Of a stretch of DNA of 64,000 nucleotides, positions 1-64,000 are shown one piece after another (positions within the stretch are counted from its first letter, which is position 1; each line of letters opens with the position of its first letter). Source of the stretch: Escherichia phage REP4. Both the position numbers and the translations under genes were made by a program. The notes below the pieces were generated by a model that saw only the letters and a program-made list of their open reading frames with translations, ran no database searches and was not told where the DNA came from. The stretch lies in sequence record OQ174503.1; one strand, given 5' to 3'.

Positions 1-99
1 ACTTGAAGACAGAACTTTGGTTGCATTATCAGCATCAGTACATCCTACTAAAGATACTGCTAATACTATTGCCGCGATAGAACGATTAACATATTTCAT
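1..99 (-). CDS. Lipoprotein-like protein, N-terminal fragment (gene continues left of window)
   Basis: Minus ATG at 99; translation MKYVNRSIAAIVLAVSLVGCTDADNATK has a signal peptide with LVGC lipobox; truncated by window edge. Confidence 0.4.
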   Translation of the reverse strand, partial: MKYVNRSIAAIVLAVSLVGCTDADNATKVLSSS

Positions 100-103
100 A
101 ATT

Positions 104-475
104 TCACTCAAATTTAATGGCTTGAAGAAGACTAATAATTCTCAAGCGACTTCTTTCATCTTTAACTGTAAAAGAAAGAGGGTCGCCAGATTTCATAGTG
201 ATAGTGCATTCAAAATCAAAATCTTCGGAAACTTCTTTGAAGAAGTCAAATTCTTCATCATAAATTAGAACACTACTCCGCAGACTATGAAGAACTTTTC
301 CATCATTTCCAGATGCTGTACTAATCATTGTAACATTATGACCTTTCATATCTTCAACGATAAATTCACTAGTCAATATTACAGCATTAATAGAACTATT
401 CCTATTACTAGCAGAAAGTAGATATTTCTGTTCTTCACCTTCACGAATGCGATATTTCTTACCAATTTTAAACAT
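104..475 (-). CDS. Hypothetical protein (123 aa)
   Basis: ORF track; ATG at 475 sits 2 nt after stop of upstream small ORF (operon arrangement). Confidence 0.55.
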   Translation of the reverse strand: MFKIGKKYRIREGEEQKYLLSASNRNSSINAVILTSEFIVEDMKGHNVTMISTASGNDGKVLHSLRSSVLIYDEEFDFFKEVSEDFDFECTITMKSGDPLSFTVKDERSRLRIISLLQAIKFE

Positions 476-477
476 AA

Positions 478-654
478 TTACCCTTTAAGTAAGTCGTAAA
501 AACCACCATTCACATGCTTAGGAGCAGAAGGCCGACGAGTAGACAAACGATGACATTTAGGGCAAACATCATTTTCTCGTTCAGAAATTTTTTTAATTTT
601 TTCATATTCATGCCCGCAATCTTCAGATTGGCATTTATAATCATACATTGGCAT
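478..654 (-). CDS. Small zinc-ribbon protein (58 aa)
   Basis: Hand-translated: MPMYDYKCQSEDCGHEYEKIKKISERENDVCPKCHRLSTRRPSAPKHVNGGFYDLLKG; two CxxC pairs; AAGGAA Shine-Dalgarno upstream; below 60-aa track cutoff. Confidence 0.6.
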   Translation of the reverse strand: MPMYDYKCQSEDCGHEYEKIKKISERENDVCPKCHRLSTRRPSAPKHVNGGFYDLLKG

Positions 655-656
655 AA

Positions 657-1076
657 TTATTCCTTAAAGTGTGCTTTCAACATCTGATACAAGGACCATG
701 CCTGCTCATTATTTTCAATAATAACTTTCATGACAGGAAATTCGGTGAAATCTTCTATTTGTTCTTGCTCTTCCTGCTCTTGCTCTTCAGCTGCCTGATA
801 TGGATTTTCCACTTCATCAAAGAACCCAGCTTCACTTTTTGAAAGCCAAATAAAGTCTTCATCCAAAACATCTTTGCCAGAAGATAGTACTAAATTTCCA
901 GTAGATGACAAAATTTTAATAGGACGCCCAAGAGCGTCCACATCTAAAATTTTAAAAGGATACATACCTAAACGTCGCGCATAAATTCCGTTATCAGTAT
1001 GGTCTTTAATAAAATTTTCTTGAGCTTGTTTATTTTTAAATTGATACCATTTATTAACTTCAAATTTAATAGCCAT
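657..1076 (-). CDS. Hypothetical protein with acidic [10 protein letters not shown] tract (139 aa)
   Basis: ORF track; low-complexity Glu/Gln tract. Confidence 0.55.
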
Positions 1077-1291
1077 TAATAAATTTCCTTCCAGTAAGTT
1101 GTGCCATCCTCAGTAATTTCACGAAATACACCGTAAATTGGTTGTTTATCACCAACCTTTTCATACACATAAACCGAAGTCAAGTGAGTAAACTTAACGG
1201 TATGTTCCTTTTGAACCACTACCAAATCTGGATCGAATAATACATCTTCAAATTCGTCATTAGTGCAGTTCTGAACAATTTTACGTTTCAT
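1076..1291 (-). CDS. Hypothetical protein (71 aa)
   Basis: ORF track; tightly packed with neighbours. Confidence 0.5.
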
Positions 1292-1304
1292 TACAATTTC
1301 CTCA

Positions 1305-1574
1305 TTAATTGAACAGTGGAGCGATGCGTTTCAGAAGAGTAGCAGCACCTTTGGCAAATTTTACATCATGAAAAACAGTTTCTTCTTCCGTTACAACACG
1401 AACTTTAATATTTTCACAATCCCAATTTTTACGAACAATCTTCAAAAGCTGCAGTAAATCTTTACATTCAGCAATATCGATAACACATCCACGAGAATCT
1501 TCCATTATCGCACGATAACCGTAAGCCAGACCATAATCGTTGAAAGATTGCTCGATGATAATTAAGTTTTCCAT
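1305..1574 (-). CDS. Hypothetical protein (89 aa from ATG at 1574)
   Basis: ORF track trimmed to second Met; start preceded by conserved cassette leader TTGGAGAATAAA-ATG. Confidence 0.55.
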   Translation of the reverse strand: MENLIIIEQSFNDYGLAYGYRAIMEDSRGCVIDIAECKDLLQLLKIVRKNWDCENIKVRVVTEEETVFHDVKFAKGAATLLKRIAPLFN

Positions 1575-1675
1575 TTTATTCTCCAAGTTGTTTTCTGTAT
1601 CAGTAGTTGATATTGATATAGTACCATAATCAACTACTGATGTATATAGTTTTATGAAAAAATTTTAAACTTTAT
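1575..1675 (-). repeat. Promoter-leader cassette copy (degenerate -35) with 11-bp inverted repeat CAGTAGTTGAT / ATCAACTACTG
   Basis: Shares tatcagtagttgata...tatagtacca...ttttatgaaaaaatttt with copies at 21050, 47550, 62373. Confidence 0.5.
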
Positions 1676-2169
1676 GCACAGCGAGCTTTGCTATAGTGTT
1701 TAATCCAACTTTCAGGAATGACTTTGTATGTTCCTAAAAATACCGCGTTGTACAACTTAACGCCATCTTCTACCCATTGATCGGTAATGTATGCACACAT
1801 AGCACGAGTACGATGTTTTTGAACAATCCCTTCCTCATCTTCGGTAAATTCGAATTCATAAGGAGCAACGAACTTAATAGCCTGACCGAGTTTCCACTTA
1901 AAGTCTACACCTACATGCGAAGTATCAATCGTTTCAATTCCTTTAGCAGGAACAGCTTTCAAAAACGCAGACTCAAGAAATTTCGCACGAACATAGCCAA
2001 ACTGAGGTTTAGACTTTCCATCTTTAGGAATGATACGCACTTTTACTTCAGAATCTTCATCTTTAACGCCATGTTTAAGCTGAATGCTTACAATTTCGAC
2101 CAATTTTCCTGCTGCTTTAGAACGGGATTTATCAGATACACGAGCTAATTCACCAATATTAATAATCAT
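1672..2169 (-). CDS. Early protein (165 aa), paralog of 2246..2788; sits where T4 has motB
   Basis: ORF track; C-terminal ITDQWVEDGVKLYNAV matches VTDQWIEDGVELLNVV in neighbour. Confidence 0.6.
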   Translation of the reverse strand: MIINIGELARVSDKSRSKAAGKLVEIVSIQLKHGVKDEDSEVKVRIIPKDGKSKPQFGYVRAKFLESAFLKAVPAKGIETIDTSHVGVDFKWKLGQAIKFVAPYEFEFTEDEEGIVQKHRTRAMCAYITDQWVEDGVKLYNAVFLGTYKVIPESWIKHYSKARCA

Positions 2170-2213
2170 AGTTATCTCTCACTTGTTAAAAAGATTTTAT
2201 ACTCCACAGGACC

Positions 2214-2243
2214 ATTATACTCTGGTCCCAAGAGTTTGTAAAC
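2214..2243 (-). promoter_or_regulatory. T4 early-type promoter (minus): GTTTAC -35, 18-nt spacer, TATAAT -10
   Basis: Plus strand shows attata (2214-2219) and gtaaac (2238-2243). Confidence 0.55.
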
Positions 2244-2245
2244 TA

Positions 2246-2788
2246 TTAATTTAAAATAGCTACCACCGCACTACGAGGTACTACACTAAAATCACCTGCA
2301 TGAACAACGTTCAGAAGTTCAACACCATCTTCAATCCACTGGTCTGTTACCCAACCACAGACCGAAATAAATGGAGTCTTGATAGCTACAGCACGAGTTA
2401 GAAGGTCTGTAGGGTCTTGTTCTTCAACTTCTTGGAACAGGATGAACTCTGCCTCATAAACCAGGATTTTCTCTATTTTGTTATTGTCTAAACGACGACC
2501 GTGGACAATATAAGATTTAGTAAACCATTTACTTTTTTCAAAGTCTTCAACAGTAAATTCGCCTTCACCAAAAACATCAGTCAGAGTTTTATGGCCGGAA
2601 ATCAAGGCATTAGTTTTAATTTCAGGTTCAACCAGTTTGTAGGTTTTGCCGATTTCAATAGCGGTAGTCATAGTAGGTTCCTTAATTTCCAATGGTTTAA
2701 CAGGGCATACATAAGTGCTTACAACATCAAAATCAATCAGTTTAGCTACTGGATTTGGTGTGTATTCAGGATTATAATTAAATTTCAT
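2246..2788 (-). CDS. Hypothetical protein (180 aa), paralog of 1672..2169
   Basis: ORF track; shared C-terminal motif. Confidence 0.6.
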   Translation of the reverse strand: MKFNYNPEYTPNPVAKLIDFDVVSTYVCPVKPLEIKEPTMTTAIEIGKTYKLVEPEIKTNALISGHKTLTDVFGEGEFTVEDFEKSKWFTKSYIVHGRRLDNNKIEKILVYEAEFILFQEVEEQDPTDLLTRAVAIKTPFISVCGWVTDQWIEDGVELLNVVHAGDFSVVPRSAVVAILN

Positions 2789-2790
2789 AA

Positions 2791-3291
2791 TTATCTCATT
2801 TCAATAAAATCTATGAGTTCAGCATGTGATTTGCGGAACATTACTTGGTGCACGCCAATGATAACTTCATCTTCAGGAACTTCGTATACAGCGAGATAAA
2901 ATCCTTTAGAAGATAATTCTTCCCGCTCTTCTCGTGTGAACCATCTCATCATATCATATTCACTAGCGAAAGCAAAATGATAAAGAGCTATAAACCATCC
3001 GGGAATATGATATTCTACTCCAACATAATCTTTCTTGAACTTAGTATTAATTACTATATTAGCGTTTTTAACTAATAGTTTATCTTCATGTGGTAAAGGA
3101 ATTCTTTTATTATTATCGCTATGATGCATAAAATTAGGTCTGTCATAACCTACGTGTAATAGCCACTCTTCGCTCCATGAATCGATTATACTCCTGTACG
3201 GCGTTATTTGAACACAAAGATTTCGACGTATTGTTATAGCATCTTCACAATCAAGAATACTAAACGATGATTCAACACGATAAATTTTCAT
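2791..3291 (-). CDS. Hypothetical protein (166 aa from ATG at 3291)
   Basis: ORF track trimmed to internal ATG with GAGGA Shine-Dalgarno; longer start would overlap promoter. Confidence 0.55.
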   Translation of the reverse strand: MKIYRVESSFSILDCEDAITIRRNLCVQITPYRSIIDSWSEEWLLHVGYDRPNFMHHSDNNKRIPLPHEDKLLVKNANIVINTKFKKDYVGVEYHIPGWFIALYHFAFASEYDMMRWFTREEREELSSKGFYLAVYEVPEDEVIIGVHQVMFRKSHAELIDFIEMR

Positions 3292-3318
3292 TTTATTATC
3301 CTCAGTAGCTATAGTGTT

Positions 3319-3348
3319 ATAATACCACAACTAACCGAGGAAGTAAAC
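3319..3348 (-). promoter_or_regulatory. T4 early-type promoter (minus)
   Basis: gtaaac at 3343-3348, -10-like ataata at 3319-3324, 18-nt spacer. Confidence 0.5.
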
Positions 3349-3354
3349 AACTTT

Positions 3355-4038
3355 TTATCGTTTTGTTGGAAGAGACAGAGGATCGCACTCTTCCTCTGAC
3401 GGAGCATCTTCAAGACCCATAGCATATCGCAAAGCATACTTCATCATCAGGATGTCTTTCGCACAGTCATGAATAGAATCATGTGCAACGAATCCATCTA
3501 AAGTTCCCTTTGGAAGAGGACACGTGGTCATATCACGAACAAGAAGAAGTGCTTCAATTCTGGTACGAATATCACGCTGATTCCAGAATTTACATGGTTC
3601 TAACTTAAATGTGTCAAGTTCATTCTCAGAAACGCCATTAAGACGTTGAATATCGCGAATGAGATCGACTAAAATTGGAAAATCAAACGACATTCCACGG
3701 CACCAGCCTTGAGATTTCCAAGGATCGATGTTATGTGCATTGATGTAATCATTAAATTTTGCAATACCATCGATAGTGCTCACATCTTCATCTGATGGTG
3801 CAATATTTTTTCGAGCTTCGGGAGACTGATTTTTCCACCATTCGATAGTGCTTTTAGTAAAAAGACGATGTCCTTTTTGGCTTTTTAAATCAAACTTGAT
3901 TTTAATGCCGCGTGAAACTAATTCATCAAATGTTTCAACTACTTCTGGATTAGGGTCAAAGGCAATAACAGCCAAATCAATAACAGCTGCCTTTTCACCG
4001 CTTCCCATTGTTTCAAAATCTATAATAAAATCAAACAT
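3355..4038 (-). CDS. dexA: Exonuclease A (DEDD-type 3'-5' exonuclease), 227 aa
   Basis: Length and N-terminal FDFIIDFETMG exonuclease motif; position next to dda as in T4. Confidence 0.8.
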   Translation of the reverse strand: MFDFIIDFETMGSGEKAAVIDLAVIAFDPNPEVVETFDELVSRGIKIKFDLKSQKGHRLFTKSTIEWWKNQSPEARKNIAPSDEDVSTIDGIAKFNDYINAHNIDPWKSQGWCRGMSFDFPILVDLIRDIQRLNGVSENELDTFKLEPCKFWNQRDIRTRIEALLLVRDMTTCPLPKGTLDGFVAHDSIHDCAKDILMMKYALRYAMGLEDAPSEEECDPLSLPTKR

Positions 4039-4313
4039 TAAATTTTCCTCGCTAAATCGCGAATTTGACCTACAGTATAATCTTGGATATAAACTTTATT
4101 AATGGGCTCATCAATAAATTTTGCCATAGATTCAATATCTTTTTGTATCTCTTCAAGACTGTATACTATCTTTAAAGCTTTTTCGCGAATAGTAACATTA
4201 TCAGGTCCTGGATTTTCTTGAATGACAGCTTTAACATTTGCCATAAGAGATTTAAACTGATGCAAACTTAATTCAATCATTAATAACCGCCTTATAAAGA
4301 TGGCTAATTTCAC
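4038..4313 (-). CDS. Hypothetical protein (91 aa)
   Basis: ORF track. Confidence 0.5.
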   Translation of the reverse strand: MKLAIFIRRLLMIELSLHQFKSLMANVKAVIQENPGPDNVTIREKALKIVYSLEEIQKDIESMAKFIDEPINKVYIQDYTVGQIRDLARKI

Positions 4314-4533
4314 CTAAAACATAATCACTGATTATAACAGTTTTCACTTCACCGCAAAAGAATTCTAATGCAATCAAATCTCGTTCAATTTCTTCCAATT
4401 GAAGCATTAACTTTCCCGATTCAATTTTCACGTTTTTGCGATTTTTACTATAAGCTATTTCATAAATTTCACTCACTTTATCTTGAAGCAGATAAAACTG
4501 GTCTTTAGTTATTTCCACAAATAGCTTCCTCAA
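4273..4533 (-). CDS. Hypothetical protein (86 aa)
   Basis: ORF track. Confidence 0.45.
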   Translation of the reverse strand: MRKLFVEITKDQFYLLQDKVSEIYEIAYSKNRKNVKIESGKLMLQLEEIERDLIALEFFCGEVKTVIISDYVLGEISHLYKAVIND

Positions 4534-4765
4534 ATTTAATCAGCAGCTTACAGACACTTTCATCTAGCGTAATTACCGTATCTGTATTACTGTGATATGA
4601 TTGTTTTTCAATTCGTTTAATTGCTAGTATAGTATCACTTATAAGATTAAGCTTATAAAGGAGCTCAGCTCCTGTTACCATAACACTGAGATTATCTTGC
4701 TTATCAGTATGCTTCTTTATACCATCTATTAGACGATTTAAATATTTTGAATTGATGTTAATCAT
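4505..4765 (-). CDS. Hypothetical protein (86 aa)
   Basis: ORF track. Confidence 0.45.
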   Translation of the reverse strand: MININSKYLNRLIDGIKKHTDKQDNLSVMVTGAELLYKLNLISDTILAIKRIEKQSYHSNTDTVITLDESVCKLLIKFEEAICGNN

Positions 4766-4771
4766 ATATCC

Positions 4772-6091
4772 TCACACATAAAACACATCATAACGACCAC
4801 GAGTGACACCAACATAAAGAAGCTGCTGAGCTAGTTCAGCATCTGCATAATGAATGCAAGGTGTATAGATAAAAGCACGGTCTACAGACATACCCTGAGC
4901 TTTATGGAATGTTGATGCGGGAAGTGCTTTCACTTTACTAAACTGTGATTTAGCATCCCAAAAATCGCTCCACGGAGCTTTTCCACCTTTATTCCAATTT
5001 TTATAAGTTTCTGCCGTTTTACCTAAAAATAAGTTAAACTTATACAGCTCTTCATCAGATGAAATTATTTTAATCTTTTCACGATAATATTCATCATCGC
5101 CGTAAGTTTCTACTGTTAAATCCCAATGACGAATTAGATATTCCCCAGAAACACCACGAGCTTTAACAAACGTCGATGTATATTCTGCTTCTATAATACG
5201 AACTAATTGTCCGTTATTAAAAATAATTTCTGACACAGGCTTTCCATCAATTTTATATGTTTTAATTAATGGTTCCTGCATTACAATAATTTCACCGACA
5301 ATAAAATCTTTATCAGTTTCAAAAATCTTTTTACGAATAATGCTATTTAACTTGTCAACAGATTTATTCGTAAATGCCATTACACGATTTTCAAACAAAT
5401 CATCTAGTGATTTGACGATTGAAAAATAATTTACCATAAAATCGCGTAAAGCGGTATCACCAGTAAATCCACGTACTCCATGTCCGTCAACAATTTTATC
5501 ATAAATCCACTTACCGTTACGAACATCAGTAGCTACATCAATAATAGGAGCATTACTGCGTTTAACTTCAGTGAGTTCACACTGATAAAAATCTTTATGT
5601 GTAAAGAATGGACTGATATAAGCAGTGTTTTCTCCTGGGTCAACGGGTCTAATTTGCTTATTATCGCCTATTCCAATTATAGTACACCACGGCGGGATAG
5701 TTGAAAGCAAAATTTTAAATAGCTTTCTATCATACATTGACACTTCGTCGCAGATTAATACCCTGCATTTAGCCAAATCTGGTACTTCTTTTTGTTCAAA
5801 AAGAACGTTTTCTTCGTATGTTACTGGGTTAATTTTAAGAATACTGTGAATAGTACTCGCTTCTTTCCCTGACAGTTTTGAAAGAATCTTTTTAGCTGCA
5901 TGAGTAGGAGCTGCTAAAATAATGCCAGTTTCGCCCGTAGATATTAAGGCTTCAATGATGAACTTAGTAAGAGTAGTCTTACCAGTACCAGCAGGTCCAT
6001 TAATAGTTACATGATGTTTCTTTTCTTTAATAGCCCTCATAACGATGTTAAAGGCATTTTTCTGGCCTTCGGTCAAATCATCAAATGTCAT
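4772..6091 (-). CDS. dda: Dda DNA helicase (SF1B), 439 aa
   Basis: Walker A GPAGTGKTT, Walker B LICDEVSM; 439 aa as in T4 Dda. Confidence 0.9.
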   Translation of the reverse strand: MTFDDLTEGQKNAFNIVMRAIKEKKHHVTINGPAGTGKTTLTKFIIEALISTGETGIILAAPTHAAKKILSKLSGKEASTIHSILKINPVTYEENVLFEQKEVPDLAKCRVLICDEVSMYDRKLFKILLSTIPPWCTIIGIGDNKQIRPVDPGENTAYISPFFTHKDFYQCELTEVKRSNAPIIDVATDVRNGKWIYDKIVDGHGVRGFTGDTALRDFMVNYFSIVKSLDDLFENRVMAFTNKSVDKLNSIIRKKIFETDKDFIVGEIIVMQEPLIKTYKIDGKPVSEIIFNNGQLVRIIEAEYTSTFVKARGVSGEYLIRHWDLTVETYGDDEYYREKIKIISSDEELYKFNLFLGKTAETYKNWNKGGKAPWSDFWDAKSQFSKVKALPASTFHKAQGMSVDRAFIYTPCIHYADAELAQQLLYVGVTRGRYDVFYV

Positions 6092-6399
6092 CGTAAATTC
6101 CCTGCAATTGGTATACTAACAATACGCCCAGTATCTAAAATTCGCCGATATAATCTTTGTGTGTCTACATCAGGCTTAACATGTTTAACTTCTATTTTAT
6201 TAAACCAAAACTTGCGTGGAGTCTCAACTAATCTCGGAATTCCCATACCTAAAGCTAGTCGATACTGCTCTTTAAGAGTTGTAAAAACTTTATCGGCAAT
6301 CTCCCTTTCAAAAAATACAGCAGGACGATGTTCATCAAGAGGAACAGGCACCGCAAATCCATCTTTATCTCTATACACTATCGCATATACATAAAACAT
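6088..6399 (-). CDS. Hypothetical protein (103 aa), dda.1 position
   Basis: ORF track; overlaps dda start by 4 nt. Confidence 0.55.
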   Translation of the reverse strand: MFYVYAIVYRDKDGFAVPVPLDEHRPAVFFEREIADKVFTTLKEQYRLALGMGIPRLVETPRKFWFNKIEVKHVKPDVDTQRLYRRILDTGRIVSIPIAGNLR

Positions 6400-6400
6400 A

Positions 6401-7147
6401 TTATCCTCGGATAAGTTTAAAAATTGAACAATTTAGCGGGTATCCTCTTTTCAGTTTAAGTTTATCAATAAAAGACAAGTTTTGATACCGCTCTACACCT
6501 TGAATAATTTTATCACACATATCATATTGCATTTCTGCTTCTGACAACTTTTTCACAGTTTTCCAATCCGAGCCTTTAAGAAGAACGTTCAATTTAACAA
6601 CTTCAGCGCCTTCTGCTATACGAGAACCATCAATACGAGCTTTGAGTGCTACAATCGTTAGCTTAATGTCAGAGGTTTGTTTTGATTTAGAAAGCTGAGA
6701 AATGTGTTCAATTCGGTTTTCACGTTTTTTCTGTATAGCTTTAATTTGATTATAAGTCTTTTTGATTTTAGCCCATTTCTTTTCATCTAAATTTAGTTTA
6801 TGAACTTTTTTCGCAGATGAACGACCAATTCGTAAAGCAAATAAATCACGCTTTTCAATCAACTCTTCTAAAGTATAATCAGAACGAAATGTATTATACT
6901 TTTTCTTTACTGCAATAACATTCCCTTTAATGTATCCAACGTTATTATCAAAACGTTCTAATGATAATTTCTCTCCTTCAATACGATTATCAAAAGGTTC
7001 TCCCGAGTAAGCGCAAACTTTCTGATCTAAAATGTTCTTAATGTAATTGAAGTCTAAGTTAAAATCTTTAGAACGTCTTTTAGCAGATGCCTGAGTATGC
7101 TCTAAACGACGTGTAATTTTACGAATTTGATTTTTAGACAGTTTCAT
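6401..7147 (-). CDS. srd: Basic lysine-rich protein (248 aa), Srd-like by position
   Basis: Position between dda.1 and modA and ~250-aa size as recalled for T4 srd; no direct motif evidence. Confidence 0.4.
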   Translation of the reverse strand: MKLSKNQIRKITRRLEHTQASAKRRSKDFNLDFNYIKNILDQKVCAYSGEPFDNRIEGEKLSLERFDNNVGYIKGNVIAVKKKYNTFRSDYTLEELIEKRDLFALRIGRSSAKKVHKLNLDEKKWAKIKKTYNQIKAIQKKRENRIEHISQLSKSKQTSDIKLTIVALKARIDGSRIAEGAEVVKLNVLLKGSDWKTVKKLSEAEMQYDMCDKIIQGVERYQNLSFIDKLKLKRGYPLNCSIFKLIRG

Positions 7148-7177
7148 ATTTTTCTCACGGACGGGTTAACTACTTAT

Positions 7178-7207
7178 ACTATAACATTTTTACTTCAGCT
7201 TGTAAAC
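7178..7207 (-). promoter_or_regulatory. T4 early-type promoter (minus)
   Basis: gtaaac at 7202-7207; -10-like actata at 7178-7183. Confidence 0.45.
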
Positions 7208-7263
7208 AACTTTATGAAAAATGCTTTAAAACTTTCATGGTATAATGAATCTAAGTCCTTCCA

Positions 7264-7866
7264 TTATAGATTAAATCCTTCAAAATCAAGAGTATAGATA
7301 GTGTATGTTGAATGCTTTTTATACTCATATCTATCTGCAATTCTAAATACACTTCCAGCTGGTATCATTACTTCCTGTTCATCTGAAACTAATTCCATAT
7401 TACGATAACGATGGCTATCCGGAAACTTAAAACTCGGACTATATTCTTTACAACGTAGAGCTTTTATAGCATACTCCTGAAAATTAAATACCATAGGAGC
7501 TTTGAATTCAAAAATAACTTGCGTGTTGTATTCTAATCCAGAAGCAAAATGCAGAGCTATATTTTTATCATATGAAGCTGATACTACTTTATCAAATGTA
7601 ATAATATCAATTCCTTGATTTAACACCTGCTTAGTTTCAACTGGAACACCTCTCCAAAGAGGTTTATCGTTTGGAACCAAACGAGATTTGATTATTTCAT
7701 TTAACCAAGAATGATCGTCTGGCTTATTAGTAATACAATGAATTAAAAGTTCAATTTCAGATAAATTAAATCCTTCGGAAAGTAATTCTTCACGAATAGA
7801 AGCACGCACCGATGCATCCATTGATTTGATTTTAAAATCTTTTAATTGCATTGCTGAATATTTCAT
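7264..7866 (-). CDS. modA: ADP-ribosyltransferase ModA (200 aa)
   Basis: 200 aa, tandem with a paralog; Arg and Ser-x-Ser features of R-S-E ADP-ribosyltransferases; T4 gene order. Confidence 0.7.
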   Translation of the reverse strand: MKYSAMQLKDFKIKSMDASVRASIREELLSEGFNLSEIELLIHCITNKPDDHSWLNEIIKSRLVPNDKPLWRGVPVETKQVLNQGIDIITFDKVVSASYDKNIALHFASGLEYNTQVIFEFKAPMVFNFQEYAIKALRCKEYSPSFKFPDSHRYRNMELVSDEQEVMIPAGSVFRIADRYEYKKHSTYTIYTLDFEGFNL

Positions 7867-8486
7867 TCAACTACCTCAATATCATACACTTTAAATGTTC
7901 CAAACGAATCGTGTAATTTTTCTTTTGAAATAGAAGTTATTTTATACTTTCCAATTGGAATCATCCATTCTTGTTCATGTACAATCATCATTAAGTTATC
8001 AGTACGTTCTGAATCTAATCCATCAGTATCTTCATATGTATACTTAAACTCAGTATTAGGAGAAGAAAGTATAATATCGCTGATATGGTCAGAGTAATTA
8101 AAAGCTTTATCAGTTTTTAAGCGAAGTACTATTTCAGTGAAATATTCAGCATAAGAAAAAGAACACGCTGTATGCAAACTAGTAGTAAATGAATCTACTC
8201 TGTTCGTTGAAAACACTTCTCCAACTTGTAAATCTTTAATGAGTTCTTTTGTCGATTTTGATATACCACGATATAACTGATAAGGTGATTCAGTTAAATG
8301 CTTTTTAACGATTTTATTCAACTGCCGATGAAGAGCTTCATTCTTTTTGGCTTCCATACATTGCCAAAGAACTGACTGTTCAAAGTCAGTAAATTTTTCA
8401 CAGACCTTTTTATACATATCATATTGAAAATCAACGCTTTCAGCTTTTATAGATAACTGTTCAACATCTGCGGGATTAATAATCAT
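7863..8486 (-). CDS. modB: ADP-ribosyltransferase ModB (207 aa from ATG at 8486)
   Basis: Paralog of ModA; trimmed start has GGAGG Shine-Dalgarno; 207 aa. Confidence 0.7.
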   Translation of the reverse strand: MIINPADVEQLSIKAESVDFQYDMYKKVCEKFTDFEQSVLWQCMEAKKNEALHRQLNKIVKKHLTESPYQLYRGISKSTKELIKDLQVGEVFSTNRVDSFTTSLHTACSFSYAEYFTEIVLRLKTDKAFNYSDHISDIILSSPNTEFKYTYEDTDGLDSERTDNLMMIVHEQEWMIPIGKYKITSISKEKLHDSFGTFKVYDIEVVE

Positions 8487-8511
8487 GATAGCCTCCATAT
8501 ACTTCAGAAGC

Positions 8512-8542
8512 TATCATATCATTGTTAGGAAGGAAAGTAAAC
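8512..8542 (-). promoter_or_regulatory. T4 early-type promoter (minus)
   Basis: gtaaac at 8537-8542 with TATGAT-like -10. Confidence 0.45.
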
Positions 8543-8553
8543 AACTTTTTGAA

Positions 8554-8736
8554 TTATTTTGCCCAGGGAGCCCAGGGCGGAGGGTCAAGATGGTATGAAG
8601 CTAGTTCTTCTAGAAGAGCATCTGGGGCTTCAATTCCATAATTCTGTAATACTATACGGTACTCTTTCTTATAATCATTAGAATCATTCTGGATATTCGT
8701 AGAATGATTATCTTCTAACATCTCAAATAAATCCAT
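8554..8736 (-). CDS. Hypothetical protein (60 aa)
   Basis: ORF track. Confidence 0.45.
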   Translation of the reverse strand: MDLFEMLEDNHSTNIQNDSNDYKKEYRIVLQNYGIEAPDALLEELASYHLDPPPWAPWAK

Positions 8737-8744
8737 ATTAATTC

Positions 8745-9215
8745 CTAGCGATAAAAACCAAAATAACGATTAGTTTCAATAATCTTTCTTTCTTCTTCGG
8801 ACATTCTCCAGCGTAGTCCAACATCAAAATGAGCCCAGACCATCTTAACGAATGCATTTATATCTTTAATATCTTCAATAATGAATGTTTTACTTTTAGA
8901 AGGTTGACTCGCTAATTTAACTTTATCGTCTTCAAACAGGTCAAAAAGACCATATTCATGAGCTCTTTTATAGCCTTTAATAGTTAAAGCTTCAGAAGAA
9001 GAAAATGGTGAATCAGTATTCTGCAAAATATCTTCAGTATGCTTTATAATTAGAATAACATTTTCTGGATATTTTCTTTCTTTTATATCTTTAATTAAAA
9101 TATCCGGATTTTCTGCTAAAGGAATAATTAATGAGCACTTTTTATCAAGTGTATTTACCGATTTACCTTCTTTAGACATAAATTCTATTGAATAATGTTT
9201 TGCTACTTCAATCAT
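8745..9215 (-). CDS. Hypothetical protein (156 aa)
   Basis: ORF track; GAGGAAA Shine-Dalgarno before ATG 9215. Confidence 0.6.
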
Positions 9216-9360
9216 GTGATTTCCTCTTGCCTACTAATGGGCCATCAGGAATTTTGTTTTCCTGAATGTATTTCTCATTTTCTTCCATCATTTTACTGCC
9301 AATTTTAAGAAGCAAATCCATTGCTTCATTTGCTTTAGCTTTAGCCTCTTCTAGCGTCAT
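9208..9360 (-). CDS. Small hypothetical protein (50 aa)
   Basis: Hand-translated [21 protein letters not shown]...; stop overlaps next start; below track cutoff. Confidence 0.35.
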
Positions 9361-9368
9361 ATCTCTGT

Positions 9369-9572
9369 TCACGATTTATCCCCATAGATGTCTCTCATCA
9401 ATTTAAGCGCTGAGCGTTCTAATTTCTTTTCTTTCTCAACGCTAATCATTGATTTCATCCATTCTTCTGATTCGTTCTGCATTTCTTTATTTGCTTGTTC
9501 AACCCAACCATCATCAATGTACATTGAGTTTGGTCTATTGAACCATTCAAACATTTTCTTCAGAACTTTCAT
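9369..9572 (-). CDS. Hypothetical protein (67 aa)
   Basis: ORF track. Confidence 0.5.
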
Positions 9573-10044
9573 TTATTTTACCTAAAACAACAGTAGGAGC
9601 ATCATCAAATTTATGAATTTTGAGTAAATTTGGATTTAAATTATTCCATAAAGAGGTAATAAAATATGATAGCGCATTTTCTTCTGTAATTATAAATTTA
9701 TTTCCCTTATCTATTTTCCAGTCATATATTGAATCATATGAATATAATGGCAGCGGTTTATTGTTATAATATGCTTCAGAAACATCAATATAGTTAGATT
9801 TAGTAAATGCTTGAATTGACATAAATGGAGAATTTCGTACAGTTTCAATAATTCCGATCTTTTTAAGTTTTATTTCAACATCTTCTGGAACTGGCATTGA
9901 AATAAAATCTTCTACTAGATACATGTTATTATCATATCTTTTATCAATCATTACTGCTACTGTAATTGGAACATCTTTAGCAAACGACATACTATTACTA
10001 CTAATATACATTTCAAACAAAATCGCTTCCATAATTTTCCTCAA
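9547..10044 (-). CDS. Hypothetical protein (165 aa)
   Basis: ORF track. Confidence 0.55.
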
Positions 10045-10382
10045 TCACAAGATGTAGATGAACAACTAGAATCACAAGAACTTCCACACGAATCGCCCGT
10101 CCATACATGAACAGGAACATTAGTGTCATATGAATTAGAACTAGACTGTGTATTCTGTGTATTAGATGATGTAGTAGGTGTTGACCAACGCCAAGGATTT
10201 TTATAATATTCTTGGGCTTCTTCATAAGTCATAGTAACTGCTTCTACTGTTCCATCTCCCATATAAACATATTCAACTACAGTTAAAGGAAGGTAGTCAT
10301 TTGAAATAGGAACTACGCCTTCTCCGGGAGTCGTAGAGAAAAAATCCGTAAAGAAGCTTTTAAACCAATTAAAGATAAACAT
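10041..10382 (-). CDS. Hypothetical protein with Cys/Ser-rich C-terminal tail (113 aa)
   Basis: ORF track; tail [15 protein letters not shown]. Confidence 0.55.
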
Positions 10383-10588
10383 TACAAAAAGCCTCTCTTG
10401 AATTCAACTTGCTTCTCGCCATAATCATATCGAATCTCTGCATTAAATTCGACAGAACCATCTGCATACATCATAAATGAATGCACAACAACTTCTGCAG
10501 ACCATGGCTGCAGTTCATATTTCTTCATTACATGCCGTGAAATGATAATATCTAAATCTTCATTTGGTTTAATCCAACGATTTAACAT
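10382..10588 (-). CDS. Hypothetical protein (68 aa)
   Basis: ORF track. Confidence 0.5.
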   Translation of the reverse strand: MLNRWIKPNEDLDIIISRHVMKKYELQPWSAEVVVHSFMMYADGSVEFNAEIRYDYGEKQVEFKRGFL

Positions 10589-10614
10589 AGTGCTCTCCTC
10601 TATAAGATAATTCT

Positions 10615-10644
10615 ATTATACCATTCTCATTTTGGAAAGTAAAC
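10615..10644 (-). promoter_or_regulatory. T4 early-type promoter with extended -10 (minus)
   Basis: attatacc at 10615-10622 (rc TGGTATAAT), gtaaac at 10639-10644, 18-nt spacer. Confidence 0.6.
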
Positions 10645-10651
10645 CAGTAAA

Positions 10652-10677
10652 ATGAAAAAGGACTCCCGGAGGAGTCC
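10652..10677 (-). terminator. Intrinsic terminator downstream of soc
   Basis: Minus-strand hairpin GGACUCC-UCCG-GGAGUCC followed by UUUUU. Confidence 0.7.
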
Positions 10678-10683
10678 TTGAAA

Positions 10684-10929
10684 TTATTCACCAGTTACTT
10701 TCCACAAATCTTCGTTTGCAGTAATCCATTTAGTACGTTGATTTTCTTCATATACTGTAGAATATGCTGCTTTTTCTGAAGGGAATGTCTGGTAATGAGC
10801 GCCAGAAATTTTGTGAACGTCAGAATAAAGAGGGAAAGCTACAGAAATTTCCTTTCCTTCAATTTTCTTATTTCCATCTAATTTCTGCTCAAACGTTTTG
10901 ATATTAACATAACCGCGAGTACTAGCCAT
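10684..10929 (-). CDS. soc: Small outer capsid protein Soc (81 aa)
   Basis: MASTRGYVNIKTFEQKLDG... matches T4 Soc as recalled. Confidence 0.85.
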   Translation of the reverse strand: MASTRGYVNIKTFEQKLDGNKKIEGKEISVAFPLYSDVHKISGAHYQTFPSEKAAYSTVYEENQRTKWITANEDLWKVTGE

Positions 10930-10959
10930 GTAATTCTCCTTTTATTTAAATTACATGAT

Positions 10960-10967
10960 TATTTATA
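10960..10967 (-). promoter_or_regulatory. T4 late promoter TATAAATA (minus), ~30 nt upstream of soc start
   Basis: Plus strand reads tatttata at 10960-10967. Confidence 0.5.
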
Positions 10968-11137
10968 TCAGTCTTCAACGAAAACTTGCGCCAGGAATTC
11001 ATGTTCATCTTGAATTTGTTTATATAAAGCCATTACAGCATTTATATTAGAGCTATCTACTTTAAGCTGATAAGCATACAACTCGTATAAATTAATTAAA
11101 GCTTTTTGACGTCTAATAAATTCTTCTTTGGATATTT

Positions 11138-11341
11138 TCATTTTGAATGTTCTATAATTAATTTTAAGGCTTCTTCGCTGACAAAAATTTCATCAGGACC
11201 TTCTTCTACAACCCAATCAACCACACGAAGCTGATTAGATAAGAGCTCACATACGAGCTCCTTGTCATAATTTTTAAATAGCTGGTCAATACGTTTCTTG
11301 CGGGCTTTCTTAAGCTGGCGTTTATTTAAACGAGCCATCAA
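11138..11341 (-). CDS. Hypothetical protein (67 aa)
   Basis: ORF track. Confidence 0.5.
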   Translation of the reverse strand: MMARLNKRQLKKARKKRIDQLFKNYDKELVCELLSNQLRVVDWVVEEGPDEIFVSEEALKLIIEHSK

Positions 11342-11856
11342 TAACCTCGGTCTTGACGAGCGAAGTTTTCAGCATTTTTCAGATAATAAAGTTTAAAGAT
11401 TTCTTCAGCCGTAAGACCGAGACCTTGGAACATGTTCAGAACGAAATGAAGAATATCAATCATTTCAAATTTAATTTCCAACTGGTCTTGCGGAGACAAA
11501 TCAGTAATTAGAGTTTCACGACGTTCACCATGCTGTGACTTCCAAGGTTTCCATACAGCAGATGCATCTTTTTCGCCATTGCTCATACCGCCAAGAGATG
11601 TCAGAAGTTCACGGAATTCATCGTCAATATAATCTTTCTGATTACGCAGCCAATCAACAACTTCACCAGCAGTAGCCAAATCATCAGGATGACGGTTATA
11701 TTCAGGTTTATCTTTAGCTAAACGAACCTGCAAAGATTTCTGCATATCAAGCATAACCTGCAGCGGGTCTTTTTCATCACCGAGAATATCCCAGTATTCG
11801 TTTTGAGCTTTATCAGCGCCTTCGATCAGTTGTGAACATTCATTAAAGTATGCCAT
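11338..11856 (-). CDS. 56: dCTP pyrophosphatase gp56 (MazG-like), 172 aa from ATG at 11856
   Basis: MAYFNECSQLIEGADKAQNEYWDILGDEKD... MazG-type fold; trimmed to ATG with AGGAAA Shine-Dalgarno; ~171 aa as in T4. Confidence 0.8.
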   Translation of the reverse strand: MAYFNECSQLIEGADKAQNEYWDILGDEKDPLQVMLDMQKSLQVRLAKDKPEYNRHPDDLATAGEVVDWLRNQKDYIDDEFRELLTSLGGMSNGEKDASAVWKPWKSQHGERRETLITDLSPQDQLEIKFEMIDILHFVLNMFQGLGLTAEEIFKLYYLKNAENFARQDRGY

Positions 11857-11927
11857 TATTTTTCCTTTCAATTCATGGATTAGTAGATTAATTATACAAT
11901 AAATATATAAAGCAATAAGGAGGACAT

Positions 11928-12128
11928 ATGGTACAAAAATTAATGGCACTTGTTAATGCCATAAAAGGTAATAAAAAACGTATAGCTTTTACTATTTCTG
12001 CTATGATAGGAATTTTACTTTGGAATTTTGTTTTATCGCCAGTAGCTATTGCTCATGGCGTTAGTATTCCAGTAATTACTCTTGATACATTCGTAGATTT
12101 AGCATTTGCTTTAGTTGGGTTAATTTAA
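11928..12128 (+). CDS. Small hydrophobic two-helix membrane protein (66 aa), opposite strand
   Basis: Intergenic plus-strand ORF with AAGGAGG 4 nt before ATG; stop overlaps primase stop convergently. Confidence 0.5.
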   Translation: MVQKLMALVNAIKGNKKRIAFTISAMIGILLWNFVLSPVAIAHGVSIPVITLDTFVDLAFALVGLI

Positions 12129-13153
12129 ATCTTAGCATATTTAGATAGCCGCATTTTAGCCATCAGCCCTTGAGCAATATTATTTTTCATATATTCCATA
12201 ATTTGTTCAGGGGTTGCACCTTCCTTTCTAATCATATCATTAACATCTTTTGATTTCCAGGGAGATTTATCCCAAAACATAACCCTTTCTCCTGCATCAA
12301 CCAATTTAGTCATTCGTTTAATAGTGTCAGGATGACGAGGTTCATTATCTAAAACCCATACACGTCTATCTTTAAATGGAACAATTTCTAGGTCTAATTG
12401 ACCACCTGTAATAGCTATACCATTTTCAATAAAAAGTGAATCTATAGGTCCTTCTAGAACATATACATCACCATCTTTAACCCGTTCAACACCATAGATT
12501 TTTGTTGCCTCAGGATAAGCTTTGATGGTGATATATTTTTGAGGAGCATCTTTCTTTAATGCGCGTCCTTGAAAAGACTCAGCTTTTCCATTAGCATTAT
12601 AAATTGGAATAACAAGACGAGGCTCAGATATTTCCTTTTTATATGTTCCTGGTGCTATACTATTAACTAATTTAGGCCATTCAGTTGTAAACCAAAGATA
12701 TTTCCATTTATCCTTTGGAATACAGCGAGCTTTTACGTATTTTATAATTGGATGGTCTTCCGCCAGTTTATCTAATCTAATGCATGACGGAAGAGATTTA
12801 ATTATTTTCTTCTCAGGTTGTTTAGGAAGTTCTTTAGGTTTTTCTACTGGACGACTTTTACCTTTTTCTTTTCTTATTTCAAAGATATACTCACGATATA
12901 AATCAGGTTCAAACTCCTTTAAATATATTCCGATTGGTGCATGATAGTTACAGTTATAGCAATGAATATTTCCTTCATTATTATCACCATAATACCATCC
13001 ACGGGCTTTATTTTGGTCGGTTTTTGAATCTCCACAAACAGGGCATCTAAACCGTAATTTAAAAGTTGAACTATTATTTACTTGTGTGAATTTAGGTAAA
13101 TGAGCTAATGCACGGTATGCAAACTCATTATCAATCCAAGGTATTGATGGCAT
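12125..13153 (-). CDS. 61: DNA primase gp61 (342 aa)
   Basis: N-terminal zinc ribbon CPVCGDSKTD...HCYNCNYH; 342 aa; adjacent to helicase 41 region. Confidence 0.9.
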   Translation of the reverse strand: MPSIPWIDNEFAYRALAHLPKFTQVNNSSTFKLRFRCPVCGDSKTDQNKARGWYYGDNNEGNIHCYNCNYHAPIGIYLKEFEPDLYREYIFEIRKEKGKSRPVEKPKELPKQPEKKIIKSLPSCIRLDKLAEDHPIIKYVKARCIPKDKWKYLWFTTEWPKLVNSIAPGTYKKEISEPRLVIPIYNANGKAESFQGRALKKDAPQKYITIKAYPEATKIYGVERVKDGDVYVLEGPIDSLFIENGIAITGGQLDLEIVPFKDRRVWVLDNEPRHPDTIKRMTKLVDAGERVMFWDKSPWKSKDVNDMIRKEGATPEQIMEYMKNNIAQGLMAKMRLSKYAKI

Positions 13154-13155
13154 TT

Positions 13156-13320
13156 TTACTCTTCTTTTTCTTTAGATTCCTCTTTTTTCTTTTTAGGAAT
13201 CTGTTCAGGACCTTTATTTACTACAGCGCCTGACGTTGTTCCAGTAGAGATATTTTCAGGATTACCACCTGAATCGCCAGCTACCATATCTTCTTTAATA
13301 AATTCTTTATATGTTTTCAT
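13156..13320 (-). CDS. Small protein (54 aa) with capsid-targeting-like N-terminus MKTYKEFIKE
   Basis: Hand-translated; AGAGG Shine-Dalgarno; stop 2 nt before primase ATG. Confidence 0.5.
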   Translation of the reverse strand: MKTYKEFIKEDMVAGDSGGNPENISTGTTSGAVVNKGPEQIPKKKKEESKEKEE

Positions 13321-13321
13321 A

Positions 13322-13948
13322 TTAACCTCTATTCATAAAAGCATTAAAAATTTGGTCATCAATAGAAACATTCACTTTAGACTGTTTTTCTGATGGTAAT
13401 TCATATCCACATATTACAATTTTATGATCAATATCAAAATACACAGAAGCAATATGATTAATGATGTTTTCAGTAAAGTCTAAATCAACATCAATATCTT
13501 TTTGACCACAGCCCAAAGGATAAATAATGCGAGTAATTCGATTATCTTTAACAAAGATTCCACCGATATACTCTGTGCTGCGTTCAAAGTCTACACGCCG
13601 ACGAAATGAAAAATATTCAGGCTCTTTATGAGCTCGGCTCATAGGACACAACGAGTAACTAGAATAAGAGATGTCAAATCCTACGCCTTCAATATGAGCC
13701 AAATTATCATGATTAAACCAATTATAATCGTACGCCAAGTCCATTAGATTATAATATGTGAAAGGCACCGGATTAACATCATTAGTCACAAGCATGTAAT
13801 TAGCAACTGCTATAATTTCATTATTTTTAACGAATACAAACCGTGATTGATGTGAATGACCTGGACCTGCGTTTTCACGATTAATGATATAACACTGGGC
13901 ACCTTTATATTTGTACGTGTCTTTGCACTTGTGCATTTGATAAAGCAT
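13322..13948 (-). CDS. Hypothetical protein (208 aa)
   Basis: ORF track. Confidence 0.6.
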   Translation of the reverse strand: MLYQMHKCKDTYKYKGAQCYIINRENAGPGHSHQSRFVFVKNNEIIAVANYMLVTNDVNPVPFTYYNLMDLAYDYNWFNHDNLAHIEGVGFDISYSSYSLCPMSRAHKEPEYFSFRRRVDFERSTEYIGGIFVKDNRITRIIYPLGCGQKDIDVDLDFTENIINHIASVYFDIDHKIVICGYELPSEKQSKVNVSIDDQIFNAFMNRG

Positions 13949-14241
13949 TATTCACCTACCACTTCAGCGATGATATTTTTATTATTGAAGTTTTTATCAC
14001 AATACAGAACGTAATTATACTGCATTACACCACCAGACTTAAGCTGTTTTTGTACTTCAGCTTTCATTTCAGGGCGATCACGCTCAACGATATTCATAAT
14101 ATCCGCTTCAATTTGAGTTTCAACTTCAGTCTGATCTGCAGTCATAGACCATTCACACAAATCTTTGTCATAACCCGCCATAGCAGGCTGAGCAGCGCAA
14201 GAAGATAAAGCAAAAATTGCAGCAAAGATAAATTTTTTCAT
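13948..14241 (-). CDS. Secreted periplasmic protein (97 aa), Spackle-like by position and size
   Basis: Signal peptide MKKFIFAAIFALSSCAAQPAMA; T4 sp lies between 61 and 41 (recalled). Confidence 0.5.
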   Translation of the reverse strand: MKKFIFAAIFALSSCAAQPAMAGYDKDLCEWSMTADQTEVETQIEADIMNIVERDRPEMKAEVQKQLKSGGVMQYNYVLYCDKNFNNKNIIAEVVGE

Positions 14242-14346
14242 GATAATCTCCTCAGTAGTTTATGTTTATATAGTATCTCAATTTTCAACAAAAGTAAACA
14301 CTAGTAGAAGCAAACAGACAAATTGCAATAATTGGTGATTTCAGTT

Positions 14347-14541
14347 TCATTCTTCTCCTCCTTCATGTTGATGAACATATTCTTTTTCAAGTCTAGAGCA
14401 CAAGTTTTCATATTCAACTAATAAAAGTGAATCAAGTGCGTTATTTCTATGCTGACACCGTTCTTGTAAAGAATCCATCTCTGAACGTTGTTCTTGTGTT
14501 AATAATTGATAACCTGATACTTTAGACATTTTGTTCTCCAT
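14347..14541 (-). CDS. Hypothetical protein (64 aa)
   Basis: ORF track. Confidence 0.45.
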   Translation of the reverse strand: MENKMSKVSGYQLLTQEQRSEMDSLQERCQHRNNALDSLLLVEYENLCSRLEKEYVHQHEGGEE

Positions 14542-14565
14542 TTACTCGTTTGTTTTGATAGGTCT

Positions 14566-14594
14566 ATAATAACATGTTTAAAACAAAAGTAAAC
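14566..14594 (-). promoter_or_regulatory. T4 early-type promoter (minus)
   Basis: gtaaac at 14589-14594; tataat/ataata at 14565-14571. Confidence 0.5.
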
Positions 14595-14848
14595 TATTTT
14601 ATTTCCTCAAGTTCGTTAATCAATAAAAGTTCTCTGACGCTAAAAACAAAGAAAAATGTGTTCCCATCAACCAGAGCATGACCGCTAATAGAACACCCTC
14701 TGCGGAATTTAGAAACTTCACAATCTAGAACTGTAAAAGGTTTTAATCCTATGACTTTAGCTGTGCGTCTATTCAGTTCACAACCACTCGCGAATTTTTC
14801 CAAATCTTCTTCTGATTTAAACTGATATTCTCTATTAACTAGCATCAT
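14594..14848 (-). CDS. Hypothetical protein (84 aa)
   Basis: ORF track. Confidence 0.5.
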   Translation of the reverse strand: MMLVNREYQFKSEEDLEKFASGCELNRRTAKVIGLKPFTVLDCEVSKFRRGCSISGHALVDGNTFFFVFSVRELLLINELEEIK

Positions 14849-14879
14849 TTTCTTTTCTCCGCGATTAGCTGATAGAATT

Positions 14880-14909
14880 ACTATAACACAACTCTATCAG
14901 CTTGTAAAC
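14880..14909 (-). promoter_or_regulatory. T4 early-type promoter (minus)
   Basis: gtaaac at 14904-14909; -10-like actata at 14880-14885. Confidence 0.45.
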
Positions 14910-14911
14910 TA

Positions 14912-15196
14912 CTATTTTACTAGCATCAATAGCTGTTTCTCTAACTTGACGATTTTACGAAAGTATCTTTTGCATTGGCGAATCTGTCGCTTCGTAGGGC
15001 GCACAGCAAACTTAATAAATTCCACTCGACCAAATGGAGGGCTTTCTTCTGCTGGAATATCTAACACCAATTCCCACGTATCTGCAACAAGTGCTTTGAA
15101 TTGAGTATTTTTCCTGACATTATATGGAGTAGGTTTAAATAAAACAATATGCATATTATCCTCGGCAATCCACTTCACATACTTTCTTGTCATCAA
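14912..15196 (-). CDS. Hypothetical protein (94 aa)
   Basis: ORF track. Confidence 0.5.
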   Translation of the reverse strand: MMTRKYVKWIAEDNMHIVLFKPTPYNVRKNTQFKALVADTWELVLDIPAEESPPFGRVEFIKFAVRPTKRQIRQCKRYFRKIVKLEKQLLMLVK

Positions 15197-15338
15197 TGAA
15201 AGCTTTAACTAATGCTTTATTAACTTCAGCATATTGAGTAGTAGCCCATTGAACGTCATCTTTCATCATTGTGATTTCTTTAGTAAACATGCTTTCATTC
15301 TTAAACCACCCCATAAAAACTACCTTTACCAATTCCAT
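15156..15338 (-). CDS. Hypothetical protein (60 aa)
   Basis: ORF track. Confidence 0.4.
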   Translation of the reverse strand: MELVKVVFMGWFKNESMFTKEITMMKDDVQWATTQYAEVNKALVKAFIDDKKVCEVDCRG

Positions 15339-15366
15339 AACAATCTCCTCATTTAACCAACAAGAC

Positions 15367-15396
15367 TACTATACCATAGTCTTGTCGGCTTGTAAA
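15367..15396 (-). promoter_or_regulatory. T4 early-type promoter (minus); -10 lies in the loop of a 7-bp palindrome
   Basis: gtaaac at 15391-15396; actatacca at 15367-15375 (rc TGGTATAGT). Confidence 0.5.
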
Positions 15397-16824
15397 CTAA
15401 AATTTTAATTCATTTGCCAAAGCATCTAACTGAGCTCGAGCGGATTCGTTTCTTTGATAGCGGTTCTGTTCAGCTTGTATCTGTTGTGAACCTGCTACTT
15501 CGTTCACTTCAGTTGGAGTAGAATCTTGTTCAATTTCTACCCATTTCTGATTTCCTTTTTGAACACCCATCAAAAACTTATTCCATTTATTCTTATCACC
15601 ATATCGTGATTTGATTTGCTTAATGAGTTGCTGTTCAGCCGCTGCTAACTCCTCGGTTTCAATGACCGCAAGCATAAAATCGGCTGTTGCTGGAAGACCG
15701 GCAGATTCTGCAATATCGCTCATGTTAACATCAGAAGAATCCCAAGCTTGCTTACCAACCTGTGCTGCAGTCCAAAGAACAGTTTCGGTTTCAACAGCCA
15801 GAGCACGCAATTCCTCTGCAATAGCTTTAACAGTTGTATAACTATTTTCTGAATAAACTCTGATGCGGCAAGATTTACAAATACCTAGATAGTCAACAAT
15901 AATGATTGTTGGAACAAAATTCTTCTTGAGCTTTAATTCGTTTAAAAGAGAACGAAATGTATTAGCGTCTGCTCCACCAGTAGGATACTGTTTAACGATT
16001 AAACGACCGAGAGTAGATTTCTCACGCCATTTTTCCATTTTTCCTTTATACTCAGCATAAGAAATATGCCCATCATCAATGTCATCAAGAGAAACATCGA
16101 GCATATTAGCGTCAATACGTTTAGCACAGACTTCTTCTGCCATTTCCATGGAAATGTAAAGAACATTATGACCGAGCTGTAAATAATCTGCTGCCAATGA
16201 ACATAGACCTAATGACTTACCAACGTTAACACCAGCCATTAAAACGTTCAGTGTTCCAGTCTCAGCTCCGCCTTTAGTAATTTTATTTAGAATTTTGAGT
16301 TTAAATGGAACCTTACGAGCTTTATTCATATAAGATAGCCAACGTGCTTCGTAGTCATCCATCCAATCATGGCCAACATAGCTATCAAATGAAATTGATA
16401 ATGCTTGACGCATGATGTCAGGAATAGCACCAACATCCGGCATTTTCTTATTTCGTTTTTCCGGAGGAAGTTCAGCATTAGTTTGAATTTCAATTATTTT
16501 AGACGTAGCATTAAACATCGCCCTTTGCTGAACATATTTTTCCGTTTCTTTTACTAACCAGCTGTGGTCTTCCGGAGAATCGGTTAGTTTTGAAATAAGT
16601 GTTTTTACACCAGAATATTCTGTTTCAGTAAATGAACTATTTTCTAATGCAACATTTAACGCATTAATAGATGGAACGCTATGGTACTCATTAACATGAG
16701 ATTTAATTAATTTGAATGTATTTTTAGCTGGACCACTTTCAAAATATTCTGAATCCATATATGGCCAAACTTTTGAAAAATAAGCTTGATCAAATATGAG
16801 ATGAGAAAGAATAATTTCTACCAC
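15397..16824 (-). CDS. 41: Replicative DNA helicase gp41 (DnaB-like), 475 aa
   Basis: Walker A GVNVGKS, RecA-like core; 475 aa; first codon is GTG directly after an in-frame stop. Confidence 0.9.
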   Translation of the reverse strand: MVEIILSHLIFDQAYFSKVWPYMDSEYFESGPAKNTFKLIKSHVNEYHSVPSINALNVALENSSFTETEYSGVKTLISKLTDSPEDHSWLVKETEKYVQQRAMFNATSKIIEIQTNAELPPEKRNKKMPDVGAIPDIMRQALSISFDSYVGHDWMDDYEARWLSYMNKARKVPFKLKILNKITKGGAETGTLNVLMAGVNVGKSLGLCSLAADYLQLGHNVLYISMEMAEEVCAKRIDANMLDVSLDDIDDGHISYAEYKGKMEKWREKSTLGRLIVKQYPTGGADANTFRSLLNELKLKKNFVPTIIIVDYLGICKSCRIRVYSENSYTTVKAIAEELRALAVETETVLWTAAQVGKQAWDSSDVNMSDIAESAGLPATADFMLAVIETEELAAAEQQLIKQIKSRYGDKNKWNKFLMGVQKGNQKWVEIEQDSTPTEVNEVAGSQQIQAEQNRYQRNESARAQLDALANELKF

Positions 16825-16833
16825 ACTTACTCC

Positions 16834-17178
16834 TTAAAAGAATTTAAATTTTTTCTTTGACCTTTTATTAAATGCATCTTGCAGTTGCATTGTAATACAT
16901 TTTTCTACATGAGGAGCTAACTCAGCTTTTCTTTCTTGGTCAAGAACAGCAAAGTCCATTACGACTTTTCCATCAACCCAATCTAATTTTGTCACATACA
17001 CAATGTGTGTAGAACCATCTTCTAGTTTAATGACAATCTCCTGGATAACATTTTCCATGGCAGATTTAATTATCTTAAGAGATTCATTAAAAAGACGTTC
17101 TTTTCTTTCTTCTTCCCCCTCCGAAGAGGGGGATTCGTCGATAATTTCTAGATCTAAATCTAAATCATCTTTATTCAT
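16834..17178 (-). CDS. 40: Gene 40-like protein (114 aa from ATG at 17178)
   Basis: Position between uvsX and 41 as in T4; track start is GTG, trimmed to ATG with GGAAG Shine-Dalgarno. Confidence 0.45.
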   Translation of the reverse strand: MNKDDLDLDLEIIDESPSSEGEEERKERLFNESLKIIKSAMENVIQEIVIKLEDGSTHIVYVTKLDWVDGKVVMDFAVLDQERKAELAPHVEKCITMQLQDAFNKRSKKKFKFF

Positions 17179-18352
17179 TAAATTCTTCCATATCACTTAA
17201 CTGATCTAGGTCAGTTTCTAAATCAGCTGCTGATTTGTTTTTACTTTCTGGAGATTTAAATTTTTCAACCTTTGAGTTAATCAATTCATCAACTTCAGCT
17301 TCAACAATTTCATTACTATCAATAGCACCTAACTGATAAGCACGTTTAATAGCATCTCGGAATGGCTGATGCTTAAATAAAGGACCCCAGAATGTAGTGC
17401 AATTGGTATCTTTTGCACGCCAAGATTTTTCTTCGCGAATCATCTCGCCGGTTTCTTCATCAAGAAATTCACGAGCATACCAACCATTTTTAGGTTTTAC
17501 CACAAATCCTAATTCAAGAGCCATATCTAACAATCCAGAATAAGGATCGATACCACCGTCAAATTTAACATCAATAAAAAATTTACTTTTTTCTTTAACG
17601 GTACGAGATTTTTCTACATTTAGAACAAATTGATACCCCTGAAGATCAGAACCATCTTTAATCTGGCGCTTACCGATAATGAATACAGTATCAGCCGAAT
17701 ACATTACGCCTGTACCACCTGTCATCACGGTTTTACTAAACATTTCAATTGTTTCAATTGTATGGTTAACCGCAACACATGGAATGTTTTTAATACTAAA
17801 ATAAGGAGTAACAATACGGAATAATGACTTCAGCGATTTAGCACGAGTCATATCTGCCACAGATTTTTCATTCAAGGCATCTTCCGTTTCTTTCTTAGAA
17901 GCCATATTACCGATTGAGTCGATAAATACAATAACTTTTTCACCGCGCTCAATAGCTTCAAGCTGATTCACCATATCAATTTTCAGCTGTTCAACTGACT
18001 GAATTGGCGTATGAATTACTCGTTCCGGGTCAACTCCCATGGATCGCAAATAAGCTGGAGTAATACCAAATTCGCTATCATAAAATAGACAAACCGCATC
18101 AGGATATTTGTTCAAATACGCCGCAACCATAGTCAAAGACATATTTGATTTAAAGTGTTTAGAAGGACCTGCAAAAATAGTTAAACCAGACTGCATACCA
18201 CCATCAATCGCGCCAGAAATAGCGATATTGAGCATTGGAATTTTTGTACGGATTACATCCTTTTCATTAAAGAATTTAGATGTAGTCAGTTCAGCAGTCA
18301 TTTTAGAAGTGGAAGCTTTAATCAAACGGGATTTTAAATCTGCAATAGACAT
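17171..18352 (-). CDS. uvsX: UvsX recombinase (RecA-like), 393 aa
   Basis: RecA fold, P-loop GPSKHFKS; size and position as T4 UvsX. Confidence 0.9.
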   Translation of the reverse strand: MSIADLKSRLIKASTSKMTAELTTSKFFNEKDVIRTKIPMLNIAISGAIDGGMQSGLTIFAGPSKHFKSNMSLTMVAAYLNKYPDAVCLFYDSEFGITPAYLRSMGVDPERVIHTPIQSVEQLKIDMVNQLEAIERGEKVIVFIDSIGNMASKKETEDALNEKSVADMTRAKSLKSLFRIVTPYFSIKNIPCVAVNHTIETIEMFSKTVMTGGTGVMYSADTVFIIGKRQIKDGSDLQGYQFVLNVEKSRTVKEKSKFFIDVKFDGGIDPYSGLLDMALELGFVVKPKNGWYAREFLDEETGEMIREEKSWRAKDTNCTTFWGPLFKHQPFRDAIKRAYQLGAIDSNEIVEAEVDELINSKVEKFKSPESKNKSAADLETDLDQLSDMEEFNE

Positions 18353-18429
18353 TCATTTTTTCCATAGGCATCATTATATTTTCCTCACTGGTTAAAGATA
18401 GAATAATTATAACACAATAAATTTAGGCA

Positions 18430-19272
18430 TTAATCGACTGCTATTGGATGAATAGCATTAAACTTATGAAACGCTTCTGATTTTTCTTTGCGCGAAACAC
18501 ACATGCGAAGAACCTTTAATGGCTCGTCTTCTTCACCTAATGATTTTCGTTTTTCAATATTAGAAGTTTTCCAACGAGCTTGCTCTGGAAACTCTTTATT
18601 GATTTGCTCAAGAGCTCTATTATGTTTTGAATTACTACGAATTGAACTACATCCGCCTGGAGCTTGTGCTTTTCCAGACACAACCAGATATTTGAACAAA
18701 GCCAAATGCGGATAACCCTGATTAATTAAATTGAGAAATGCATACATATCTTCGCATAAATCAATTTTTCCATACCCAATTTGTTCTGTAGTAAGTTTTC
18801 CGAGGTCATACCATGTATTCGTGAATCCATATGAATTTTCACGATAATTACCCCAAGATGAAGTAATTTTAAAAATAGGTAGACGAGCATGACCGTGATA
18901 ATACCCGCAATCCATGGCATCTTCAACGTATTGAATCAATTCATAGAACTGTTCACGAGTTAATTGATTAATTTTATCTACGCAGCGACGATCATCTTTC
19001 TTTCGCATTGAACTCATACGAATAGTAGTATCATCATCAATCATCCAAATTCGTTGACCTGCATACATATCAGTAATTGCTTTACGAGTTCCAGCAATTC
19101 CATTAACATCATCAGGAATAGTTATAATTTTAGCCCTAGACCCGTAAGCGTCATAATAAGCTTTTTCTTCATGTTCACGTACTACAATATGAGGTTCATA
19201 ATCAGTCGGAAACATATCAAGGGCAGAAACTGCCCCTACGCGTTGATAGCTTGGAATTACGAATTGAATCAT
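18430..19272 (-). CDS. GT-A-like glycosyltransferase (280 aa) in the beta-gt locus
   Basis: N-terminal FVIPSYQRVG resembles GT-A start; DDD (DxD) motif; unrelated to T4 beta-gt as recalled. Confidence 0.5.
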   Translation of the reverse strand: MIQFVIPSYQRVGAVSALDMFPTDYEPHIVVREHEEKAYYDAYGSRAKIITIPDDVNGIAGTRKAITDMYAGQRIWMIDDDTTIRMSSMRKKDDRRCVDKINQLTREQFYELIQYVEDAMDCGYYHGHARLPIFKITSSWGNYRENSYGFTNTWYDLGKLTTEQIGYGKIDLCEDMYAFLNLINQGYPHLALFKYLVVSGKAQAPGGCSSIRSNSKHNRALEQINKEFPEQARWKTSNIEKRKSLGEEDEPLKVLRMCVSRKEKSEAFHKFNAIHPIAVD

Positions 19273-20009
19273 TTCCACTCACCGTTATAATCTTTTTTCG
19301 CAATATGAGTTTCGCCAGTTTTCCACCAATGGTCAACCAAATAAAAATGACGGGAATACACATGAAGGCTACCGACATTCCATATAATGGAACCTGCTTT
19401 ATACTGACGAGTTGAATCACCTGCATTCAAATCAGATACTAATTTATCTAGTACATATTTTTGCCATGCATAATCATTACGGAATCCGAAGACCACGTCA
19501 TTTGAACGCATGTTAACCACTGCATTAATTTTCTTATCACGAATCAGGTACTGTACTGTATTAGTACACATGAAATCCGACATGCCATCTTTATTGTAGT
19601 CAAACTGCATGGATGGACGAGTATAAATCATGATACCGCGTCGAGAATCAGGATTTTGACCAAGTTCAGCTAAACACATATCATACTGGGCATAGTTATC
19701 TTCTGACCAGATGGCCCAACCATAATTCGAGTTAATTTCGCCTTTAGAAGATGCTACCTGCTGCCAAATCTTCGGCGTTTCACCTGGAATATCTTTAACA
19801 AACAAACTTTGAGACTTATACCATTCAAGTTCACGCTGAATGTATTCATCATTAAGAGCGCCAAAAATAAAAGGTTCATCTGCTACAAATGATGCACCAA
19901 TAATTTCAATAGTTTTAACACCGGTTTTATCAATTACGAAATCTTTTTCCTTTAATGCAAGACCCAAATCAAGACGGATTTCTTCAACTGTCATATAATC
20001 GTTAATCAT
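19269..20009 (-). CDS. 42: dCMP hydroxymethylase gp42 (246 aa)
   Basis: Thymidylate-synthase-like; 246 aa; position between the glycosyltransferase locus and imm. Confidence 0.85.
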   Translation of the reverse strand: MINDYMTVEEIRLDLGLALKEKDFVIDKTGVKTIEIIGASFVADEPFIFGALNDEYIQRELEWYKSQSLFVKDIPGETPKIWQQVASSKGEINSNYGWAIWSEDNYAQYDMCLAELGQNPDSRRGIMIYTRPSMQFDYNKDGMSDFMCTNTVQYLIRDKKINAVVNMRSNDVVFGFRNDYAWQKYVLDKLVSDLNAGDSTRQYKAGSIIWNVGSLHVYSRHFYLVDHWWKTGETHIAKKDYNGEWK

Positions 20010-20162
20010 TTAAACCTCAATTGATGCATTCATATTTAATTTGTAACAGTAATAAACTCCAACCTATAATAAGTGGCGGAATCATAAGAGGAACTGTTAC
20101 GCTATAGTATATACTTATTATAATCATCAAGATTAAAAGCAATACTGCTAAAATTTTGCTTT

Positions 20163-20414
20163 TCATTCCTTCTCTCTGATGATAATTACTTGATTTTGCT
20201 GTACAGATTTTTTAGTTTCACCCGCAATTGACCAAATAAATGTAATAAACCAACCAATGATTGACCAGTTAAACAGTAAAGATGTGAAAAAGATTCCTAC
20301 TGTCGATTTTGACCCACGCATCAAGGCGATGAACCATGGAAGCATGTATATAATAATAGCCAACACGCCTGAAACTAAAACCATAAAAATTGAACCTGCT
20401 ACTAAAGTTTCCAT
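20163..20414 (-). CDS. imm: Immunity (superinfection exclusion) membrane protein Imm, 83 aa
   Basis: Two transmembrane helices, 83 aa, between 42 and 43 as in T4. Confidence 0.6.
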   Translation of the reverse strand: METLVAGSIFMVLVSGVLAIIIYMLPWFIALMRGSKSTVGIFFTSLLFNWSIIGWFITFIWSIAGETKKSVQQNQVIIIREKE

Positions 20415-20421
20415 ATTTTCC

Positions 20422-20802
20422 TCACTTAGTCAAATTTTTTACGCATGAATTATAAGAATTCACTACATACTCCATCGGAGCATTTTTACCTGTACGCCAT
20501 TGGTAATTATTAGCCCAATTAGCCCAAAGCTCAGCGCAGTAGTTTTCAATTTTTTCTTCGCGTGTAATTACATCTGAATTACGATATGCTTGAGCAGATT
20601 CATCTGGGCGAATAGCTTCGTCAAAATTCGCCTGCATCTGTTCTACTGTCTGTTTTGGAGCTTCTTTATAACACTTGACGTTAGGATTATAAAATTTGCT
20701 TGAACAGTTTACAATTTTTCCTACATCAGACTGATTTACTACCGGTCCTTGAGCTACACATCCAGTAAGACCCAATACAATAACCAAAATAGCGATTTTC
20801 AT
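20422..20802 (-). CDS. Lipoprotein (126 aa)
   Basis: Signal peptide MKIAILVIVLGLTGC with lipobox. Confidence 0.6.
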   Translation of the reverse strand: MKIAILVIVLGLTGCVAQGPVVNQSDVGKIVNCSSKFYNPNVKCYKEAPKQTVEQMQANFDEAIRPDESAQAYRNSDVITREEKIENYCAELWANWANNYQWRTGKNAPMEYVVNSYNSCVKNLTK

Positions 20803-20812
20803 AATAATTTCC

Positions 20813-21049
20813 TCAAATACAAGTAGTAATTACTCCAGTAGTGCTTACACAGGTATTACCTAATTGAACACCCAACGTTCCATTAGTATTCATATGAAGA
20901 TTATCATCAATTTTTGTTGATACTTTACCATTCATGTGAATAATAGTATTAGATTCAATCACATTCTGAGTGTCATTTTCAATATCAATAAATGGAACAG
21001 TTGCTAATGCAACTAAACACGCTGCTAAACAACCATAAACAATTTTCAT
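20813..21049 (-). CDS. Small secreted protein (78 aa from ATG at 21049)
   Basis: MKIVYGCLAACLVALATVPF signal peptide; start preceded by cassette leader. Confidence 0.55.
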   Translation of the reverse strand: MKIVYGCLAACLVALATVPFIDIENDTQNVIESNTIIHMNGKVSTKIDDNLHMNTNGTLGVQLGNTCVSTTGVITTCI

Positions 21050-21140
21050 TTTATTCTCCAAATCCGTATCAGTTGATAGTTGTATAGTACCATGGAAGAA
21101 CGGGAATGTAAACAGTTTTGTGAAAAAAATTTTTAATGAA
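21050..21140 (-). repeat. Promoter-leader cassette copy with early promoter (GTTTAC at 21108-21113, TGGTACTAT -10)
   Basis: Near-identical to 47550..47650 and 62373..62470; ends at TTGGAGAATAAA-ATG. Confidence 0.6.
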
Positions 21141-21195
21141 TTTACAGGACCTAGAATCATCTATTTTTCCTAAGTATAGATTTATATTACTTGTA

Positions 21196-21218
21196 TGAAA
21201 AAGGGACCCGGAGGTCCC
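21196..21218 (-). terminator. Intrinsic terminator downstream of gene 43
   Basis: Minus hairpin GGGACC-UCCG-GGUCCC followed by UUUUU. Confidence 0.7.
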
Positions 21219-21231
21219 TAGATTTATTCTA

Positions 21232-23928
21232 TCAGCCAAACAGGAAGTCTAACGAAGCTTTTTCTTCATAGTCCATACCCGCCGATTCACACATACCCGC
21301 AAGCGGTTTAACAAACGATTTTTGGAACAAAGTTGAGTAGTCAATCCAAGATAGTACGTCAGAACGAATTTCTTTTGGAAGTTCCGTACCCGATGGCCAA
21401 GCAATGCACTTGTCACCAAATGGATTTCCTTCACGTAATGGAAGAACCATTACCTTATTTCCATCCAAAATTGGAGCTACACCTAAACCACTAACAGCTC
21501 GACGATAAGTTAACACACCACGAATATGGAACGGGCATTTAAATCCTGGCCAACCTTTATCGTCATATTTCGCTATATCGTTCGCGGTTTTTACTTCAGC
21601 AATAACTTTATAGTCAAGTTGACGATATTCTTTCTCAAAGTTCTTGTAGTATTCTTGGACAGACTCTTCGCCTTCCTGAAGAATACGACGAATACTTTCT
21701 TCGAGAGCTTCTTGTACTGCTTTTGGTGTTGAACTCTGCTGAGTTTCCATACCCATGATTTTTAGATGTGGTTCAGCAAATCGCTTATCTTCCATATCAT
21801 AAACGTTCAGAGCATAACGTTTTTTCGCTTTCCAAAATCCACCAACACCCTTTGAACCAAGTGGAGGGCAAGAAATAGCTTCACGGTCCATATGCATCAG
21901 ATGCTCGCGATTATTCATATAATCACATAACTCACGATATGCAACATCAATCATAGGTTCCATCTTTTTCTTACCAAACTGATTCATGAATTCAACTAAA
22001 TCATTTTGTTCTTTAAAGCGGTCAAGACCTACTTTTTCAATTACTTTATCTACACAAACATATACCGAATCAGTATCACCTGCTGCGATGAAATCTTCAC
22101 CATTAGTTCCACACACTTTATTTAGATACTCATTAATTTTACGAGCAATCCACTGAATACCAACTTGACCGAAAATTGTGATAGCAGTAGCATTTCGCAA
22201 ATCATAGTAACGGAAATGAATATTACCAAGAGCACCATAAAGACTGTTAATAAGAATTTTACGGTTCAGCTGATTTGTGTTAGCAAGTGTAGCTGCTTTT
22301 TCACATTCTTCGATCAGACTATTGAGAACAGATTCGGTGTAATTTGATAGTTCATTTAAGAAATCATCACTGAACTTAACATATCGTTCAACTTCTGGTT
22401 TAGTTGAGCAAGACCCTGCACCTTTCATAATAATCTTTTTAATAGCTTCGGCATTCATTTCTTCAGCGAACATTTTCTTTTTCCAATCTTTACGCTGGAA
22501 AAATACTTTAGCGATTTCCTTTGGAATGATACCTTCTTGGTGCTTATCATACATCCATCCATTCGGAGAGCAAGAATATTCATCACTTGGCTTAGGAGCT
22601 GTTCCTGCGATATATTCATGAATTGGATGAACTTTAAACTGCCCACGAATAGTCTCAGGACTAATGTTAACCTGACGAATAATGCTAGGATACAGAGACG
22701 TCAAGTCAAAACTCATAATGTATCGACGAGCAATCGGTTTAGGTTCAAACACAAATGCACCTGGAAAACTCTGTTTAACGTGCGAACCTTGTTGAGGAAT
22801 AACCTTATGTTCACCTTTCAGTGAGTTAAAAATAATAGCATCCCAAGTTTTAATAGGACTCATTACACCAGAAAAAGGCATTTTAGCATAATAAGACATA
22901 CTTAAAACTAGATCGATAAACCCACGAATTTTATCAATTGCTTGAACTGATTCTACGTCAATGATGTTATAACTAATGTATCGTTGATGATTAGTCTCAC
23001 GAAGTTTATTAATAGGACCATCGTACGGCAATTTACCTTTTTTGGTTTCGTGCTGAGCAACTGATTCCAAAGAGAATGATGGCAAATTAGTAAATGCGAA
23101 TTTTTTGTACAAATCTAAATAATCAAGAATAGATACGCCATCAATCGAATAAATTTCTTTGCTACCGTACATATTTTGAATTAGTTTAGATTTTACTCGA
23201 CCGATTGGAGAGAAGCGTTTCATACTACGTTCACCGAGAACCATTTTAACACGGTTCATGATATACGGAACGTCAAATCCCTCAATATTCCAACCGGTAA
23301 AAATAGCAGGTCGTTTCTGTTCCCAGAGATTAATATATTCCATGAGCATATCACGCTCATTATCAAATGGCATATAAATTACTCGGTCAAGAATTTCTTG
23401 AGGAACTTCATCACCACCTTCACAGTCAAGTTTAGCAGCTAACTTTGCATCCCATTTTGATACTGAACCGTACATTGAATTCAACAAATCAAAGACGTAA
23501 AAACGGTCGTCAATTGAATCATAATGAGTGATAGCATCAATTTCATATTCTGCTTTCATTGGGTCAGGAAATTTATCACCAGTAACCTCAATGTCACAGT
23601 TAGCTACACGAACAAATTTTCGGTCATAAACAATTTCTGAACCATATGTATCACTGATATAAGCGAGTTTAAAATCGTTCATACCGAGAGCTTCGAGACC
23701 GATGTCTTCCATTCGTTTCATCCAATCTCGTGCATCTTTCATTGATGGAAATTTTTGAGGAGCACAGTTTTTACCATAAATGTCTTTGTATTTTGACTCT
23801 TCCTTACAGTGCCTAAACATAGTCGGAAGATATTCTACTTCACGGGTACGTTCCTTTCCGTTTTCATCAATGTAACGCTCAACAATGTTATTTCCGACTG
23901 TTTCGATAGAGATATAAAATTCTTTCAT
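21232..23928 (-). CDS. 43: DNA polymerase gp43 (family B), 898 aa
   Basis: 898 aa; exonuclease and polymerase motifs including YGDTDS; T4-like. Confidence 0.95.
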   Translation of the reverse strand: MKEFYISIETVGNNIVERYIDENGKERTREVEYLPTMFRHCKEESKYKDIYGKNCAPQKFPSMKDARDWMKRMEDIGLEALGMNDFKLAYISDTYGSEIVYDRKFVRVANCDIEVTGDKFPDPMKAEYEIDAITHYDSIDDRFYVFDLLNSMYGSVSKWDAKLAAKLDCEGGDEVPQEILDRVIYMPFDNERDMLMEYINLWEQKRPAIFTGWNIEGFDVPYIMNRVKMVLGERSMKRFSPIGRVKSKLIQNMYGSKEIYSIDGVSILDYLDLYKKFAFTNLPSFSLESVAQHETKKGKLPYDGPINKLRETNHQRYISYNIIDVESVQAIDKIRGFIDLVLSMSYYAKMPFSGVMSPIKTWDAIIFNSLKGEHKVIPQQGSHVKQSFPGAFVFEPKPIARRYIMSFDLTSLYPSIIRQVNISPETIRGQFKVHPIHEYIAGTAPKPSDEYSCSPNGWMYDKHQEGIIPKEIAKVFFQRKDWKKKMFAEEMNAEAIKKIIMKGAGSCSTKPEVERYVKFSDDFLNELSNYTESVLNSLIEECEKAATLANTNQLNRKILINSLYGALGNIHFRYYDLRNATAITIFGQVGIQWIARKINEYLNKVCGTNGEDFIAAGDTDSVYVCVDKVIEKVGLDRFKEQNDLVEFMNQFGKKKMEPMIDVAYRELCDYMNNREHLMHMDREAISCPPLGSKGVGGFWKAKKRYALNVYDMEDKRFAEPHLKIMGMETQQSSTPKAVQEALEESIRRILQEGEESVQEYYKNFEKEYRQLDYKVIAEVKTANDIAKYDDKGWPGFKCPFHIRGVLTYRRAVSGLGVAPILDGNKVMVLPLREGNPFGDKCIAWPSGTELPKEIRSDVLSWIDYSTLFQKSFVKPLAGMCESAGMDYEEKASLDFLFG

Positions 23929-23966
23929 AGATATTCCTTAGTTTATAGCCCGAGTTATTAGGCTCT
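23929..23966 (-). promoter_or_regulatory. Gene 43 5' leader with putative translational operator hairpin
   Basis: Minus RNA GAGCCUAAUAACUCGGGCU directly upstream of the AGGAA Shine-Dalgarno; resembles recalled gp43 autoregulatory operator. Confidence 0.4.
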
Positions 23967-23986
23967 TGATATATTATACTCCAAAT

Positions 23987-24004
23987 AAGGGGCCGAAGCC
24001 CCTT
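23987..24004 (-). terminator. UUCG-tetraloop hairpin upstream of gene 43 (weak U-tract)
   Basis: Minus AAGGGGC-UUCG-GCCCCUU. Confidence 0.4.
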
Positions 24005-24008
24005 TGCT

Positions 24009-24266
24009 TTAAATTTCTATTGTACGACGCGATATAACGGACTTGCCATCTTTATTTGTGGTTTTGATAATCGCATGAAATGCGAGCTGGTGCGGGTAAA
24101 CTAATCGTTGGAATTCTTTTTGGAATTCTATTTGTTTATCTTCCGGGAGGTCAAAAACCAGTTGGGTAGAAGACAGACCATATGTATGTTTTAGATTTTC
24201 GAATATTAGAAAAGCTTCGGTAAACTGAATCTCTGATTGCGTCATATAATTTGCCTTAATTACCAA
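24009..24266 (-). CDS. Hypothetical protein (85 aa; may start at internal Met)
   Basis: ORF track. Confidence 0.5.
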   Translation of the reverse strand: MVIKANYMTQSEIQFTEAFLIFENLKHTYGLSSTQLVFDLPEDKQIEFQKEFQRLVYPHQLAFHAIIKTTNKDGKSVISRRTIEI

Positions 24267-24624
24267 TCGTATATTTAGGAACGAGTTTCCATTCGTGTTT
24301 TTGTTTAAAAGAAATAACTCGGAAGTTATTGGTTAAATCTTTCATAAAAGTTCTTTGACCAGGAACGATTTCAATCAGCCCCCAATCTTCTAACAGCCAC
24401 GCAATCGAATCACGACGAACTTCATCTTCTTCTGTCATTTCAACCTGACGGCCATCCATACGAAGCATTTCTTTAAAATGAACGATATAGTATAGTCCTT
24501 TTTTCTGGAGAATGTGGCAGGACTGATACAGAACTTTATCTTTATTATTAGCAATTCCCATACGAGTCAAAGTTTCTTTTACTTTCAGAAAATCTTCAGG
24601 TTTTTTAAGAGTAATTTCAATCAT
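24256..24624 (-). CDS. regA: Translational repressor RegA (122 aa)
   Basis: 122 aa, upstream of 43 and downstream of 62 as in T4. Confidence 0.85.
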   Translation of the reverse strand: MIEITLKKPEDFLKVKETLTRMGIANNKDKVLYQSCHILQKKGLYYIVHFKEMLRMDGRQVEMTEEDEVRRDSIAWLLEDWGLIEIVPGQRTFMKDLTNNFRVISFKQKHEWKLVPKYTIGN

Positions 24625-24625
24625 T

Positions 24626-25189
24626 TTACCATTCCAATGCTAGTTTTTTGAGTTGTTTCTGTTCTTTTACATTCTTAGTCACTTCTTTTAAAAAATCATC
24701 CGTGACTAAACCTTTTAGTTCTTTTAATACTAAAGGAAGTTTTCCATTTTTAGTAAGAATTGATTTATAGTTAATTGCATCATTTGTATTAACTTGATAC
24801 CGCTTAGCAAGTAACTTAATAATCAATACTTCAGTAGAATCTTCGACCAGTTTTGCCCATTTACCATATCTTTTACCCCGAGGAACAGCAGCCATCAGGT
24901 AATTAAAATGGGCTTCATCGCTTAAACCTGATCCAATTAAATTCATAGCATATACAGCTGGCATGCATTCAGGAAATTGTGATAATGCATTCTCAACCAT
25001 GTATTTTGAATAATCTTTTTGAGCAATAGAACATTTAGTTTTATTATTAATAGCTCCAATTATTTCAAAAAACTCATTTTCAGCTTTTTCTTTAAAAGAA
25101 TCAGCAGCAGATTGGACAGCTGTCCAATCTTTTGAATACCAAGCAACTTGATGCTCGTTTAATTGAATATCATCTTCAAATAAGCTCAT
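24626..25189 (-). CDS. 62: Clamp loader small subunit gp62 (187 aa from ATG at 25189)
   Basis: Track start is GTG; ATG at 25189 gives 187 aa; overlaps gp44 stop. Confidence 0.85.
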
Positions 25190-25190
25190 A

Positions 25191-26150
25191 TCACTTCCAC
25201 TGCATTTCACATGCCAATTGAATGAAAAGATATGCTAAATGTAATTCAGTATTAGCCGCAATTCCATGATACTGGTTATTTTCACCAACAATTTCATACA
25301 TACGAATAATACTTTGCGGAGTTACGCGTGTATAGATTTCTTCAGCAAGTTTACCAACGAACCACGAATAATCAGCCGCATATTTTGGTGCTAAAGCTCT
25401 GAGTTGTTTAACATCTTTATTTTTGAGAGACTCAAGAACATCATCAATAGCACCACGATCGTTAGTAACCAGTGATAAAATACCAGCATCCAAAACACCT
25501 TTAGATGAATAACTATCGAGCTCACCAATAGTTTTACGAAAATCAGGAAAATTCTTTTTAACCAAAGCTGCTACAACTTTCATATCAGCTATAGCAATTC
25601 CTTCATGCTTACAGATTTCAGTCAATCGACGAATCATCTGCTTCATCATTTCAATTTTATCTTCATCGGTCGGTTGACCGAACGTAATAACTCGACAGCG
25701 TGACTGAAGTGGTTTAATAATACCATCAATATTGTTAGCAGTAATAATAATACTACAGTTTGAACTATAAGCTTCCATAAAGGAACGAAGATGTCGCTGA
25801 GACTCTGCTAATCCTGAACGGTCAAATTCATCAATAACGATTACTTTTTGACGACCATCAAATGAAGCTGCACTGGCAAAATTAGTCAAAGGACCACGAA
25901 CGAAATCAATTTTACAATCTGATCCATTCACAAACATCATATCAGCATTTACATCATGACACAATGCTTTTGCTACAGTTGTTTTACCTGTTCCTGGAGA
26001 AGGAGAATGAAGAATAATATGTGGAATCTTACCTTTACTTGTAATAGATTTAAAGGTTTCTTTATCAAAGGCGGGAAGAATACATTCATCGATAGTAGAT
26101 GGACGATATTTCTGTTCAAGAATGTGTTCTTTTTCATTTACAGTAATCAT
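25191..26150 (-). CDS. 44: Clamp loader ATPase gp44 (AAA+), 319 aa from ATG at 26150
   Basis: Walker [15 protein letters not shown] Walker B, SRC motif; GAGGAAA Shine-Dalgarno. Confidence 0.9.
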
Positions 26151-26184
26151 AATTTCCTCATTCAAGTTTTAGTGTAAATTATAA

Positions 26185-26198
26185 AGGGCCGAAGCCCT
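26185..26198 (-). terminator. Intercistronic UUCG hairpin between genes 45 and 44
   Basis: Minus GGGC-UUCG-GCCC followed by U-rich run. Confidence 0.5.
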
Positions 26199-26201
26199 CT
26201 A

Positions 26202-26888
26202 TTAAAAGTCGTGGGTAGAATCAGCTTCAAGAGCTACTACATAATTCGCGTGTTCACCTTCAAATTTAGCAGCGCCTTGTTTACCTTTTGCCCAGAGCAG
26301 AAGTTTATAATTTCCTGGTTGCATTTTCATATTTGCCATATTGATAATGAAATTAAATGTATTTTCACCATCATAATCACCAAGAGTCAAAGAATATTTA
26401 ACACGAGTCAAAGCAGAATCTTCTACTTTATTAAAACCGTTAATTACGATTTTACCTTCTTTTACTGTGATAGCAATTGTATCAATCTGCAGACCGCGAG
26501 ATACACGCAACAGCTGTTGAAGGTCTTCAGCTTTAATTTCGGTAACAACAGATGCTACCGGGAATGGAATTGGTTTATTAGGAGCAACTACTGTACTCGG
26601 ATCGGCTGCTGGCCAAAAAATTGTTGAACGAGCATCAGCAATTTTAATATTTCCATCTTCTGACTGGGAAATTTCTGCATCGTCATTAACTAGGGACAGA
26701 ATACCGAGAAAACCGTTCAAATCGTAAATTGCTACATCAAAATCAATAGTGTCAGAAATATTTGCTTCCGCATAAGTTGTACCATTAACTGCGCGAGTCA
26801 TAATAAATTGACCGGATTTAAGCATAATACCAGAGTTAATAGTAGCGAAATTTTTAAGCAGAGCAGTAGTATCTTTAGACAGTTTCAT
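26202..26888 (-). CDS. 45: Sliding clamp gp45 (228 aa)
   Basis: 228 aa; position in the 45-44-62 cluster. Confidence 0.9.
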   Translation of the reverse strand: MKLSKDTTALLKNFATINSGIMLKSGQFIMTRAVNGTTYAEANISDTIDFDVAIYDLNGFLGILSLVNDDAEISQSEDGNIKIADARSTIFWPAADPSTVVAPNKPIPFPVASVVTEIKAEDLQQLLRVSRGLQIDTIAITVKEGKIVINGFNKVEDSALTRVKYSLTLGDYDGENTFNFIINMANMKMQPGNYKLLLWAKGKQGAAKFEGEHANYVVALEADSTHDF

Positions 26889-26917
26889 GTAATTTCCTTC
26901 AATTCAAATGAGATTTA

Positions 26918-26943
26918 ATTTTATAACTAATTTAATAAAGCAA
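26918..26943 (-). promoter_or_regulatory. T4 middle promoter: MotA box TTGCTTTA plus -10 TAAAAT (minus)
   Basis: Plus taaagcaa at 26936-26943; ~12-nt gap to -10; just upstream of gene 45. Confidence 0.45.
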
Positions 26944-27333
26944 TTAACGATTAAAATCAGCAGCAATTGTTTCCGCAACAATTTGAGCAGCAACAATTAG
27001 ACGTTCATCTGCATTACCGCAATAACCATCTTCAAGGCGTTCACCACATGAAGTCATAATAAATTTAGCGCCAGCATTTAGAGATTCTGCCGTATGTTTG
27101 CGCATCAGTTCAATCCATTTATCACTCACTTCACGATCGATAGCTTCATAATACGCATGACGAGCAGGTGCAGATTTAATTTTGTTCTGAATAACTTCCA
27201 TTGCGTTATCAGAAAGAGACAAAACCCATGCTCGACGAATTTTATTTTGGTTTTGCGGATTTGATTCAGAACGCACGTGTTTTGGCTGAATATCTTTTAC
27301 ATCAACAGTATAATTCACAGTAATTTTAGTCAT
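26944..27333 (-). CDS. rpbA: RNA polymerase-binding protein RpbA (129 aa)
   Basis: Size and position between 45 and 46 as in T4. Confidence 0.7.
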
Positions 27334-27342
27334 AATACACCT

Positions 27343-27531
27343 TTAGTCATAATAATCAGTAACAGTCCAAGCTTCATTTCTGTTGGACATTATTTTCGTA
27401 TATTCTGATTTAAATGCATTCTTAAGCATAGATTCAGTAACTATATGCTCTTCATTAGAAAAATTATTTCTCAGAATATATCGTTTTATTTCAGGAATAG
27501 TTAATAGATGCTGTCCAGTTGAATATTCCAT
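27343..27531 (-). CDS. Hypothetical protein (62 aa)
   Basis: ORF track. Confidence 0.5.
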   Translation of the reverse strand: MEYSTGQHLLTIPEIKRYILRNNFSNEEHIVTESMLKNAFKSEYTKIMSNRNEAWTVTDYYD

Positions 27532-27586
27532 GTTTTTCCTCCATAGAGATTATACTCTAATAAATTAAAGCATAATCTCTTATAAA

Positions 27587-29269
27587 TTAAACCATTACAG
27601 TAAATCGACCAACTTTCTTCATTTGAAGATGCTGACCATATGCTTGTGGGTCATGGTCTCTATGTGAAATAACAAAAACATTAGTATTTTTTAAACTATC
27701 TAAAATAGTTGAAATAGCTTTTACACCTTCAACATCGGTTGCTGAATCAAAAACTTCATCAAGAATTAGTGTGTTTATTTTAACACCTGAAACTTTTTCA
27801 GCAATATCACGCCAAGTAAATAAAAGAGCAATATCAATTCGTGCTTTTTCACCTTGACTAAATGAAGCATAACTAAAATCTTCACGACCACGGGATTTAA
27901 TTGTCTCATTAAATTCTTCATCTAATGTAAACACATAATCCGCTTCCATTATTTTAAGATAATGGTTAATCTGCTTATTAAATAATGGAATGTACTTTTT
28001 AATAATAGCACCTTTAATACCAGAATCTTTGAGCATATCAGTCAAAATTCCTCTATGGTATTTTTCCATTACTAAATTAGTTTTTGTCTTAACAATTTTA
28101 TCAAGTTCTTCTTGAAGCAGTGCTATTTCATCAGCATGGTCAATAAACTCGGATGATGCTTTTTCTATAGCTGCTTTAACTTTTTTAGCTTTATCTACCG
28201 TCGTGATTAGAGATTGCTTTTTATTGCGAATATCATTTGCCAACGTCTGCTGGGTTTTAATATTATCTCGGTATTCATCAACAAGAACTTTTAAATTATC
28301 ACGATGTGTTGAAAGCTGTTCAAATGAATGCGTGCATTCAGAAACTTTATCTTTAATTTTAGAAACAACTTTATCACCGGAACTTAATTGTGACAAACAG
28401 GTTGGACATAATCCACCTTCGTGATACATATTAATAACTTTATTATACGAGTCAATTTTTGATTTAATTAAAAATGCTTCTTGACCGATTTTATTAAATG
28501 CATCAGTCGGGTCTTCATCCAAAACAATATTAACTAATCTTTCATTAGCTTCTTCTATTTCCGATTTTAGCGTTCTAGCTTCTTTTGCTAAATCATCATA
28601 CATATTCTGTAGACGAGTAAGGTTATCACCAGTTAATTTTTTCTGGCGTTCAACGTTATCATTATATATTTTAATTTGCTGGATAATACTATCTTTTTTA
28701 ACATCAAGCACTTGGTTTTGTGAATTTAATTCACGTATTAGTGCTTTATTAAGCTTATCCATTTCAGCTAATGTTCCTACCTCAAGCAGGTCTTCCACAA
28801 GCTTTCTTCGCGCAGGGGTCGACAAACCCATGAAAGGGGTATACCCTGCTGTACCAAGGACAACAATCTGCTTGAAACTGGCATATGACATTCCGATAAG
28901 CTGTTCAAATTCTGCTTGGAAATCTTTACTGCTGGCAGATTCATTAAGACGTGTACCGTTAACGGTGATTTCAAAAACATTCGGTTTTTGTCCTCTTTTG
29001 ATATAGTACTTTTTCTCGTCATATTCCATCCACAGTTCAACTAAAAGTTCTTTCTTATTTGTACTGTTTATTAATTGGCCTTTCTTTACATCACGGAATG
29101 GCTTGCCAAAAAGCCCAAATGTGATGGCTTCTAACATAGTAGACTTACCACCACCATTTCGTCCAGTAATAAGAGTTTTTTGAACCTTATCTAATTGAAT
29201 GTCAATAGGATTTCCACCTACTGACATTATATTTTGATACCTAACTCGGTTTAGTTTAAAATTCTTCAC
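27587..29269 (-). CDS. 46: Recombination nuclease subunit gp46 (Rad50/SbcC-like ATPase), 560 aa
   Basis: Walker A GRNGGGKST, coiled-coil middle with CPTC zinc hook, C-terminal LILDEVF. Confidence 0.9.
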   Translation of the reverse strand: MKNFKLNRVRYQNIMSVGGNPIDIQLDKVQKTLITGRNGGGKSTMLEAITFGLFGKPFRDVKKGQLINSTNKKELLVELWMEYDEKKYYIKRGQKPNVFEITVNGTRLNESASSKDFQAEFEQLIGMSYASFKQIVVLGTAGYTPFMGLSTPARRKLVEDLLEVGTLAEMDKLNKALIRELNSQNQVLDVKKDSIIQQIKIYNDNVERQKKLTGDNLTRLQNMYDDLAKEARTLKSEIEEANERLVNIVLDEDPTDAFNKIGQEAFLIKSKIDSYNKVINMYHEGGLCPTCLSQLSSGDKVVSKIKDKVSECTHSFEQLSTHRDNLKVLVDEYRDNIKTQQTLANDIRNKKQSLITTVDKAKKVKAAIEKASSEFIDHADEIALLQEELDKIVKTKTNLVMEKYHRGILTDMLKDSGIKGAIIKKYIPLFNKQINHYLKIMEADYVFTLDEEFNETIKSRGREDFSYASFSQGEKARIDIALLFTWRDIAEKVSGVKINTLILDEVFDSATDVEGVKAISTILDSLKNTNVFVISHRDHDPQAYGQHLQMKKVGRFTVMV

Positions 29270-29529
29270 AAAAGATTCCTTTTAATGTATCTTTTAGACC
29301 ATTCTATCATATCATCATAATCTAAAAAGTATTCATCAAATTCAGCCATGCAAACAACACCTTGTGCTGCTTTTGATGTGATATAAATTATTCCAACATA
29401 TCTAGAATCTTCTTCGGTGTAATCAATATTTGCTATGAATTCATCGTTAATGTCAAATGTCGAAAACTTCACAGTATGCATCCTTAATACAAGATACAGC
29501 CATATCTTGTAATGATTTAGGTGTGTCAT
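29266..29529 (-). CDS. Hypothetical protein (87 aa)
   Basis: ORF track; overlaps next ORF in another frame. Confidence 0.4.
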   Translation of the reverse strand: MTHLNHYKIWLYLVLRMHTVKFSTFDINDEFIANIDYTEEDSRYVGIIYITSKAAQGVVCMAEFDEYFLDYDDMIEWSKRYIKRNLL

Positions 29530-29716
29530 TATCTAAAATGTTGAAGTTAAAAGATACAGCCCAGTCAGTGCAGACCGTAACCTTTTTAATACAATTATCT
29601 TCAACCTCTAGCGGTTCAAACCAATATTCAATAATTTCTTTATGCCCAATATCATCTTTTACTTCGCATTCAAAATGCTGACTCATCATAACATTTTTAA
29701 ATTCATCAAAAGTCAT
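29453..29716 (-). CDS. Hypothetical protein (87 aa)
   Basis: ORF track. Confidence 0.45.
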   Translation of the reverse strand: MTFDEFKNVMMSQHFECEVKDDIGHKEIIEYWFEPLEVEDNCIKKVTVCTDWAVSFNFNILDNDTPKSLQDMAVSCIKDAYCEVFDI

Positions 29717-30732
29717 TGTGTTGCCTCTACATATAACTGATTTGCATATTGAATAAGTGCTTCGCGGTCAGAATCAGTGATGTCTGGAATTGCATTAATA
29801 TATTCTTCCATCAACGTTTGAAGAGATTGAACTTCAACTTCTTCACTATCATCTGACTCGACAGAGTTATCAATCTTTGACACAACTCGTAATGAATGCA
29901 CAACTTTTTCTAGTTCAGATTCGAACTTCGTTAGATTTTTGTCTACTTCAGTTACTATAACACGCACTGATAGATTTGTAAAATCTTTATAGTCAATTTT
30001 TCCCTTAAATGGATATTGAATTCGACGATGCCAGGTGGTGTTGTTTGGAATAAATTCCATTCGTTCTGTTTCTGTATCAAACATCCAGAACCCGCGAGGG
30101 TCATTCTCGTCACCTGCAGTTAGTGTCCATGGTGTCCCAATATATCTGACGTTAGCAGCCTCAGAGATAGTATGGAAGTGACCAGACCACACCTCTTTAT
30201 AAGTCTTAAGGAAATCAGGTTCAAGACCGTGAGATTTCATTCCTTTATAAAAATAAAATCCATTCAGTTCCCAGTGACCAACACAAAAAGAAGCAGATGA
30301 AGTTTTGATGTGTTCAAGAATTTCACCAGTATTTTCTTCGCACATCCAAGGAATTAAATCAATCAAACATCCGTCAAAATCTACTGTAGTAGGCTTATCA
30401 TATACTTTAACATTAGGATATTTAGCCAAAAGCTCAGTAGAAGCATTTGGAGTTAAAGTATTTTTAAAGTGCATATCATGGTTTCCTACAACAGTATGTA
30501 GGGTAATACCAGCATCATCAAGCATTTGAACTATTTCACGTGCGAACTCCATAGTTTTATGCGTGATTGCTTTTCGCACATCAAAAATATCACCGTATTG
30601 AATCCATGTAGTAATTCCATTTTTCTTAGAATATTCTATCGCCTGCTTAATTCCATCCAACTGGATTGATTGAACCCACTCATCATCGGCTTTAACACCT
30701 AAATGCCAATCACCTAAATTTAAAATTTTCAT
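29713..30732 (-). CDS. 47: Recombination nuclease subunit gp47 (Mre11/SbcD-like), 339 aa
   Basis: Phosphoesterase motifs GDWHLG, GDIFD, GNHD, GHWE. Confidence 0.9.
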   Translation of the reverse strand: MKILNLGDWHLGVKADDEWVQSIQLDGIKQAIEYSKKNGITTWIQYGDIFDVRKAITHKTMEFAREIVQMLDDAGITLHTVVGNHDMHFKNTLTPNASTELLAKYPNVKVYDKPTTVDFDGCLIDLIPWMCEENTGEILEHIKTSSASFCVGHWELNGFYFYKGMKSHGLEPDFLKTYKEVWSGHFHTISEAANVRYIGTPWTLTAGDENDPRGFWMFDTETERMEFIPNNTTWHRRIQYPFKGKIDYKDFTNLSVRVIVTEVDKNLTKFESELEKVVHSLRVVSKIDNSVESDDSEEVEVQSLQTLMEEYINAIPDITDSDREALIQYANQLYVEATQ

Positions 30733-30892
30733 ATATCAAGAACCGTCATTGAAATGCAAAATAAAATTATTGAAATAAATCCATCTGGAGTGCTAAAGAA
30801 CCCAATCCAACATGCTCTAGTGAATAGATAAAACGCCAGAAAAAGTATCACATATCCAAGAAATATCATTATATCAAACTCCGTATAAAGCT

Positions 30893-30910
30893 AAAGGGCC
30901 GAAGCCCTTT
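30893..30910 (-). terminator. UUCG hairpin terminator just after alpha-gt stop
   Basis: Minus AAAGGGC-UUCG-GCCCUUU then U-rich. Confidence 0.55.
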
Positions 30911-32111
30911 ATTTTGTAATAATGTCAAACTGTTCTTTAAAGCAGAAGCTTGAATCTTGATGCTGATACAAAAATTCATAAGCTTTTTCGCGTTCACGGT
31001 CATAAAGAGCTCGGTCAGATGACAGTTCTTTAATACGCTCAAATGTTGATTCCATGTCATTTTCATCAAACCAAACGATACCGCTATCATGAGAAATTAA
31101 CGGAGTATTATCAACACGGAATTTTAAATTTTCGCCAGTAGATTTCCAAAATACTGGAATTGTTCCACATGCACCAAGCTCGAGATGAGTATATTCTAAA
31201 GAACGTTGTAGATATTTTTTATCCAACTTACTCAACTGATAACCAAATCCGGATTTACTCATGCGTTCAAGCATTTCGCTATTTACATAACGGTCAAGAA
31301 TTTGCGTTGGCAAATTAGGAGCAATTTTAATTTGGTCTACTTGATGAAGACGATAATACTCGTATGGAATTCCTTTTTCTTTAATAGGAATGAACGCTGG
31401 AGAACGTTCCAGACCTTCCATAATAGTGCTTAGTCCTGCAGGTTTAAGATGTTTTTCATGAAAATCAAACATCTGATAAAAGCCTTTCCATGTAGTAGTA
31501 CGACCAATCCAACGGTTGATATTCATGTTAATTTCAGAAACATCTTTCCAGTAGGTTGATCGAACTTTCGCAATATCCATAGGAGGCTGAAAGTTATATA
31601 CGGTCGGTGCTTCTTCAATATCATCAAACAGAGAAACAGTTTCCGGATACCATTCTTTCATCAAAACTTTATTAAAATCACCATTATCAGAATGGCTAAA
31701 AATAACATCAGCTCGACGAACAGTTTCTTCTAATCCCAAATTTCGGCGCAAAGAAAGAGAAGAATGGTCATGTTGATAAACTACAACACGAACCGAAGGT
31801 TTAATGTTATCAATAATTTTTTTATAGTTATTAATCGTGTCTTCTTCAACTGAAGTAGCAGGAACTGAATTGATAATTAGAATATCACAATCATTTACCA
31901 ACTTAAGTGTTTTATCGTATTCTTTTGCCAATAAAACCGGAATTGAAAATGACTTATAATCATGTGCGCAATTACGAGTAAATGATTTATCTTTAGCATA
32001 AACCAAAGTTACTTCATGACCATTTTTAATAAACCAATCACGTTGCTCAAGAGAAAATTTAGTTACACCACAACCTTCAAGACCTCGAGCCATAAAAATG
32101 CATACTTTCAT
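30909..32111 (-). CDS. agt: DNA alpha-glucosyltransferase (400 aa)
   Basis: 400 aa; N-terminus CIFMARGLEGCGVTKFSLEQRDWFIKNGHEV as recalled for T4 alpha-gt. Confidence 0.8.
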   Translation of the reverse strand: MKVCIFMARGLEGCGVTKFSLEQRDWFIKNGHEVTLVYAKDKSFTRNCAHDYKSFSIPVLLAKEYDKTLKLVNDCDILIINSVPATSVEEDTINNYKKIIDNIKPSVRVVVYQHDHSSLSLRRNLGLEETVRRADVIFSHSDNGDFNKVLMKEWYPETVSLFDDIEEAPTVYNFQPPMDIAKVRSTYWKDVSEINMNINRWIGRTTTWKGFYQMFDFHEKHLKPAGLSTIMEGLERSPAFIPIKEKGIPYEYYRLHQVDQIKIAPNLPTQILDRYVNSEMLERMSKSGFGYQLSKLDKKYLQRSLEYTHLELGACGTIPVFWKSTGENLKFRVDNTPLISHDSGIVWFDENDMESTFERIKELSSDRALYDREREKAYEFLYQHQDSSFCFKEQFDIITK

Positions 32112-32161
32112 TTAATATCCTCATTGTTTTGGTTTATTTTACCAAAAATTTATAAAGCAAT

Positions 32162-32181
32162 ATAGGAGCCGAAGCTCCTAT
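32162..32181 (-). terminator. UUCG hairpin terminator
   Basis: Minus UAGGAGC-UUCG-GCUCCUA followed by U-rich tract. Confidence 0.55.
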
Positions 32182-32351
32182 CCACATAATACACCATACA
32201 GAGGCTCATTAGAGCTTCTAAATTTTATGCGCTTATATGTTATAGTTCCTTCTGCTTTAGCTTTATCGTGAGCCTCTTTAAAGCGTCTCATCATTTCTAC
32301 TTTAGAGGAACGAATTTTATTATAATCTATTTCAGAAGTCTGGGTGTTCAT
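32178..32351 (-). CDS. Small hypothetical protein (57 aa)
   Basis: Hand-translated MNTQTSEIDYNKIRSSKVEMMRRFKEAHDKAKAEG...; below track cutoff. Confidence 0.4.
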   Translation of the reverse strand: MNTQTSEIDYNKIRSSKVEMMRRFKEAHDKAKAEGTITYKRIKFRSSNEPLYGVLCG

Positions 32352-32354
32352 CTT

Positions 32355-32561
32355 TCACAATTGCCACCATTTTTTGACTTGATAAGAATCAACCCACACT
32401 TTCATATTAGGGTCTGCTCTTACAATAGGAGGATTAACTTCTTTGATTGAACTATCATGGTATTCTTTTTCAGAAATTTTCACGCAAAGATGACCGTTCA
32501 AAGATTCAGTAAATCCTGCATTAATTTTAAGACGCTTGAATTTTACGTGTGTAAGCATCAA
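32355..32561 (-). CDS. Hypothetical protein (68 aa)
   Basis: ORF track. Confidence 0.45.
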   Translation of the reverse strand: MMLTHVKFKRLKINAGFTESLNGHLCVKISEKEYHDSSIKEVNPPIVRADPNMKVWVDSYQVKKWWQL

Positions 32562-32844
32562 TCATATCCTCAATCTGCGATCTAGTAGTCTTCCAAAGAA
32601 TACTAATGAGTTCATCGTTATATGGCTGTTTTAGAATATCCCGACTTTTCTTGATAGCATATTCGTATTGAGCAAAATTATTGTTTTCAGCTGCAATCTG
32701 AGCGTGCTTATAAAGACGGTTCAGTTCGCGTTTATTTTTAGACAATAACTTATTTGCTTTTCTTTCTGCTTCAAGACGGTTCTTTTCTTCAATAGAAGAA
32801 ATAAGCTTTTCCACTTCATCATTAATTTCGGGTTTATCAGTCAT
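32527..32844 (-). CDS. Hypothetical protein (105 aa)
   Basis: ORF track. Confidence 0.5.
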   Translation of the reverse strand: MTDKPEINDEVEKLISSIEEKNRLEAERKANKLLSKNKRELNRLYKHAQIAAENNNFAQYEYAIKKSRDILKQPYNDELISILWKTTRSQIEDMIDAYTRKIQAS

Positions 32845-32845
32845 A

Positions 32846-33064
32846 TTATTTCTCTAATATAAAATAAAAATCATCATCTGTTAAATGATACCGATAGTTT
32901 AATTCTACACCATTAGATTTAAAAGCGGTATCATACGGATTTTCTGGATCAATATCAATGTCAAGAGCTAAAACTTCCCTGAGATACATTTTAAGTAAAT
33001 AGGGAATAGCTTCAACTTCAGGTATTTCTTCCAAGAATCCGGAGAGGTTAATCGTTAGCCTCAT
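32846..33064 (-). CDS. Hypothetical protein (72 aa)
   Basis: ORF track. Confidence 0.5.
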
Positions 33065-33605
33065 ATAAAAAATCCAAACTAGGAGAATCGTCTACAACAC
33101 TTTTCTTTTCAGCCCCTAGTGTTCTATAGGTTGATTCTTCGTAATGCGTCATTTTATCATAGATGTCTTGAATAAAAGTTTCATCTACTAACGCAACCAT
33201 ATCGTCGTCACGACTGTCATAGACATTGTGAACGAAGTAACTATATTTCTTTGCAACTTCCTTACGTTCTTTTTTAATACGTTGGACGAATGCATTAAAA
33301 CAAGCTTGAGTTATATATGCATGTGGGTTTTTATATTTCGTTTCATCAAAATTATGAAGCCCCTTAATAGAAGCTTCTATACCATCTGCAATCATTTCTT
33401 GTTTCCAGGATTGGGTGTATCCTGAAAAGTTGAAACGTTTAGATAAGCCTTCTGCAATAAGCATAATGGCTAATCCGATAGTATCATTCTGACGAACTAC
33501 TTTATTTGGGTCTTTATTATTTGCTAATTCTGTTTTCCAATCAATAATAGCTTGTAAAAGCTCTTTATTGTTTACGTAATTATATTTAGGCTTAGTTTCT
33601 GACAT
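33048..33605 (-). CDS. 55: Late-transcription sigma factor gp55 (185 aa from ATG at 33605)
   Basis: [30 protein letters not shown]... as recalled for T4 gp55; track start is GTG. Confidence 0.9.
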
Positions 33606-33683
33606 TTTCACCTCTTAGCTCAATTCATAGATCTATTATATCATAATATTTGAAGATCTATCTTAAAGCATAGAGGATATCAG

Positions 33684-33953
33684 TTATCTAAGTAAACAGT
33701 ATGCTTGGAACACTTTCTCCATCATCTTTTTAAATTCATGAATATCTATGTAATGACTAGTTAAATCAGCATGATATAAAAAGTCTAAAAACTTTTCATG
33801 TGTGCTAACATATTCACTTTCATTTAATTCAGAAACATGGCTTTCCCAATATCCAACACCAGTCTTATTTGGGAAAAATGAAATTTTCATATATTGGTCA
33901 ACATAGAAAATTCCATAATTTTCAATAGTAATAGAAATATTAATAAATTTCAT
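33684..33953 (-). CDS. Hypothetical protein (89 aa)
   Basis: ORF track. Confidence 0.5.
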   Translation of the reverse strand: MKFINISITIENYGIFYVDQYMKISFFPNKTGVGYWESHVSELNESEYVSTHEKFLDFLYHADLTSHYIDIHEFKKMMEKVFQAYCLLR

Positions 33954-34165
33954 GCATTCATCAACTTAGCCGCTTCAAGAGCTGCATCTAGTGAATCAAA
34001 TTGGTCAACATATTCAATCAGTTTACCGTAATTGGCATATAACCACCATTGACTAAATTCATACTCAAGGATGAATCCGTTTCCTTCAATTTGAGTTAAA
34101 CCAATGCCGTTTGTATTTACTTCATATCCGGCAAGACGTAAATCGTTAATAAGAGCTTCGTTCAT
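33950..34165 (-). CDS. Hypothetical protein (71 aa)
   Basis: ORF track. Confidence 0.5.
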   Translation of the reverse strand: MNEALINDLRLAGYEVNTNGIGLTQIEGNGFILEYEFSQWWLYANYGKLIEYVDQFDSLDAALEAAKLMNA

Positions 34166-34167
34166 AA

Positions 34168-34494
34168 TTATGCCTTAGTAATTTTCAGGTCAGCAAATTT
34201 TTTCTTGCGTTGATTTTTCATACGACGAATAGTTTTATCAGAAATTTCATGCTTTTGATAAGCTTTAGATTCTACACCAAAAGCTTTAACATCAAATTCT
34301 GACAGGATATATTGAACCAACAATTCACGTATAGTATTGCGTCCAATTTTCTGATCATTCTTTTTCATCGTCTGATGAAGCTCTTTTTCCCATTTATCCA
34401 AAATTTGAGGAGTTACAATATCGCCTTTTTCTAGCAAAGAAACTACTTTATCATATGCATAAGAATTGATGGCGTTTTTAATTTGAATAGTCAT
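34168..34494 (-). CDS. Hypothetical protein (108 aa)
   Basis: ORF track. Confidence 0.55.
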   Translation of the reverse strand: MTIQIKNAINSYAYDKVVSLLEKGDIVTPQILDKWEKELHQTMKKNDQKIGRNTIRELLVQYILSEFDVKAFGVESKAYQKHEISDKTIRRMKNQRKKKFADLKITKA

Positions 34495-34532
34495 ACATTA
34501 TCCTCAATTGCGTTAAAATTTTATTATCCAAA

Positions 34533-34548
34533 AAGGGCCGAAGCCCTT
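34533..34548 (-). terminator. UUCG hairpin terminator
   Basis: Minus AAGGGC-UUCG-GCCCUU followed by UUUUUGG. Confidence 0.65.
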
Positions 34549-34747
34549 AGCTAAACTTTTTGGCACCCTTCCAGCCTTCGTACATCATTGCGGCTGATAT
34601 TAATATTGCTCCTGCGCATTTTGAATATTTGTGATTCCAAAACCAGTTCAGAAAAACTTCGTCATCAATACCTTGGGCTATCATATTTTCAAAGAACTGA
34701 CGACGAGCTTCGGCAATTCGTTGTGATAATTTAGATTCAGGATTCAT
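34547..34747 (-). CDS. Hypothetical protein (66 aa)
   Basis: ORF track. Confidence 0.5.
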   Translation of the reverse strand: MNPESKLSQRIAEARRQFFENMIAQGIDDEVFLNWFWNHKYSKCAGAILISAAMMYEGWKGAKKFS

Positions 34748-34963
34748 TTAAATTTTCCAGTTACCGTTTTCATCAATGAATTTAATCCAGTCATTTACTG
34801 ACCACTTGGTCGTATCACCTTTTGGAGTAACATTTAAAGTGTATAATCCTTGTTTAAAAAGCATACGTTTGATATTCATATTTTCCTCAGCTGTAACGAT
34901 AACACTCGTTTGATTTGCGCTTAGCAACTCGTTGAGAAGTATTGTAATCAAAATCATCGTCAA
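34748..34963 (-). CDS. Hypothetical protein (71 aa)
   Basis: ORF track. Confidence 0.45.
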   Translation of the reverse strand: MTMILITILLNELLSANQTSVIVTAEENMNIKRMLFKQGLYTLNVTPKGDTTKWSVNDWIKFIDENGNWKI

Positions 34964-35180
34964 TGTAAACTGATTTTTTCAACTTTCTTACTTCACTACG
35001 TAATTGACGATTTAGCTCATCTTTAACTTCTGAATCAATGCCTTTCATTCTACGCCATTTATCTGAGCGAAAAATGTTTTCAACCATATCTTTATGACTT
35101 ACACCATCAGGAGCTTTACGCTTTCCGAAATAGTCATAATCACGTACTTTTAAATCTTTACGACGATACGTTTTACCCAT
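34887..35180 (-). CDS. Hypothetical basic protein (97 aa from ATG at 35180)
   Basis: ORF track trimmed; start overlaps stop of upstream small ORF. Confidence 0.5.
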   Translation of the reverse strand: MGKTYRRKDLKVRDYDYFGKRKAPDGVSHKDMVENIFRSDKWRRMKGIDSEVKDELNRQLRSEVRKLKKSVYIDDDFDYNTSQRVAKRKSNECYRYS

Positions 35181-35349
35181 GGAGTTTAATTTCCTTAGCA
35201 ACTGAACTAAATACAGCACGATCACAAATCATGTGTTTGTTCCATTTAAGTACAGTATAATGAACATCTAGATCATCTACTGCTGTAACAATAACAATAT
35301 GTCCGTTAACACGATAATACTGATCCCTTTTAATCTCTTTATCAACCAT
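35173..35349 (-). CDS. Small hypothetical protein (58 aa)
   Basis: Hand-translated MVDKEIKRDQYYRVNGHIVIVTAVDD...; GAGGAA Shine-Dalgarno. Confidence 0.45.
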   Translation of the reverse strand: MVDKEIKRDQYYRVNGHIVIVTAVDDLDVHYTVLKWNKHMICDRAVFSSVAKEIKLHG

Positions 35350-35379
35350 ATCAATTCCTCAAAGGCAATTCATATGTTA

Positions 35380-35409
35380 ATAATACCACAGTTTGAACTT
35401 GTTGTAAAC
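35380..35409 (-). promoter_or_regulatory. T4 early-type promoter (minus)
   Basis: gtaaac at 35404-35409; ataatacca at 35380-35388 (rc TGGTATTAT). Confidence 0.5.
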
Positions 35410-35489
35410 AACTTTGTGAAAATTATTTTAGGGAATGATAAGAAGTGAATGATAGTTAGAATGGTAATATACAGAATGTGAGAAAGAAA

Positions 35490-35503
35490 GGCCCAGAGGG
35501 CCC
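35490..35503 (-). terminator. GC hairpin terminator
   Basis: Minus GGCCC-UCU-GGGCC followed by UUUCUUUCU. Confidence 0.55.
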
Positions 35504-35506
35504 GTC

Positions 35507-35830
35507 TTAGTCTTCTATGATATCTCTATCATATCCAAGTGAAATGAGAGTTTCTTTGAAGTGTTTAATGTTCTTTTGTCTAGAATCATTAATGAAAATG
35601 ACTGGATAACGAATGTTAAGAGATGTGAATCCAGCGCGTTTAGCAAGAGATACAATCAGTGGACGATCATACTCAATCTTACCATTATTTGTAAGAACTT
35701 TATAGAAAGTAAAAGGAGCATTGAGCTCCTTTAGAAGTTTTGTAACTGATTGACATCCAGGACAACGACCTACTTCATCTGGAATTCCATAGACTTCAAT
35801 CTTATTCTTTAAGTTCGAGTTTTGTTCCAC
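35507..35830 (-). CDS. Glutaredoxin-like protein (CPGC active site), NrdH-like; start uncertain
   Basis: KIEVYGIPDEVGRCPGCQSV redox motif; no in-frame ATG near N-terminus, GTG at 35830 proposed. Confidence 0.5.
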   Translation of the reverse strand: MEQNSNLKNKIEVYGIPDEVGRCPGCQSVTKLLKELNAPFTFYKVLTNNGKIEYDRPLIVSLAKRAGFTSLNIRYPVIFINDSRQKNIKHFKETLISLGYDRDIIED

Positions 35831-36113
35831 GAGAAATAATTCCTTGATAAGCCCAGTATGGCGGGTTAACAGAATCATCGCCAGAATTTTCTTCAGGAAA
35901 ATAAACCTGGATAACAAATCCAGATGCGTCAAAGGTAAAATACACCGTAGGTAATTCACCTAACAATTCAGCACGGTTATTAATTTCTTCGAGTTCTCGT
36001 TCTCGTCCAGCCCAAAAACTAGGATTTAGACTACATTCATAGAAATAATAGTCATTACCGAACATATCAAAACCCTTCCAACTCTCTACCACATACCGCT
36101 CAAAACTAATCAT
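35802..36113 (-). CDS. Hypothetical protein (103 aa)
   Basis: ORF track. Confidence 0.5.
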   Translation of the reverse strand: MISFERYVVESWKGFDMFGNDYYFYECSLNPSFWAGRERELEEINNRAELLGELPTVYFTFDASGFVIQVYFPEENSGDDSVNPPYWAYQGIISRGTKLELKE

Positions 36114-36115
36114 AA

Positions 36116-36355
36116 TTAAGCCTTTTTATCAAGAACAGCATTCAGCTTGTTAGTAATTTTATCCAGACGCTCATTGAACTCACTAGAAGATAAGCCTTTT
36201 TCTGGAGAAATTAAGCTAATCACGAAAAATATAGCAATAAAAGGAATAAGAAAAATAGCACCAACTGCCATAAACAAAAAGAACGTTACAGTTGTAAGAA
36301 AATCAGCTAAACCTTTACGAAATTTATACATATTTACCCTTAATTGATTAACCAA
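36116..36355 (-). CDS. Small membrane protein (79 aa)
   Basis: ORF track; one hydrophobic helix. Confidence 0.5.
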   Translation of the reverse strand: MVNQLRVNMYKFRKGLADFLTTVTFFLFMAVGAIFLIPFIAIFFVISLISPEKGLSSSEFNERLDKITNKLNAVLDKKA

Positions 36356-36445
36356 GCATTGATAAGTACTAAACTATACTGCGAATAAAATTCTGGACCA
36401 AAATGAAAAATCATATCATTTATAGTATCAATAATATAATTCAGT

Positions 36446-36916
36446 TTAATCATGTTTCCACACCCCATCGGTATTTGACCAAAGTCGCTGATTATCTGAA
36501 CCTCGCCACAGCTTTTTGGTCGGAAGATTTTTCTCATACTTCCCATCAATAATAACATCAACATATTTAAGCATTTCTAGTTGTTTAATATCTTCAAACT
36601 TATATCCTGTCCACAACCAAATGCTTTTATTTGGATAAAGATTTTTTACCGTTTGAACAATGCAATGAACATCATCTCGGTTATCAGGATAAAGAGGGTC
36701 TCCTCCAGTTATAGTTAATCCTTCTATATAATCATTATTCAAACATTCAATTAATTGTTCAAGTGTTTCACCAGTGAATGGAACGCCATTTCTAGCATTC
36801 CATGTTGATTTATTATAACACCCTTCACATTTATGCAAACACCCCGTAACGAAAAGAACGACCCTGCATCCAGGGCCATTCACAAAATCGCAGGGATAAA
36901 ATCTATCGTAATTCAT
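36446..36916 (-). CDS. nrdG: Anaerobic ribonucleotide reductase activase NrdG (radical SAM), 156 aa
   Basis: CxxxCxxC cluster GCLHKCEGCYN; 4-nt overlap with nrdD. Confidence 0.9.
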   Translation of the reverse strand: MNYDRFYPCDFVNGPGCRVVLFVTGCLHKCEGCYNKSTWNARNGVPFTGETLEQLIECLNNDYIEGLTITGGDPLYPDNRDDVHCIVQTVKNLYPNKSIWLWTGYKFEDIKQLEMLKYVDVIIDGKYEKNLPTKKLWRGSDNQRLWSNTDGVWKHD

Positions 36917-38730
36917 TGGTGTTTAACCCTATGCATGATTTCTTTATTTTTGCCAAGATTAAATCCGCGTTCGTTCGGATTTCCCAAATAACCACAAGTT
37001 CTTCTTATTGTGTTCATCTTTTTAGGATCAGTTTCTCCACAAATAGAACAAACAAATCCGTTTTCAGTAGGAGTCATTTCATGGGTACTTCCACACGTAA
37101 AACATTTATCTACTGGCATGTTAACACCAAAATAATCTAAATGTTGTGCAGCATAATCCCATACAGCCTCAAGACCTTTTAGGTTATTTTTCATATCAGG
37201 AAGTTCAACATAAGAAATGTGACCGCCTGTCGCAATGAAATGATATGGGGCTTCGCGAGAAATCTTTTCAAACGGAGTAATATTTTCTTCTACTGAAACG
37301 TGGAAACTGTTGGTGTACCAGCCTTTATCAGTAACATCCTTTACACTTCCATATTTTTCGGTATCAAGTTTACAGAAGCGATAGCACAGGTTTTCAGCAG
37401 GAGTAGAATACAAACTAAAAGCAAAACCAGTTCTTTCAGTCCACTGCTTAAGACGAGCATTCATTTTAGTTAAAATTTCTTGTCCAATATCACGACCGAC
37501 AAGAATATTCAATTCGTGAATACCAATGTATCCTAGGGACACTGAACTTCTACCGTTTTTAAATAACTCAATTATGTCGTCGTCAGGTTTAAGACGAACC
37601 CCGAATGCACCTTCTTGGTAAAGAATAGGAGCAACAGTCGCTTTAACTCCTTTTAAGGAACTAATTCTACACATCAAAGCTTCAAAACATAAATCCATTC
37701 GTTCATTGAACAATTCGGCAAATTTCTGTTCATTGAACTGTGTTCCAGTATAAGAATCTAACGCAATACGAGGAAGATTCAGTGTTACAACACCAAGATT
37801 ATTACGTCCATCAAGAATTTCATTACCAGTCGAATCTTTCCATACACTCAAGAAACTACGACAACCCATTGGAGAAACAGGAATAGATGAACCGGTGATA
37901 GCTTTATTGTTCTTAGCCGAAATGATGTCAGGATACATTCTTTTGCTTGCACACTCTAAAGCAAGCTGCTTAATATCATAGTTCGGATCGTCTTTATAAA
38001 GATTAACACCCTCTTCAACGAACATAACAAGCTTAGGGAAAATAGGAGTTATCCCATCACGACCAAGGCCTTTAATACGATTTTTCAGAATTGCTTTCTG
38101 AATCATTCGTTCAGTCCAGTCAGTTCCCGTACCAAATGTAATTGTTACAAAAGGCGTTTGTCCGTTTGAACTAAAGAGAGTATTTACTTCATATTCATAA
38201 GCTTGGAACGCATCGTATACGTCTTTTTCTGTTTTAGACTGGGCGTAATTCAACGCATCAGCGATTTGCCATTTTTCTGCATCCTCAATATGTTTTGCGT
38301 AGGTGCGTTTAACATAAGGAGAAAGGACTTTATCTACATTCGCAAAAGTCGTTCCGCCATATTGATGGGAAGCAACCTGCGCAGTAATTTGTGCCATAAT
38401 TGCAGTAGCAACGCCAATTGATTTAGGAGTTTCAATCTGTGCATTACCGAGCTTAAATCCGTTCTCAAGCATTCCTTTTAAATCTACTAAACAACAATTA
38501 GTAAATGGAAGAGCAGGAGAATAATCAATATCATGGAAATGGATAATTCCGCTTTCATGCGCTTTCATAATAAAAGACGGGACCATATTTTTGGCAATGT
38601 GTTTAGACACAATACCAGCCATAAGGTCCCGTTGAGTTGGAAAAACACGAGAATCTTTATTAGCATTCTCGTTTAAAAGGTCTTTATTAGTTTTATGAAT
38701 TAATCCTTCAATTTCTTTTTCAATTGTCAT
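36913..38730 (-). CDS. nrdD: Anaerobic ribonucleotide reductase NrdD (glycyl radical), 605 aa, uninterrupted
   Basis: C-terminal glycyl radical motif RRTCGYLG and zinc ribbon CFTCG...CSICG; continuous ORF. Confidence 0.95.
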   Translation of the reverse strand: MTIEKEIEGLIHKTNKDLLNENANKDSRVFPTQRDLMAGIVSKHIAKNMVPSFIMKAHESGIIHFHDIDYSPALPFTNCCLVDLKGMLENGFKLGNAQIETPKSIGVATAIMAQITAQVASHQYGGTTFANVDKVLSPYVKRTYAKHIEDAEKWQIADALNYAQSKTEKDVYDAFQAYEYEVNTLFSSNGQTPFVTITFGTGTDWTERMIQKAILKNRIKGLGRDGITPIFPKLVMFVEEGVNLYKDDPNYDIKQLALECASKRMYPDIISAKNNKAITGSSIPVSPMGCRSFLSVWKDSTGNEILDGRNNLGVVTLNLPRIALDSYTGTQFNEQKFAELFNERMDLCFEALMCRISSLKGVKATVAPILYQEGAFGVRLKPDDDIIELFKNGRSSVSLGYIGIHELNILVGRDIGQEILTKMNARLKQWTERTGFAFSLYSTPAENLCYRFCKLDTEKYGSVKDVTDKGWYTNSFHVSVEENITPFEKISREAPYHFIATGGHISYVELPDMKNNLKGLEAVWDYAAQHLDYFGVNMPVDKCFTCGSTHEMTPTENGFVCSICGETDPKKMNTIRRTCGYLGNPNERGFNLGKNKEIMHRVKHQ

Positions 38731-39200
38731 TTTAAACTCTTTCTAAGCTGCTTCTTAAATGAAGCTATTAATTGTGTTTTAGTGTCAGATTCATTATATT
38801 CAAATCCTCTTTGAAGCATCTCAGCCATCATTTCCTCTTTTCCTAAACGAGAAAATTCCTTTGATTTATCTCCAACAAAGTTAGGGTGAATATTATTTTG
38901 GGTGTAATCGGATTTTAAATAAGTAAGTAAATTTTCTAACCATTCAAGATAATCAACACCTTGTCCCTTTAAGCCAGAACGATTAAATTTATGCTTCATT
39001 TGACCTTCCGCAGCATTGCAAAGATTACAGAGCAATCCACGCACCTTTCCAGCTTTCGGTCCATTTAATTCATGGTCATGGTCAAGGTGATTAGCTTGAA
39101 CATCAGGATTTAGTTCTCGTTGGCAAATTAAGCATTTACCGTTTTGTGCATCATAAAATTTTTGTTTTTCTTCTTTGTACAATTTGCCAGTCAATAACAT
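38727..39200 (-). CDS. 49: Endonuclease VII gp49 (Holliday junction resolvase), 157 aa
   Basis: Zinc motif CLICQ...HLDHDHE...CNLCN; 157 aa as in T4. Confidence 0.85.
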   Translation of the reverse strand: MLLTGKLYKEEKQKFYDAQNGKCLICQRELNPDVQANHLDHDHELNGPKAGKVRGLLCNLCNAAEGQMKHKFNRSGLKGQGVDYLEWLENLLTYLKSDYTQNNIHPNFVGDKSKEFSRLGKEEMMAEMLQRGFEYNESDTKTQLIASFKKQLRKSLK

Positions 39201-39249
39201 AATAAAACCCTTACCTTGAATAGATAAGGGTATTTATTATTTTCAAGTA

Positions 39250-39714
39250 TTAAAACGCTCGGTCAGAAAAAGAAATTTGAGTTTCAAGCCATTCAATATA
39301 TTCTGCCGCAGCTTGCATCAAATTTCCTTCATAACCATCGTTATTTTCTTGTGCAGCTAATTTAGCTAATGCATATGAAATACGTTCACCTTGAAAAGCG
39401 GCTTTAGGTTTATGAATAGTTTGATCAACTCGTTCTACAACTTCTTCAATTTCGCCATTTTCTACTGATTCAGTATTCCACAAGCACCAATACGTAATTG
39501 GCTTATCGTAGATGTTAATAATCTTTCCATCAGAAAGTTCAATTTCAATAATTCCAGTATCAGGTTCTATATCATCTTCACATTCTTTTGCAAGTTCACG
39601 AACTTTAAAGACAGTACCTGCACTAAGTTCAGGCCAGTAATTACACAGCCCTGTATCAGCACGATTAATTCTAAACCACTTATCTACTGTAATCATGTCC
39701 CATCTCCATATCAA
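39250..39714 (-). CDS. Hypothetical acidic protein (154 aa), T4 pin position
   Basis: ORF track; positional only. Confidence 0.45.
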   Translation of the reverse strand: MIWRWDMITVDKWFRINRADTGLCNYWPELSAGTVFKVRELAKECEDDIEPDTGIIEIELSDGKIINIYDKPITYWCLWNTESVENGEIEEVVERVDQTIHKPKAAFQGERISYALAKLAAQENNDGYEGNLMQAAAEYIEWLETQISFSDRAF

Positions 39715-39819
39715 TTAAGTCATTTATTGTTGGTTCATTATATACTGTTTCTTCATCAGTGTAAACCGGTTCTTCCGGCTCTGGCTCTACTGTTTCCCAT
39801 CTAGCCGCCCACCAGGGTT

Positions 39820-40128
39820 TTATAGCGTAATCCATTCTCGTACTGTCTGAGTTACTACACGTTCTCGAGGTTCGACTAGTTCAACAGTCGGAACTGCATA
39901 ATACCAGTCAGAATGGTAAGAACCTGAGCGAGATTCATTTACAGCCACATGAACATTGTGTTTTGGACTAAAATAAACACATTGCCGATATTGGCATTTG
40001 CCATCTTGTACCCAGTCTTCTATTTCGATAGGTTTAAGATAATCCGAAAAATCGAAATCATAGTTTTCTGAAAATGCATCATGGTCTTCGATTATTTCGC
40101 TCAGAACTGCATCAACATCGTAAATCAT
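39820..40128 (-). CDS. Hypothetical protein (102 aa)
   Basis: ORF track. Confidence 0.5.
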   Translation of the reverse strand: MIYDVDAVLSEIIEDHDAFSENYDFDFSDYLKPIEIEDWVQDGKCQYRQCVYFSPKHNVHVAVNESRSGSYHSDWYYAVPTVELVEPRERVVTQTVREWITL

Positions 40129-40130
40129 AT

Positions 40131-40346
40131 TTACCCCAGTTTAACCATGCAATCGCCATATTTCCATTTAGAAATAGACTTTTCACCATTAGAATAATAA
40201 ACTTCGAGTTTAGCGCGGCCATTTTTAATTTGAATAACTTTTGCTGTCATCAAAGTTCCATACCCATAATAAACTGCAACCTCATCACCCACATATACCG
40301 CGCTTCCACGGTAGTCATGGATATAATCAGTTCCTTCAAGCATCAT
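40131..40346 (-). CDS. Hypothetical protein (71 aa)
   Basis: ORF track. Confidence 0.5.
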   Translation of the reverse strand: MMLEGTDYIHDYRGSAVYVGDEVAVYYGYGTLMTAKVIQIKNGRAKLEVYYSNGEKSISKWKYGDCMVKLG

Positions 40347-40606
40347 TTAAAGTATTCACGCAATTGGTCAAATCCACCAATATGACTTCCGTCAGGAGCA
40401 AATACCTGAGGCATCGTCAATCCGATTTGAGTATCACGACCCAGTTTAGTCAGAAGCTCAGCGATTTTCTCATCATCAAAAACACCTTTTTCCGGCATAA
40501 TGTTGATAAATTCAAACGGCTGTTTCTTCACAGTCAAGAGACGTTTTGCATTATCGCAATACACACATTTGTGGATGTTGCTATCATAACCATATACTTT
40601 AAACAT
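40343..40606 (-). CDS. nrdC: Thioredoxin/glutaredoxin NrdC (87 aa)
   Basis: CVYC active site; 87 aa as T4 thioredoxin. Confidence 0.85.
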   Translation of the reverse strand: MFKVYGYDSNIHKCVYCDNAKRLLTVKKQPFEFINIMPEKGVFDDEKIAELLTKLGRDTQIGLTMPQVFAPDGSHIGGFDQLREYFK

Positions 40607-40607
40607 A

Positions 40608-40865
40608 TTATTCCTTAATTCCTAGTACTTGTTTAAAAGTCTCGTCATAATCAAGACTTTGGCCCGTTTGTTCTTTATGTTTGTATATAATATCACTTAC
40701 TTCTGATAGCATATTTTTATATGAACGAGTTAAAGCAGATTTAAGCACGCTGTATCTATCAGGAAATTTACCATGTTCATTATAATAAGCTATTGCTAAT
40801 TCACGGACTGCTTTTTCAGCAATCTCCATATATTCTTTACGCTTTTTCATTTTCTTCTCGGTCAA
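40608..40865 (-). CDS. Hypothetical protein (85 aa)
   Basis: ORF track. Confidence 0.5.
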
Positions 40866-41154
40866 ATCGATGTTTACAATGACGACATTTATAACGAAGA
40901 TTACTAGTCTGCCAATGAACTAATTGTACCTGTTCAGTACCACATTTTGGGCAGTTCGGAACATTCTTAGAAGCCCTTTCGCGGCGTTCAACCATAGCCA
41001 TAATAGCATCCCAGGCTGGAGGTTTAAAATCTAAATCGTCACAACCATGAATCTTTCCACGCATTTCTAAATCGTCTTCTTCACCATCCATAATAATTTT
41101 AATTAGACTGGAATTACTTGAAGCTGCAATATCTTCTAATAAGCGCTTTTTCAT
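40837..41154 (-). CDS. Zinc-ribbon protein (105 aa)
   Basis: CPKCG...CRHCKH. Confidence 0.5.
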
Positions 41155-42083
41155 TTCAATACCTCAATAGCATTTCGTAAACCGTCAGCTTTTGCATTCA
41201 GAGCTTTTAATGATTTAGTTTGTTCTGCAATCCGGGCTTCGACTTCTTTCAGACGAGATTTGAGATATTCGCGTTCTTCTCTTAAGTTATCAACTTTTTC
41301 TGCTTTAGGCTCTTTAATAGGCTTAGGCTTATACTCATTAGGGTTCTTCAACTTAATTTGAATGTGAGAACTGTATAACATTGAACCATTATCTTCGGTT
41401 TCATCATACGTTTCTACTACGTCCATGATTCTTAACATCATGCGAAGTTTATAAGACAGCGAACGAATGGTTTTGTTGCGCTTATTAATTTCTTCGGCTT
41501 TCATGGTACCGAGATTACGTGAGTAGTAATAAGGAACCTGGATATCAATTGATAATGATGCGTTACCATTACCGGTTGGTTTGAATACTGCAGTAACCCA
41601 ATCTTTAACATGAACTTTATTTGTACGATCATCGCCGCCTGTGAATAATTTACGTGAATGTTTAAAAAGCATATTCACTTGGTTATTGAATTCACAAGCA
41701 AATTTATCAGCAAATTTAGTTTCAGGAATGGTAGATAACCAATCAGCTAAATGGGTCTTTTTAACATCGTTAACAATAGTAAATTCAACCAAATCAGTTA
41801 TAGATGTCGCAGATTTAATGAAGCTTGGCTTCATAAAGTTTTTAATGTTATCGCGAGCTACAGTAGAAGATAACATACGAGAACGTTTAAACCATTCAAG
41901 CAAATTGCCTAACGAATGAGAATAAGCGTTTTGAGTATCTTTACAGATATGATTTTCCTGGCCAACATATTGAAGGAAATCACGAAGAATATTATTGATT
42001 ACTGCTCTGTGCCCGATTTGATAATTACGGTGTTTAGTAATAAGACTGTCAAAATAATCAATATAATGTTTACGAGTTTTCAT
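41151..42083 (-). CDS. Coiled-coil-tailed protein, paralog family member 1 (310 aa)
   Basis: C-terminal heptad-rich segment [45 protein letters not shown]. Confidence 0.6.
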   Translation of the reverse strand: MKTRKHYIDYFDSLITKHRNYQIGHRAVINNILRDFLQYVGQENHICKDTQNAYSHSLGNLLEWFKRSRMLSSTVARDNIKNFMKPSFIKSATSITDLVEFTIVNDVKKTHLADWLSTIPETKFADKFACEFNNQVNMLFKHSRKLFTGGDDRTNKVHVKDWVTAVFKPTGNGNASLSIDIQVPYYYSRNLGTMKAEEINKRNKTIRSLSYKLRMMLRIMDVVETYDETEDNGSMLYSSHIQIKLKNPNEYKPKPIKEPKAEKVDNLREEREYLKSRLKEVEARIAEQTKSLKALNAKADGLRNAIEVLK

Positions 42084-42135
42084 GTTCTTCTCACTTGGTT
42101 AATGATTTATACTCCGAGCCATCCTTGGCTTTAAA

Positions 42136-43137
42136 TTACTTAATTAACTGTAAAGCTTGTTCAAGACGATCCAAGCGATTAACAGATTCTTCCCAAATCC
42201 TTTTAGCCTTCTCATATTCTTTCTGTGCTTTATTAGAAATTTCTAGAACTTCCTTATAAGCTTTTTCTAATGCAATAACTTCTGGACGAATTTCTACCGG
42301 TTTAGGCGAATCATCAAGATTATCCATTAGTTCCTCAAGGGTAGTTTCTTCTTTAGGAGTATTCACAATTTCATCACATTTTTGTTGGTAAATTTCTTTA
42401 TCAGTCGGTGAGTACGTACGTTTCACTTCACGAAGGCTAATTATAATTTTATATCCTTCCCAACCACACATATTTTTGAAAGGATATGTATGAATACTTT
42501 TTACGGTTTCCATACAGCCCAAAGCCGCCTCTAATTGATAAGTTATAGTGCTAGCAATTGAGAAAAATTTATTAATATTCTTTTGGTTAGCGTTTGGTGT
42601 AAAAAATCCATAATTCACAAAAATAGCTACTTTATTTTTATCAAGCTCATATTCTTTTACGATAACCATATCAGAAGCCAAAGGATGAATTTGACGATAA
42701 TCGCCATAACATAATTTAGAAGCTGATTTTAGAATCTGTCCTTTGAAAAGCCTGAAATTACTAATCCAACGACGAGTAAAAATATTCTCAGGGTCTTCTT
42801 TATTATTAAGATGATAAGAATTAACATCACCGAACCAATTATATCCTACTACATCTTTAGTTCGTTTAATTTCTTTCCCAAATTTACCAAGAATATCTCT
42901 GTTGACTAAGTATGAAAGAAGACGAGACCCTTTAAAGGTTTTCTTAATGTCATCTTTATCTGTACGACTAGAAATTTCACGAACTTCGTGAATAAATCTG
43001 CTGGAAGAAACAATGCTTACATCAATATTATTGAGCCATTGATTGATAATAGAAAGAACACTATTCTGACTAGACTTAGGTTTAACTTTATCATCAATAA
43101 CGCTATTGAATGATTTGATATATTCGTTACGAGTCAT
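42136..43137 (-). CDS. Coiled-coil-tailed protein, member 2 (333 aa from ATG at 43137)
   Basis: C-terminal EKAYKEVLEISNKAQKEYEKAKRIWEESVNRLDRLEQALQLIK; GAGGAG Shine-Dalgarno. Confidence 0.6.
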   Translation of the reverse strand: MTRNEYIKSFNSVIDDKVKPKSSQNSVLSIINQWLNNIDVSIVSSSRFIHEVREISSRTDKDDIKKTFKGSRLLSYLVNRDILGKFGKEIKRTKDVVGYNWFGDVNSYHLNNKEDPENIFTRRWISNFRLFKGQILKSASKLCYGDYRQIHPLASDMVIVKEYELDKNKVAIFVNYGFFTPNANQKNINKFFSIASTITYQLEAALGCMETVKSIHTYPFKNMCGWEGYKIIISLREVKRTYSPTDKEIYQQKCDEIVNTPKEETTLEELMDNLDDSPKPVEIRPEVIALEKAYKEVLEISNKAQKEYEKAKRIWEESVNRLDRLEQALQLIK

Positions 43138-43165
43138 ATTAATCTCCTCAGTAGAAAGTAAGAAC

Positions 43166-43195
43166 ATTATACCACATCCTTGTGGCAAAGTAAAC
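43166..43195 (-). promoter_or_regulatory. T4 early-type promoter with extended -10; spacer holds palindrome CCACA-TCCT-TGTGG
   Basis: attatacc at 43166-43173, gtaaac at 43190-43195, 18-nt spacer. Confidence 0.55.
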
Positions 43196-44217
43196 TAGTT
43201 CAGTGCATTTAGTGCATTGTTCAGTTTAGAACGTTGCTTCGTGAGATTTTTGACTTTTTCTTGAGCTTTTTCTAGCATCTTTTCAGCTTCTAACACTTCA
43301 TTAGTTGCTTTAACGAGTTCATCATCTACTGCCTTGATAGACTTCTCAATCGCATCCGCGTGCCATTTTTCAACAGGTTTAAGACTCGGATTTTCAACAG
43401 GAAGAAAATTCGCTTTATTGAATTTCCATGCATCCTTATTACCTGAACTATACATCCAAAATTTAGGATCGTTTGATGAGTAATTGGATAAATTTAAGAT
43501 ATCTTGCACTTCTTGCTTTTTCTCTTGCGTGACTTCGTCCTTTCTCAAAAAATCGTATTTAAATGAAACGATCATATCAAGTTCATACGTTGTTGTGTCT
43601 AATTTAAATCGTTCAAAACGAGGTAAAATCTTAGACTGAACAGCGGCAACAACATCCATATACTTAAATGCTTCTGTCAACTGCGATTTAAGGCATTCGC
43701 AAATTGAAAGAGAATTTTTTGTATTAGGTTTAAAGCTAATTCGTGCAGTTCTATTATTTTCTTTTAATGGTCTTACTTCCATCTGAAGAGTATAACCATC
43801 AAATTTCAGATTCTTTAAGTTAATATCAGAACCTTTTAATCGACTCGCAGTTGATAAAATTTGCTTTAATTGTCTACGGAACAGAGCAATAAATCTCCAT
43901 TCAATACGATAATGATTTGGATTGAAAAATCCAGATGATAAATCGACCTTACTTTGACCAACGCCTTGAACAAATAGAGGATTTTTATAATCAATAGTTT
44001 TACAGAAATCGGTGAGCTGCTCACGGGCCGTCATTTGTGTAATATACCCTGCTTTACTAAAATTACGCACCCATTCACTGCTATTCGTATACTTAAAGTG
44101 ATGAATAACACGATTAACTTTATCAGGGTCTAAATTATTTTCACACAAAAATGTCATAACATCACGAGTATAGCTGGCATTACGAACCATATCTTCAATT
44201 TGAGAACGAGTTTTCAT
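43195..44217 (-). CDS. Coiled-coil-tailed protein, member 3 (340 aa)
   Basis: N-terminus MKTR as member 1; C-terminal VDDELVKATNEVLEAEKMLEKAQEKVKNLTKQRSKLNNALNALN. Confidence 0.6.
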   Translation of the reverse strand: MKTRSQIEDMVRNASYTRDVMTFLCENNLDPDKVNRVIHHFKYTNSSEWVRNFSKAGYITQMTAREQLTDFCKTIDYKNPLFVQGVGQSKVDLSSGFFNPNHYRIEWRFIALFRRQLKQILSTASRLKGSDINLKNLKFDGYTLQMEVRPLKENNRTARISFKPNTKNSLSICECLKSQLTEAFKYMDVVAAVQSKILPRFERFKLDTTTYELDMIVSFKYDFLRKDEVTQEKKQEVQDILNLSNYSSNDPKFWMYSSGNKDAWKFNKANFLPVENPSLKPVEKWHADAIEKSIKAVDDELVKATNEVLEAEKMLEKAQEKVKNLTKQRSKLNNALNALN

Positions 44218-44225
44218 GGTATTCC

Positions 44226-45152
44226 TTAAGATTTAAGTAAATCAACGATTTTAATTAACTTTTCACGCTCAGATTTAGCTTTACTACTCAATCCAGATAG
44301 TCTGAAAATTTCATCGTCATATTGTTGAATAGAAATATTCAGCTCTTCAATTTGCTTATTAAAATAATCAATTTGTTCAGAATGTTTTTCGTTACTACGA
44401 ACTGGTACAGGTTTTGTAGGCAATTTAGTTGAACTGGATTCATCCGGGCGATAAATTAAAATACAACTTGAACCAATAGGGCATTTTGCACCAGATGAAT
44501 ATTCTAATGTTCCAGCTTCTTTTAAAACTTCAAAAGCCAAACAGAGATGATGCCCCATATTAACATAATCTGTAGAGTGAGCTCTGATGTAATAATCATC
44601 TCCGCGAATACTGAATTTAAAGCATTTAAGGTCTTCTGTATTATTGGTCTTAAAAATCATTTGTTTATCTAGACCTTTAGCTAATCGAGCGCCTAATGCT
44701 AATAATCGTCGTTGATTTTCCCACAAATCCGTTATCATTTGATCGAATGATAATTTTGGCATTAGTCGACCATAAAGGTCATATCCTTTATTATAATTAC
44801 GAAGGATTTCGCTCGCATTAATACGAGACAACGCTCCAATTTTATTAAGGGCTTTCATAATGCGATTAGATAAACTCATTCCAGACCCGGTTGTTCGCTG
44901 CAAATGTTTTTCTAATCCAAATCCAATATCAACTTTAAACTTATCTAAAATTTCTGCATGAACATCTTTGTCGATAACATTCAAATCCAAAGTTGGGTTA
45001 AATCTATGAAAAAATTTATCTGGCTCTCCACGGCGAAGTACAGTCCATTCATTCATCGTTTTTTTATTAACTAATGATTTAATTACTGCATTGACATTAT
45101 TAATTACTACTGACATATTTTCCTCACTCAATTTCAATTTTACTAAATACAC
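44226..45152 (-). CDS. Coiled-coil-tailed protein, member 4 (308 aa)
   Basis: C-terminal QIDYFNKQIEELNISIQQYDDEIFRLSGLSSKAKSEREKLIKIVDLLKS. Confidence 0.6.
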   Translation of the reverse strand: MYLVKLKLSEENMSVVINNVNAVIKSLVNKKTMNEWTVLRRGEPDKFFHRFNPTLDLNVIDKDVHAEILDKFKVDIGFGLEKHLQRTTGSGMSLSNRIMKALNKIGALSRINASEILRNYNKGYDLYGRLMPKLSFDQMITDLWENQRRLLALGARLAKGLDKQMIFKTNNTEDLKCFKFSIRGDDYYIRAHSTDYVNMGHHLCLAFEVLKEAGTLEYSSGAKCPIGSSCILIYRPDESSSTKLPTKPVPVRSNEKHSEQIDYFNKQIEELNISIQQYDDEIFRLSGLSSKAKSEREKLIKIVDLLKS

Positions 45153-45531
45153 AGAATATGATTGAACAGACTACATAAGCGCCACACACGGATTGAACTA
45201 ATACCATCCCAAAGAACCAAACAATATTATCAAACAGTGTCTGTTTTACGTCGAAAGGACGTAAACTTACAGTAATATTATCACCCTTTTCTATTGAAGA
45301 ATACATCTCTGGGGAAATATATTCACTAAATCTATAACCGTCTTTAAGTTCATATACGGCAATAAACGATAAACTAGACCCTTTTCCTTGTGTTCCTGTA
45401 ATGGTATTAACTACAGTAACATCATAATCTTTATAATGCATATAATCATTAATTGCGTAATAACCGTATGCAACTACTACACATAAACAACATATCAATA
45501 AATTCAATCTTTTAATTATCAACTGTTTCAT
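45124..45531 (-). CDS. Membrane protein (135 aa)
   Basis: N- and C-terminal hydrophobic helices. Confidence 0.55.
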   Translation of the reverse strand: MKQLIIKRLNLLICCLCVVVAYGYYAINDYMHYKDYDVTVVNTITGTQGKGSSLSFIAVYELKDGYRFSEYISPEMYSSIEKGDNITVSLRPFDVKQTLFDNIVWFFGMVLVQSVCGAYVVCSIIFCVFSKIEIE

Positions 45532-45589
45532 AATAATAATCTCAATTAAAAGGGCTTAGAACCATTATACCATCCTTGGTATAAAGCGG

Positions 45590-46117
45590 TTATGCGAGTA
45601 CCGTCTTTAACCGTTCTTCAAACTTCCGAAGAGTATTTTGGCGTTCAGCTCTTTGCTTTTTGTAAGTTTCAATACGCTCTGAAATGAGAGAGTATCGTTC
45701 ATTTACTGATTCTTTCATAAAATCAGGAATTTCACGAGAAGCTTTAATCTCATCAAATTTATCAATAACAGCTTGCTCTTCAGCAATTAAGTTATCATAC
45801 ATTAAAATATCTTTCTTGATGAACTCAATATCTTCTTGAGTTACACGAGATAATTTAGATGCTTTATCCTTTTTGTACTGTTCGTTAGTATCACGAGACC
45901 AGTGTAATGTACGATTTTTATTCGTATTTTTGTAAATTTCGACAATACCAATCTCATCAATAATAACGATCCAATTCCAACGGGATTTGTAAATTTGTCC
46001 TCCATCAACAGTGATTTCACCTCCGATTGAGATGTCGTTAAAGAACTTACTCTGTGCTTCAGATTTAAATTTACCATCGTTGTAATTTACCAGGTTGAAA
46101 ATATCTTTAGCGTTCAT
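45590..46117 (-). CDS. Hypothetical protein (175 aa from ATG at 46117)
   Basis: ORF track trimmed; GGAGG Shine-Dalgarno. Confidence 0.55.
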   Translation of the reverse strand: MNAKDIFNLVNYNDGKFKSEAQSKFFNDISIGGEITVDGGQIYKSRWNWIVIIDEIGIVEIYKNTNKNRTLHWSRDTNEQYKKDKASKLSRVTQEDIEFIKKDILMYDNLIAEEQAVIDKFDEIKASREIPDFMKESVNERYSLISERIETYKKQRAERQNTLRKFEERLKTVLA

Positions 46118-46174
46118 TTTTGTTCCTCCGTAGTTGATAGTTGTATAGTACCACAGAGGAACAGTCTTGTAAAC
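46118..46174 (-). repeat. Partial promoter cassette copy (GTTTAC at 46169-46174, TGGTACTAT -10)
   Basis: Shares gttgatagttgtatagtacca core with full copies. Confidence 0.5.
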
Positions 46175-46176
46175 CA

Positions 46177-46491
46177 CTAAAAGAAACTTCTTTCACAATT
46201 TTTTCCACTGAACCATGCGCTCACTGCTTTCTTAGTCTCAGGAGCAGTGTTATCCATAAACCATTCAAAGGCAGCCTTTTTATGATTCTGGAGGGCTTCT
46301 CGGGCTTTAATCTGCTCACGGTCTATTAACACTAACATATGAGCCTTTCTTGTCACCATGGGCTTCTTATGATTTTTTGAATACTCCCAATCATTTGTCC
46401 ATCGCATCGTTGTTGCGAACTGAAATACTGCTTCTTTAATTTTAGTTTCGTAAATTTCACGAGCCTTTGAGTATAACATCACTACCTCCAT
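46177..46491 (-). CDS. Hypothetical protein (104 aa)
   Basis: ORF track. Confidence 0.5.
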   Translation of the reverse strand: MEVVMLYSKAREIYETKIKEAVFQFATTMRWTNDWEYSKNHKKPMVTRKAHMLVLIDREQIKAREALQNHKKAAFEWFMDNTAPETKKAVSAWFSGKNCERSFF

Positions 46492-46580
46492 TCACCAGTT
46501 TAATTCTAGTCATCTTTTTAATGGCAGTCCATATAATCTATTTCTGAACTGCCTTTTTGTCATAGAAGTCCTCTTATGAA

Positions 46581-47549
46581 TTATTTCAGAAGAGTAACCT
46601 CAGCAATTTCTTCCCAACCGTTTTTGTCGGTCATAATAAAGTCAGCAAGATAAAGAGCAGTACGCAGTGAAACATTGCGTAAACGGTTAACATTAACTTT
46701 CATCCATGATAATGCTTTATAAGTTTCTTCATCAGAAAGACCACGCTTTTGCATCATGTCAGTTGAAAGAATAACATCTTCAACCCTGACCATAATTTCT
46801 TCATTAGTGTGAACACCCAAATCCAAATAAACCGAGCGGGACACTAATGCTTGTAAATGTGGAGCAAGTTTAGTACCACGGTCTAATTCGCGGTCAATGT
46901 CAACGTTTGTGATAAAAACAATCGTTCCTTTAAATTCAAACTCACGCTCAATGCCTTTTTCTTCTAAGTAAGAAGACGCAGTGCTCCAGCAGACTTTACG
47001 GATCTCTCCAGTGTCCAGAGCAGCTTTTAGAAGATTAAGAATGTCCATATCAGAGAAAACATCCACATCATCAATCAAAAGGACAGAATTCTCTTCACGA
47101 TTATTCCAAAGCTGCTCATAAAGACCAATACCAGAGATTTTACCATTAATGCTTTTATATTCAATGTATCCATTATCATTTGCTTTATTTAAAGCTTTAT
47201 CTAAAGAATACGTTTTACCAATACCTGCTGCGCCAGAGATAATTAATGAACGAATATTTCCATTAATAATACCATTCGTCATCATTCCCATAACATTAAA
47301 TCTTTTATTAATGCGGGTTTTCATATCTTCATACGATTCTTTAACTTCTTCAACTTTTACACCATCATATGAAATATCTGATTTGTAAACCCAAACACCG
47401 CGACGTTTACCGTCAATTTCAACAAAAACTTTACCATCTCCTTGTGCATCTACCGGAGCATTATCTGGGAACCATTCGCCTAAGAGCTCAAAAGTTCCAG
47501 AGATTTCTTTACCGAAGTAGATACCCTTATTGATAGTTACAGTTTTCAT
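46581..47549 (-). CDS. AAA+ ATPase with N-terminal domain (322 aa from ATG at 47549)
   Basis: Walker A GAAGIGKT, Walker B VLLIDDVD, sensor FITN; start preceded by cassette leader. Confidence 0.7.
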   Translation of the reverse strand: MKTVTINKGIYFGKEISGTFELLGEWFPDNAPVDAQGDGKVFVEIDGKRRGVWVYKSDISYDGVKVEEVKESYEDMKTRINKRFNVMGMMTNGIINGNIRSLIISGAAGIGKTYSLDKALNKANDNGYIEYKSINGKISGIGLYEQLWNNREENSVLLIDDVDVFSDMDILNLLKAALDTGEIRKVCWSTASSYLEEKGIEREFEFKGTIVFITNVDIDRELDRGTKLAPHLQALVSRSVYLDLGVHTNEEIMVRVEDVILSTDMMQKRGLSDEETYKALSWMKVNVNRLRNVSLRTALYLADFIMTDKNGWEEIAEVTLLK

Positions 47550-47650
47550 TTTATTCTCCAAATCCGTATCAGTTGATAGTTGTATAGTACCATAAAGCTT
47601 TATGCCTGTAAACCGTTTTGTGAAAAAAAAAAAAATTTGAAATAAAAAAA
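47550..47650 (-). repeat. Promoter-leader cassette copy (GTTTAC at 47608-47613, TGGTACTAT -10) plus A13 tract
   Basis: ~90% identical to 21050..21140 and 62373..62470. Confidence 0.6.
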
Positions 47651-47652
47651 AG

Positions 47653-47670
47653 GGAGCCCGAAGGCTCCCT
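47653..47670 (-). terminator. UUCG hairpin terminator after nucleotidyltransferase gene
   Basis: Minus GGGAGCC-UUCG-GGCUCCC followed by U8. Confidence 0.75.
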
Positions 47671-47671
47671 A

Positions 47672-48685
47672 TCATTTATAATAACTTCGGTGGTTTTCAA
47701 GATAAACCCTCTCAAGGAAGTCATCCCAGAAACCCATGTCTACTTTTTGCTGCATACCGTTCTTAGAAGCTTCAATGGATGCTGCTTCTACTTGATCGAC
47801 CACATCTTCCAAAAACTCTTGAACAGTTTTAAATGGATGTTTACCCAGCTTCACGTCGAGAATAAATGGAGCGTCTTGAAGTGGATAAACTAAGTCACCA
47901 GTTTTGTAAATTTCCAATAGTTGGAGTCCACCACGGCAAGCATGACTAAGAGCTTTCCAGTCAATGCCCTCATTCGCTTCAGCCTTACGAGCACGTTCGC
48001 CGTATTCAGCATCTAATTTGTTCAGTGACTGCTTAAGCTCAATAAGAGAAAGTGTTGTCTGATATTTACGACCCAACACAGTGTAAAACGTTTGTGGACC
48101 TGTTTTCTCATGATTATGGAATACCCATTCGCAGAACTCGTTCTCTGGAAGACGATGCTTAATATCTTCAACTTTAGTTCGACGTTGCTTAATAGAACCA
48201 TCTTCTTGGTAATCAACCCATTGCTCAGGGATTTGATTAACTACTTTCAATACATCACGTAATGCGGCCAAACGAGAACCCTTAACACCATATTTAGAAG
48301 CTTGCTTGCGAACATATCCTAAATAGGATTTCATGTTAGTTGTATAAAACCGTGAACGATTGTCTTGAATAAACTTCCATACATCAGGCAAATCAGATTT
48401 AACTACCAGTTCAGGTGGAGTGTGGAGCATATCCAATGCTACAGTTTCACCATCTGCTGCTAATTTAAAGAAATATTTAAGACTGTATAGTTCATGGTCA
48501 ATATCATCTTTGGTGTTTTTAGATGATGTGTTGTTAGTGTTTTTACTCATATGCTCTTTAACATTTCCGATAAGAATATCACGAGCAGGAGGAACAAAGA
48601 TTTCTTTAAAATCTACATCAGATTCTGGAGTAGAAGTTCCATAAAGATGACTACCGAAATAGCTTTTCATTACTGTTTTCATCAT
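47672..48685 (-). CDS. Pol-beta superfamily nucleotidyltransferase (337 aa)
   Basis: N-terminal GSHLYGTSTPESDVDF (GS...[DE]hD) with downstream acidic residue; C-terminal helical region. Confidence 0.6.
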   Translation of the reverse strand: MMKTVMKSYFGSHLYGTSTPESDVDFKEIFVPPARDILIGNVKEHMSKNTNNTSSKNTKDDIDHELYSLKYFFKLAADGETVALDMLHTPPELVVKSDLPDVWKFIQDNRSRFYTTNMKSYLGYVRKQASKYGVKGSRLAALRDVLKVVNQIPEQWVDYQEDGSIKQRRTKVEDIKHRLPENEFCEWVFHNHEKTGPQTFYTVLGRKYQTTLSLIELKQSLNKLDAEYGERARKAEANEGIDWKALSHACRGGLQLLEIYKTGDLVYPLQDAPFILDVKLGKHPFKTVQEFLEDVVDQVEAASIEASKNGMQQKVDMGFWDDFLERVYLENHRSYYK

Positions 48686-49143
48686 TCAGCCTTATATTCA
48701 ATAACAGGACATACTTTAGCTTTACGCGCTTTTAAAAATTCGACGATAATAGATTTCTTGGGTTGAATAGGAGGTAAACCTTTATATGCCCTATCAATAT
48801 TTTCTACATGTAAAGCATAATCCTTTTTCCATTTATAATCTTTATATTTTTCATGCAGTTGTGCAGGAATAACAAATGAACCGATAATAAGTAAAACAAG
48901 CAAAATAGCAAGTATAAATGCTGATGGAATAAGAGTCCATAAACTACCAAAAATAAGCCATTTCTGCATGATTTCTGCGCAGATGATAGTTAGACCTGCG
49001 AGTATAGTACATCCGAAAAAAGAAACGAAAAATGTAGGAATAACAATAGACCAAAAATACGCGCACAGTGTCTTAGGTCGTTTCCATTCATCATTAAACA
49101 TTTTGAATAATTTATAGTGCCAAGAGCTTTCATTAATAATCAT
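48682..49143 (-). CDS. Membrane protein (153 aa), coupled to nucleotidyltransferase
   Basis: Three hydrophobic helices; stop overlaps downstream start. Confidence 0.55.
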   Translation of the reverse strand: MIINESSWHYKLFKMFNDEWKRPKTLCAYFWSIVIPTFFVSFFGCTILAGLTIICAEIMQKWLIFGSLWTLIPSAFILAILLVLLIIGSFVIPAQLHEKYKDYKWKKDYALHVENIDRAYKGLPPIQPKKSIIVEFLKARKAKVCPVIEYKAE

Positions 49144-49145
49144 AA

Positions 49146-49667
49146 CTATCCTTTCATTGAAGGTGTAACAGTTGTTAAATACTTAATCATAGCTTCAGCT
49201 TCTGATTTTGATAATGAAATTTCTCCATTGTTTTGACGAATAGAAATAAAATCCGGATGACGATCACCACCAGCCTTTAAAACACACATATAAGTATCAG
49301 TTTCATCTTCAATATTTGAAATGATTGAAGCAGTTCCACATGAATGTGGTTTTTGATAAATCAATGCAGCTTTTCTTCCACCGTTTGACTGTTCATAAAC
49401 TTTTAACACATCAAACAAATCACTTCTTTTATCAATAGCTAAGATGTTGTTTTCATCTTCAATGTTAAATCCTTCGGATACTTCATAAAGTGTCACCCAT
49501 AAATCACCTATATCGATAGTAGCATTTCCTTTTCCACGACTTTCAAGAATATGACAAATTTTCTTGATTTCGTCATAACTCATTTTAATAATATCATCTC
49601 CTTGAATAAGGAAGATGTCATTTTTAAATTCAACACGAATTAAACCGCTTTCACTTGAAATAAACAT
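49146..49667 (-). CDS. Hypothetical protein (173 aa), paralog of 49674..50207
   Basis: C-terminal SKSEAEAMIKYLTTVTPSM matches TKDEAIALKTYLDSVIPTM. Confidence 0.55.
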   Translation of the reverse strand: MFISSESGLIRVEFKNDIFLIQGDDIIKMSYDEIKKICHILESRGKGNATIDIGDLWVTLYEVSEGFNIEDENNILAIDKRSDLFDVLKVYEQSNGGRKAALIYQKPHSCGTASIISNIEDETDTYMCVLKAGGDRHPDFISIRQNNGEISLSKSEAEAMIKYLTTVTPSMKG

Positions 49668-49673
49668 ATTTCC

Positions 49674-50207
49674 TCACTTTGAAATCATAGTTGGAATGAC
49701 AGAATCAAGATAAGTCTTTAGCGCAATAGCTTCGTCTTTGGTAAATGTGACAATATGTGATCGAAAATCATCAATTTGACGAATAGTTAAGACATCTCCC
49801 TCTTCATAACATTTTGATACATTTAAAAGAGTTTCATCATTCTGATTGCAATCGTTAGTAATAATAGCATTGCAATTTTTGAGCCATTTTAAACTATGTT
49901 TTCTTTCATTAGAATAATAAAAATATTTAATCTTAGCTATAAAACTATCCCAATGAATAACTGATAAACACATTGACTCACTTTTAATATTAAATCCTGG
50001 GCATGAAGAATAAAAATGAATTTTGTGCTCATCATTGATGCTTACTATTTTATCAGTATAAGGATATTCAATTTGGGTTAAATGAATGATTTCACTAGGC
50101 GTAAAATACAGCATATCGTCTTCTTGCGTCAAACGATACATGTTATTTACTTTTTCTATAGCCAATTCACCAAAAAGCGGACTAACTTCTAATACTAATC
50201 GTTTCAT
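49674..50207 (-). CDS. Hypothetical protein (177 aa from ATG at 50207), paralog of 49146..49667
   Basis: Track start is GTG; trimmed to ATG. Confidence 0.55.
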   Translation of the reverse strand: MKRLVLEVSPLFGELAIEKVNNMYRLTQEDDMLYFTPSEIIHLTQIEYPYTDKIVSINDEHKIHFYSSCPGFNIKSESMCLSVIHWDSFIAKIKYFYYSNERKHSLKWLKNCNAIITNDCNQNDETLLNVSKCYEEGDVLTIRQIDDFRSHIVTFTKDEAIALKTYLDSVIPTMISK

Positions 50208-50233
50208 ATTGATTCTCTTCGACTCACTCACAA

Positions 50234-50338
50234 TTACATACTCCTTTGAATAATATCAATAATGTTGTTCACCAGATTATAAGTAAACATTGGGTAATTA
50301 TATTGAATCATCACATACACAACAAACAAAATTTTCAT
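50234..50338 (-). CDS. Small hydrophobic peptide (34 aa)
   Basis: Hand-translated MKILFVVYVMIQYNYPMF...; AAGGAG Shine-Dalgarno. Confidence 0.3.
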   Translation of the reverse strand: MKILFVVYVMIQYNYPMFTYNLVNNIIDIIQRSM

Positions 50339-50366
50339 TCTCTTCTCCTTGGCAGTTGACAAGATT

Positions 50367-50396
50367 ACTATACCATAACCTTGCCAACTTGTAAAC
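50367..50396 (-). promoter_or_regulatory. T4 early-type promoter (minus)
   Basis: gtaaac at 50391-50396; actatacca at 50367-50375. Confidence 0.5.
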
Positions 50397-50398
50397 CA

Positions 50399-50572
50399 TT
50401 AAATGACGTTTTCAATAAAATTCTGGAGTTTTGTGTGAGCATCAACCATAATTTTCATTTCTTCCTTTGCGAAAGCTGTACCTCTTTCACGAGAAGAATA
50501 CTCATAGTCAGAAACTGCATTAGCATATTCTTCAATTAGCTTCATTAAAAACATCTGCTTTTCAGTTTTCAT
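50399..50572 (-). CDS. Small hypothetical protein (57 aa)
   Basis: Hand-translated MKTEKQMFLMKLIEEYANAVSDYEY... Confidence 0.35.
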   Translation of the reverse strand: MKTEKQMFLMKLIEEYANAVSDYEYSSRERGTAFAKEEMKIMVDAHTKLQNFIENVI

Positions 50573-50756
50573 TATTCCACCTAATCATTTCAAGATATTG
50601 AACTAACTTAGCTTTGGATTTATCCAAATCCTTTTTAGCTGCTTCTATACCATCGTACGAATATCCTTCACAATGCTCAACTGCCAATTGGTATGAATCT
50701 ATTTCAATATCACGTGCTAATTTAATGATTTTTTCAAACTGTTCACGTGTTAGCAT
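50562..50756 (-). CDS. Hypothetical protein (64 aa)
   Basis: ORF track. Confidence 0.5.
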   Translation of the reverse strand: MLTREQFEKIIKLARDIEIDSYQLAVEHCEGYSYDGIEAAKKDLDKSKAKLVQYLEMIRWNNEN

Positions 50757-50758
50757 AC

Positions 50759-50962
50759 TTAAACTCTCGTATTATGATCGATAATTTCATCAAGAAACAT
50801 ATCTAAAGCTTCTACAGCATTATCAACTTTAGCTTCAAGTTCTTCAGCGCCTTTATTTGCAATGCCTGCCGAAAACCAAGCAAAGTCACTAAGTTCCTCG
50901 TCTGCTTTGCGAATTAAAGCTACCAATTCTTTAATTTTATCTGCTTGTTCGATACTAATCAT
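50759..50962 (-). CDS. Hypothetical acidic protein (67 aa from internal ATG)
   Basis: ORF track trimmed. Confidence 0.45.
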   Translation of the reverse strand: MISIEQADKIKELVALIRKADEELSDFAWFSAGIANKGAEELEAKVDNAVEALDMFLDEIIDHNTRV

Positions 50963-51150
50963 TATTCCACCACATATGAAAGAGAGAATATTGCACACGC
51001 CATATGAGTTGCAGCTTCATCACACATATCATAACGTTTCTTAAGAAGTTTTTCAAGTTCTTCACTAGTAACTTCATCCATGTCGACGAAAAAATCACCA
51101 TTAATGATGACGTAGATATTTCCTTCTTGATTAAGTGCTTCAATTTTCAT
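50962..51150 (-). CDS. Hypothetical protein (62 aa from ATG at 51150)
   Basis: GAGGAG Shine-Dalgarno. Confidence 0.5.
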
Positions 51151-51215
51151 GATGTTCTCCTCTTTATCTGATGGTTGTATAGTATCACAGCTCAAATGGA
51201 AAGTAAACCGGTAAA
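51151..51215 (-). repeat. Partial promoter cassette copy (GTTTAC at 51203-51208, -10 TACTAT)
   Basis: Shares gttgtatagta core; sits right after a terminator. Confidence 0.5.
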
Positions 51216-51223
51216 ATGAAAAA

Positions 51224-51241
51224 AGTCTCCCGAAGGAGACT
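51224..51241 (-). terminator. UUCG hairpin terminator
   Basis: Minus AGUCUCC-UUCG-GGAGACU followed by UUUUUU. Confidence 0.7.
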
Positions 51242-51245
51242 AATG

Positions 51246-51632
51246 TTATTCGAGGGAAAGAAGATATTTACTCTGGTAAAACATTCCAGTAATATCATCT
51301 ATCGTGCTTTGAATGGCTGGAGGCATTTCTTTGTAAATGCTATTAGATTGGTCTAGTATGCGATCAATCATTTTAATTGTGTCGGTAGGAAGTTTACTAG
51401 CATCTGGAATTGAAGGTGTGTATTTTCTACCAGAATACCCCAAATACTGCTCACCAAATTTATCAATCAAATCTGGCAACTCAGAGAAAATAAAATCGTA
51501 TGCCTTGTGTCTAGCATAACTTTTAGTTTCAAAATGCGCAGAATGAAAATAAGCTTGCGCAGCCATTAATAAACCTAAGTATTCATCTGCCTTTGAAGGT
51601 TTTCCACTTTGTGAAAAGTCGCTGAATTTCAT
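51246..51632 (-). CDS. Hypothetical protein (128 aa), rI.-1 position
   Basis: ORF track; ATG overlaps end of rI reading frame. Confidence 0.55.
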
Positions 51633-51923
51633 TCAGTCTCCAATTTAATGTTCATAATTCTAGCGTATGATTGTGCCATCTCCGCGCCTCGTTCTATACA
51701 TTCAAAATCAGAAGAACACGGGTCATTTTTTATAAGTCGTTCGCATAAAACTATAGAACTGTTCAGATGATTCTACGCTTTTATTTTCAAAAAGCATATA
51801 AACGTGTCTAATACCAGATTCCATAAATTTATCAAAATGAGGATCGACATTCGCTTCAATTGGCGGAGATAAAGCAAACGCTAATCCTAGCATGGCAAAT
51901 AGTGCCGTTGCTTTTAAGGCCAT
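51629..51923 (-). pseudogene. rI: rI (lysis-inhibition antiholin) disrupted by +1 frameshift in an A6 run
   Basis: N-terminal 66 aa match RI signal-anchor, then stop after TATAAAAAATGA; next frame continues [32 protein letters not shown] to a stop at 51629. Confidence 0.6.
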
Positions 51924-51935
51924 AAAGGCCTCCTA

Positions 51936-52148
51936 TCATTTTTGTCCTGTATTTACTTTATGCCGATGCACGGCCTTAACTTTATCAAGGTATTTTTCAA
52001 AATTTCGCAATCTAGTATAGTCTGCCGGAGATTGGTTAAGTGATACTTCTCGACGCAAAGCTGAAATGATATTTCCAACTTCCCTACGAATTTCATCTAA
52101 TTGAAGAACAGTAAGATTGCGAAGTTGCTTTTCAGTTAATTGTAGCAT
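51936..52148 (-). CDS. Hypothetical protein (70 aa), rI.1 position
   Basis: ORF track. Confidence 0.5.
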
Positions 52149-52190
52149 ATATACCCCTTTAGTTAGATAAACCTATTTATAACTTTTGCA

Positions 52191-52772
52191 CTAACCGAGC
52201 TTTTTAGTTAATTCATTCCAATGTTTTCTACACAAAGAAACATAAATTTCATCACCAATACAGATTTGATTACCTTCTTTAACTGGTGTTCCATCTTCCA
52301 TTAATCGAGCTGTCATAATCGCTTTTTTACCGCAATGACAAACTGCCTTTAGTTCAATAAGTTTATCTGCAATCGCCAAAAGTTCTTTAGAACCTTCAAA
52401 TAATTTTCCAGCGAAATCAGTCCTTAGACCATAAGCCATAACAGGAACATTATATGTATCGACAATTCGGCTTAATTGATGTACCTGTTCAGTTTTTAAA
52501 AACTGAGCTTCATCTACAAATACACAATGAATATCTTTTTGTGCTTCAGCCCATTTATAGAACTCAAAAATATCCATATCATCCGTAATAATATTCGCTT
52601 CCTGCTTAATTCCAATGCGAGAAACGACTTCACAGACAGAATCACGAGTATCAATAGCAGGCTTAAGAACTAATACACCCATTCCGCGTTCTTTATAATT
52701 ATGCGCAGCAGTCAAAAGAGAAGCAGATTTTCCAGCATTCATTGCTGCATAAGTAAAAATTAAACTCGCCAT
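52191..52772 (-). CDS. tk: Thymidine kinase (193 aa)
   Basis: P-loop AAMNAGKS, VDEAQF Walker B, C-terminal zinc cysteines. Confidence 0.9.
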   Translation of the reverse strand: MASLIFTYAAMNAGKSASLLTAAHNYKERGMGVLVLKPAIDTRDSVCEVVSRIGIKQEANIITDDMDIFEFYKWAEAQKDIHCVFVDEAQFLKTEQVHQLSRIVDTYNVPVMAYGLRTDFAGKLFEGSKELLAIADKLIELKAVCHCGKKAIMTARLMEDGTPVKEGNQICIGDEIYVSLCRKHWNELTKKLG

Positions 52773-52781
52773 ATCACCTTC

Positions 52782-52967
52782 TTAAAGCGTATTCACATAA
52801 GCTATTAATTCGTTTTCTTTCTTATCAAACCGGTCAGCAAATTCTTCCTGTTGTTCGGGAGATAGCGGGCCGTATTCATCATAAAAGGTGTTTGCTTCTA
52901 TATGCTCATCTAGAAGTTCATGGATAAGCTCAAACAATTTATCTTTTTGTTCTTTACTCAGACTCAT
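52782..52967 (-). CDS. Hypothetical acidic protein (61 aa)
   Basis: ORF track. Confidence 0.5.
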   Translation of the reverse strand: MSLSKEQKDKLFELIHELLDEHIEANTFYDEYGPLSPEQQEEFADRFDKKENELIAYVNTL

Positions 52968-53133
52968 ATATTAATTTCCAGAAGTTTTAAAATAATTCGC
53001 TTTTGCTTAAATATTTCCATAGTTAAATGATCAGTATCTTTTTGACCAATTCCGATGGCAAAACCTTTATTAACAGCGAGTTCAATTAAATTATCAAGCT
53101 CACGTAACACTTCATATTGTAACTCAGAACTAT

Positions 53134-53340
53134 TCATTTTGGTTTACCTTCTTTAACAAAATCGGGATAAGGATAAAATCCTGAATAAAATCCTTCACCT
53201 TTATGATTAATGCATCCTTTATTAGAGCAATAGCACCAATAATCGAAATCACAAGCCATTTCATCATTGCATAAAGCAAAAACAACTGGCCATTTACACT
53301 TTTCACAATGTGCATTTTTAAGAATGCTAGTTTGGCTCAT
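53134..53340 (-). CDS. Cys-rich small protein (68 aa from ATG at 53340)
   Basis: CEKCKW...CNDEMACDFDYWCYCSNKGC; chosen over overlapping hydrophobic frame. Confidence 0.45.
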   Translation of the reverse strand: MSQTSILKNAHCEKCKWPVVFALCNDEMACDFDYWCYCSNKGCINHKGEGFYSGFYPYPDFVKEGKPK

Positions 53341-53549
53341 AACCGTGTAACCTTTAAGCAATATTCTTCTACATGCTGTTTACGACCTTTCTTATCAATA
53401 AAGGTATATTCAACGAATGTTCCAATATAGTCTTTATCTACATCATGTGGACTATTAATTGGGCATTTAGTACGGCAAATGCGTTCCCATTGACGAATAA
53501 TTTCCACTTTGTTTTTAGGATCAAACGGATGCGGGTAATGTGCTTTCAT
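53337..53549 (-). CDS. Hypothetical protein (70 aa)
   Basis: ORF track. Confidence 0.5.
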   Translation of the reverse strand: MKAHYPHPFDPKNKVEIIRQWERICRTKCPINSPHDVDKDYIGTFVEYTFIDKKGRKQHVEEYCLKVTRL

Positions 53550-54000
53550 AATCCACCACTATTAAATCAATATCAGGAGTAAACATGTCGATTAATTTAG
53601 AAACCTTATCCCAATCGCCGCCAGCAATACCGCAACCTATGCGTGGAATATAAATTACTGGTTTAAACAAAAGGGTCTCTGCCTGTAGATTTAATTCTAT
53701 CATGCAGTTTACTAAAGCACCATAATCAAGATTAGGACCCGGTTCGTATTGCGTATAAAGGTTATAGCATATACCAAATCCTGTAGGACTGTGTTTAAAA
53801 ACAATAGACATATCGCCTAATTTATCACGAGAACCGTACTCGGTAGTGGTTTTATCTATTTCTAAAATTTTGGGATAGGCTTTTGCTAATTGACCTGCTA
53901 CGCCAGAGCCCATTGTGTGGAAGCAATTGCACCCGTGCGCAATAATATTACCTTGAAGAAATAGGGCGACAATATCGCCCTTGATATATTTTACAATCAT
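53521..54000 (-). CDS. Macro-domain protein (159 aa)
   Basis: GNIIAHGCNCFHTMGSGVAGQL and IPRIGCGIAGGDW resemble macro-domain ADP-ribose-binding motifs. Confidence 0.55.
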   Translation of the reverse strand: MIVKYIKGDIVALFLQGNIIAHGCNCFHTMGSGVAGQLAKAYPKILEIDKTTTEYGSRDKLGDMSIVFKHSPTGFGICYNLYTQYEPGPNLDYGALVNCMIELNLQAETLLFKPVIYIPRIGCGIAGGDWDKVSKLIDMFTPDIDLIVVDYESTLPASV

Positions 54001-54338
54001 CTAGTACTCAATCCTCGATTATAAGAATCTACCAAACGGTCAACCATTGAATGACAAGCGGCTTTATCTTTCTCCTCCGCAACTGAACATTCTAAGGTAT
54101 TCCACTTTTTAGCATATCGTTTTAATAAAGTATCATTTTTGTATCTGCTTGATTTATCTCTTTCTCCGTCTTTATATGCATATATTAATTTCTGCGCAAA
54201 TTCAGCTTGGCATGCTTTATTTTTCCCGCAATAATCCGCGGCAGTACGGTTTACATACTCTCTAATTTCAGTATATGATGTATTTGCTAACGCAGAAAAT
54301 GAAATTAATCCTATACATAAAACCAAAATTTTAGTCAT
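53997..54338 (-). CDS. Secreted Cys-containing protein (113 aa)
   Basis: Signal peptide MTKILVLCIGLISFSALA. Confidence 0.5.
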   Translation of the reverse strand: MTKILVLCIGLISFSALANTSYTEIREYVNRTAADYCGKNKACQAEFAQKLIYAYKDGERDKSSRYKNDTLLKRYAKKWNTLECSVAEEKDKAACHSMVDRLVDSYNRGLSTR

Positions 54339-54876
54339 TTACTATTTCCAAAAGTTTATTATTTTTAAGGTAGTTAGCCTTTTCTAGGACTTCAGAAGCA
54401 TATTTAGAACCTGCTTTAACATTCCATCCCGAATTATAAGAGGATATTGCCTTTCTTATATCACCCTTATGTATATTTAACCAATAAGAAAGTTCAATGT
54501 ACGCCCAGGAAGCTGAATTGGACCGTTTATTCAACATTCTTTTTATTTCGGCATCGGTCATATTATAACCAAGTTCCTTAATTCTTGCTCGCATGGTCGG
54601 CAAATAATTTTGGAACATTCCGTAGGCATGATGCTTTGGTTTAGATTTTAAATTAACTCCGGCAGAGCTTTCTTGCCATAAAATAGCAGCCATTATATGA
54701 CCTAATCCACTCTTGTGGATATTTTTGTGTGTTTTATATTTTCCATCCTTAGAAAATTGTTCCCCGAATTGATACGCGTAACGCATGTTATCGAGTTGGA
54801 CATTACTGAAAGTATGCTCGGAGCTATGTGCCATCATAGAAATGGCCAATAGACCAGCGAGTAGTGCTTTTCTCAT
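54331..54876 (-). CDS. Secreted lytic-transglycosylase-like protein (181 aa)
   Basis: Signal peptide; motifs WQESS, YGMFQ, SYNSGW resemble SLT domain. Confidence 0.55.
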   Translation of the reverse strand: MRKALLAGLLAISMMAHSSEHTFSNVQLDNMRYAYQFGEQFSKDGKYKTHKNIHKSGLGHIMAAILWQESSAGVNLKSKPKHHAYGMFQNYLPTMRARIKELGYNMTDAEIKRMLNKRSNSASWAYIELSYWLNIHKGDIRKAISSYNSGWNVKAGSKYASEVLEKANYLKNNKLLEIVND

Positions 54877-54883
54877 GCTTACC

Positions 54884-55345
54884 TCATTGAGTTTTAATTA
54901 CTGCTTTAGAAGCCTTTCCTGGTAAACGACGACTGTTGATAATTGCCATCCTGCATTGAAGCGACGGGTCTTTGAACTTCGCATTAGGTTTACAAACTGT
55001 AAATCCAAGCCAAAGATTTCCATCGGTGATTTCTAAACGCCCAGGACGATATTCAACCCCATCAATAAAATCCTCGTCAATGTCAGGACGCGGAGGCATA
55101 CTTAGGAATTCATTAACTTCTAAAACATGGTCTTTTATTTTATGGAATAATTCAAAAACATATGTCTCATCAATCTCCCGTTGAATTGCGCGATCAAGAA
55201 GATGCTGAGAATATTTTAGATGAAACGATGAGACCCCTGCTGCTTTTGATGCCTCACGAATCTCATTGTTAATTTGACGAAACTCCGACTCAAAGTGACG
55301 ACGGAGCTTATTTCGACGGATAAAAACTTCTGTGTTGATAGTCAT
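54884..55345 (-). CDS. regB: Endoribonuclease RegB (153 aa)
   Basis: MTINTEVFIRRNKLRRHFESEFRQINNEIREASKAAG... as recalled for T4 RegB. Confidence 0.8.
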   Translation of the reverse strand: MTINTEVFIRRNKLRRHFESEFRQINNEIREASKAAGVSSFHLKYSQHLLDRAIQREIDETYVFELFHKIKDHVLEVNEFLSMPPRPDIDEDFIDGVEYRPGRLEITDGNLWLGFTVCKPNAKFKDPSLQCRMAIINSRRLPGKASKAVIKTQ

Positions 55346-55404
55346 GTTATTCTCCTCTTAACTGATAGAAAAATTATACCACAGTCAAGAGGAAAAGTAA
55401 ACAG

Positions 55405-55683
55405 TTATTCTTTAAATCTAATCAATTTATTCATAGACTTTGAAACTTCTGCACGAACCTCATGTAGGTTTTTAAGCTGTTCAAGACGCTGCTCATAGTA
55501 AGCAATTTCATCTTCTTCGAGACAGTCCTGTGAATCTTCTTTAAGATAACGTGCATAGTCCTGGAAAGCTTTACGGACTACTTCCTGGAAGTCATCAAGA
55601 CTTTGAATTTTCTTAGGAGCAACAGATACACGACGAGGGGCAGTATAATACTCATAACCAAACCCTGCGCTTAATTGAGCCAT
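55405..55683 (-). CDS. Hypothetical protein (92 aa from ATG at 55683)
   Basis: ORF track trimmed; GAGGAAA Shine-Dalgarno. Confidence 0.5.
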
Positions 55684-55949
55684 TAATATTTTTCCTCTGG
55701 TTGAAACACAGCACGACAAGCCCACATACTAGCTTCTTTGAGTTTCGTTTTAGCAATAGTTAACTGATCGATGCTTTCAGCATAATTCTTCGCGAATTCA
55801 TAGTCTTCACAATTATTTAGCACTTCCCAGAATTCGTCGTATAAAGCATCAAAGATAAGTCCTAAACGAACTTCAGCGTCTTTGATTGCATTCACTTTAC
55901 CGATTTTCTCTTCAGTATGGGGCTTATAACCTTTAATGTCTTCAATCAT
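55683..55949 (-). CDS. Hypothetical protein (88 aa from ATG at 55949); a vs.4/Acb2-like slot by position only
   Basis: ORF track trimmed; GAGGAAG Shine-Dalgarno; positional inference, not sequence-based. Confidence 0.45.
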
Positions 55950-56163
55950 ATTTGACTTCCTCACCAGTACATAAATCATATTCAACTAAACGAATAGGTT
56001 CATGAATGCCATATCCCTGAACGGAAATTTCTGTCGTAGGATAAATTCCACTAATATCACCCATGTTCCATGCTTCATTAAATTGCTGTTCGCCTGAATT
56101 ACTAAACCATTCGGCGAAAGCATTTAGCACATCTTCAGAACCTTCAATAATTATCTTTGCCAT
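55942..56163 (-). CDS. Hypothetical acidic protein (73 aa)
   Basis: ORF track. Confidence 0.5.
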   Translation of the reverse strand: MAKIIIEGSEDVLNAFAEWFSNSGEQQFNEAWNMGDISGIYPTTEISVQGYGIHEPIRLVEYDLCTGEEVKYD

Positions 56164-56525
56164 TACAGGCTCTCAGTAAAGGTACGAGCGATAACGTCGC
56201 GCTGCTGTTCCGGAGTCAGAGAGTTAAAGCGAACTGCATAACCGGATACACGGATGGTCAGCTGCGGATATTTTTCCGGATGCTTAACTGCATCTTCCAG
56301 AGTTTCACGACGCAGAACGTTAACGTTCAGGTGTTGACCACCCTCGATTTTAACTGTAGGTTGTGTTTCAATTTCAATTTCACGGGCATGCAAACCATAG
56401 AAAATTTCTGGGTCTACAAAAGAGTCCTCTTTAAAAGTTTTAGAGACAATAATTCGTGCTTGAATACCATCTTCAAAATAAATAGTACCTTTATGCGTGC
56501 CTTCAAGAATTTGATATGCTTTCAT
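56163..56525 (-). CDS. Autonomous glycyl-radical cofactor (GrcA/YfiD-like), 120 aa
   Basis: C-terminal glycyl radical motif [26 protein letters not shown]. Confidence 0.65.
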
Positions 56526-56532
56526 ATAAACC

Positions 56533-56862
56533 TCAATTAGAAAATAAATTTATCCAAGATTGTTCTTTAATTAAAAATGGCTCAGAATCATATGCCATTA
56601 AACTCTGTGTGATTAGTCCTTTAAAAGGCCCATCAATAAATTCCATAGTAAAATATGGAATTTTATTCATTAGCCGTGCATTAGGAGCCGTGCACAAAAC
56701 TCTGCATCCTTTGAATACGCCTTTTTGTAATTTGTATTGCTTAGGATAAAATTCGCTCAAAATGTTATTTTTTGCTAAAATTTCAAAATGATTCACCAAT
56801 TTATTTTTAATAGTTTTTGGCGAAAAATAGAGATATTCGAAAAGCTGAGTGTCTGTCATCAT
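56533..56862 (-). CDS. Hypothetical protein (109 aa from ATG at 56862)
   Basis: Start overlaps stop of upstream P-loop gene. Confidence 0.45.
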
Positions 56863-57398
56863 TGCATTCCGATTACGAAAAACTGTGGACGAGTAATACC
56901 ACCAATGCAACATTTAATATTACAGCAGCAGTGTACAGTGTCAATATGGACACTATAAATCTTATCCATATCAGGAGATTTGACAGGCTCATCAATTATA
57001 TATAAAATTCGCGAAAGCTTTAAACCTCTGAACTTGCTTCCTTTATTACCGATAAAACTGCGCACAGAATCAGTAAATAAACGAAAACGTATATCATCAT
57101 TAGAATAACGCGAAAATTCCTTTTTAATGTTATTTGCAGAAATTTTAGCGTAAGCTGAAGTATTAGAAAGAACAATAACTGTTCCGCCATCATACAACCA
57201 ATTAGCAGCAAAGTTAGTCACAGCAATTGATTTACCGGATTGACGTCCACCGTCTAGTCGAAGTGTGCAATACTGTTTAAGTAATTCTTCAAATGGCGGG
57301 ATATATTCGTTTTTACAAATTTCTTCTACTCTAGCATCAGAATGGTGTGTAAAAGCATTCATCAGGGATAGATAAGGACCAGTTAAAAATGTTCTCAT
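56859..57398 (-). CDS. Small P-loop NTPase (179 aa) with Cys-rich C-terminus
   Basis: Walker A DGGRQSGKS, Walker B ILYIIDEP, tail HCCCNIKCCIGG. Confidence 0.5.
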   Translation of the reverse strand: MRTFLTGPYLSLMNAFTHHSDARVEEICKNEYIPPFEELLKQYCTLRLDGGRQSGKSIAVTNFAANWLYDGGTVIVLSNTSAYAKISANNIKKEFSRYSNDDIRFRLFTDSVRSFIGNKGSKFRGLKLSRILYIIDEPVKSPDMDKIYSVHIDTVHCCCNIKCCIGGITRPQFFVIGMQ

Positions 57399-57538
57399 TT
57401 CTTCTCTCTAAATTTGGGCCATTCCGTGGCGCATGAATTGTCCATTTCTGTATTTACCCATTACCGCACTTGGGCTCGACCTTATTACAGGTTGGCGGGA
57501 ATCCCTCACAGAATCATGAGGTCCAGGTTGTTCCCATA

Positions 57539-58012
57539 TTATTTGAACGATTTAACGTACTGAATAGAACCTTTACTATTCACGAAAGCGATTTTACCAT
57601 TTTTATTATACATGGTAGCAGTACGCTGATAGCCATAAGTTTGCTTACCAGATTGATAACCAACTAATGCAAAATTATCTTCACCCATTTTATTCTGTTT
57701 AGCGCGAATGCGTTCATGACCATGTGCCATAAGAACCTTAGCATCACCAGTTGCAATGGATCGACGAGTTTTTTCATCTTCAACTGTATTAACAAAGTCG
57801 TCAAATGAATCAAATTTAGCATGAGATTTATTATACAGTTTTCCATCTACTGCATAATTATATCCCTGTACATCCATCTCAACTTCTGTACCATCATCCA
57901 ATACAGCAGTGATTTTCTGTCCTTTTTTAAATTTCAAAAGATCAGTAAAAGATTCAGCAATAATTTGAGAATTAATAGTTGCTTCAGTAATAAATTCTTG
58001 ATATGTTTTCAT
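57539..58012 (-). CDS. Internal-protein-like head protein with capsid-targeting N-terminus (157 aa)
   Basis: N-terminal MKTYQEFITE with I-x-E protease-site pattern; ipII/ipIII locus next to e. Confidence 0.65.
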   Translation of the reverse strand: MKTYQEFITEATINSQIIAESFTDLLKFKKGQKITAVLDDGTEVEMDVQGYNYAVDGKLYNKSHAKFDSFDDFVNTVEDEKTRRSIATGDAKVLMAHGHERIRAKQNKMGEDNFALVGYQSGKQTYGYQRTATMYNKNGKIAFVNSKGSIQYVKSFK

Positions 58013-58028
58013 GTGTATCCTTTAATTT

Positions 58029-58346
58029 TTATTCTTTAGGGAAGTTTTTAGAATATGCATCATAAAGCTTATTTCCAATACGGCGGAAAACTCTAGCCGC
58101 AAAACGATTTTCTGGGTTTTTAATCATGATTTGCATCATATAAGTACCCGCGTCAGAAAGAGCTTCTTCATAGTACCCGTTAATTTCTTTAAGAGTCCTA
58201 CGTTTACCACCAGGACCATCAACAGTGATTTTCCATTTACCTGTAGAAGTGCGACTTGGCGGCTCAACTTGTTCAATCCAGATATAACCGCCTTCTACAC
58301 GTTGTCCTTGGGCAGATTCTGCAATAAATTCTTTAAACGTTTTCAT
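58029..58346 (-). CDS. Internal-protein-like head protein with capsid-targeting N-terminus (105 aa)
   Basis: N-terminal MKTFKEFIAE; adjacent to lysozyme gene. Confidence 0.65.
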   Translation of the reverse strand: MKTFKEFIAESAQGQRVEGGYIWIEQVEPPSRTSTGKWKITVDGPGGKRRTLKEINGYYEEALSDAGTYMMQIMIKNPENRFAARVFRRIGNKLYDAYSKNFPKE

Positions 58347-58417
58347 ATGGTTCCTTTAAATATTTTAATTAGTAACTATGAATATACTATCACAGTTCTA
58401 GGAGAAAGTAAACAACT

Positions 58418-59386
<969 letters not shown>

Positions 59387-59405
<19 letters not shown>

Positions 59406-59875
59406 TCAGTGATAAAATTATTTAAATTTTGAGTATATTTCTTTTCATCAAAAATCTTTTGCTGCCTACGTAACCGCCATGGCATTTCAATGAACACGCA
59501 CCATATTCCTGATAGTACTGCTGCTGTAAAAATATTAACAAGTATAATTAAAAGAATCCAATCTTCCGTTCTGCCTACTGGACTTTCTCCAAAGAAGCAA
59601 AATACAAATGATGTCACAGGAAAACTAATAATATACCACAGAATCATAATCTTATCTGTGAACCAATCAGCGTTCGTTAATTTAGCGCGACCATTATGAA
59701 TACACACGAATTTATCATCTGTTGCAGTAGATGGCTTAACTGGTTGATATCCCATTCTAAACTCCCTAATCAGCAAATTTTTCATATCTTCGGAACAGCC
59801 ATTCCAGTCAACTCTATCAACTGAAATGCCATCATCCCCGTCATCTAAATCATACCAGCGAGTTTTTAAAATCAT
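59387..59875 (-). CDS. Membrane protein, tail-motif paralog family (162 aa from ATG at 59875)
   Basis: Transmembrane helices; C-terminal FITECRKLK. Confidence 0.55.
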
Positions 59876-60234
59876 TTGATTTTCCTGCAATCACTCACAA
59901 ACTCTTTCATTGATTCATTTTCAATATAAGACATGTAGCTATTATATTCTTTTAATTGTATTTTGTAATCCTTTTTTCTTTGCCAATTTATTTTAAAATT
60001 ATCATAATGAAAATATAGCATGGTACCAAAGAATGAAAATAATGAAATAATTTTAGTATAGCGAAGTTCACTCCAAACTTCTATTATATTTACTGTGCCG
60101 TCGATGTTTAAAATAAGACAGTCAATTAATAATCCAAAAAGACTACCCGCAAGAGCTGCAGCCAACGCCACAGCAAAAATTAAAAATGACTCAGGAAGCG
60201 AATATTTGACTTTATTTAGTTTTGGCTTTTGCAT
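59872..60234 (-). CDS. Membrane protein, tail-motif paralog family (120 aa)
   Basis: C-terminal FVSDCRKIK; AAGGAA Shine-Dalgarno. Confidence 0.55.
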   Translation of the reverse strand: MQKPKLNKVKYSLPESFLIFAVALAAALAGSLFGLLIDCLILNIDGTVNIIEVWSELRYTKIISLFSFFGTMLYFHYDNFKINWQRKKDYKIQLKEYNSYMSYIENESMKEFVSDCRKIK

Positions 60235-60608
60235 CGTGATTCCTTAACAAATTTCATAATTTCATCAAATTCATACGCAGCAAGTTTAAGCTGATGTTCC
60301 TTTTTAATCTTTTTACACTGTGCTTTCCAATCACGTACGCGTTTACGATAATGCCTTCCTTGATACCAGTATCCTACCCAATTTACAGGTACTAATAAAA
60401 GTGGAACTATTAATGGAAGAATTAGCATTAACACAAGTATTTCGCCAGAATCAATATCAGTCATAACATCTAAAACACCTCCAATAATCAATAGAATTAC
60501 AAATGATATGAGTATAACAGGACCTATTAATACATCAGTAGGAATTAGCTGGCGCTTTAATTCATACTTCAAAGGTTTACTTGGAAGGTATAGTGATGGC
60601 TTTGACAT
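60216..60608 (-). CDS. Membrane protein, tail-motif paralog family (130 aa from ATG at 60608)
   Basis: C-terminal FVKESRCKSQN; track start is TTG. Confidence 0.5.
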   Translation of the reverse strand: MSKPSLYLPSKPLKYELKRQLIPTDVLIGPVILISFVILLIIGGVLDVMTDIDSGEILVLMLILPLIVPLLLVPVNWVGYWYQGRHYRKRVRDWKAQCKKIKKEHQLKLAAYEFDEIMKFVKESRCKSQN

Positions 60609-61185
60609 ATTCTCTACATTCCTTAACAAATTTTTCTAGTAATAAATCACTTTCAAAATTAGGATTTTCCACTAATTTATCAAAAAGATCATCAACAATA
60701 TTCAAGATATTTCTTTTACTAAGAATACGTTTATTTTCATGCTTCGTTTCAGAATCAACTATAAGAGTAAAGAAATATTTCTTTCCCTGAAATTTTACTG
60801 TAGTATCAATATAGAATAAATTTGACTTTTGTAAGTTACGTTTAAACCATGCGTCACTTAAACTATAAACACCGAGATAATCAAAATCGTCGTTTAAATA
60901 ACAAACTGTCCATTCAGGAGAAATGAAATCAGTAAATTCAACATCAAAATCACATGTCAATAAATGAATTGATTCAATATTGTTAATAAGTATTCCAGGA
61001 CGTATTAAAGACTTTTTACCTCTGGAAAATCTTCCAGAAAGACTTTCATCAGTTTCATATGAAGAACCCCAATAATAATTACGTCCTTCTGCCATACGTT
61101 TAAGAGCATTTAGTAATTGATCTGGAACATCAACCTGTCTTTGGAACTCTTCAAACATTGAATTGAAATCACTTTGCATTTTCAT
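60577..61185 (-). CDS. Hypothetical protein (202 aa)
   Basis: ORF track. Confidence 0.55.
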   Translation of the reverse strand: MKMQSDFNSMFEEFQRQVDVPDQLLNALKRMAEGRNYYWGSSYETDESLSGRFSRGKKSLIRPGILINNIESIHLLTCDFDVEFTDFISPEWTVCYLNDDFDYLGVYSLSDAWFKRNLQKSNLFYIDTTVKFQGKKYFFTLIVDSETKHENKRILSKRNILNIVDDLFDKLVENPNFESDLLLEKFVKECREYVKAITIPSK

Positions 61186-61205
61186 TCCTATTTACTCCAA
61201 GTAAT

Positions 61206-61221
61206 AGGGGCCGAAGCCCCT
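61206..61221 (-). terminator. Intercistronic UUCG hairpin (no clear U-tract)
   Basis: Minus AGGGGC-UUCG-GCCCCU. Confidence 0.4.
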
Positions 61222-61226
61222 TATCA

Positions 61227-61820
61227 TTATTTCAGAGAATTAATGTATTCCTGAACATCGGCAGAAGTAGTTTCAACCCCAGAAATATTACCGTTAAAGG
61301 TTTCAACTCGAGCAAGGGTATCTTCAATATCAACCTTAGTCAGTGCTGCAATTTCAACTACATCATCAGCAGTACTAATTCCAAGGGCATTTGCCGCACG
61401 AGTTTCACGGATATATTCCAATTTAACTGCAAGTTCTTGGCGAGCATCATCTAACTCAACTACTTTCTTAGCGATTTCAATTCGCATTTCGGCATAACCG
61501 TCAGCCTTAGTAGTCAACTGCTCAGCTGTTCGACGATATAGTAAACCAAGTTTAGCATGCATTGTTACATCTTGACCTTCGGAAAGAAGCTTGCGAATTT
61601 CACGCTCTTTTGATTCGGCCTGTCGATTCTTTTCGATAACAAGTTCACGAATACGTTTTTCTTCATTAATAGATTTAACGGAAGCAGTTTTTAGATCTTT
61701 AATTTTATCAAGTAGTTTTGCTGCTGCAGCAGTATACTGTTCTTCAACAGATAGATTTTTAGCCATAGCAGAACCAAGTTTAGTGCGAATAAAATCAACA
61801 ATTTTCTTCAGTGTGTTCAT
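61227..61820 (-). CDS. Coiled-coil protein (197 aa)
   Basis: Long heptad-rich helices; no catalytic motif seen. Confidence 0.55.
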
Positions 61821-62108
61821 AGTATTTCCTTAGGTTAATTAAGATTTAAAATCCATGAGAGTATTATACTCCGGATAGTTTGTAAACTATTTCAACATCG
61901 CCTTTTGCTGCTTTATAACCTTCAGCCCAAGATACAACCGAGTTTTTATCTGAAGATTCAAATTCTGGCATTGGACTTTCATCAATGTTCACACAGTATG
62001 TTTCTTCATTTTCGTCAAACCAAATAGTTAAAGTAGTCATTTATTTCTCCGCTTCTGTGATTGTTTTGATAAGTCTATAATAACACCGTCCTTGGTGTTT
62101 GTACACAC

Positions 62109-62372
62109 TTATTTCATATTATTGAAATATTCTTCTGCGATTTCATCGTTATCGTGGTAAACTTTAGAAGACAGTTTAACATAACCTTCAGCAGTGAACA
62201 TATTAATCACAACTTTTACAGTATACCACTGACCGTCTTCATTACCCATTACTGCGTAAGTTTCAAACATCGGATGGTCAGGACCGATGACTTTAATATC
62301 ATTCACTGTACGACCGAAATCTTCTGAAACGCATTTCATAAAGAAGTTGAACAGTTCGCCGTAATTATCCAT
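62109..62372 (-). CDS. Hypothetical protein (87 aa from ATG at 62372)
   Basis: Start preceded by cassette leader TTGGAGAATGAA-ATG. Confidence 0.55.
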   Translation of the reverse strand: MDNYGELFNFFMKCVSEDFGRTVNDIKVIGPDHPMFETYAVMGNEDGQWYTVKVVINMFTAEGYVKLSSKVYHDNDEIAEEYFNNMK

Positions 62373-62470
62373 TTCATTCTCCAAGTTGTTTTTCTGTATC
62401 AGTAGTTGATAGTTGTATAGTACCACGGAAGAACAGGGATGTAAACAATTTTGTGAAAAAATTTTTAAAA
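62373..62470 (-). repeat. Promoter-leader cassette copy (GTTTAC at 62441-62446, TGGTACTAT -10)
   Basis: Near-identical to copies at 21050 and 47550. Confidence 0.6.
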
Positions 62471-62579
62471 AGTTTTAGGGAATTCTAGGGAAGGGAGGGG
62501 CAATTAAAGGATAGGATAATATATTATAAAGGGTAGAAACTAAATGATGCCTAGAGAGGTCCAGAAAGGCCTAGATATC

Positions 62580-62604
62580 AAAAAGCCCTATCATTTAGAT
62601 AGGG
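62580..62604 (-). terminator. Intrinsic terminator downstream of 62613..63176
   Basis: Minus CCCUAUC-UAAAU-GAUAGGG then C + UUUUU. Confidence 0.6.
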
Positions 62605-62612
62605 ATTTAAAA

Positions 62613-63176
62613 TTATTTACCTAGTTTAGTTATTATAGCTTCTGCGGCAGCTTTTAGTTTAGATGCGGTGTTAATACGATTTTTAATTTCAGTATACGCA
62701 TCGCCAAGAACGTCAAGGCTATCAGAATAAACGCTTACACTATTGCGTTCGCTATTTGAAATAGAACCTTTAGTTTTACGATCAAAATCAATGTACACGT
62801 CTTGAAGATCATGGGCTGCCTTCTTTGCATCATCCAATGCATCAAGAGCTTTATTCAAAGCATTAACGTATTTTTTAGTGTCGAACATATTCTTAGAAAT
62901 TTTAACAGGCGCACGTTCAGGAGTAGCTAAGGCAGATTTAGGAACCTGAGCGCCAGATGCCAGTTTCTTAGAAATTTTGAAAAATGCTTTATTGAATTTA
63001 TTTTCTTGACTCATCGTAAAAGAACTATTATCGATGTTATACATTTCAATAGCTTTAGCTTTCCACTTAAGAAAATCGCCACGGTCTTTTGGGTCCAATT
63101 GGAAGAATACTTTAGTAAGTTCTGCTTCAGATGGTAATTTTGCTGCTTCGGTTAAAAATTCGGCATAAGTTTTCAT
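62613..63176 (-). CDS. Internal-protein-like protein with capsid-targeting N-terminus (187 aa)
   Basis: N-terminal MKTYAEFLTEA. Confidence 0.55.
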   Translation of the reverse strand: MKTYAEFLTEAAKLPSEAELTKVFFQLDPKDRGDFLKWKAKAIEMYNIDNSSFTMSQENKFNKAFFKISKKLASGAQVPKSALATPERAPVKISKNMFDTKKYVNALNKALDALDDAKKAAHDLQDVYIDFDRKTKGSISNSERNSVSVYSDSLDVLGDAYTEIKNRINTASKLKAAAEAIITKLGK

Positions 63177-63266
63177 TTAAAATCCTTGAAATAATCTATC
63201 GGTTGGTTATTAATTATTTATTACTTTGTTATTATCCGTAACAGCGTTATCCGAGTGATTCAAACT

Positions 63267-63293
63267 AAAAAGCCCCAACCTTTCGGTCGGGGC
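63267..63293 (-). terminator. GAAA-tetraloop terminator; 33-nt exact duplicate of 63826..63852
   Basis: Minus GCCCCGACC-GAAA-GGUUGGGGC followed by UUUUU. Confidence 0.7.
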
Positions 63294-63301
63294 TAAGAAT
63301 G

Positions 63302-63775
63302 TTATTTGATTTGTTTAGCAGACCAAATGCGGTCTTTGATGATTTTTTGGAGATCTTCAACATACTCTAGGTCATGAGCATGTGGATTATCTTTGAAACT
63401 ATAGGCACGGGCTAATTTTTGGCCTTCGGTTTTAATTACTAAAAGCTCTTTAAGGATAGCTTCATATTTAGCGATAATTCCTTTAACAATATTTTTTTCT
63501 TGTGCAGCTTTAGGATCTGCTTTAGGAGCAGGTTTACCCGAAGCCTTTGCAAAAGCAGCACCAGTAGCAACTAAACTTTTCCAGGCCATACTAACCGCAT
63601 TTCCTGTAAATCCTTCTGCTTTCATGTCGCGAGCAAACTGGAATCGTGATTCGTCAGAAGCATCTTTATAGGAATATTTACCCGCTGCAATGGCTGCTTT
63701 TGCGACAGCTTGAATTTCGGTGCTAGATGCTTCATTTAACACCGCTTCATTTAAAAATTGAGCATATGATTTCAT
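63302..63775 (-). CDS. Internal-protein-like protein with capsid-targeting N-terminus (157 aa)
   Basis: N-terminal MKSYAQFLNEA; Ala/Lys-rich. Confidence 0.55.
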   Translation of the reverse strand: MKSYAQFLNEAVLNEASSTEIQAVAKAAIAAGKYSYKDASDESRFQFARDMKAEGFTGNAVSMAWKSLVATGAAFAKASGKPAPKADPKAAQEKNIVKGIIAKYEAILKELLVIKTEGQKLARAYSFKDNPHAHDLEYVEDLQKIIKDRIWSAKQIK

Positions 63776-63815
63776 CTTATTTCCTGTTTTAATTCGTGGA
63801 TTTAATATACTACTA

Positions 63816-63823
63816 TATTTATA
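63816..63823 (-). promoter_or_regulatory. T4 late promoter TATAAATA (minus)
   Basis: Plus tatttata at 63816-63823, ~40 nt upstream of ATG 63775. Confidence 0.5.
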
Positions 63824-63825
63824 CT

Positions 63826-63852
63826 AAAAAGCCCCAACCTTTCGGTCGGGGC
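63826..63852 (-). terminator. GAAA-tetraloop terminator (duplicate of 63267..63293)
   Basis: Identical 33-nt sequence ctaaaaagccccaacctttcggtcggggctaag. Confidence 0.7.
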
Positions 63853-63904
63853 TAAGCCTTGCGGCAACCTTGTCGGGGTTCCACCTGCTAAGGCAAGTGT
63901 TTGT

Positions 63905-63996
63905 ACGAAACGCCGGGATTCGAACCCGGTTATTAAGCAGTTGACGCTACTTAATATTTTTAAAAGGCCATATCTCGACCATATCCGAACGTTCCG
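63905..63996 (-). ncRNA. tRNA-like structured RNA (T-arm plus 7-bp acceptor-like stem); possibly a stable small RNA of the tRNA cluster
   Basis: Minus GGUUCGAAUCC T-loop in a 5-bp stem; CGGAACG pairs with CGUUUCG; no canonical D-arm found by hand. Confidence 0.35.
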
Positions 63997-64000
63997 TCAA

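Follow-up and report, generated by a model that had tools for sequence, protein, structure and literature searches.

The rI lysis-inhibition gene of Escherichia phage REP4, as recorded, carries one extra A in a homopolymer run, and we consider it probable that this is a genuine loss-of-function allele, created by slipped-strand addition of the A, and that REP4 is a rapid-lysis phage. Positions refer to the 64,000-nt stretch of the REP4 record OQ174503.1 that was analysed (the window), in which rI lies on the minus strand. The gene starts with an ATG at 51923–51921, and a Shine–Dalgarno sequence, AGGAGG, can be read directly at 51929–51934 (minus strand), 5 nt 5′ of the start. The open reading frame read from the sequence (51723–51923, minus strand) specifies 66 residues and a stop. 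Its product, MALKATALFAMLGLAFALSPPIEANVDPHFDKFMESGIRHVYMLFENKSVESSEQFYSFMRTTYKK, is exactly the protein deposited as WBY53229.1, 'lysis inhibition [Escherichia phage REP4]', from a contig of 166,772 bp; WBY53211.1 and WBY53213.1, deposited for the same phage, likewise correspond to proteins encoded in the window.

The frame runs through an A6 homopolymer on the minus strand (51726–51731, T6 on the plus strand), which is the site of the +1 insertion, and ends immediately afterwards at a premature TGA (51723–51725, minus strand; context AAA AAA UGA C) that is a product of the frameshift. From 51727, the +1 frame encodes NDPCSS...KLETE, the same peptide as in T4 RI. This out-of-frame remnant (51629–51727, minus strand) corresponds to N66–E97 and contains helix 3, Cys69, Cys75 and the original stop, a TGA at 51631–51629 that overlaps the rI.-1 ATG at 51632–51630 with the ATGA arrangement kept. 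The first-pass annotation had described a frame that stops right after the A6 run and a next frame that carries the periplasmic part of RI to a stop overlapping the downstream ATG, and on re-reading both the description and the coordinates are exact.

Aligned with the rI genes of T4 (NC_000866) and vB_EcoM_G50, REP4 rI has one extra A and no further indels, so that A6 versus A5 is the single indel relative to T4. The run is A5 in T4, G50 and 11B_SA_NWU, as in all other relatives inspected, and A6 in REP4. Deletion of one A in silico yields a 97-aa RI, as had been proposed. REP4 rI shares its genomic position, Shine–Dalgarno sequence and start with T4 rI (NP_049717), and the repaired protein is 96.9% identical to T4-type RI (T4T record), the differences being S15A, V17A and S21P, all in the signal peptide. 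It departs from T4 in the extra A at codons 65–66, which leaves a 66-aa open reading frame and places helix 3 and Cys69/Cys75 out of frame.

Identity and neighbourhood of the gene

The identification of the gene as rI is supported by a Pfam match, identity to crystallized chains and T4 gene order. Against PF24205 (Antiholin; gathering cut-off 27), the truncated product of 66 aa reaches 51.5 bits and the repaired protein of 97 aa reaches 82.2 bits; over residues 25–97, the repaired protein shows 100% identity to the PDB antiholin chains 6PSK, 6PX4, 6PXE and 6PSH. The repaired RI is at least 99% identical to proteins in 194 phage records, with 100% identity in the sampled ones (ime09, HP3, EcNP1 and MLF4). 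An 801-nt region around rI has matches in 502 phage records at 95–99% identity, the best of which span 800 nt, and this breadth indicates homology rather than chance. Reference RI proteins do not end at ...RTTYKK, where the REP4 product does: in a tblastn search with the 97-aa query, 729 of 742 records align over 80% or more of its length, and all 60 sampled rows align in a single piece. The repaired REP4 rI nucleotide sequence has no identical partner in the phage collection, the best matches being at 99.0% (ime09 and SHFML-26). In a separate observation, the 66-aa fragment falls in a 90%-identity cluster of 560 members, of which those listed are unrelated 173-aa T4-like hypothetical proteins; this cluster looks like an artefact of short-sequence clustering and was set aside.

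Residues 1–24 of RI, MALKATALFAMLGLAFALSPPIEA, form a hydrophobic N-terminal export signal with predicted cleavage at ...IEA|N, and the REP4 allele of this signal is present in many intact RI proteins. The signal-anchor description of the N-terminus in the first-pass annotation is dated, since the RI N-terminus has been reported to be a signal peptide that can be cleaved, and not a signal-anchor (SAR) sequence (Mehner-Breitfeld et al. 2021, PMC8385771).

In REP4, as in T4, the genes lie in the order tk–rI.1–rI–rI.-1. All four are on the minus strand of the window, with tk (thymidine kinase, 193 aa; 52191–52772) as the synteny anchor, rI.1 (70 aa; 51936–52148) as the intact upstream neighbour and rI.-1 (DUF5856, 128 aa; 51246–51632), also intact, downstream. 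A terminator-like hairpin and T-run on the same strand at 51224–51241, 3′ of rI.-1, lies where a terminator is annotated in G50 and would close the rI.1–rI–rI.-1 transcription unit. The rI.-1 ATG overlaps the rI stop (ATGA) in the wild type, whereas 90 nt (positions 51722–51633) lie between the premature stop and this ATG in REP4. Translational coupling from rI to rI.-1 would thus be lost, but rI.-1 still has a ribosome-binding site, GGAG, of its own. In each of the 10 contigs with the identical rI.-1 protein, rI is intact at 97 aa.

REP4 is a T4-like Tequatrovirus, and its closest record over 25 kb in the phage collection searched is vB_EcoM_G50, at 96.9% identity. Several segments of the window have no G50 counterpart (1366–1567, 4542–4772, 10967–11319, 14300–14933, 20802–21042, 35806–36131 and 52968–53336); lying between conserved early genes, they look like the mosaic insertions or replacements that are typical of hyperplastic regions in Tequatrovirus. 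A 310-aa protein (41151–42083), otherwise found only in REP4 by name, is also encoded on short Logan contigs from SRR33249075 and SRR33249076 (2025 runs), where its neighbours are partly different and the contigs do not reach rI. REP4-like modules therefore circulate in other samples.

Effect of the truncation on RI

The mutant gene encodes the signal peptide, residues 25–65 and one additional Lys. Residues 66–97 are not encodable in frame, and the full three-helix periplasmic domain with Cys69/Cys75 in a single open reading frame of ∼97 codons is absent from REP4 rI. In AlphaFold2 models built from single sequences, which are good for helix placement only and not for stability, full-length RI (P0016) has helices at 28–44, 54–66 and 72–96, and the 66-aa fragment has helices at 28–47 and 53–64; no residue of the fragment reaches a pLDDT of at least 90, versus 33 in the full-length model. 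The truncation thus takes away the longest helix (helix 3, ∼72–96) together with Cys69 and Cys75, which probably form a conserved disulfide (PMC11413866).

Mutagenesis has identified F30, M34, Y42, S53/E54, F56 and Y57 as residues that matter for inhibition of the holin T, and has shown that G79A and Y86A/L do not impair lysis inhibition (PMC11413866). All seven of these interface 1 residues (F30, M34, Y42, S53, E54, F56 and Y57) precede the break and are retained in the 66-aa product, and G79 and Y86 fall in the part that is lost. Because the binding residues lie before the break and the substitutions at G79 and Y86 are harmless, we infer loss of function from loss of the fold. Helix 3 and Cys69/Cys75 represent more than 40% of the periplasmic domain, and the truncated product is expected to misfold and be degraded.

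Probable origin of the allele by slippage

Homopolymer runs are classic frameshift hot spots in T4, as formalized in the Streisinger model, and Benzer and Pribnow reportedly found rII hot spots at A runs. Null mutations in rI give the r phenotype (Hershey 1946; Paddison 1998). The most probable history of the REP4 allele would begin with strand slippage in the A5 run at rI codons 65–66, which added one A. The truncated RI would then be misfolded and degraded, the holin T would not be held closed after superinfection, and REP4, lacking lysis inhibition, would form large, sharp-edged r-type plaques. The allele probably reached fixation in a bottleneck (plaque picking, for instance) or by selection for short latent periods. 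By analogy, REP4 would share the mechanism, the r-gene target and the expected loss of lysis inhibition with classical T4 rI r mutants (e.g. r48) and the rII A-run hot spots. The classical mutants are laboratory stocks, whereas REP4 is a wild isolate whose lesion also occurs in a gut metagenome. Burch et al. (2011) are said to have described rI mutational spectra; our literature search on such spectra returned nothing usable, and no literature on REP4 or its phenotype was found.

A second A6 allele in a pangolin gut metagenome

A gene for the identical 66-aa product, again with A6, is present on the Logan contig SRR23924988_4805, and a further Logan contig also encodes this product. The metagenomic run SRR23924988 (Illumina NovaSeq) comes from the faeces of a wild ground pangolin (sample PAN TS488, Tswalu Kalahari, South Africa; PMC10654083). 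Over tk–rI–rI.-1, the contig is 97.1% identical to the REP4 window, with 45 mismatches and no gaps, and identity is 92.4% further upstream. Within rI, 8 SNPs separate the two, every one of them silent in the relevant frames, and they include one 4 nt upstream and one 13 nt downstream of the run.

The repaired rI of the pangolin contig is identical at 294 of 294 positions to the intact rI of vB_EcoM_11B_SA_NWU (OR062527.1), a phage from cattle faeces in South Africa, and over 3695 nt the two are 99.95% identical, differing by one mismatch and the extra A. Each A6 allele sits among A5 relatives. A shared origin of the two A6 alleles, by descent or by gene conversion, was rejected: with the SNPs that flank the run, a recombined patch would have to be shorter than 17 nt, and one of the alleles is an intact sequence to which only the A has been added. 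As judged from these sequence comparisons, there were at least two separate A5 to A6 events, each on its own allele background, and one of them is seen in short-read data from an uncultured community. With the same insertion on separate lineages, the rI A run appears to be a recurrent slippage site. The pangolin contig could in principle derive from index hopping or from contamination by a laboratory phage library.

Mutation or sequencing error

An alternative that we regard as unlikely, at a level that still demands attention, is that a homopolymer error, made in sequencing or assembly, put the extra A into the REP4 record and that the phage really has A5 and normal lysis inhibition. The lesion is a one-nucleotide change in homopolymer length, a typical nanopore, Ion Torrent or 454 error, and A6 is found in no other record among ∼500 Tequatrovirus genomes. 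Several intergenic homopolymers also differ in length from G50 (e.g. at 21128, 47630–47650 and 62389), and the downstream rI frame is perfectly kept; the undamaged out-of-frame C-terminal remnant fits a very recent event and equally fits a sequencing error.

The state of the rest of the window speaks against such an error. There are 439 A/T runs of at least 5 nt in the 64 kb, of which 66 are at least 6 nt long, and systematic homopolymer errors would probably have broken several genes given this number of runs. When the minus-strand open reading frames of G50 (at least 45 aa) were compared with the window by tblastn, 132 of 151 aligned full-length in a single frame, and rI was the sole annotated G50 gene with its match split over two frames. 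In a blastn comparison with G50, the other indels that are not multiples of three were intergenic, at gene junctions, compensated within a few bases or at ragged block edges, leaving the rI indel at 51726 as the only uncompensated one well within a conserved annotated coding sequence. One split gene, the only conserved open reading frame broken, among 439 runs argues against an assembly prone to homopolymer error.

Two further points weigh against a miscall. An independent assembly of a different phage, built from Illumina reads, contains the very same change, so that the A6 state does occur in real DNA. In addition, rI nulls are visibly selectable, and rI carries other lesions in other genomes. 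Given that no gene of the window other than rI is split and that the same insertion recurs independently in Illumina data, the evidence leans towards a real mutation.

Two side observations concern other sites. The longest homopolymers of the window, A13 and A8 runs, lie in an intergenic stretch at 47620–47660 where G50 is much shorter (6-nt and 2-nt gaps); this stretch adjoins a terminator-like region and could be genuine or assembly-sensitive. In G50, a coding sequence near rIIA, G50_00003 (2447–2584), is annotated by its depositors as 'frameshift' and falls outside the range of the REP4 window.

Frequency of A6 and of other rI lesions

Two context-specific queries for A6 in the phage collection (204 and 305 records) returned no match at 100% identity. 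Exact and degenerate A6 patterns likewise gave no matches in IMG/VR, JGI metagenome contigs or GTDB genomes. The wild-type A5 pattern had just 6 matches in IMG/VR and 10 in JGI, and the A6 zeros in those two collections consequently carry little weight.

Independent inactivating lesions in rI are present in several otherwise intact T4-like genomes. In vB_EcoM_KAW1E185 (NC_054922.1, 56316–56610), a T has been added at rI codon 12, making this phage probably another rI-null isolate; its RefSeq coding sequence, labelled 'lysis inhibition', is an 89-aa remnant that uses a downstream start and lacks the start of the signal peptide. A T has been lost at codon 42 in ERZ28663843 scaffold_53 (L022, 166,904 bp) and in Logan contig SRR22027797_10919 (L023, reported in 5 samples). 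This deletion, in TATATG within GTTTATATG on a T4-like allele, splits rI into open reading frames of 41 and 55 aa. Logan contig L026 has lost a T within the rI signal peptide. In P0024 (102 aa, 'DUF5856 family protein [Shigella sonnei]'), RI residues 1–33 run in frame into the C-terminal portion of RI.-1, a fusion that appears to be caused by a deletion between the DKF-encoding repeats of rI and rI.-1; the contig is phage-sized (166,862 bp) and filed under a bacterial assembly. These broken alleles differ from that of REP4 in the site and type of the lesion, and A5 to A6 is the only change seen twice on different backgrounds.

Could the A6 allele be functional?

A second alternative, which we consider extremely unlikely, is that the A6 allele is functional, either through +1 slippage of tRNA-Lys on A AAA AAA UGA C or because the 66-aa fragment itself inhibits the holin T. 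A +1 slip of tRNA-Lys from the first AAA would re-pair perfectly on the A run and give exactly wild-type RI, and frameshift suppression that is not programmed can reach appreciable levels in E. coli (PMC10861913). REP4 rI thus has a slippery P-site codon followed by a poorly recognized stop, UGA then C, the weak termination context found in prfB. The likeness to the CUU UGA C site of prfB (RF2), in which a slippery codon precedes UGA C and a +1 shift leads into the downstream frame, is a resemblance only, as REP4 rI differs in lacking an upstream Shine–Dalgarno stimulator, phylogenetic conservation and autoregulatory logic.

Upstream of the A6 run (…UUUAUGCGAACGACUUAU…) there is no Shine–Dalgarno-like stimulator, and no GGAGG- or AGGGGG-like motif is found in the 20 nt that precede it. 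The local RNA fold is not unusual (z = −1.55), the productive window for a +1 slip is only ∼15 codons, and A6 is short for transcriptional slippage or ribosome sliding. The absence of A6 from other records, together with the lack of a Shine–Dalgarno sequence or unusual RNA structure, makes programmed recoding unlikely, and a prfB-like programmed frameshift was rejected for want of a stimulator and of conservation.

An active fragment would be consistent with retention of the signal peptide and all interface 1 residues and with the two helices, 28–47 and 53–64, still predicted by AlphaFold2, and the allele has been found twice, once apparently in nature. The model of the fragment is, however, of lower confidence than that of full-length RI, the arrangement is conserved in no clade, and one of the A6 alleles is simply an intact allele plus an insertion.

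If A6 were functional, the A run might serve to turn lysis inhibition on and off, or to dim it, in a reversible way. That the A5 run at codons 65–66 is a natural reversible switch, with populations flipping between lysis inhibition-proficient (A5) and -deficient (A6) states, seems to us very unlikely. The tract is 5–6 nt long and has undergone two independent A5 to A6 events. With 2 runs of at least 5 nt in 294 nt, rI matches the window background of 6.9 per kb and is not enriched in mutable repeats, so its run density gives no sign of a designed contingency locus. Were the switch real, the A6 state could dominate gut communities such as that of the wild pangolin, where superinfection would be rare and short latent periods would pay, and occasional +1 slippage of tRNA-Lys on the A6 run might still supply a little wild-type RI.

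Implications of a probable rI-null isolate

The reading that we favour is that REP4 carries a real, inactivating slippage mutation in rI. The lesion itself is textbook T4 genetics; what is modestly new is that it has recurred independently, possibly in nature. In T-even phages, the length of the latent period, the size of the burst and the type of plaque are all set by lysis inhibition, and an rI-null isolate would therefore behave differently in host-range, therapy and ecology experiments, with faster lysis, smaller bursts and clearer plaques. The REP4 record should flag rI as disrupted instead of listing a 66-aa 'lysis inhibition' protein. More broadly, variants defective in lysis inhibition may reach high frequency outside the laboratory, which bears on when lysis inhibition pays in nature.

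Follow-up and report, generated by a model that had tools for sequence, protein, structure and literature searches.

A 159-residue protein of Escherichia phage REP4 is probably an orphan anti-DarTG2 ADP-ribosyl glycohydrolase. The protein would act on thymidine-linked ADP-ribose (T-ADPr) in single-stranded phage DNA, by a water-mediated reaction involving a glutamine and an asparagine. The gene was found in a 64,000-nucleotide stretch of the phage genome (OQ174503.1), referred to here as the window. It is the long-annotated tk.4 gene of phage T4, already described rather than new. Hence, our analysis mainly confirms existing annotation: tk.4 is marked as A1pp/macro in the T4 record and was tied to DarTG2 evasion in 2025. 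What we add from sequence comparison is a proposed Gln-type classification of the Tk.4 family, and its proposed separation from DarG and from AdfM of phage PhiKZ. We also add that tk.4 alleles diverge in a cassette-like manner. The findings are of modest relevance to people studying DNA ADP-ribosylation in phage defence.

The reading frame occupies the tk.4 locus

The window derives from a T4-like (Tequatrovirus-type) phage. On its minus strand, the open reading frame (ORF) runs from ATG to stop and occupies 53521..54000. Escherichia virus KFS-EC3, Yersinia phage ZN18 and many others match the 1.5 kb of DNA surrounding this ORF at 98-99% identity. Neighbouring genes follow the T4 order of tk, tk.3, vs, vs.1 and regB. 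The arrangement vs, ORF, tk.3, tk is common to the window, T4 and phage RB27, with flanks 91-100% identical to those of RB27 and T4. Within the early tk-vs-regB region of T-even phages, the ORF fills the tk.4 slot. Its place between vs and tk.3 makes it the orthologue of T4 tk.4 by position. The features of the locus are as follows.

53521..54000, minus strand: tk.4 / adfM-type coding sequence, 159 residues, one macrodomain and no extra domains
53997..54000, minus strand: ATGA overlap of the vs stop codon and the tk.4 start codon, indicating translational coupling; T4 has the same 4-nt overlap
About 12 nt upstream of the tk.4 start, minus strand: GAGGA, a Shine-Dalgarno-like element

A promoter scan gave no enrichment over shuffled sequences (12 found against 13 expected).

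The resemblance to T4 Tk.4 extends from locus and ATGA coupling to the protein. The two sequences are collinear over their full length and align without gaps (59% identity and 74% positives over 155 residues, E = 6e-71). All residues that are invariant in the family are common to both. They differ at the C-terminus. T4 Tk.4 has 155 residues, whereas the window protein is 4 residues longer and its gene overlaps tk.3 by 29 nt.

The product is predicted to adopt a macro fold

In the initial annotation, a macrodomain was proposed on the basis of two Gly-rich motifs. Both are present in the translation: GNIIAHGCNCFHTMGSGVAGQ corresponds to residues 17-37 of the ORF and IGCGIAGGDW to residues 121-130. 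The strand, previously unstated, is minus. The Pfam Macro model (PF01661) matches the protein with 31.9 bits (E = 1.4e-7), above the gathering score of 22, and the match covers model positions 2-117 of 118. PHROG 335, which carries the label 'phosphatase', matches with E = 5e-72. These matches go well beyond chance.

We modelled the protein with AlphaFold2, using 66 homologues and leaving out the T4 sequence. The model has a pLDDT of 93.9 and a pTM of 0.89. Foldseek comparison with the PDB indicates the three-layer α/β/α macro fold, with TM scores of about 0.7-0.84 to TARG1, DarG and Poa1p. The top matches are TARG1, Poa1p, BT1257, DarG from Thermus aquaticus and Mycobacterium tuberculosis, and SCO6735 (E = 1e-9 to 3e-7). 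Among 164 PDB matches at E ≤ 0.001, macrodomains fill the top, bar a few designed serine hydrolases. The family profile, compared with solved structures, matches BT1257 (E = 4e-20), TARG1 (6e-17) and SCO6735 (3e-16), followed by Poa1p (3e-14), M. tuberculosis DarG (1e-11) and T. aquaticus DarG (1e-9). Judged by domain search and predicted structure together, the ORF is a macrodomain protein, as first proposed.

DarG was the only PADLOC defence model to match the ORF (E = 4e-7). It was also the best NCBIfam match (antitoxin_DarG, E = 1e-6), while the O-acetyl-ADP-ribose deacetylase model matched weakly (E = 0.031). We considered that the gene could be a DarG copy captured by a phage, and rejected this. 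The protein scores 28.2 bits against an equivalog cut-off of 250 bits for NF048014 (antitoxin_DarG). The match spans model positions 2-142 of 338 only, and the protein has neither the C-terminal domain nor the catalytic lysine of DarG.

The predicted active site resembles that of SCO6735

Macrodomain alignments and conservation across 66 family members place the following elements in the window protein.

53926..53937, minus strand: H22-G23-C24-N25, active-site motif
53902..53910, minus strand: G31-S32-G33, first Gly-rich (phosphate-binding) loop, common to all aligned macrodomains
53749..53751, minus strand: Q84, glutamine in the position of the catalytic lysine, invariant in 66 of 66 members
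53611..53646, minus strand: P119-RIGCGIAGGD-W130, second Gly-rich loop; PRIGCGLDRLQW aligned with PRIGCGIAGGDW

Residues H22, G23 and N25 are invariant in all 66 family members, and C24 is found in 63. N25 aligns with N22 of DarG, N23 of PhiKZ AdfM and N27 of SCO6735; H22 aligns with H24 of SCO6735. The functions of N27 and H24 in SCO6735 are described in PMC9411070. Conservation among the 66 homologues is complete or almost complete in both Gly-rich loops, G31-x-G33 and G122-x-G124-x-x-G127-G128. Briefly, all sequences have G33 and 63 have G31, while P119, G122, G124 and W130 are invariant. The two loops fit a clamp for the diphosphate and the distal ribose, and binding of ADP-ribose is predicted.

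The Q84 column holds K84 in TARG1, K80 in DarG and K78 in PhiKZ AdfM. In SCO6735 the equivalent residue is Gln85. This placement agrees in three independent alignments: the family profile against TARG1, hhalign, and an 8-sequence MAFFT alignment, in which the window protein reads NLYTQ at the catalytic position. In the hhalign comparison, the Tk.4 family matched DarG-type macrodomains with a probability of 98.6% (E = 5e-16).

SCO6735 of Streptomyces coelicolor and BT1257 of Bacteroides thetaiotaomicron have the same HxCN motif as Tk.4, and glutamine at the catalytic lysine position. Their PRIGCG[IL]AGGxW loop is near-identical to that of Tk.4, with an overall identity of 25-27%. The glutamine and the asparagine that locks it are both found in Tk.4 (Q84 and N25, equivalent to Q85 and N27 of SCO6735). 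SCO6735 is a very efficient hydrolase of T-ADPr on single-stranded DNA and rescues cells from DarT (PMC9411070). The Q85A and N27S variants are inactive or nearly so; SCO6735 needs both residues to hydrolyse T-ADPr DNA, and the mechanism put forward for it relies on water and not on a lysine (PMC9411070). Because Q84, N25 and H22 are invariant, and because glutamine also fills the lysine column in BT1257 and SCO6735, the catalytic apparatus of Tk.4 appears to be SCO6735-like and not DarG-like. By sequence, T4-type AdfM is thus a Gln-type relative of SCO6735 and BT1257 and would not depend on a lysine as DarG does. Mutagenesis and mechanistic expectations for T4-type AdfM should follow SCO6735, with N25 and Q84 as the residues concerned.

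The resemblance has limits. The mobile loop of SCO6735 and BT1257 is about 5 residues longer than that of DarG and TARG1. This extension is missing from the Tk.4 family, which has a 6-residue gap at the loop relative to BT1257 and a 5-residue gap relative to SCO6735. Tk.4 therefore falls outside the SCO6735/BT1257 subclass as defined and forms a sister group that has the catalytic residue in common with it. SCO6735 and BT1257 are also chromosomally encoded, and SCO6735 is basic, whereas the window protein is phage-encoded and acidic (pI 5.0, net charge -5). T4 Tk.4 has a pI of 5.9. SCO6735, TARG1 and T. aquaticus DarG have pI values of 8.9-9.5. The acidity of the window protein was unexpected and is mild evidence against simple docking on single-stranded DNA.

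Some features of the site count against T-ADPr hydrolysis. The Tk.4 family is without the catalytic lysine of DarG, TARG1 and PhiKZ AdfM, and without the extended mobile loop of the SCO6735/BT1257 type. K34 of SCO6735 is replaced by S32, and K89 falls in the shortened mobile-loop region.

Comparison with DarG, TARG1, PhiKZ AdfM and Poa1p

The macrodomain of DarG (T. aquaticus, 5M31/5M3E; M. tuberculosis, 5M3I) has the same fold as the model (Foldseek E = 2e-8 to 3e-7, TM about 0.75). It also has the conserved asparagine, N22, equivalent to N25 of Tk.4. Identity is 19-21% and the substrate is presumably the same. However, catalytic K80 of the T. aquaticus protein is replaced by Q84. Unlike DarG, the window protein has no C-terminal DarT-binding domain, and its gene has no adjacent darT; the neighbours are vs and tk.3.

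Human TARG1 (OARD1/C6orf130) is the top structural match of the window protein (E = 1.7e-9, TM 0.72-0.84). The two proteins both have the PRIGCG loop. Conversely, the K84/D125 dyad of TARG1 becomes Q84/A126 in the window protein, A126 occupying the column of catalytic D125. TARG1 cleaves both T-ADPr DNA and uracil-linked ADP-ribose (U-ADPr) on RNA (PMC13036486).

Gene product 104 of PhiKZ, the AdfM of chimalliviruses, is likewise an orphan phage macrodomain that counters DarTG2, and it was independently given the same name as T4 AdfM. It removes T-ADPr made by DarT2 in vitro (Cell Rep 2026, PMC13309987). Hence, the activity of gp104 is proven biochemically, whereas support for T4 Tk.4 is genetic. 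A common family for the two proteins was considered and rejected, as BLASTP between gp104 and the window protein gave only a 23-residue match (E = 0.001). Moreover, gp104 is a close relative of DarG (E = 9e-25 to M. tuberculosis DarG) and keeps a catalytic lysine, K78, in an FPTK motif. T4-type AdfM and its PhiKZ namesake are therefore different lineages.

Yeast Poa1p is an ADP-ribose-1''-phosphate phosphatase, a eukaryotic enzyme acting on a by-product of tRNA splicing. It matches the window protein in sequence (E = 1.8e-9 with the single sequence and 3e-14 with the profile) and in fold. The sequence similarity is concentrated in the N-terminal half, over residues 3-79. Here, AHGCNC of the window protein aligns with IHSCNC of Poa1p, and H22 corresponds to Poa1p H23, which is the mutated position of PDB entry 6lfs. 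Our search of the literature on Poa1p yielded nothing useful on its catalytic residues. Poa1p is the origin of the labels 'phosphatase' and 'Poa1p-like' on Tk.4 proteins, including those in the T4 annotation and PHROG 335. The phage has no evident source of a substrate like that of Poa1p.

T4 tk.4 protects against DarTG2

A role for tk.4 was described in November 2025 in the HIDEN-SEQ preprint, in which a T4 transposon library was screened on a host expressing DarTG2 (bioRxiv 10.1101/2025.11.20.689424). The tk.4 gene was the single significant loss on that host, its reads falling specifically there. A clean T4 tk.4 knockout was sensitive to DarTG2, and the gene was needed only with the DarTG2 host. 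The authors renamed it adfM (anti-DarT factor Macrodomain) and put forward enzymatic removal of ADP-ribose from DNA (bioRxiv 10.1101/2025.11.20.689424). This evidence is genetic and comes from one preprint, one DarTG2 system and the T4 allele only. Previously, T4 lacking both adfA and adfN was found to stay resistant to DarTG2; AdfA and adfA deletions are mentioned there without a gene number (PMC11825919). That resistance had predicted a further factor, and the tk.4 result fits the prediction.

We favour counter-defence for the ORF because deletion of T4 tk.4 sensitises T4 to DarTG2. In our proposed scheme, the tk.4 (adfM) product, a lone macrodomain, would be synthesised early during infection, its translation coupled to that of vs. 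The host toxin DarT2 attaches ADP-ribose to the N3 atom of thymidines when phage DNA is single-stranded. Tk.4 would bind the thymidine-linked ADP-ribose and hydrolyse the bond between ribose and base. Replicable DNA would be restored and the DarTG2 defence neutralised. We expect N25 to hold Q84, which would orient the distal ribose so that cleavage proceeds through water and needs no catalytic lysine. The chemistry would resemble that of SCO6735, an ALC1-class protein of the Gln type, rather than that of DarG. We infer both that the window allele has the same activity as the T4 allele and that this activity is T-ADPr DNA hydrolysis. The window allele is only 59% identical to the T4 allele used in the screen, and this counts against the inference.

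In the initial annotation, host ADP-ribose or NAD-derived defence signals were offered as a possible target. The link to an ADP-ribose-based defence fits, as the T4 orthologue is needed against DarTG2. The nature of the target does not, since this would be ADP-ribosylated DNA rather than an NAD-derived signal.

Divergent tk.4 alleles lie in a near-identical backbone

We used the T4-type phage RB27 as the reference for identities of individual genes and for DNA identity in a sliding window. Protein identities between the REP4 window and RB27 are listed below in gene order.

tk: 99.5% identity
tk.3: 91% identity
tk.4: 58.7% identity
vs: 96.5% identity
vs.1: 98.9% identity
regB: 99.3% identity

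The DNA comparison places the change within the gene.

53510..53900, no strand assigned: divergent DNA segment, 40-60% identical to RB27 in the sliding window, with vs and tk.3 on its two sides at about 92-100%

DNA identity to RB27 is about 97-100% up to the tk.4 start, drops to 40-60% from about 53890 to 53540 and exceeds 92% again in tk.3. Since tk.4 identity is low while the flanks are near-identical, replacement is confined to the gene, and we interpret this as a gene-sized allele replacement. Divergence is uneven along the protein. The N-terminal 48 residues are 85% identical between the window and T4-type alleles, compared with 39% for residues 49-79, 47% for residues 101-115 and 21% for residues 132-155. 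Active-site segments are kept at about 70%.

By tblastn, relatives of the 159-residue protein were found in 2788 of 50,697 phage records. The window-type Tk.4 has counterparts of 90% identity or more in 318 phage records. The T4-type protein occurs in 224 records at 90% identity or above and in 159 more at 80-90%. Hence, two or more tk.4 alleles, about 59% identical, are common among sequenced T-even phages. Intermediate alleles occur in metagenomes. Only one of the alleles was used in the DarTG2 work, so predicting host range on DarTG2-carrying E. coli from the genome sequence alone is not yet safe.

The divergence may reflect selection or ordinary mosaicism. A bolder reading, which we think unlikely, is that tk.4 is an arms-race locus. 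Divergent alleles (window type, T4 type and intermediates) would be swapped in a near-identical T-even backbone because the protein has functions beyond DNA repair. An acidic, DNA-mimicking surface might, for instance, let it bind certain DarT2 variants and inhibit them, or a host sensor might recognise the protein. Bolder still, the main substrate could be U-ADPr on RNA, or phage-made ADP-ribose or RNAylation marks, with protection from DarTG2 a side effect. If tk.4 is an arms-race locus, different alleles should protect against different DarTG2 systems.

Alternative activities

Counter-defence could also operate without DNA repair. Tk.4 might block DarT2 by binding, perhaps as an acidic DNA mimic, or might act on RNA carrying uracil-linked ADP-ribose. 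The acidity of the window protein is compatible with mimicry, and a divergent allele in a near-identical backbone is expected of a protein that contacts a variable host protein. Precedents exist for both modes. DarT is inhibited in vitro even by catalytically dead forms of SCO6735, DarG and TARG1, most strongly by that of SCO6735 (PMC9411070), and U-ADPr RNA is cleaved by DarG and SCO6735 as well as by TARG1 (PMC13036486). However, the strictly invariant residues are those for ligand binding and catalysis (H22, N25, Q84 and the Gly loops), which points to selection for catalysis. Variation lies at the periphery, as in ordinary enzyme divergence. We consider a mode of action without DNA repair improbable and prefer T-ADPr hydrolysis on phage DNA.

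A small-molecule hydrolase would be another possibility. It could be an Appr1p phosphatase like Poa1p, or could act on O-acetyl-ADP-ribose or on the TIR-derived ADPR signals of Thoeris-type defences. The similarity to Poa1p is significant in both sequence and fold, including the equivalence of H22 and Poa1p H23, and in the T4 record tk.4 carries the annotation 'phosphatase; contains A1pp phosphatase motif'. An acidic surface also suits a small ligand better than DNA, and Iyer et al. suggested that phage macrodomains target soluble derivatives of ADPr (PMC9503650). Against this, many macrodomains dephosphorylate Appr1p weakly, as a side activity, and no KptA/Tpt1-type source of Appr1p was noticed around tk.4. 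Our search of the literature on phage macrodomains against Thoeris and CmdTAC found nothing relevant to Tk.4. A small-molecule substrate would leave the DarTG2-specific phenotype of T4 tk.4 unexplained, and we give this activity little credence compared with hydrolysis of T-ADPr.

ModA, ModB and a second anti-DarT factor

The co-occurrence of the macrodomain with two ADP-ribosyltransferases, reported in the initial annotation, is correct.

7264..7866, minus strand: modA, product 98% identical to T4 ModA; PHROG 832, RNA polymerase ADP-ribosylase
7863..8498, minus strand: modB, product 96% identical to T4 ModB over 207 residues; PHROG 832; T4-length start at 8486

A Pfam search with ModA and ModB gave no matches, and their identity was settled by PHROGs and by direct comparison with T4. 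The presence of both genes had suggested that the macrodomain might read or reverse the phage's own marks, which Alt, ModA and ModB place on RNA polymerase, S1, EF-Tu and other host proteins. Alt, ModA and ModB make arginine-linked ADP-ribose, a linkage that is not a known substrate of the macrodomain class of Tk.4. The closest solved relatives act on thymidine-, uracil- or Glu/Asp-linked ADP-ribose (PMC9411070, PMC13036486), and arginine-specific macrodomains such as MavL (cited in PMC13036486) form a separate and unusual lineage. Although ADP-ribose is most often erased by macrodomains, and viral ones co-occur with ADP-ribosyltransferases in many phages (PMC9503650), a role in reading or reversing ModA/ModB marks is very unlikely, given the wrong linkage, the unlinked positions of the genes about 46 kb apart, and the specific loss of T4 tk.4 reads on the DarTG2 host (bioRxiv 10.1101/2025.11.20.689424).

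The window also encodes a homologue of a second anti-DarT factor of T-even phages.

13325..13948, minus strand: gp61.2 / AdfA homologue, 96.6% identical to T4 gp61.2 by tblastn

Gene 61.2 is reportedly adfA (LeRoux et al. 2022).

Anti-DarT genes and the name AdfM

Besides tk.4, named adfM in T4, the window has a further anti-DarT gene:

13325..13948, minus strand: homologue of T4 gp61.2 (96.6% identity)

Hence, the window contains two of the T-even anti-DarT genes. Another gene of this kind, adfN (gene 30.3), which encodes the NADAR factor, probably lies beyond the window, given where it maps in T4. T4 gp61.2 is reportedly AdfA, the anti-DarTG1 factor (LeRoux 2022).

The tk.4 product was also compared with a second phage macrodomain:

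L003 (PhiKZ gp104 DNA), 22518..23006: PhiKZ gp104

The two proteins are phage macrodomains from unrelated lineages. The AdfM of PhiKZ is Lys-type and DarG-like, whereas the AdfM of T4 is Gln-type. In papers of 2025-2026, the name AdfM was given to both. Annotation transfer could go astray through this shared name.

A distant member of the Tk.4 family was found elsewhere:

Vibrio phage Athena, MT460517.1, 106421..106834: Tk.4-family macrodomain

The adjoining gene encodes a ribose-phosphate pyrophosphokinase. This neighbour hints that, in some phages, the Tk.4 family is tied to NAD/ADP-ribose salvage and not to DNA repair.

Both ends of tk.4

53963..53981, both strands: GC-rich hairpin of 8 bp (AGGGCGATATTGTCGCCCT), then a T-rich tail

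Within tk.4, the hairpin occupies codons 7-13, in the 5' part of the coding sequence. In two related phage records, a 'terminator' feature is given under matches to this region. The hairpin may attenuate transcription into tk.4 or account for the conserved 5' end of the gene. At its 3' end, tk.4 shares 29 nt with the beginning of tk.3 (53521..53549), compared with an overlap of 4 nt in T4. The longer overlap is consistent with the tk.4/tk.3 junction being the site of one recombination boundary.

Variation around tk and in rI

52716..52970: second variable patch, adjoining tk (DNA identity to the T4-type phage RB27 down to 40-60%)
51632..51923, minus strand: frameshifted rI (lysis inhibition), with an A6 run around 51725..51730

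No tk.1 homologue was detected, and tk.2 of the window shares only 42% identity with the T4-type protein. In rI, the A5 run of T4 (TATAAAAATGAC) is replaced by A6 (TATAAAAAATGA). Consequently, the open reading frame stops after 66 aa rather than 97. This is either a true rI (rapid-lysis) mutation or a sequencing error in the homopolymer. The part of rI 3' of the run retains 100% identity, in a different frame.

Follow-up and report, generated by a model that had tools for sequence, protein, structure and literature searches.

The window analysed here, a 64,000-nucleotide stretch of Escherichia phage REP4 (OQ174503.1), belongs to a Tequatrovirus (T4-like) genome, and the finding concerns two minus-strand open reading frames within it. 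These are orthologues of the named T4 genes vs.1 and vs, with regB, tk.4 (which encodes a Macro-domain protein) and tk as neighbours (Table 1). The 2-kb region around the pair is 98.6% identical to Tequatrovirus genomes, and the order regB-vs.1-vs-tk.4 is shared with T4, PP01, VR7, PM2 and a Klebsiella phage. T4 Vs.1 (NP_049725, PHROG 600) agrees with the window protein in length, in motifs and in the place of its gene, which lies between regB and vs, with T4-group records (e.g. T4_ev240) at least 98.9% identical over all 181 amino acids; nothing of substance differs, and its activity is likewise a prediction. T4 Vs (NP_049724, PHROG 1256, PF26829) is found at the same position and is 96.5% identical to the window protein (tblastn), but possesses 115 residues against 113 in the window, the 2-residue difference falling inside the signal-like region. 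Both genes are already known and are present in hundreds of near-identical genomes, and they carry little weight as a discovery. An earlier note, made on this DNA from its letters alone, had missed that the two frames are named T4 genes, that its Cys-containing protein is Vs, and that the SLT similarity of vs.1 was already published, having been in print since 2006 (PMC1524935). The T4 RefSeq entry for Vs.1 reads 'hypothetical protein', and other records are named 'transglycosylase SLT domain-containing protein'.

Table 1. Features of the regB-vs.1-vs-tk.4 region and of its predicted products, in window coordinates.
Feature	Position	Strand	Basis or remark
T4-early-type promoter, GTTTACT-N17-TATAAT, TG upstream of the -10 hexamer	55373..55401	-	Consensus scan, 10/12 matches
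regB (endoribonuclease), upstream gene	54884..55345	-	Pfam REGB_T4 E=1.4e-68; annotated regB in PP01 and T4
regB Shine-Dalgarno sequence			GAGGAG
vs.1, 181-aa precursor, predicted periplasmic GH23/SLT-type lytic transglycosylase	54331..54876	-	
Vs.1 predicted signal peptide, residues 1-18 (MRKALLAGLLAISMMAHS), then SEH	54823..54876	-	Heuristic n-/h-/c-region analysis
Terminator-like hairpin within vs.1	54856..54843	-	
Glu69 codon (GAA) in W-Q-E-S-S, predicted single acid/base catalyst (ES motif)	54670..54672	-	Invariant
G86-M-F-Q-N90, counterpart of the family 1 'GLMQ' motif	54607..54621	-	G86, F88, Q89, N90 invariant
Y147-N-S-G150, counterpart of the 'AYNxG' motif	54427..54438	-	Y147, N148, G150 invariant
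Predicted N-terminal semi-tryptic peptide of processed Vs.1 (window sequence)			SEHTFSNVQLDNMR
vs, 113-aa precursor, annotated 'valyl-tRNA synthetase modifier'	53997..54338	-	PHROG 1256 E=6.5e-40
Vs signal-peptide-like segment, residues 1-18 (MTKILVLCIGLISFSALA), A-L-A site, then NT	54285..54338	-	Heuristic scan
Predicted processed N-terminal peptide of window Vs			NTSYTEIR; T4 site ...SASASA / DTSYTEIR
tk.4 (Macro-domain protein), downstream gene	53521..54000	-	Pfam Macro E=1.4e-7; tk.4 annotation in relatives
Terminator-like hairpin within tk.4, just past the vs stop	53981..53963	-	

The four genes are closely spaced: the regB stop and the vs.1 start lie 7 nt apart, vs begins within the last 8 nt of vs.1, and the tk.4 start overlaps the vs stop by 4 nt (ATGA). 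The T4-early-type promoter upstream of regB is the probable start of a regB-vs.1-vs-tk.4 transcript. Two terminator-like minus-strand hairpins were identified in the interval, both inside coding sequence, and this count equals the shuffled expectation. Early expression, as proposed in the earlier note, is borne out by T4 data, where vs.1 and vs were both detected, with early RNA, unlike the late lysis genes, and middle-class protein (PMC9697503 supplement). From the overlaps, the hairpin positions, the upstream promoter and this T4 expression class, I infer that vs.1 and vs are co-transcribed in the window, as members of what would be a tightly packed early unit made up of the promoter, regB, vs.1, vs and tk.4. 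The same note had described vs.1 as co-transcribed with a secreted Cys-containing protein; the tight coupling of the genes is found, as are a signal-like N-terminus and conserved cysteines in the partner. Its picture of a gene block that is early and cytoplasmic apart from this pair largely holds, with regB, tk.4 and tk flanking the pair, but rI, the gene for the periplasmic antiholin, lies only ∼2 kb downstream of vs.1-vs.

A search with the Pfam SLT model (PF01464), suggested in the earlier note, gave a match to residues 61–154 of Vs.1 that passes the gathering threshold only marginally (E=5.7e-5, 23.1 bits, cut-off 21.3), and a precomputed PF01464 match was found on several Vs.1 homologues. 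Weaker PHROG matches are to SLT-containing tail lysins and endolysins, and an NCBIfam search with Vs.1 returned no match. In a set of 36 sequences, with identity down to 41%, E69, G86/F88/Q89/N90 and Y147/N148/G150 are invariant and S70 nearly so; homologues of Felixounavirus and Kuttervirus, at ∼30% identity, all keep the same E69, G-x-F-Q-N and Y-N-x-G residues together with S70. The motifs deviate from the family consensus (F for M, S for A), but their conservation indicates that the SLT-like motifs, noticed in the earlier note in a frame that also begins with a predicted signal peptide, are not there by chance.

The AlphaFold2 model of Vs.1 (pLDDT 84.8, pTM 0.79) shows a lysozyme-like alpha-helical fold, whereas the absence of an SLT fold on structural prediction is part of what had been named as speaking against such an enzyme. 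Searched by sequence only, whether as a single sequence or as the 36-sequence profile, Vs.1 gave no significant match to solved structures, the best being a marginal C-terminal match to goose lysozyme (E=0.37), so that Vs.1 is assigned to its family by the motifs and the predicted fold. Over structural alignments, identity to the family 1 lytic transglycosylases (GH23, PF01464; E. coli Slt70 and MltE, P. aeruginosa MltF and Slt) is 13–17%. Unlike these, Vs.1 lacks accessory domains (superhelical, LysM or ABC-like) as well as a lipid anchor, and it carries the motif variant G-M-F-Q-N-Y-L-P.

Mature Vs.1 is computed at ∼163 amino acids and 18.8 kDa, with a pI of 9.65 and no Cys. It would thus be a basic, Cys-free, single-domain protein with a GH23 (goose-lysozyme/SLT) fold, in which Glu69 would serve as the lone acid/base, and its cleavage of MurNAc-beta-1,4-GlcNAc bonds would produce 1,6-anhydro-MurNAc ends. 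In goose-type lysozymes aspartates come after the catalytic Glu; in the 36 homologues E69 has no such second invariant carboxylate after it, and for this reason Vs.1 appears more likely to be a lytic transglycosylase than a hydrolase.

Signal peptides were judged, for both proteins, by a simple heuristic (basic n-region, hydrophobic core of 7–15 residues, small residues at -3/-1). The first 18 residues of Vs.1 contain two basic residues, then a hydrophobic stretch of 12–13 residues, and end in A-H-S, a site of the small-x-small type; this tripartite pattern is kept in all 36 of the aligned homologues though the sequence varies, and in the model the segment has low pLDDT and lies outside the fold. 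The 181-residue precursor would be a Sec substrate, with signal-peptide cleavage following residue 18. A lipoprotein was rejected, Vs.1 having no Cys. SAR domains, for their part, are uncleaved, weakly hydrophobic, Gly/Ala/Ser-rich segments of ∼18–20 residues, in proteins expressed late with a pinholin. Vs.1 as a SAR endolysin was rejected, because its hydrophobic core falls short of this length and a cleavage site comes after it; expression is also early, and vs.1, with regB and vs on either side, is part of an early block in whose vicinity no holin-type gene is annotated.

The signal pattern of Vs is present in 9 of 9 homologues and also in Vs of the Acinetobacter phage Acj9, and across the Tevenvirinae and Acinetobacter-phage homologues it is the pattern of the N-terminus that is kept, not its sequence. 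Four cysteines (C37, C43, C84 and C95) are invariant in all homologues examined and stay in register down to ∼27% identity, including between the T4-type and Acj9-type proteins (hhalign E=7.8e-4). A lipoprotein was rejected for Vs as well: the residues before Cys8, L-V-L, do not form a lipobox, and this Cys is not conserved. The AlphaFold2 model contains four helices (pLDDT 74.8), with residues 1–18 below 50 and outside the fold, and the mature protein is computed at ∼95 amino acids, 11.0 kDa and pI 9.05. Vs is probably exported, and would fold as two helical hairpins, each probably stapled by a disulfide (C37–C43 and C84–C95). N-terminally His-tagged T4 Vs was insoluble when made in the cytoplasm (PMC8076793). 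PF26829 is precomputed on all Vs homologues, while local Pfam and NCBIfam searches with Vs gave noise only and its sequence had no match among solved structures. An exhaustive profile search of 1.8 billion representative proteins found only 8, all short and Vs-like, and yielded no bacterial relatives and no functional clues.

In 8 of 8 loci examined, vs is directly downstream of vs.1, the spacing ranging between an overlap of 8 nt and a gap of 5 nt, and the adjacency is kept in Acj9, where regB and tk.4 are absent. This conserved place suggests that Vs, translated from a start overlapping the vs.1 stop, may work with Vs.1 or regulate it. Vs.1 is however found in 2051 phage records (Straboviridae, Ackermannviridae and Felixounavirus), against roughly 800 to 1150 for Vs, which is therefore not an obligatory partner. 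The arrangement shares its concept, a muralytic enzyme encoded beside a small exported protein, with lysozyme/effector-inhibitor pairs (g-type lysozyme/PliG, Tse3/Tsi3); T4 Spackle with gp5 is another such periplasmic pair. The enzyme halves of two such pairs are among the fold matches of Vs.1 (4g9s, 4luq), and comparison of the Vs model with known inhibitors (PliG, Ivy, MliC, Tsi3, Spackle) gave no fold match, only generic helical bundles. Unlike in these pairs, many phages possess vs.1 without vs, and the Vs.1–Vs interaction is one that I infer.

The Vs.1 family is kept in large virulent myoviruses of Gram-negative hosts. In a published CRISPRi-ART screen of T4, vs.1 was classed Semi-Fit, and vs and regB Not Fit (PMC11879866 supplement). 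The effect on vs.1 is weak (KS p ∼0.1), this gene being one of only five T4 genes of unknown function with a knock-down fitness signal. Literature searches for a functional study of vs.1 returned only Nolan 2006 and two omics supplements. Few uncharacterised proteins with predicted export are as widely conserved in large virulent myoviruses as Vs.1, and an explanation of why a phage would export a cell-wall cutter minutes into infection would fill a gap in T4 biology.

Taking these observations together, I consider it fairly probable that the early unit encodes an exported Vs.1 that is a GH23/SLT-type enzyme, likely a lytic transglycosylase, and a Vs that is probably exported as well, perhaps working with Vs.1 or regulating it. 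Given an export that would need no holin and would start early in infection, Vs.1 most likely cuts the sacculus locally and to a limited extent, as small 'specialised' transglycosylases do, rather than causing lysis. These enzymes (EtgA, and also VirB1, IpgF and P19 of secretion systems and plasmids) are encoded with a trans-envelope machine and recruited to it; vs.1 has no such machine encoded beside it, nor is any known to require it.

Another conceivable role is that of an accessory or back-up endolysin at the end of infection: Nolan et al. 2006 proposed 'some role in cell lysis' (PMC1524935), and a Felixounavirus homologue is labelled 'putative lysin' and has spanin genes ∼1 kb downstream. 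This appears decidedly unlikely for Vs.1, as canonical endolysins are late, are encoded in or next to the lysis cassette and are required for lysis, while vs.1 RNA is early and its protein of the middle class, and the gene is found in the regB-tk early block, away from the holin and endolysin genes. A strong lysin with holin-independent Sec export would also cause premature lysis. T4 furthermore has its own endolysin, gpe, and in e mutants lysis does not occur, so that Vs.1 alone is not sufficient for lysis. It is also unlikely that Vs.1, with or without Vs, guards the infected cell against secondary phages, through superinfection exclusion (raised in the earlier note, as was wall remodelling, in place of lysis) or resistance to lysis from without. 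An early, predicted periplasmic protein does share timing and compartment with T4 Imm, Sp and RI, the breadth of the family would suit such a function, and in CRISPRi-ART, performed at an MOI of 10, imm was Fit for a population-level reason and vs.1 Semi-Fit. However, in classical genetics it is imm and sp that account for these phenotypes, a way in which cleavage of glycan strands could stop an incoming phage is not obvious, and no paper tying vs.1 to exclusion or wall remodelling was found in the literature searched. Finally, the marginal similarity to characterised SLT domains could mean that Vs.1 is no enzyme but a protein that binds peptidoglycan with a dead catalytic site, or a decoy, but this is very improbable: loss of activity is usually accompanied by loss of catalytic or substrate-binding residues, and here three phage families share, without exception, the catalytic Glu and the two motifs for substrate binding.

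The place of Vs in this reading conflicts with its annotation. In classical T4 work, as far as it is cited in PMC8076793, Vs binds the host valyl-tRNA synthetase (ValRS) in the cytoplasm (Muller and Marchin 1975/1977). The signal-like N-terminus and the invariant Cys pairs argue against the cytoplasm and thus make the ValRS-modifier label doubtful, the cytoplasmic annotation seeming at odds with the exported, disulfide-bonded look of the protein. It is possible, though I would not favour it, that Vs truly is a cytoplasmic ValRS modifier, with an N-terminus that is no working export signal or supports partial export only, and with an adjacency to vs.1 that has no functional meaning. Classical biochemistry and genetics, again as cited in PMC8076793, tie modification of the host ValRS to the vs locus. 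The dispensability of vs (Not Fit) is also what is expected of the classical vs gene, and T4 early genes are tightly packed whatever their function. The factor described by Muller and Marchin in 1977 was reportedly ∼10 kDa, close to the 11.0 kDa computed for Vs minus its first 18 residues, but a size of ∼10–11 kDa would itself imply removal of a signal peptide. The products of vs.3 and vs.4 are also of roughly 10 kDa. Moreover, a protein that is exported and disulfide-bonded is typically recognised by what is seen here, an N-terminus that changes in sequence but not in pattern and four Cys in register. Residues 1–18 are outside the predicted fold, and the vs.1-vs adjacency survives in Acj9 despite different flanking genes. 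How the vs frame was first assigned to the vs mutation was not found in the literature searched.

I propose, tentatively, a stronger form of the exported reading: Vs may be a Sec-exported, disulfide-stapled periplasmic protein acting with Vs.1, for instance as a regulator or inhibitor, and vs.1-vs may form a conserved module that acts early, in the periplasm, on the cell wall of hosts of T4-like phages. In that case ValRS would be modified by the product of another frame of the rI-e interval, or ValRS binding would be secondary. Once Vs is localised, either an assignment made decades ago would need correcting or the protein would prove to have an unusual dual location. The label 'valyl-tRNA synthetase modifier' is carried by Vs in more than 1000 phage genomes, and is copied automatically into new ones, at times garbled to 'valyl-tRNA synthetase'.

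The interval read in the earlier note as a secreted lytic-transglycosylase-like protein with a secreted Cys-protein partner holds the paired genes vs.1 and vs of a T4-like phage, as follows from nucleotide identity, from the annotation of phages PP01 and T4, and from Pfam-confirmed neighbours. Its 2-kb surroundings show 98.6% identity to many Tequatrovirus genomes (719 phage records match), and both PP01 and T4 are annotated with vs.1 and vs at the equivalent positions, in the order regB - vs.1 - vs - tk.4 - tk.3 ... tk - rI.1 - rI. The upstream neighbour matches Pfam REGB_T4 (E=1.4e-68), and the downstream one the Macro domain (E=1.4e-7). An operon-like arrangement of regB/vs.1/vs/tk.4 is legible in the sequence itself: 7 nt separate the regB stop from the vs.1 start, vs begins 8 nt ahead of the vs.1 stop, the tk.4 start and vs stop overlap as ATGA, and a sequence scan located a putative T4 early-type promoter (GTTTAC-N17-TATAAT) just upstream of regB. 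Two terminator-like hairpins occur on the minus strand of the interval, both intragenic (one in vs.1, one in tk.4 just past the vs stop), a number no higher than in shuffled sequence. The regB ribosome-binding site, GAGGAG, includes GGAG, the motif cut by RegB itself, consistent with the self-regulation of regB known in T4.

Coordinates of the features discussed, in the window unless another genome is named
Feature	Coordinates	Strand	Remark
regB ribosome-binding site	55346..55372	minus	
vs.3	55405..55725	minus	
vs.1 (181 aa)	54331..54876	minus	ORF call, overlaps vs
vs (113 aa)	53997..54338	minus	ORF call, overlaps vs.1
small ORFs between tk and tk.4	52782..53549		
small ORFs between tk and tk.4, T4 (L003)	2847..3426		
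rI (lysis inhibition)	51723..51923	minus	
A run in rI	near 51722..51727	minus	
ORF105c, Aeromonas phage 44RR2.8t (L009)	2356..2796		
Vs.1 homologue, Klebsiella phage Miro (L011)	1309..1950		

The finding is not new, as both are long-known T4 genes and the SLT similarity is in print. Nolan et al. (2006; PMC1524935) found vs.1 conserved in all six T4-like genomes compared, with SLT matches (E 0.012-0.74) that corroborated earlier T4 PSI-BLAST results, and proposed "some role in cell lysis"; several database records already read "transglycosylase SLT domain-containing protein". A literature search found no functional study of the Vs.1 protein.

The SLT-like motifs quoted for the vs.1 product are real, and they are conserved. 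Across 36 aligned homologues, down to 41% identity, E69, G86, F88, Q89, N90, Y147, N148 and G150 are invariant and S70 nearly so, and the same residues are invariant at ~30% identity in homologues from one Felixounavirus and one Kuttervirus. All 36 N-termini possess a short hydrophobic core and a small-x-small site, preceded by 1-3 basic residues (none in one case), while the sequence of this segment drifts, as signal peptides should. The Pfam SLT model is matched above its curated cut-off, narrowly (23.1 versus 21.3 bits), and neither the single sequence nor the 36-sequence profile significantly matched any solved structure; taken by itself, the sequence is therefore weak evidence. The predicted structure is confident (pLDDT 84.8, pTM 0.79); confidence is low only in the C-terminal tail, in one loop and over the signal peptide. 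Foldseek ranks MltD and Slt first, with probability up to 0.99. An SLT fold, whose lack on structural prediction the earlier note named among its refuting outcomes, is thus predicted, and the enzymatic interpretation has the support of predicted fold and motifs. The ES motif supplies one invariant Glu, and the stretch that follows Glu69 has no second conserved carboxylate; on this basis Vs.1 would more probably be a lytic transglycosylase than a goose-type lysozyme acting by hydrolysis. The predicted mature protein (~163 aa, 18.8 kDa, calculated pI 9.65, no Cys) resembles small exported transglycosylases of the "specialised" kind, EtgA among them.

Time-resolved omics of T4 classify vs.1 and vs as early RNA and middle-class protein (PMC9697503 supplement), so that both proteins are made during infection. 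In a genome-wide CRISPRi-ART screen, vs.1 was scored "Semi-Fit", a class with five T4 genes of purely unknown function, vs.1 included, and vs, regB and tk.4 "Not Fit" (PMC11879866 supplement); the vs.1 signal, although weak (p about 0.1), suggests that under laboratory conditions Vs.1 is other than neutral. Its homologues are spread over 2051 phage records, including T4-like phages that infect Escherichia, Klebsiella, Aeromonas, Acinetobacter and Vibrio, as well as Ackermannviridae and Felixounavirus. Outside the T4-likes the neighbourhoods are again early-type, with rIIA/rIIB and pnk beside vs.1 in a Felixounavirus, and gene 46 close to it in a Kuttervirus. Several record or UniRef names for homologues, including that of phage Miro, read "endoribonuclease", "RegB-like" or "site-specific RNA endonuclease", a label apparently taken from the adjoining regB, and many vs genes are named "valyl-tRNA synthetase", as though coding for the enzyme; these annotation errors are being propagated.

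The description of the second product as a secreted Cys-protein holds for its signal-like N-terminus and four invariant Cys, but the protein is not anonymous: it is Vs (PHROG 1256, E=6.5e-40; tblastn identity to T4 Vs 96.5%), which databases list as "valyl-tRNA synthetase modifier". According to the part of PMC8076793 that recounts the classical work, Vs binds to valyl-tRNA ligase from the host and changes its properties, which is a cytoplasmic function. The sequence conflicts with such a role. Residues 1-18 follow a signal-peptide pattern in every homologue, with poorly conserved sequence, and lie outside the fold in the AlphaFold2 model (pLDDT below 50); Cys 37, 43, 84 and 95 never vary among the homologues found and keep their register even at ~27% identity, in the Acinetobacter-phage version; T4 Vs with an N-terminal His tag formed inclusion bodies in the E. 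coli cytoplasm (PMC8076793); and the family is tiny and phage-restricted, with 8 members when 1.8 billion representative proteins were searched exhaustively with a profile. The model consists of four helices, with C37/C43 on either side of the first hairpin turn and C84/C95 on either side of the second, suitably placed for two putative disulfide staples. The literature searched did not show how this ORF came to be assigned to the vs mutation. Without its signal segment, Vs has a calculated mass of 11.0 kDa, and Muller and Marchin reportedly described a ValRS-modifying factor of ~10 kDa in 1977; this size match would itself imply signal peptide removal. Products of ~10 kDa are encoded by vs.3 and vs.4, within the interval to which genetic mapping assigned vs. 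The vs.3 ORF runs to 106 aa from a GTG in a mechanical ORF list, where relatives annotate 92 aa from an internal ATG, and its product shows a weak, sub-threshold Pfam Tex_N match (E=0.002).

For a T4 specialist the sole surprise here is that Vs has all the marks of an exported protein and accompanies vs.1. The vs gene immediately follows vs.1 in all eight loci inspected (T4, PP01, GADU22, VR7, PM2, a Klebsiella phage, Mosigvirus NBG1 and Acinetobacter phage Acj9), at spacings between an 8-nt overlap and a 5-nt gap, and Acj9 keeps the pair in the absence of the flanking regB and tk.4. A functional link is plausible. In many phages Vs.1 clearly manages without Vs, since 795 records of T4-type Vs and 361 more of the Acj9 type stand against 2051 for Vs.1. 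In the T4-like Aeromonas phage 44RR2.8t, which lacks vs, a different ORF lies between vs.1 and tk.4: ORF105c (146 aa), unrelated to Vs, begins with a signal of lipoprotein-like type (MKKSIATLIAIGMYGC...) and could serve Vs.1 as a non-homologous exported companion. The Vs model showed no likeness to known lysozyme or transglycosylase inhibitors.

Gene identity, conserved catalytic-type motifs, a predicted GH23 fold, signal-like N-termini and adjacency that are likewise conserved, and early expression in T4 are shown; the likeliest mechanism is an inference. Both proteins would be exported through Sec and their signals cleaved. Vs.1 would then cut glycan strands, with Glu69 as acid/base, leaving anhydro-muropeptide ends; its action would be limited or local, because export would be holin-independent and begin early. 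Vs would be a disulfide-stapled periplasmic companion. The purpose may be wall remodelling, protection against secondary phages, or help with lysis; the last is the least consistent of the three with the expression timing and with T4 lysis, which depends on the endolysin gpe.

Two further differences were observed nearby. In rI, one extra A (A6, versus A5 in T4 and PP01) shifts the frame, and the ORF stops after 66 aa rather than 97. Out of 502 database relatives, the best give alignments of 360 nt against the 361-nt query, so that among these the extra base looks private to the window sequence; it is either a rapid-lysis (r-type) mutation or a homopolymer sequencing error. The small ORFs between tk and tk.4 are unlike those of T4: the window and PP01 carry tk.2, two extra small ORFs and tk.3, without tk.1, and the stretch looks like a hotspot of small indels or replacements.

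Follow-up and report, generated by a model that had tools for sequence, protein, structure and literature searches.

Vs.6 of Escherichia phage REP4, a glycyl-radical protein of the GrcA kind whose radical domain closely matches host grcA

The vs.6 gene and its surroundings

The window (the whole stretch of DNA that was analysed) comprises 64,000 nucleotides of Escherichia phage REP4 [GenBank:OQ174503.1]. Judged by its sequence it is a T2/T4-like Tequatrovirus: the 3-kb stretch around vs.6 shows 97-98% DNA identity to many T2/T4-like phages, and the gene order regB, vs.3, vs.4, vs.5, vs.6, vs.7 is common to the window, T2 and T4 (with 94-97% identity in the flanks of vs.6). An earlier note on this DNA had pointed to a 120-aa protein at 56163-56525, and the list of open reading frames indeed contains this frame, with an ATG start and on the minus strand. 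The following features are found at the locus:

56163..56525, minus strand: coding sequence of vs.6 (Y06I); ATG start, 120 aa and stop codon; GrcA-type autonomous glycyl-radical cofactor (basis: ORF list, matches in Pfam, NCBIfam and PDB, identity to T4 vs.6, phrog_1209)
56346..56525, minus strand: phage-type 5' half, codons 1-60 (gene nt 1-180); GC 0.33; conserved among Straboviridae; 14/60 residues identical to GrcA
56163..56345, minus strand: 3' half derived from the host, codons 61-120 and stop codon (gene nt 181-363); GC 0.50; 181/183 nt shared with E. coli grcA; structured radical domain (GrcA 68-127)
56241..56243, minus strand: GGT codon of Gly95, the predicted radical glycine in RVSGYAV; equivalent to GrcA G102 and PflB G734
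56531..56534, minus strand: Shine-Dalgarno GAGG as read from the sequence, ~6 nt 5' of the vs.6 ATG and inside the 7-nt gap past the vs.7 stop

On its other side the gene is also tightly packed, as the TAA stop of vs.6 and the ATG of vs.5 are read to overlap (TAATG). A scan for sigma-70 promoters and terminators between 54800 and 58500 returned 13 sites against 12.7 expected from shuffled sequence, and hence no excess of such sites near vs.6.

The T4 ortholog of the gene is vs.6 (NP_049730); the two agree at 353/363 nt and 118/120 aa. Both genes occupy the same syntenic position and have the same mosaic structure (see below). T4 Vs.6 differs by two substitutions (T54 vs P54 and R73 vs H73, the window protein agreeing with E. 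coli GrcA at position 73), and the last three codons of the host-like tract read GAG AGC CTG in the window against GAA AGT TTG in T4. In RefSeq the T4 and T2 orthologs both carry the name GrcA.

A few observations concern the neighbouring genes. The program-made ORF for vs.7 (56533-56913, minus, 126 aa) is over-extended and has a 55-nt overlap with the ORF upstream; in T4 and T2 the protein counts 109 aa, which places the start at 56862 in the window. Between vs.7 and the lysozyme gene e (56859-58346, minus) the window has the T2 layout, consisting of a 179-aa hypothetical protein, a DUF7412 Ip4-like protein (57539-58012) and a 105-aa ORF. The T4 layout (vs.8, denV, ipII, ipIII) is missing between vs.7 and e, and denV was not seen at 56859-58346. 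Two genes downstream of vs.6, the vs.4 ortholog (55683-55985, minus) matches Pfam Acb2_Tad1_hairpin (E=1.6e-19), the family of anti-CBASS cyclic-nucleotide sponges.

Family membership of Vs.6

Gly_radical (PF01228) is the sole Pfam domain in Vs.6 (E=2.2e-18, residues 60-101). The NCBIfam profile for the autonomous glycyl radical cofactor GrcA (TIGR04365, IPR011140) matches residues 20-120 with E=1.4e-45; the score of 154.6 bits stays below the curated equivalog cut-off of 170 bits because the N-terminal half is divergent. Among known structures, E. coli GrcA (PDB 6owr) is matched with E=4.6e-42 over residues 22-120, and PflB (PDB 1h16) with E=4.8e-26 over residues 58-120, corresponding to PflB 697-759. 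Over its C-terminal 60 residues Vs.6 agrees with E. coli GrcA 68-127 at 60 of 60 positions, and 49 of the 63 residues (78%) are shared with PflB 697-759. The glycine context that supported the GrcA/YfiD-type assignment in the earlier note is therefore conserved in the alignment with E. coli GrcA (G95 aligns with GrcA G102), and the assignment itself agrees with the Pfam, TIGR04365 and 6owr matches and with orthology to T4 vs.6/Y06I. The glycyl-radical peptide quoted there is present as well, though not at the very end of the protein: five further residues (FTESL) follow it.

Similarity to the N-terminal half of GrcA is much lower (codons 1-60, 14/60 residues identical), with homology starting from approximately residue 22 (on the GrcA side ARCIVAKAGFAEDEVV). 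The profile phrog_1209, on the other hand, is matched over the full length including the phage-type N-terminus (E=5.4e-63, residues 1-120 against a 121-position profile). This full-length similarity, together with the position in the order vs.7 - vs.6 - vs.5, groups the protein with T4 Vs.6 and phrog_1209.

Like E. coli GrcA (YfiD, PDB 6OWR), Vs.6 is a small stand-alone protein of the ~14 kDa class with little beyond the glycyl-radical domain, and the context of the radical glycine is identical in both. The N-terminal half of Vs.6 is 7 residues shorter. Furthermore, vs.6 is phage-encoded, co-oriented and tightly spaced with its neighbours, whereas grcA is a stand-alone chromosomal gene. With the C-terminal domain of PflB (693-759) the protein shares the PFL-type radical loop (RVSGY, in full RVSGYAV) and a homologous C-terminal helix, but it has neither the catalytic barrel nor Cys418/Cys419 and is therefore no enzyme by itself. 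A full pyruvate formate-lyase (~760 aa, with a ten-stranded barrel and the catalytic Cys-Cys pair) was considered and rejected: just positions 680-744 of the 744-position profile TIGR01255 are matched, at 89 bits against a cut-off of 994, that is, the C-terminal part of the profile alone. In identity, orthology, motif and domain type, Vs.6 is thus an autonomous glycyl-radical protein of the GrcA kind. A single-sequence AlphaFold2 model was unusable (mean pLDDT 35, pTM 0.22).

Mosaic structure of vs.6 and the origin of its 3' half

The two halves of vs.6 differ strongly in their relation to grcA. The 5' half has about 40% nucleotide identity to grcA and a GC content close to that of the whole window (0.345), and the contrast in grcA identity with the 3' half is highly significant (Fisher p = 6e-41). 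When 5426 complete E. coli genomes were searched with blastn, gene nt 181-363 had a match of 95-99% (best 98.9%) in all 5426, the 5' half in none. Conversely, a full-length host-like grcA was not found in any phage record in our search of these. The first residue encoded by the host-like tract is the E of EGGQHL (GrcA residue 68), and the tract spans the domain that is structured in the NMR model of YfiD (residues 61-127). An assembly chimera with host reads is ruled out, given that the same mosaic occurs in T4, T2 and approximately 500 independent phage genomes.

To compare hosts, we took the 171-nt core of the tract (EGGQHL...RTFT) from 16 phage genes and aligned it with 83 host grcA genes, the host panel being without Aeromonas and Vibrio. 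The K. pneumoniae gene was taken from CP125156.1, a 5.37 Mb whole chromosome that is labelled 'plasmid unnamed2'. In K. aerogenes NCTC10006 (LR134122.1) an extra A in an A-run splits the grcA ORF (200-590); this is probably an assembly error and one base was removed before comparison. Three phage genera have cores close to the grcA of their hosts:

Tequatrovirus (hosts E. coli): 170/171 to E. coli grcA
Mosigvirus (hosts E. coli): 167-171/171 to E. coli grcA
Jiaodavirus (hosts Klebsiella): 163-164/171 to K. pneumoniae grcA and 144-150/171 to E. coli grcA; GC 0.57-0.59

Between E. coli and K. pneumoniae the core contains 21 diagnostic sites, 19 of which are third codon positions. The window is E. 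coli-type at 21/21 of them, and Klebsiella phage LilPanda is Klebsiella-type at 19/21 and E. coli-type at none. The codon at which the host-like tract starts is identical in the lineages of E. coli phages and Klebsiella phages (Jiaodavirus). A query with K. pneumoniae grcA retrieved 77 phage records at 95-99%, nearly all of them Klebsiella or Raoultella phages, and a query with Salmonella grcA gave no phage match at 95% or more. Not every lineage tracks its host: in Karamvirus, Pseudotevenvirus, Winklervirus, Krischvirus, Biquartavirus, T5-like phages and the other IMG/VR loci, identity to any of the 83 host genes does not exceed 86% (147/171).

Among the hosts compared, the core of the window is closest to E. 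coli (170/171), followed by another Escherichia (168), Citrobacter (157) and Salmonella (141). Since the tract also has a host-like GC content (0.50 against 0.345 for the window), the direction of transfer is host to phage. Transfer from phage to host is ruled out by the same GC content and proximity to E. coli and by the presence of the tract in 5426/5426 E. coli genomes.

Comparison of relatives provides indications of repeated events. When the window is set against Mosigvirus G53, identity is 74% in the flanking genes, 89% in the vs.6 5' half and 97% in the host-like tract, an island of near-identity that is best explained if both phages took the tract from E. coli recently. Among close relatives, the tract also varies at its 3' end: besides the window and T4 endings given above, T2 has ACC GAG AGT TTG and Mosigvirus ...CTA. 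Within genera, the cores of G53 and O157tp3 share 165/171 positions against 179/180 for their 5' halves, and those of LilPanda and JIPh_Kp122 share 165/171 against 178/180. Cores that are more divergent than the adjoining 5' halves are suggestive of repeated events, in what are small numbers.

Together, the sequence comparisons show the radical domain to have been copied from host grcA, through homologous recombination or gene conversion, into a gene that the phage already had, independently in E. coli phages and in Klebsiella phages; they point to repeated conversion from host to phage. A more far-reaching version would be that the grcA of the current host (E. coli in Tequatrovirus and Mosigvirus, Klebsiella in Jiaodavirus) overwrites the radical domain of vs.6 time and again, with the phage N-terminal half being kept. 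Vs.6 would then be a case of ongoing natural gene conversion from host to lytic phage, in which the spare part stays matched to the local PflB and PflA and the host history is recorded. We advance this version tentatively, at somewhat less than even odds.

A comparable pattern is known from cyanophage psbA, likewise a host-derived metabolic gene, in which patchy GC content has been attributed to intragenic recombination with host genes (PMC3900582); the kind of evolutionary pattern is the same. In vs.6, by contrast, the tract is 99% identical to a present-day host gene, coincides with exactly one structural domain and occurs in enterobacterial T-even phages. Possibly new is the finding that the radical-bearing half copies host grcA almost exactly at the DNA level; we found no description of the mosaic in the searchable literature, whose coverage is partial, so that this is no proof of novelty. 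The mosaic, matched to the host, is a side result of modest weight. A 180-nt tract of a strictly lytic phage that is 99% identical to the host chromosome, with a parallel Klebsiella-type tract in Klebsiella phages, provides direct natural evidence for recurrent recombination between T-even phage and host DNA. The grcA-like tract could also serve as a simple marker of host history and as a natural substrate to measure rates of host-to-phage conversion, which is relevant to phage evolution.

In two records the tract and the isolation host disagree: Yersinia phage phiD1 has an E. coli-type grcA tract (97.3%) and Salmonella phage PSE-D1 a Klebsiella-type tract (97.1%). The grcA-like tract may accordingly report the evolutionary host history rather than the host of isolation.

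Homologs were also seen in more distant phages. T5-like (Tequintavirus) phages and very large viral contigs (235-357 kb) contain homologs with the phage-type N-terminus MKAYQNLKSG...; these are without a host-like tract (at most ~81% to the host panel), and in both T5-like phages inspected the vs.6-type gene adjoins tRNA genes. In Erwinia phage Virsaitis27 (Winklervirus) the homolog (301-672) ends in ...RTFTKGSNGY against the usual ...RTFTESL, which alters the last helix of the radical domain. A 19-kb 'viral' contig, IMGVR_UViG_2706794630_000006, has a bacterial-type grcA (MITGIQI..., 156/171 to Yersinia); this gene probably belongs to host DNA or to the flank of a prophage and not to a phage.

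Function and partner of Vs.6

The protein and its repair role are already known, T4 Y06I having been characterised in 2001. According to a later account (PMC8683613), Wagner et al. (BBRC 285:456; Knappe and co-workers), a paper that also appears among the references of a 2026 review, found that E. coli YfiD and T4 Y06I restore oxygen-cleaved pyruvate formate-lyase (PFL). In the same account, restoration involves installation of the radical by the PFL-activating enzyme and formation of a complex with cleaved PFL, and the two proteins are the only spare parts validated experimentally to date. In that sense nothing about the Vs.6 protein itself is new, but it illustrates well how a lytic phage can encode a part to repair a fermentation enzyme of its host.

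Given that T4 Y06I is reported to take up the radical from the PFL-activating enzyme and to restore cleaved PFL, the reading of Vs.6 as a spare part is upheld. Like GrcA, which replaces the damaged part of oxygen-cleaved PflB once activated by PflA, Vs.6 would be a spare part that repairs oxygen-cleaved host PFL, and we assign this reading a probability of roughly 0.88. That PFL-AE activates Vs.6, and that Vs.6 rescues cleaved PFL in vitro, is expected by analogy with the 98%-identical T4 protein, for which the literature reports both. Under this reading, oxygen cleaves host PFL at the radical glycine G734 and Vs.6, whose radical domain is predicted to have the fold of PflB 693-759, would dock into the damaged enzyme. 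Host PflA would then put the radical on G95 of Vs.6 and the complex would regain PFL activity. During infection at microaerobic or fluctuating oxygen levels, conversion of pyruvate to acetyl-CoA and formate could in this manner be kept up, sustaining the ATP supply for the phage; the benefit to the phage is what we infer from this scheme. The phage protein may dock differently, and its binding or activation efficiency could differ, because the half that diverges from GrcA is the one that matters in YfiD: there, measurable binding to cleaved PFL and efficient activation both depend on the disordered N-terminal half (PMC8683613).

The earlier note had named two possible partners for rescue, NrdD of the phage or the pyruvate formate-lyase of the host, with nrdD/nrdG also being present. 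Both genes do lie within the window, as established by Pfam:

36913..38730, minus strand: nrdD, anaerobic ribonucleotide reductase (Pfam NRDD 1.2e-171) with its own radical site IRRTCGYLG; context only, not a likely partner of Vs.6
36446..36916, minus strand: nrdG, radical-SAM activase of NrdD (Pfam Fer4_12 2.1e-48 plus Radical_SAM); context only

A role of Vs.6 as spare part for the NrdD that the phage itself encodes, with activation by phage NrdG, would fit with the presence of both genes in the same window as vs.6, with the Pfam Gly_radical match that NrdD and Vs.6 have in common, and with the fact that NrdD is also cut at its radical glycine by oxygen. Nonetheless, the genes are ~17 kb apart in different gene clusters, and the radical sites are of different types. 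The IRRTCGYLG loop of NrdD sits behind CFTCGS...CSICGE, with 5 Cys in the last 90 residues, whereas Vs.6 reads TIRVSGYAV, contains zero cysteines and does not have the NrdD-type arrangement (RRxCGY behind CxxC...CxxC). BLASTP of Vs.6 against NrdD of the window found no significant similarity (E=2.6), and the weak alignment lies away from the radical site. As the identity to GrcA (100% in the radical domain) and PflB, the lack of cysteines and the BLASTP outcome all favour host PFL, activated by host PflA, as the target, that half of the earlier proposal stands and the NrdD half is dropped as extremely improbable.

Two other explanations accept the resemblance to GrcA and question the repair role. 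Vs.6 might be a decoy or modulator: it would compete with host GrcA, or titrate either PflA or damaged PFL, and use its phage N-terminal half to redirect or dampen host fermentation. The N-terminal 60 residues are indeed phage-specific and conserved among phages, the corresponding half of YfiD governs binding to cleaved PFL (PMC8683613), and a competitor would require a radical domain identical to that of the host. Against this, Y06I is reported to reconstitute PFL activity and not to inhibit it (PMC8683613), and the sequence of Vs.6 gives no hint that the radical glycine or the C-terminal helix has been lost; we consider such a role quite unlikely. Alternatively, vs.6 might be a functionless passenger, in which a host-homologous stretch is overwritten through chromosomal recombination at no benefit to the phage. 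A host-identical tract could arise neutrally in this way, and the vs.6 region of T4 consists of small genes that are mostly annotated as hypothetical proteins. However, an intact ORF with the conserved phage-type N-terminus is present in 1588 phage records (Straboviridae, T5-like Demerecviridae and the 235-357 kb contigs), which argues for a retained function, and most lineages have no host-like tract and yet keep the motif intact. This makes a mere passenger highly unlikely, and repair of host PFL is the reading that we retain.

The vs.6 case also exposes problems of annotation, both in PHROGs and in GenBank phage records. In PHROGs v4 the entry for phrog_1209 reads 'unknown function'; in GenBank, vs.6 homologs go by the names 'pyruvate formate-lyase', 'acetyltransferase' or 'ribonucleotide reductase subunit' in many phage records. 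The label 'pyruvate formate-lyase', used in many phage records, is a misnomer.
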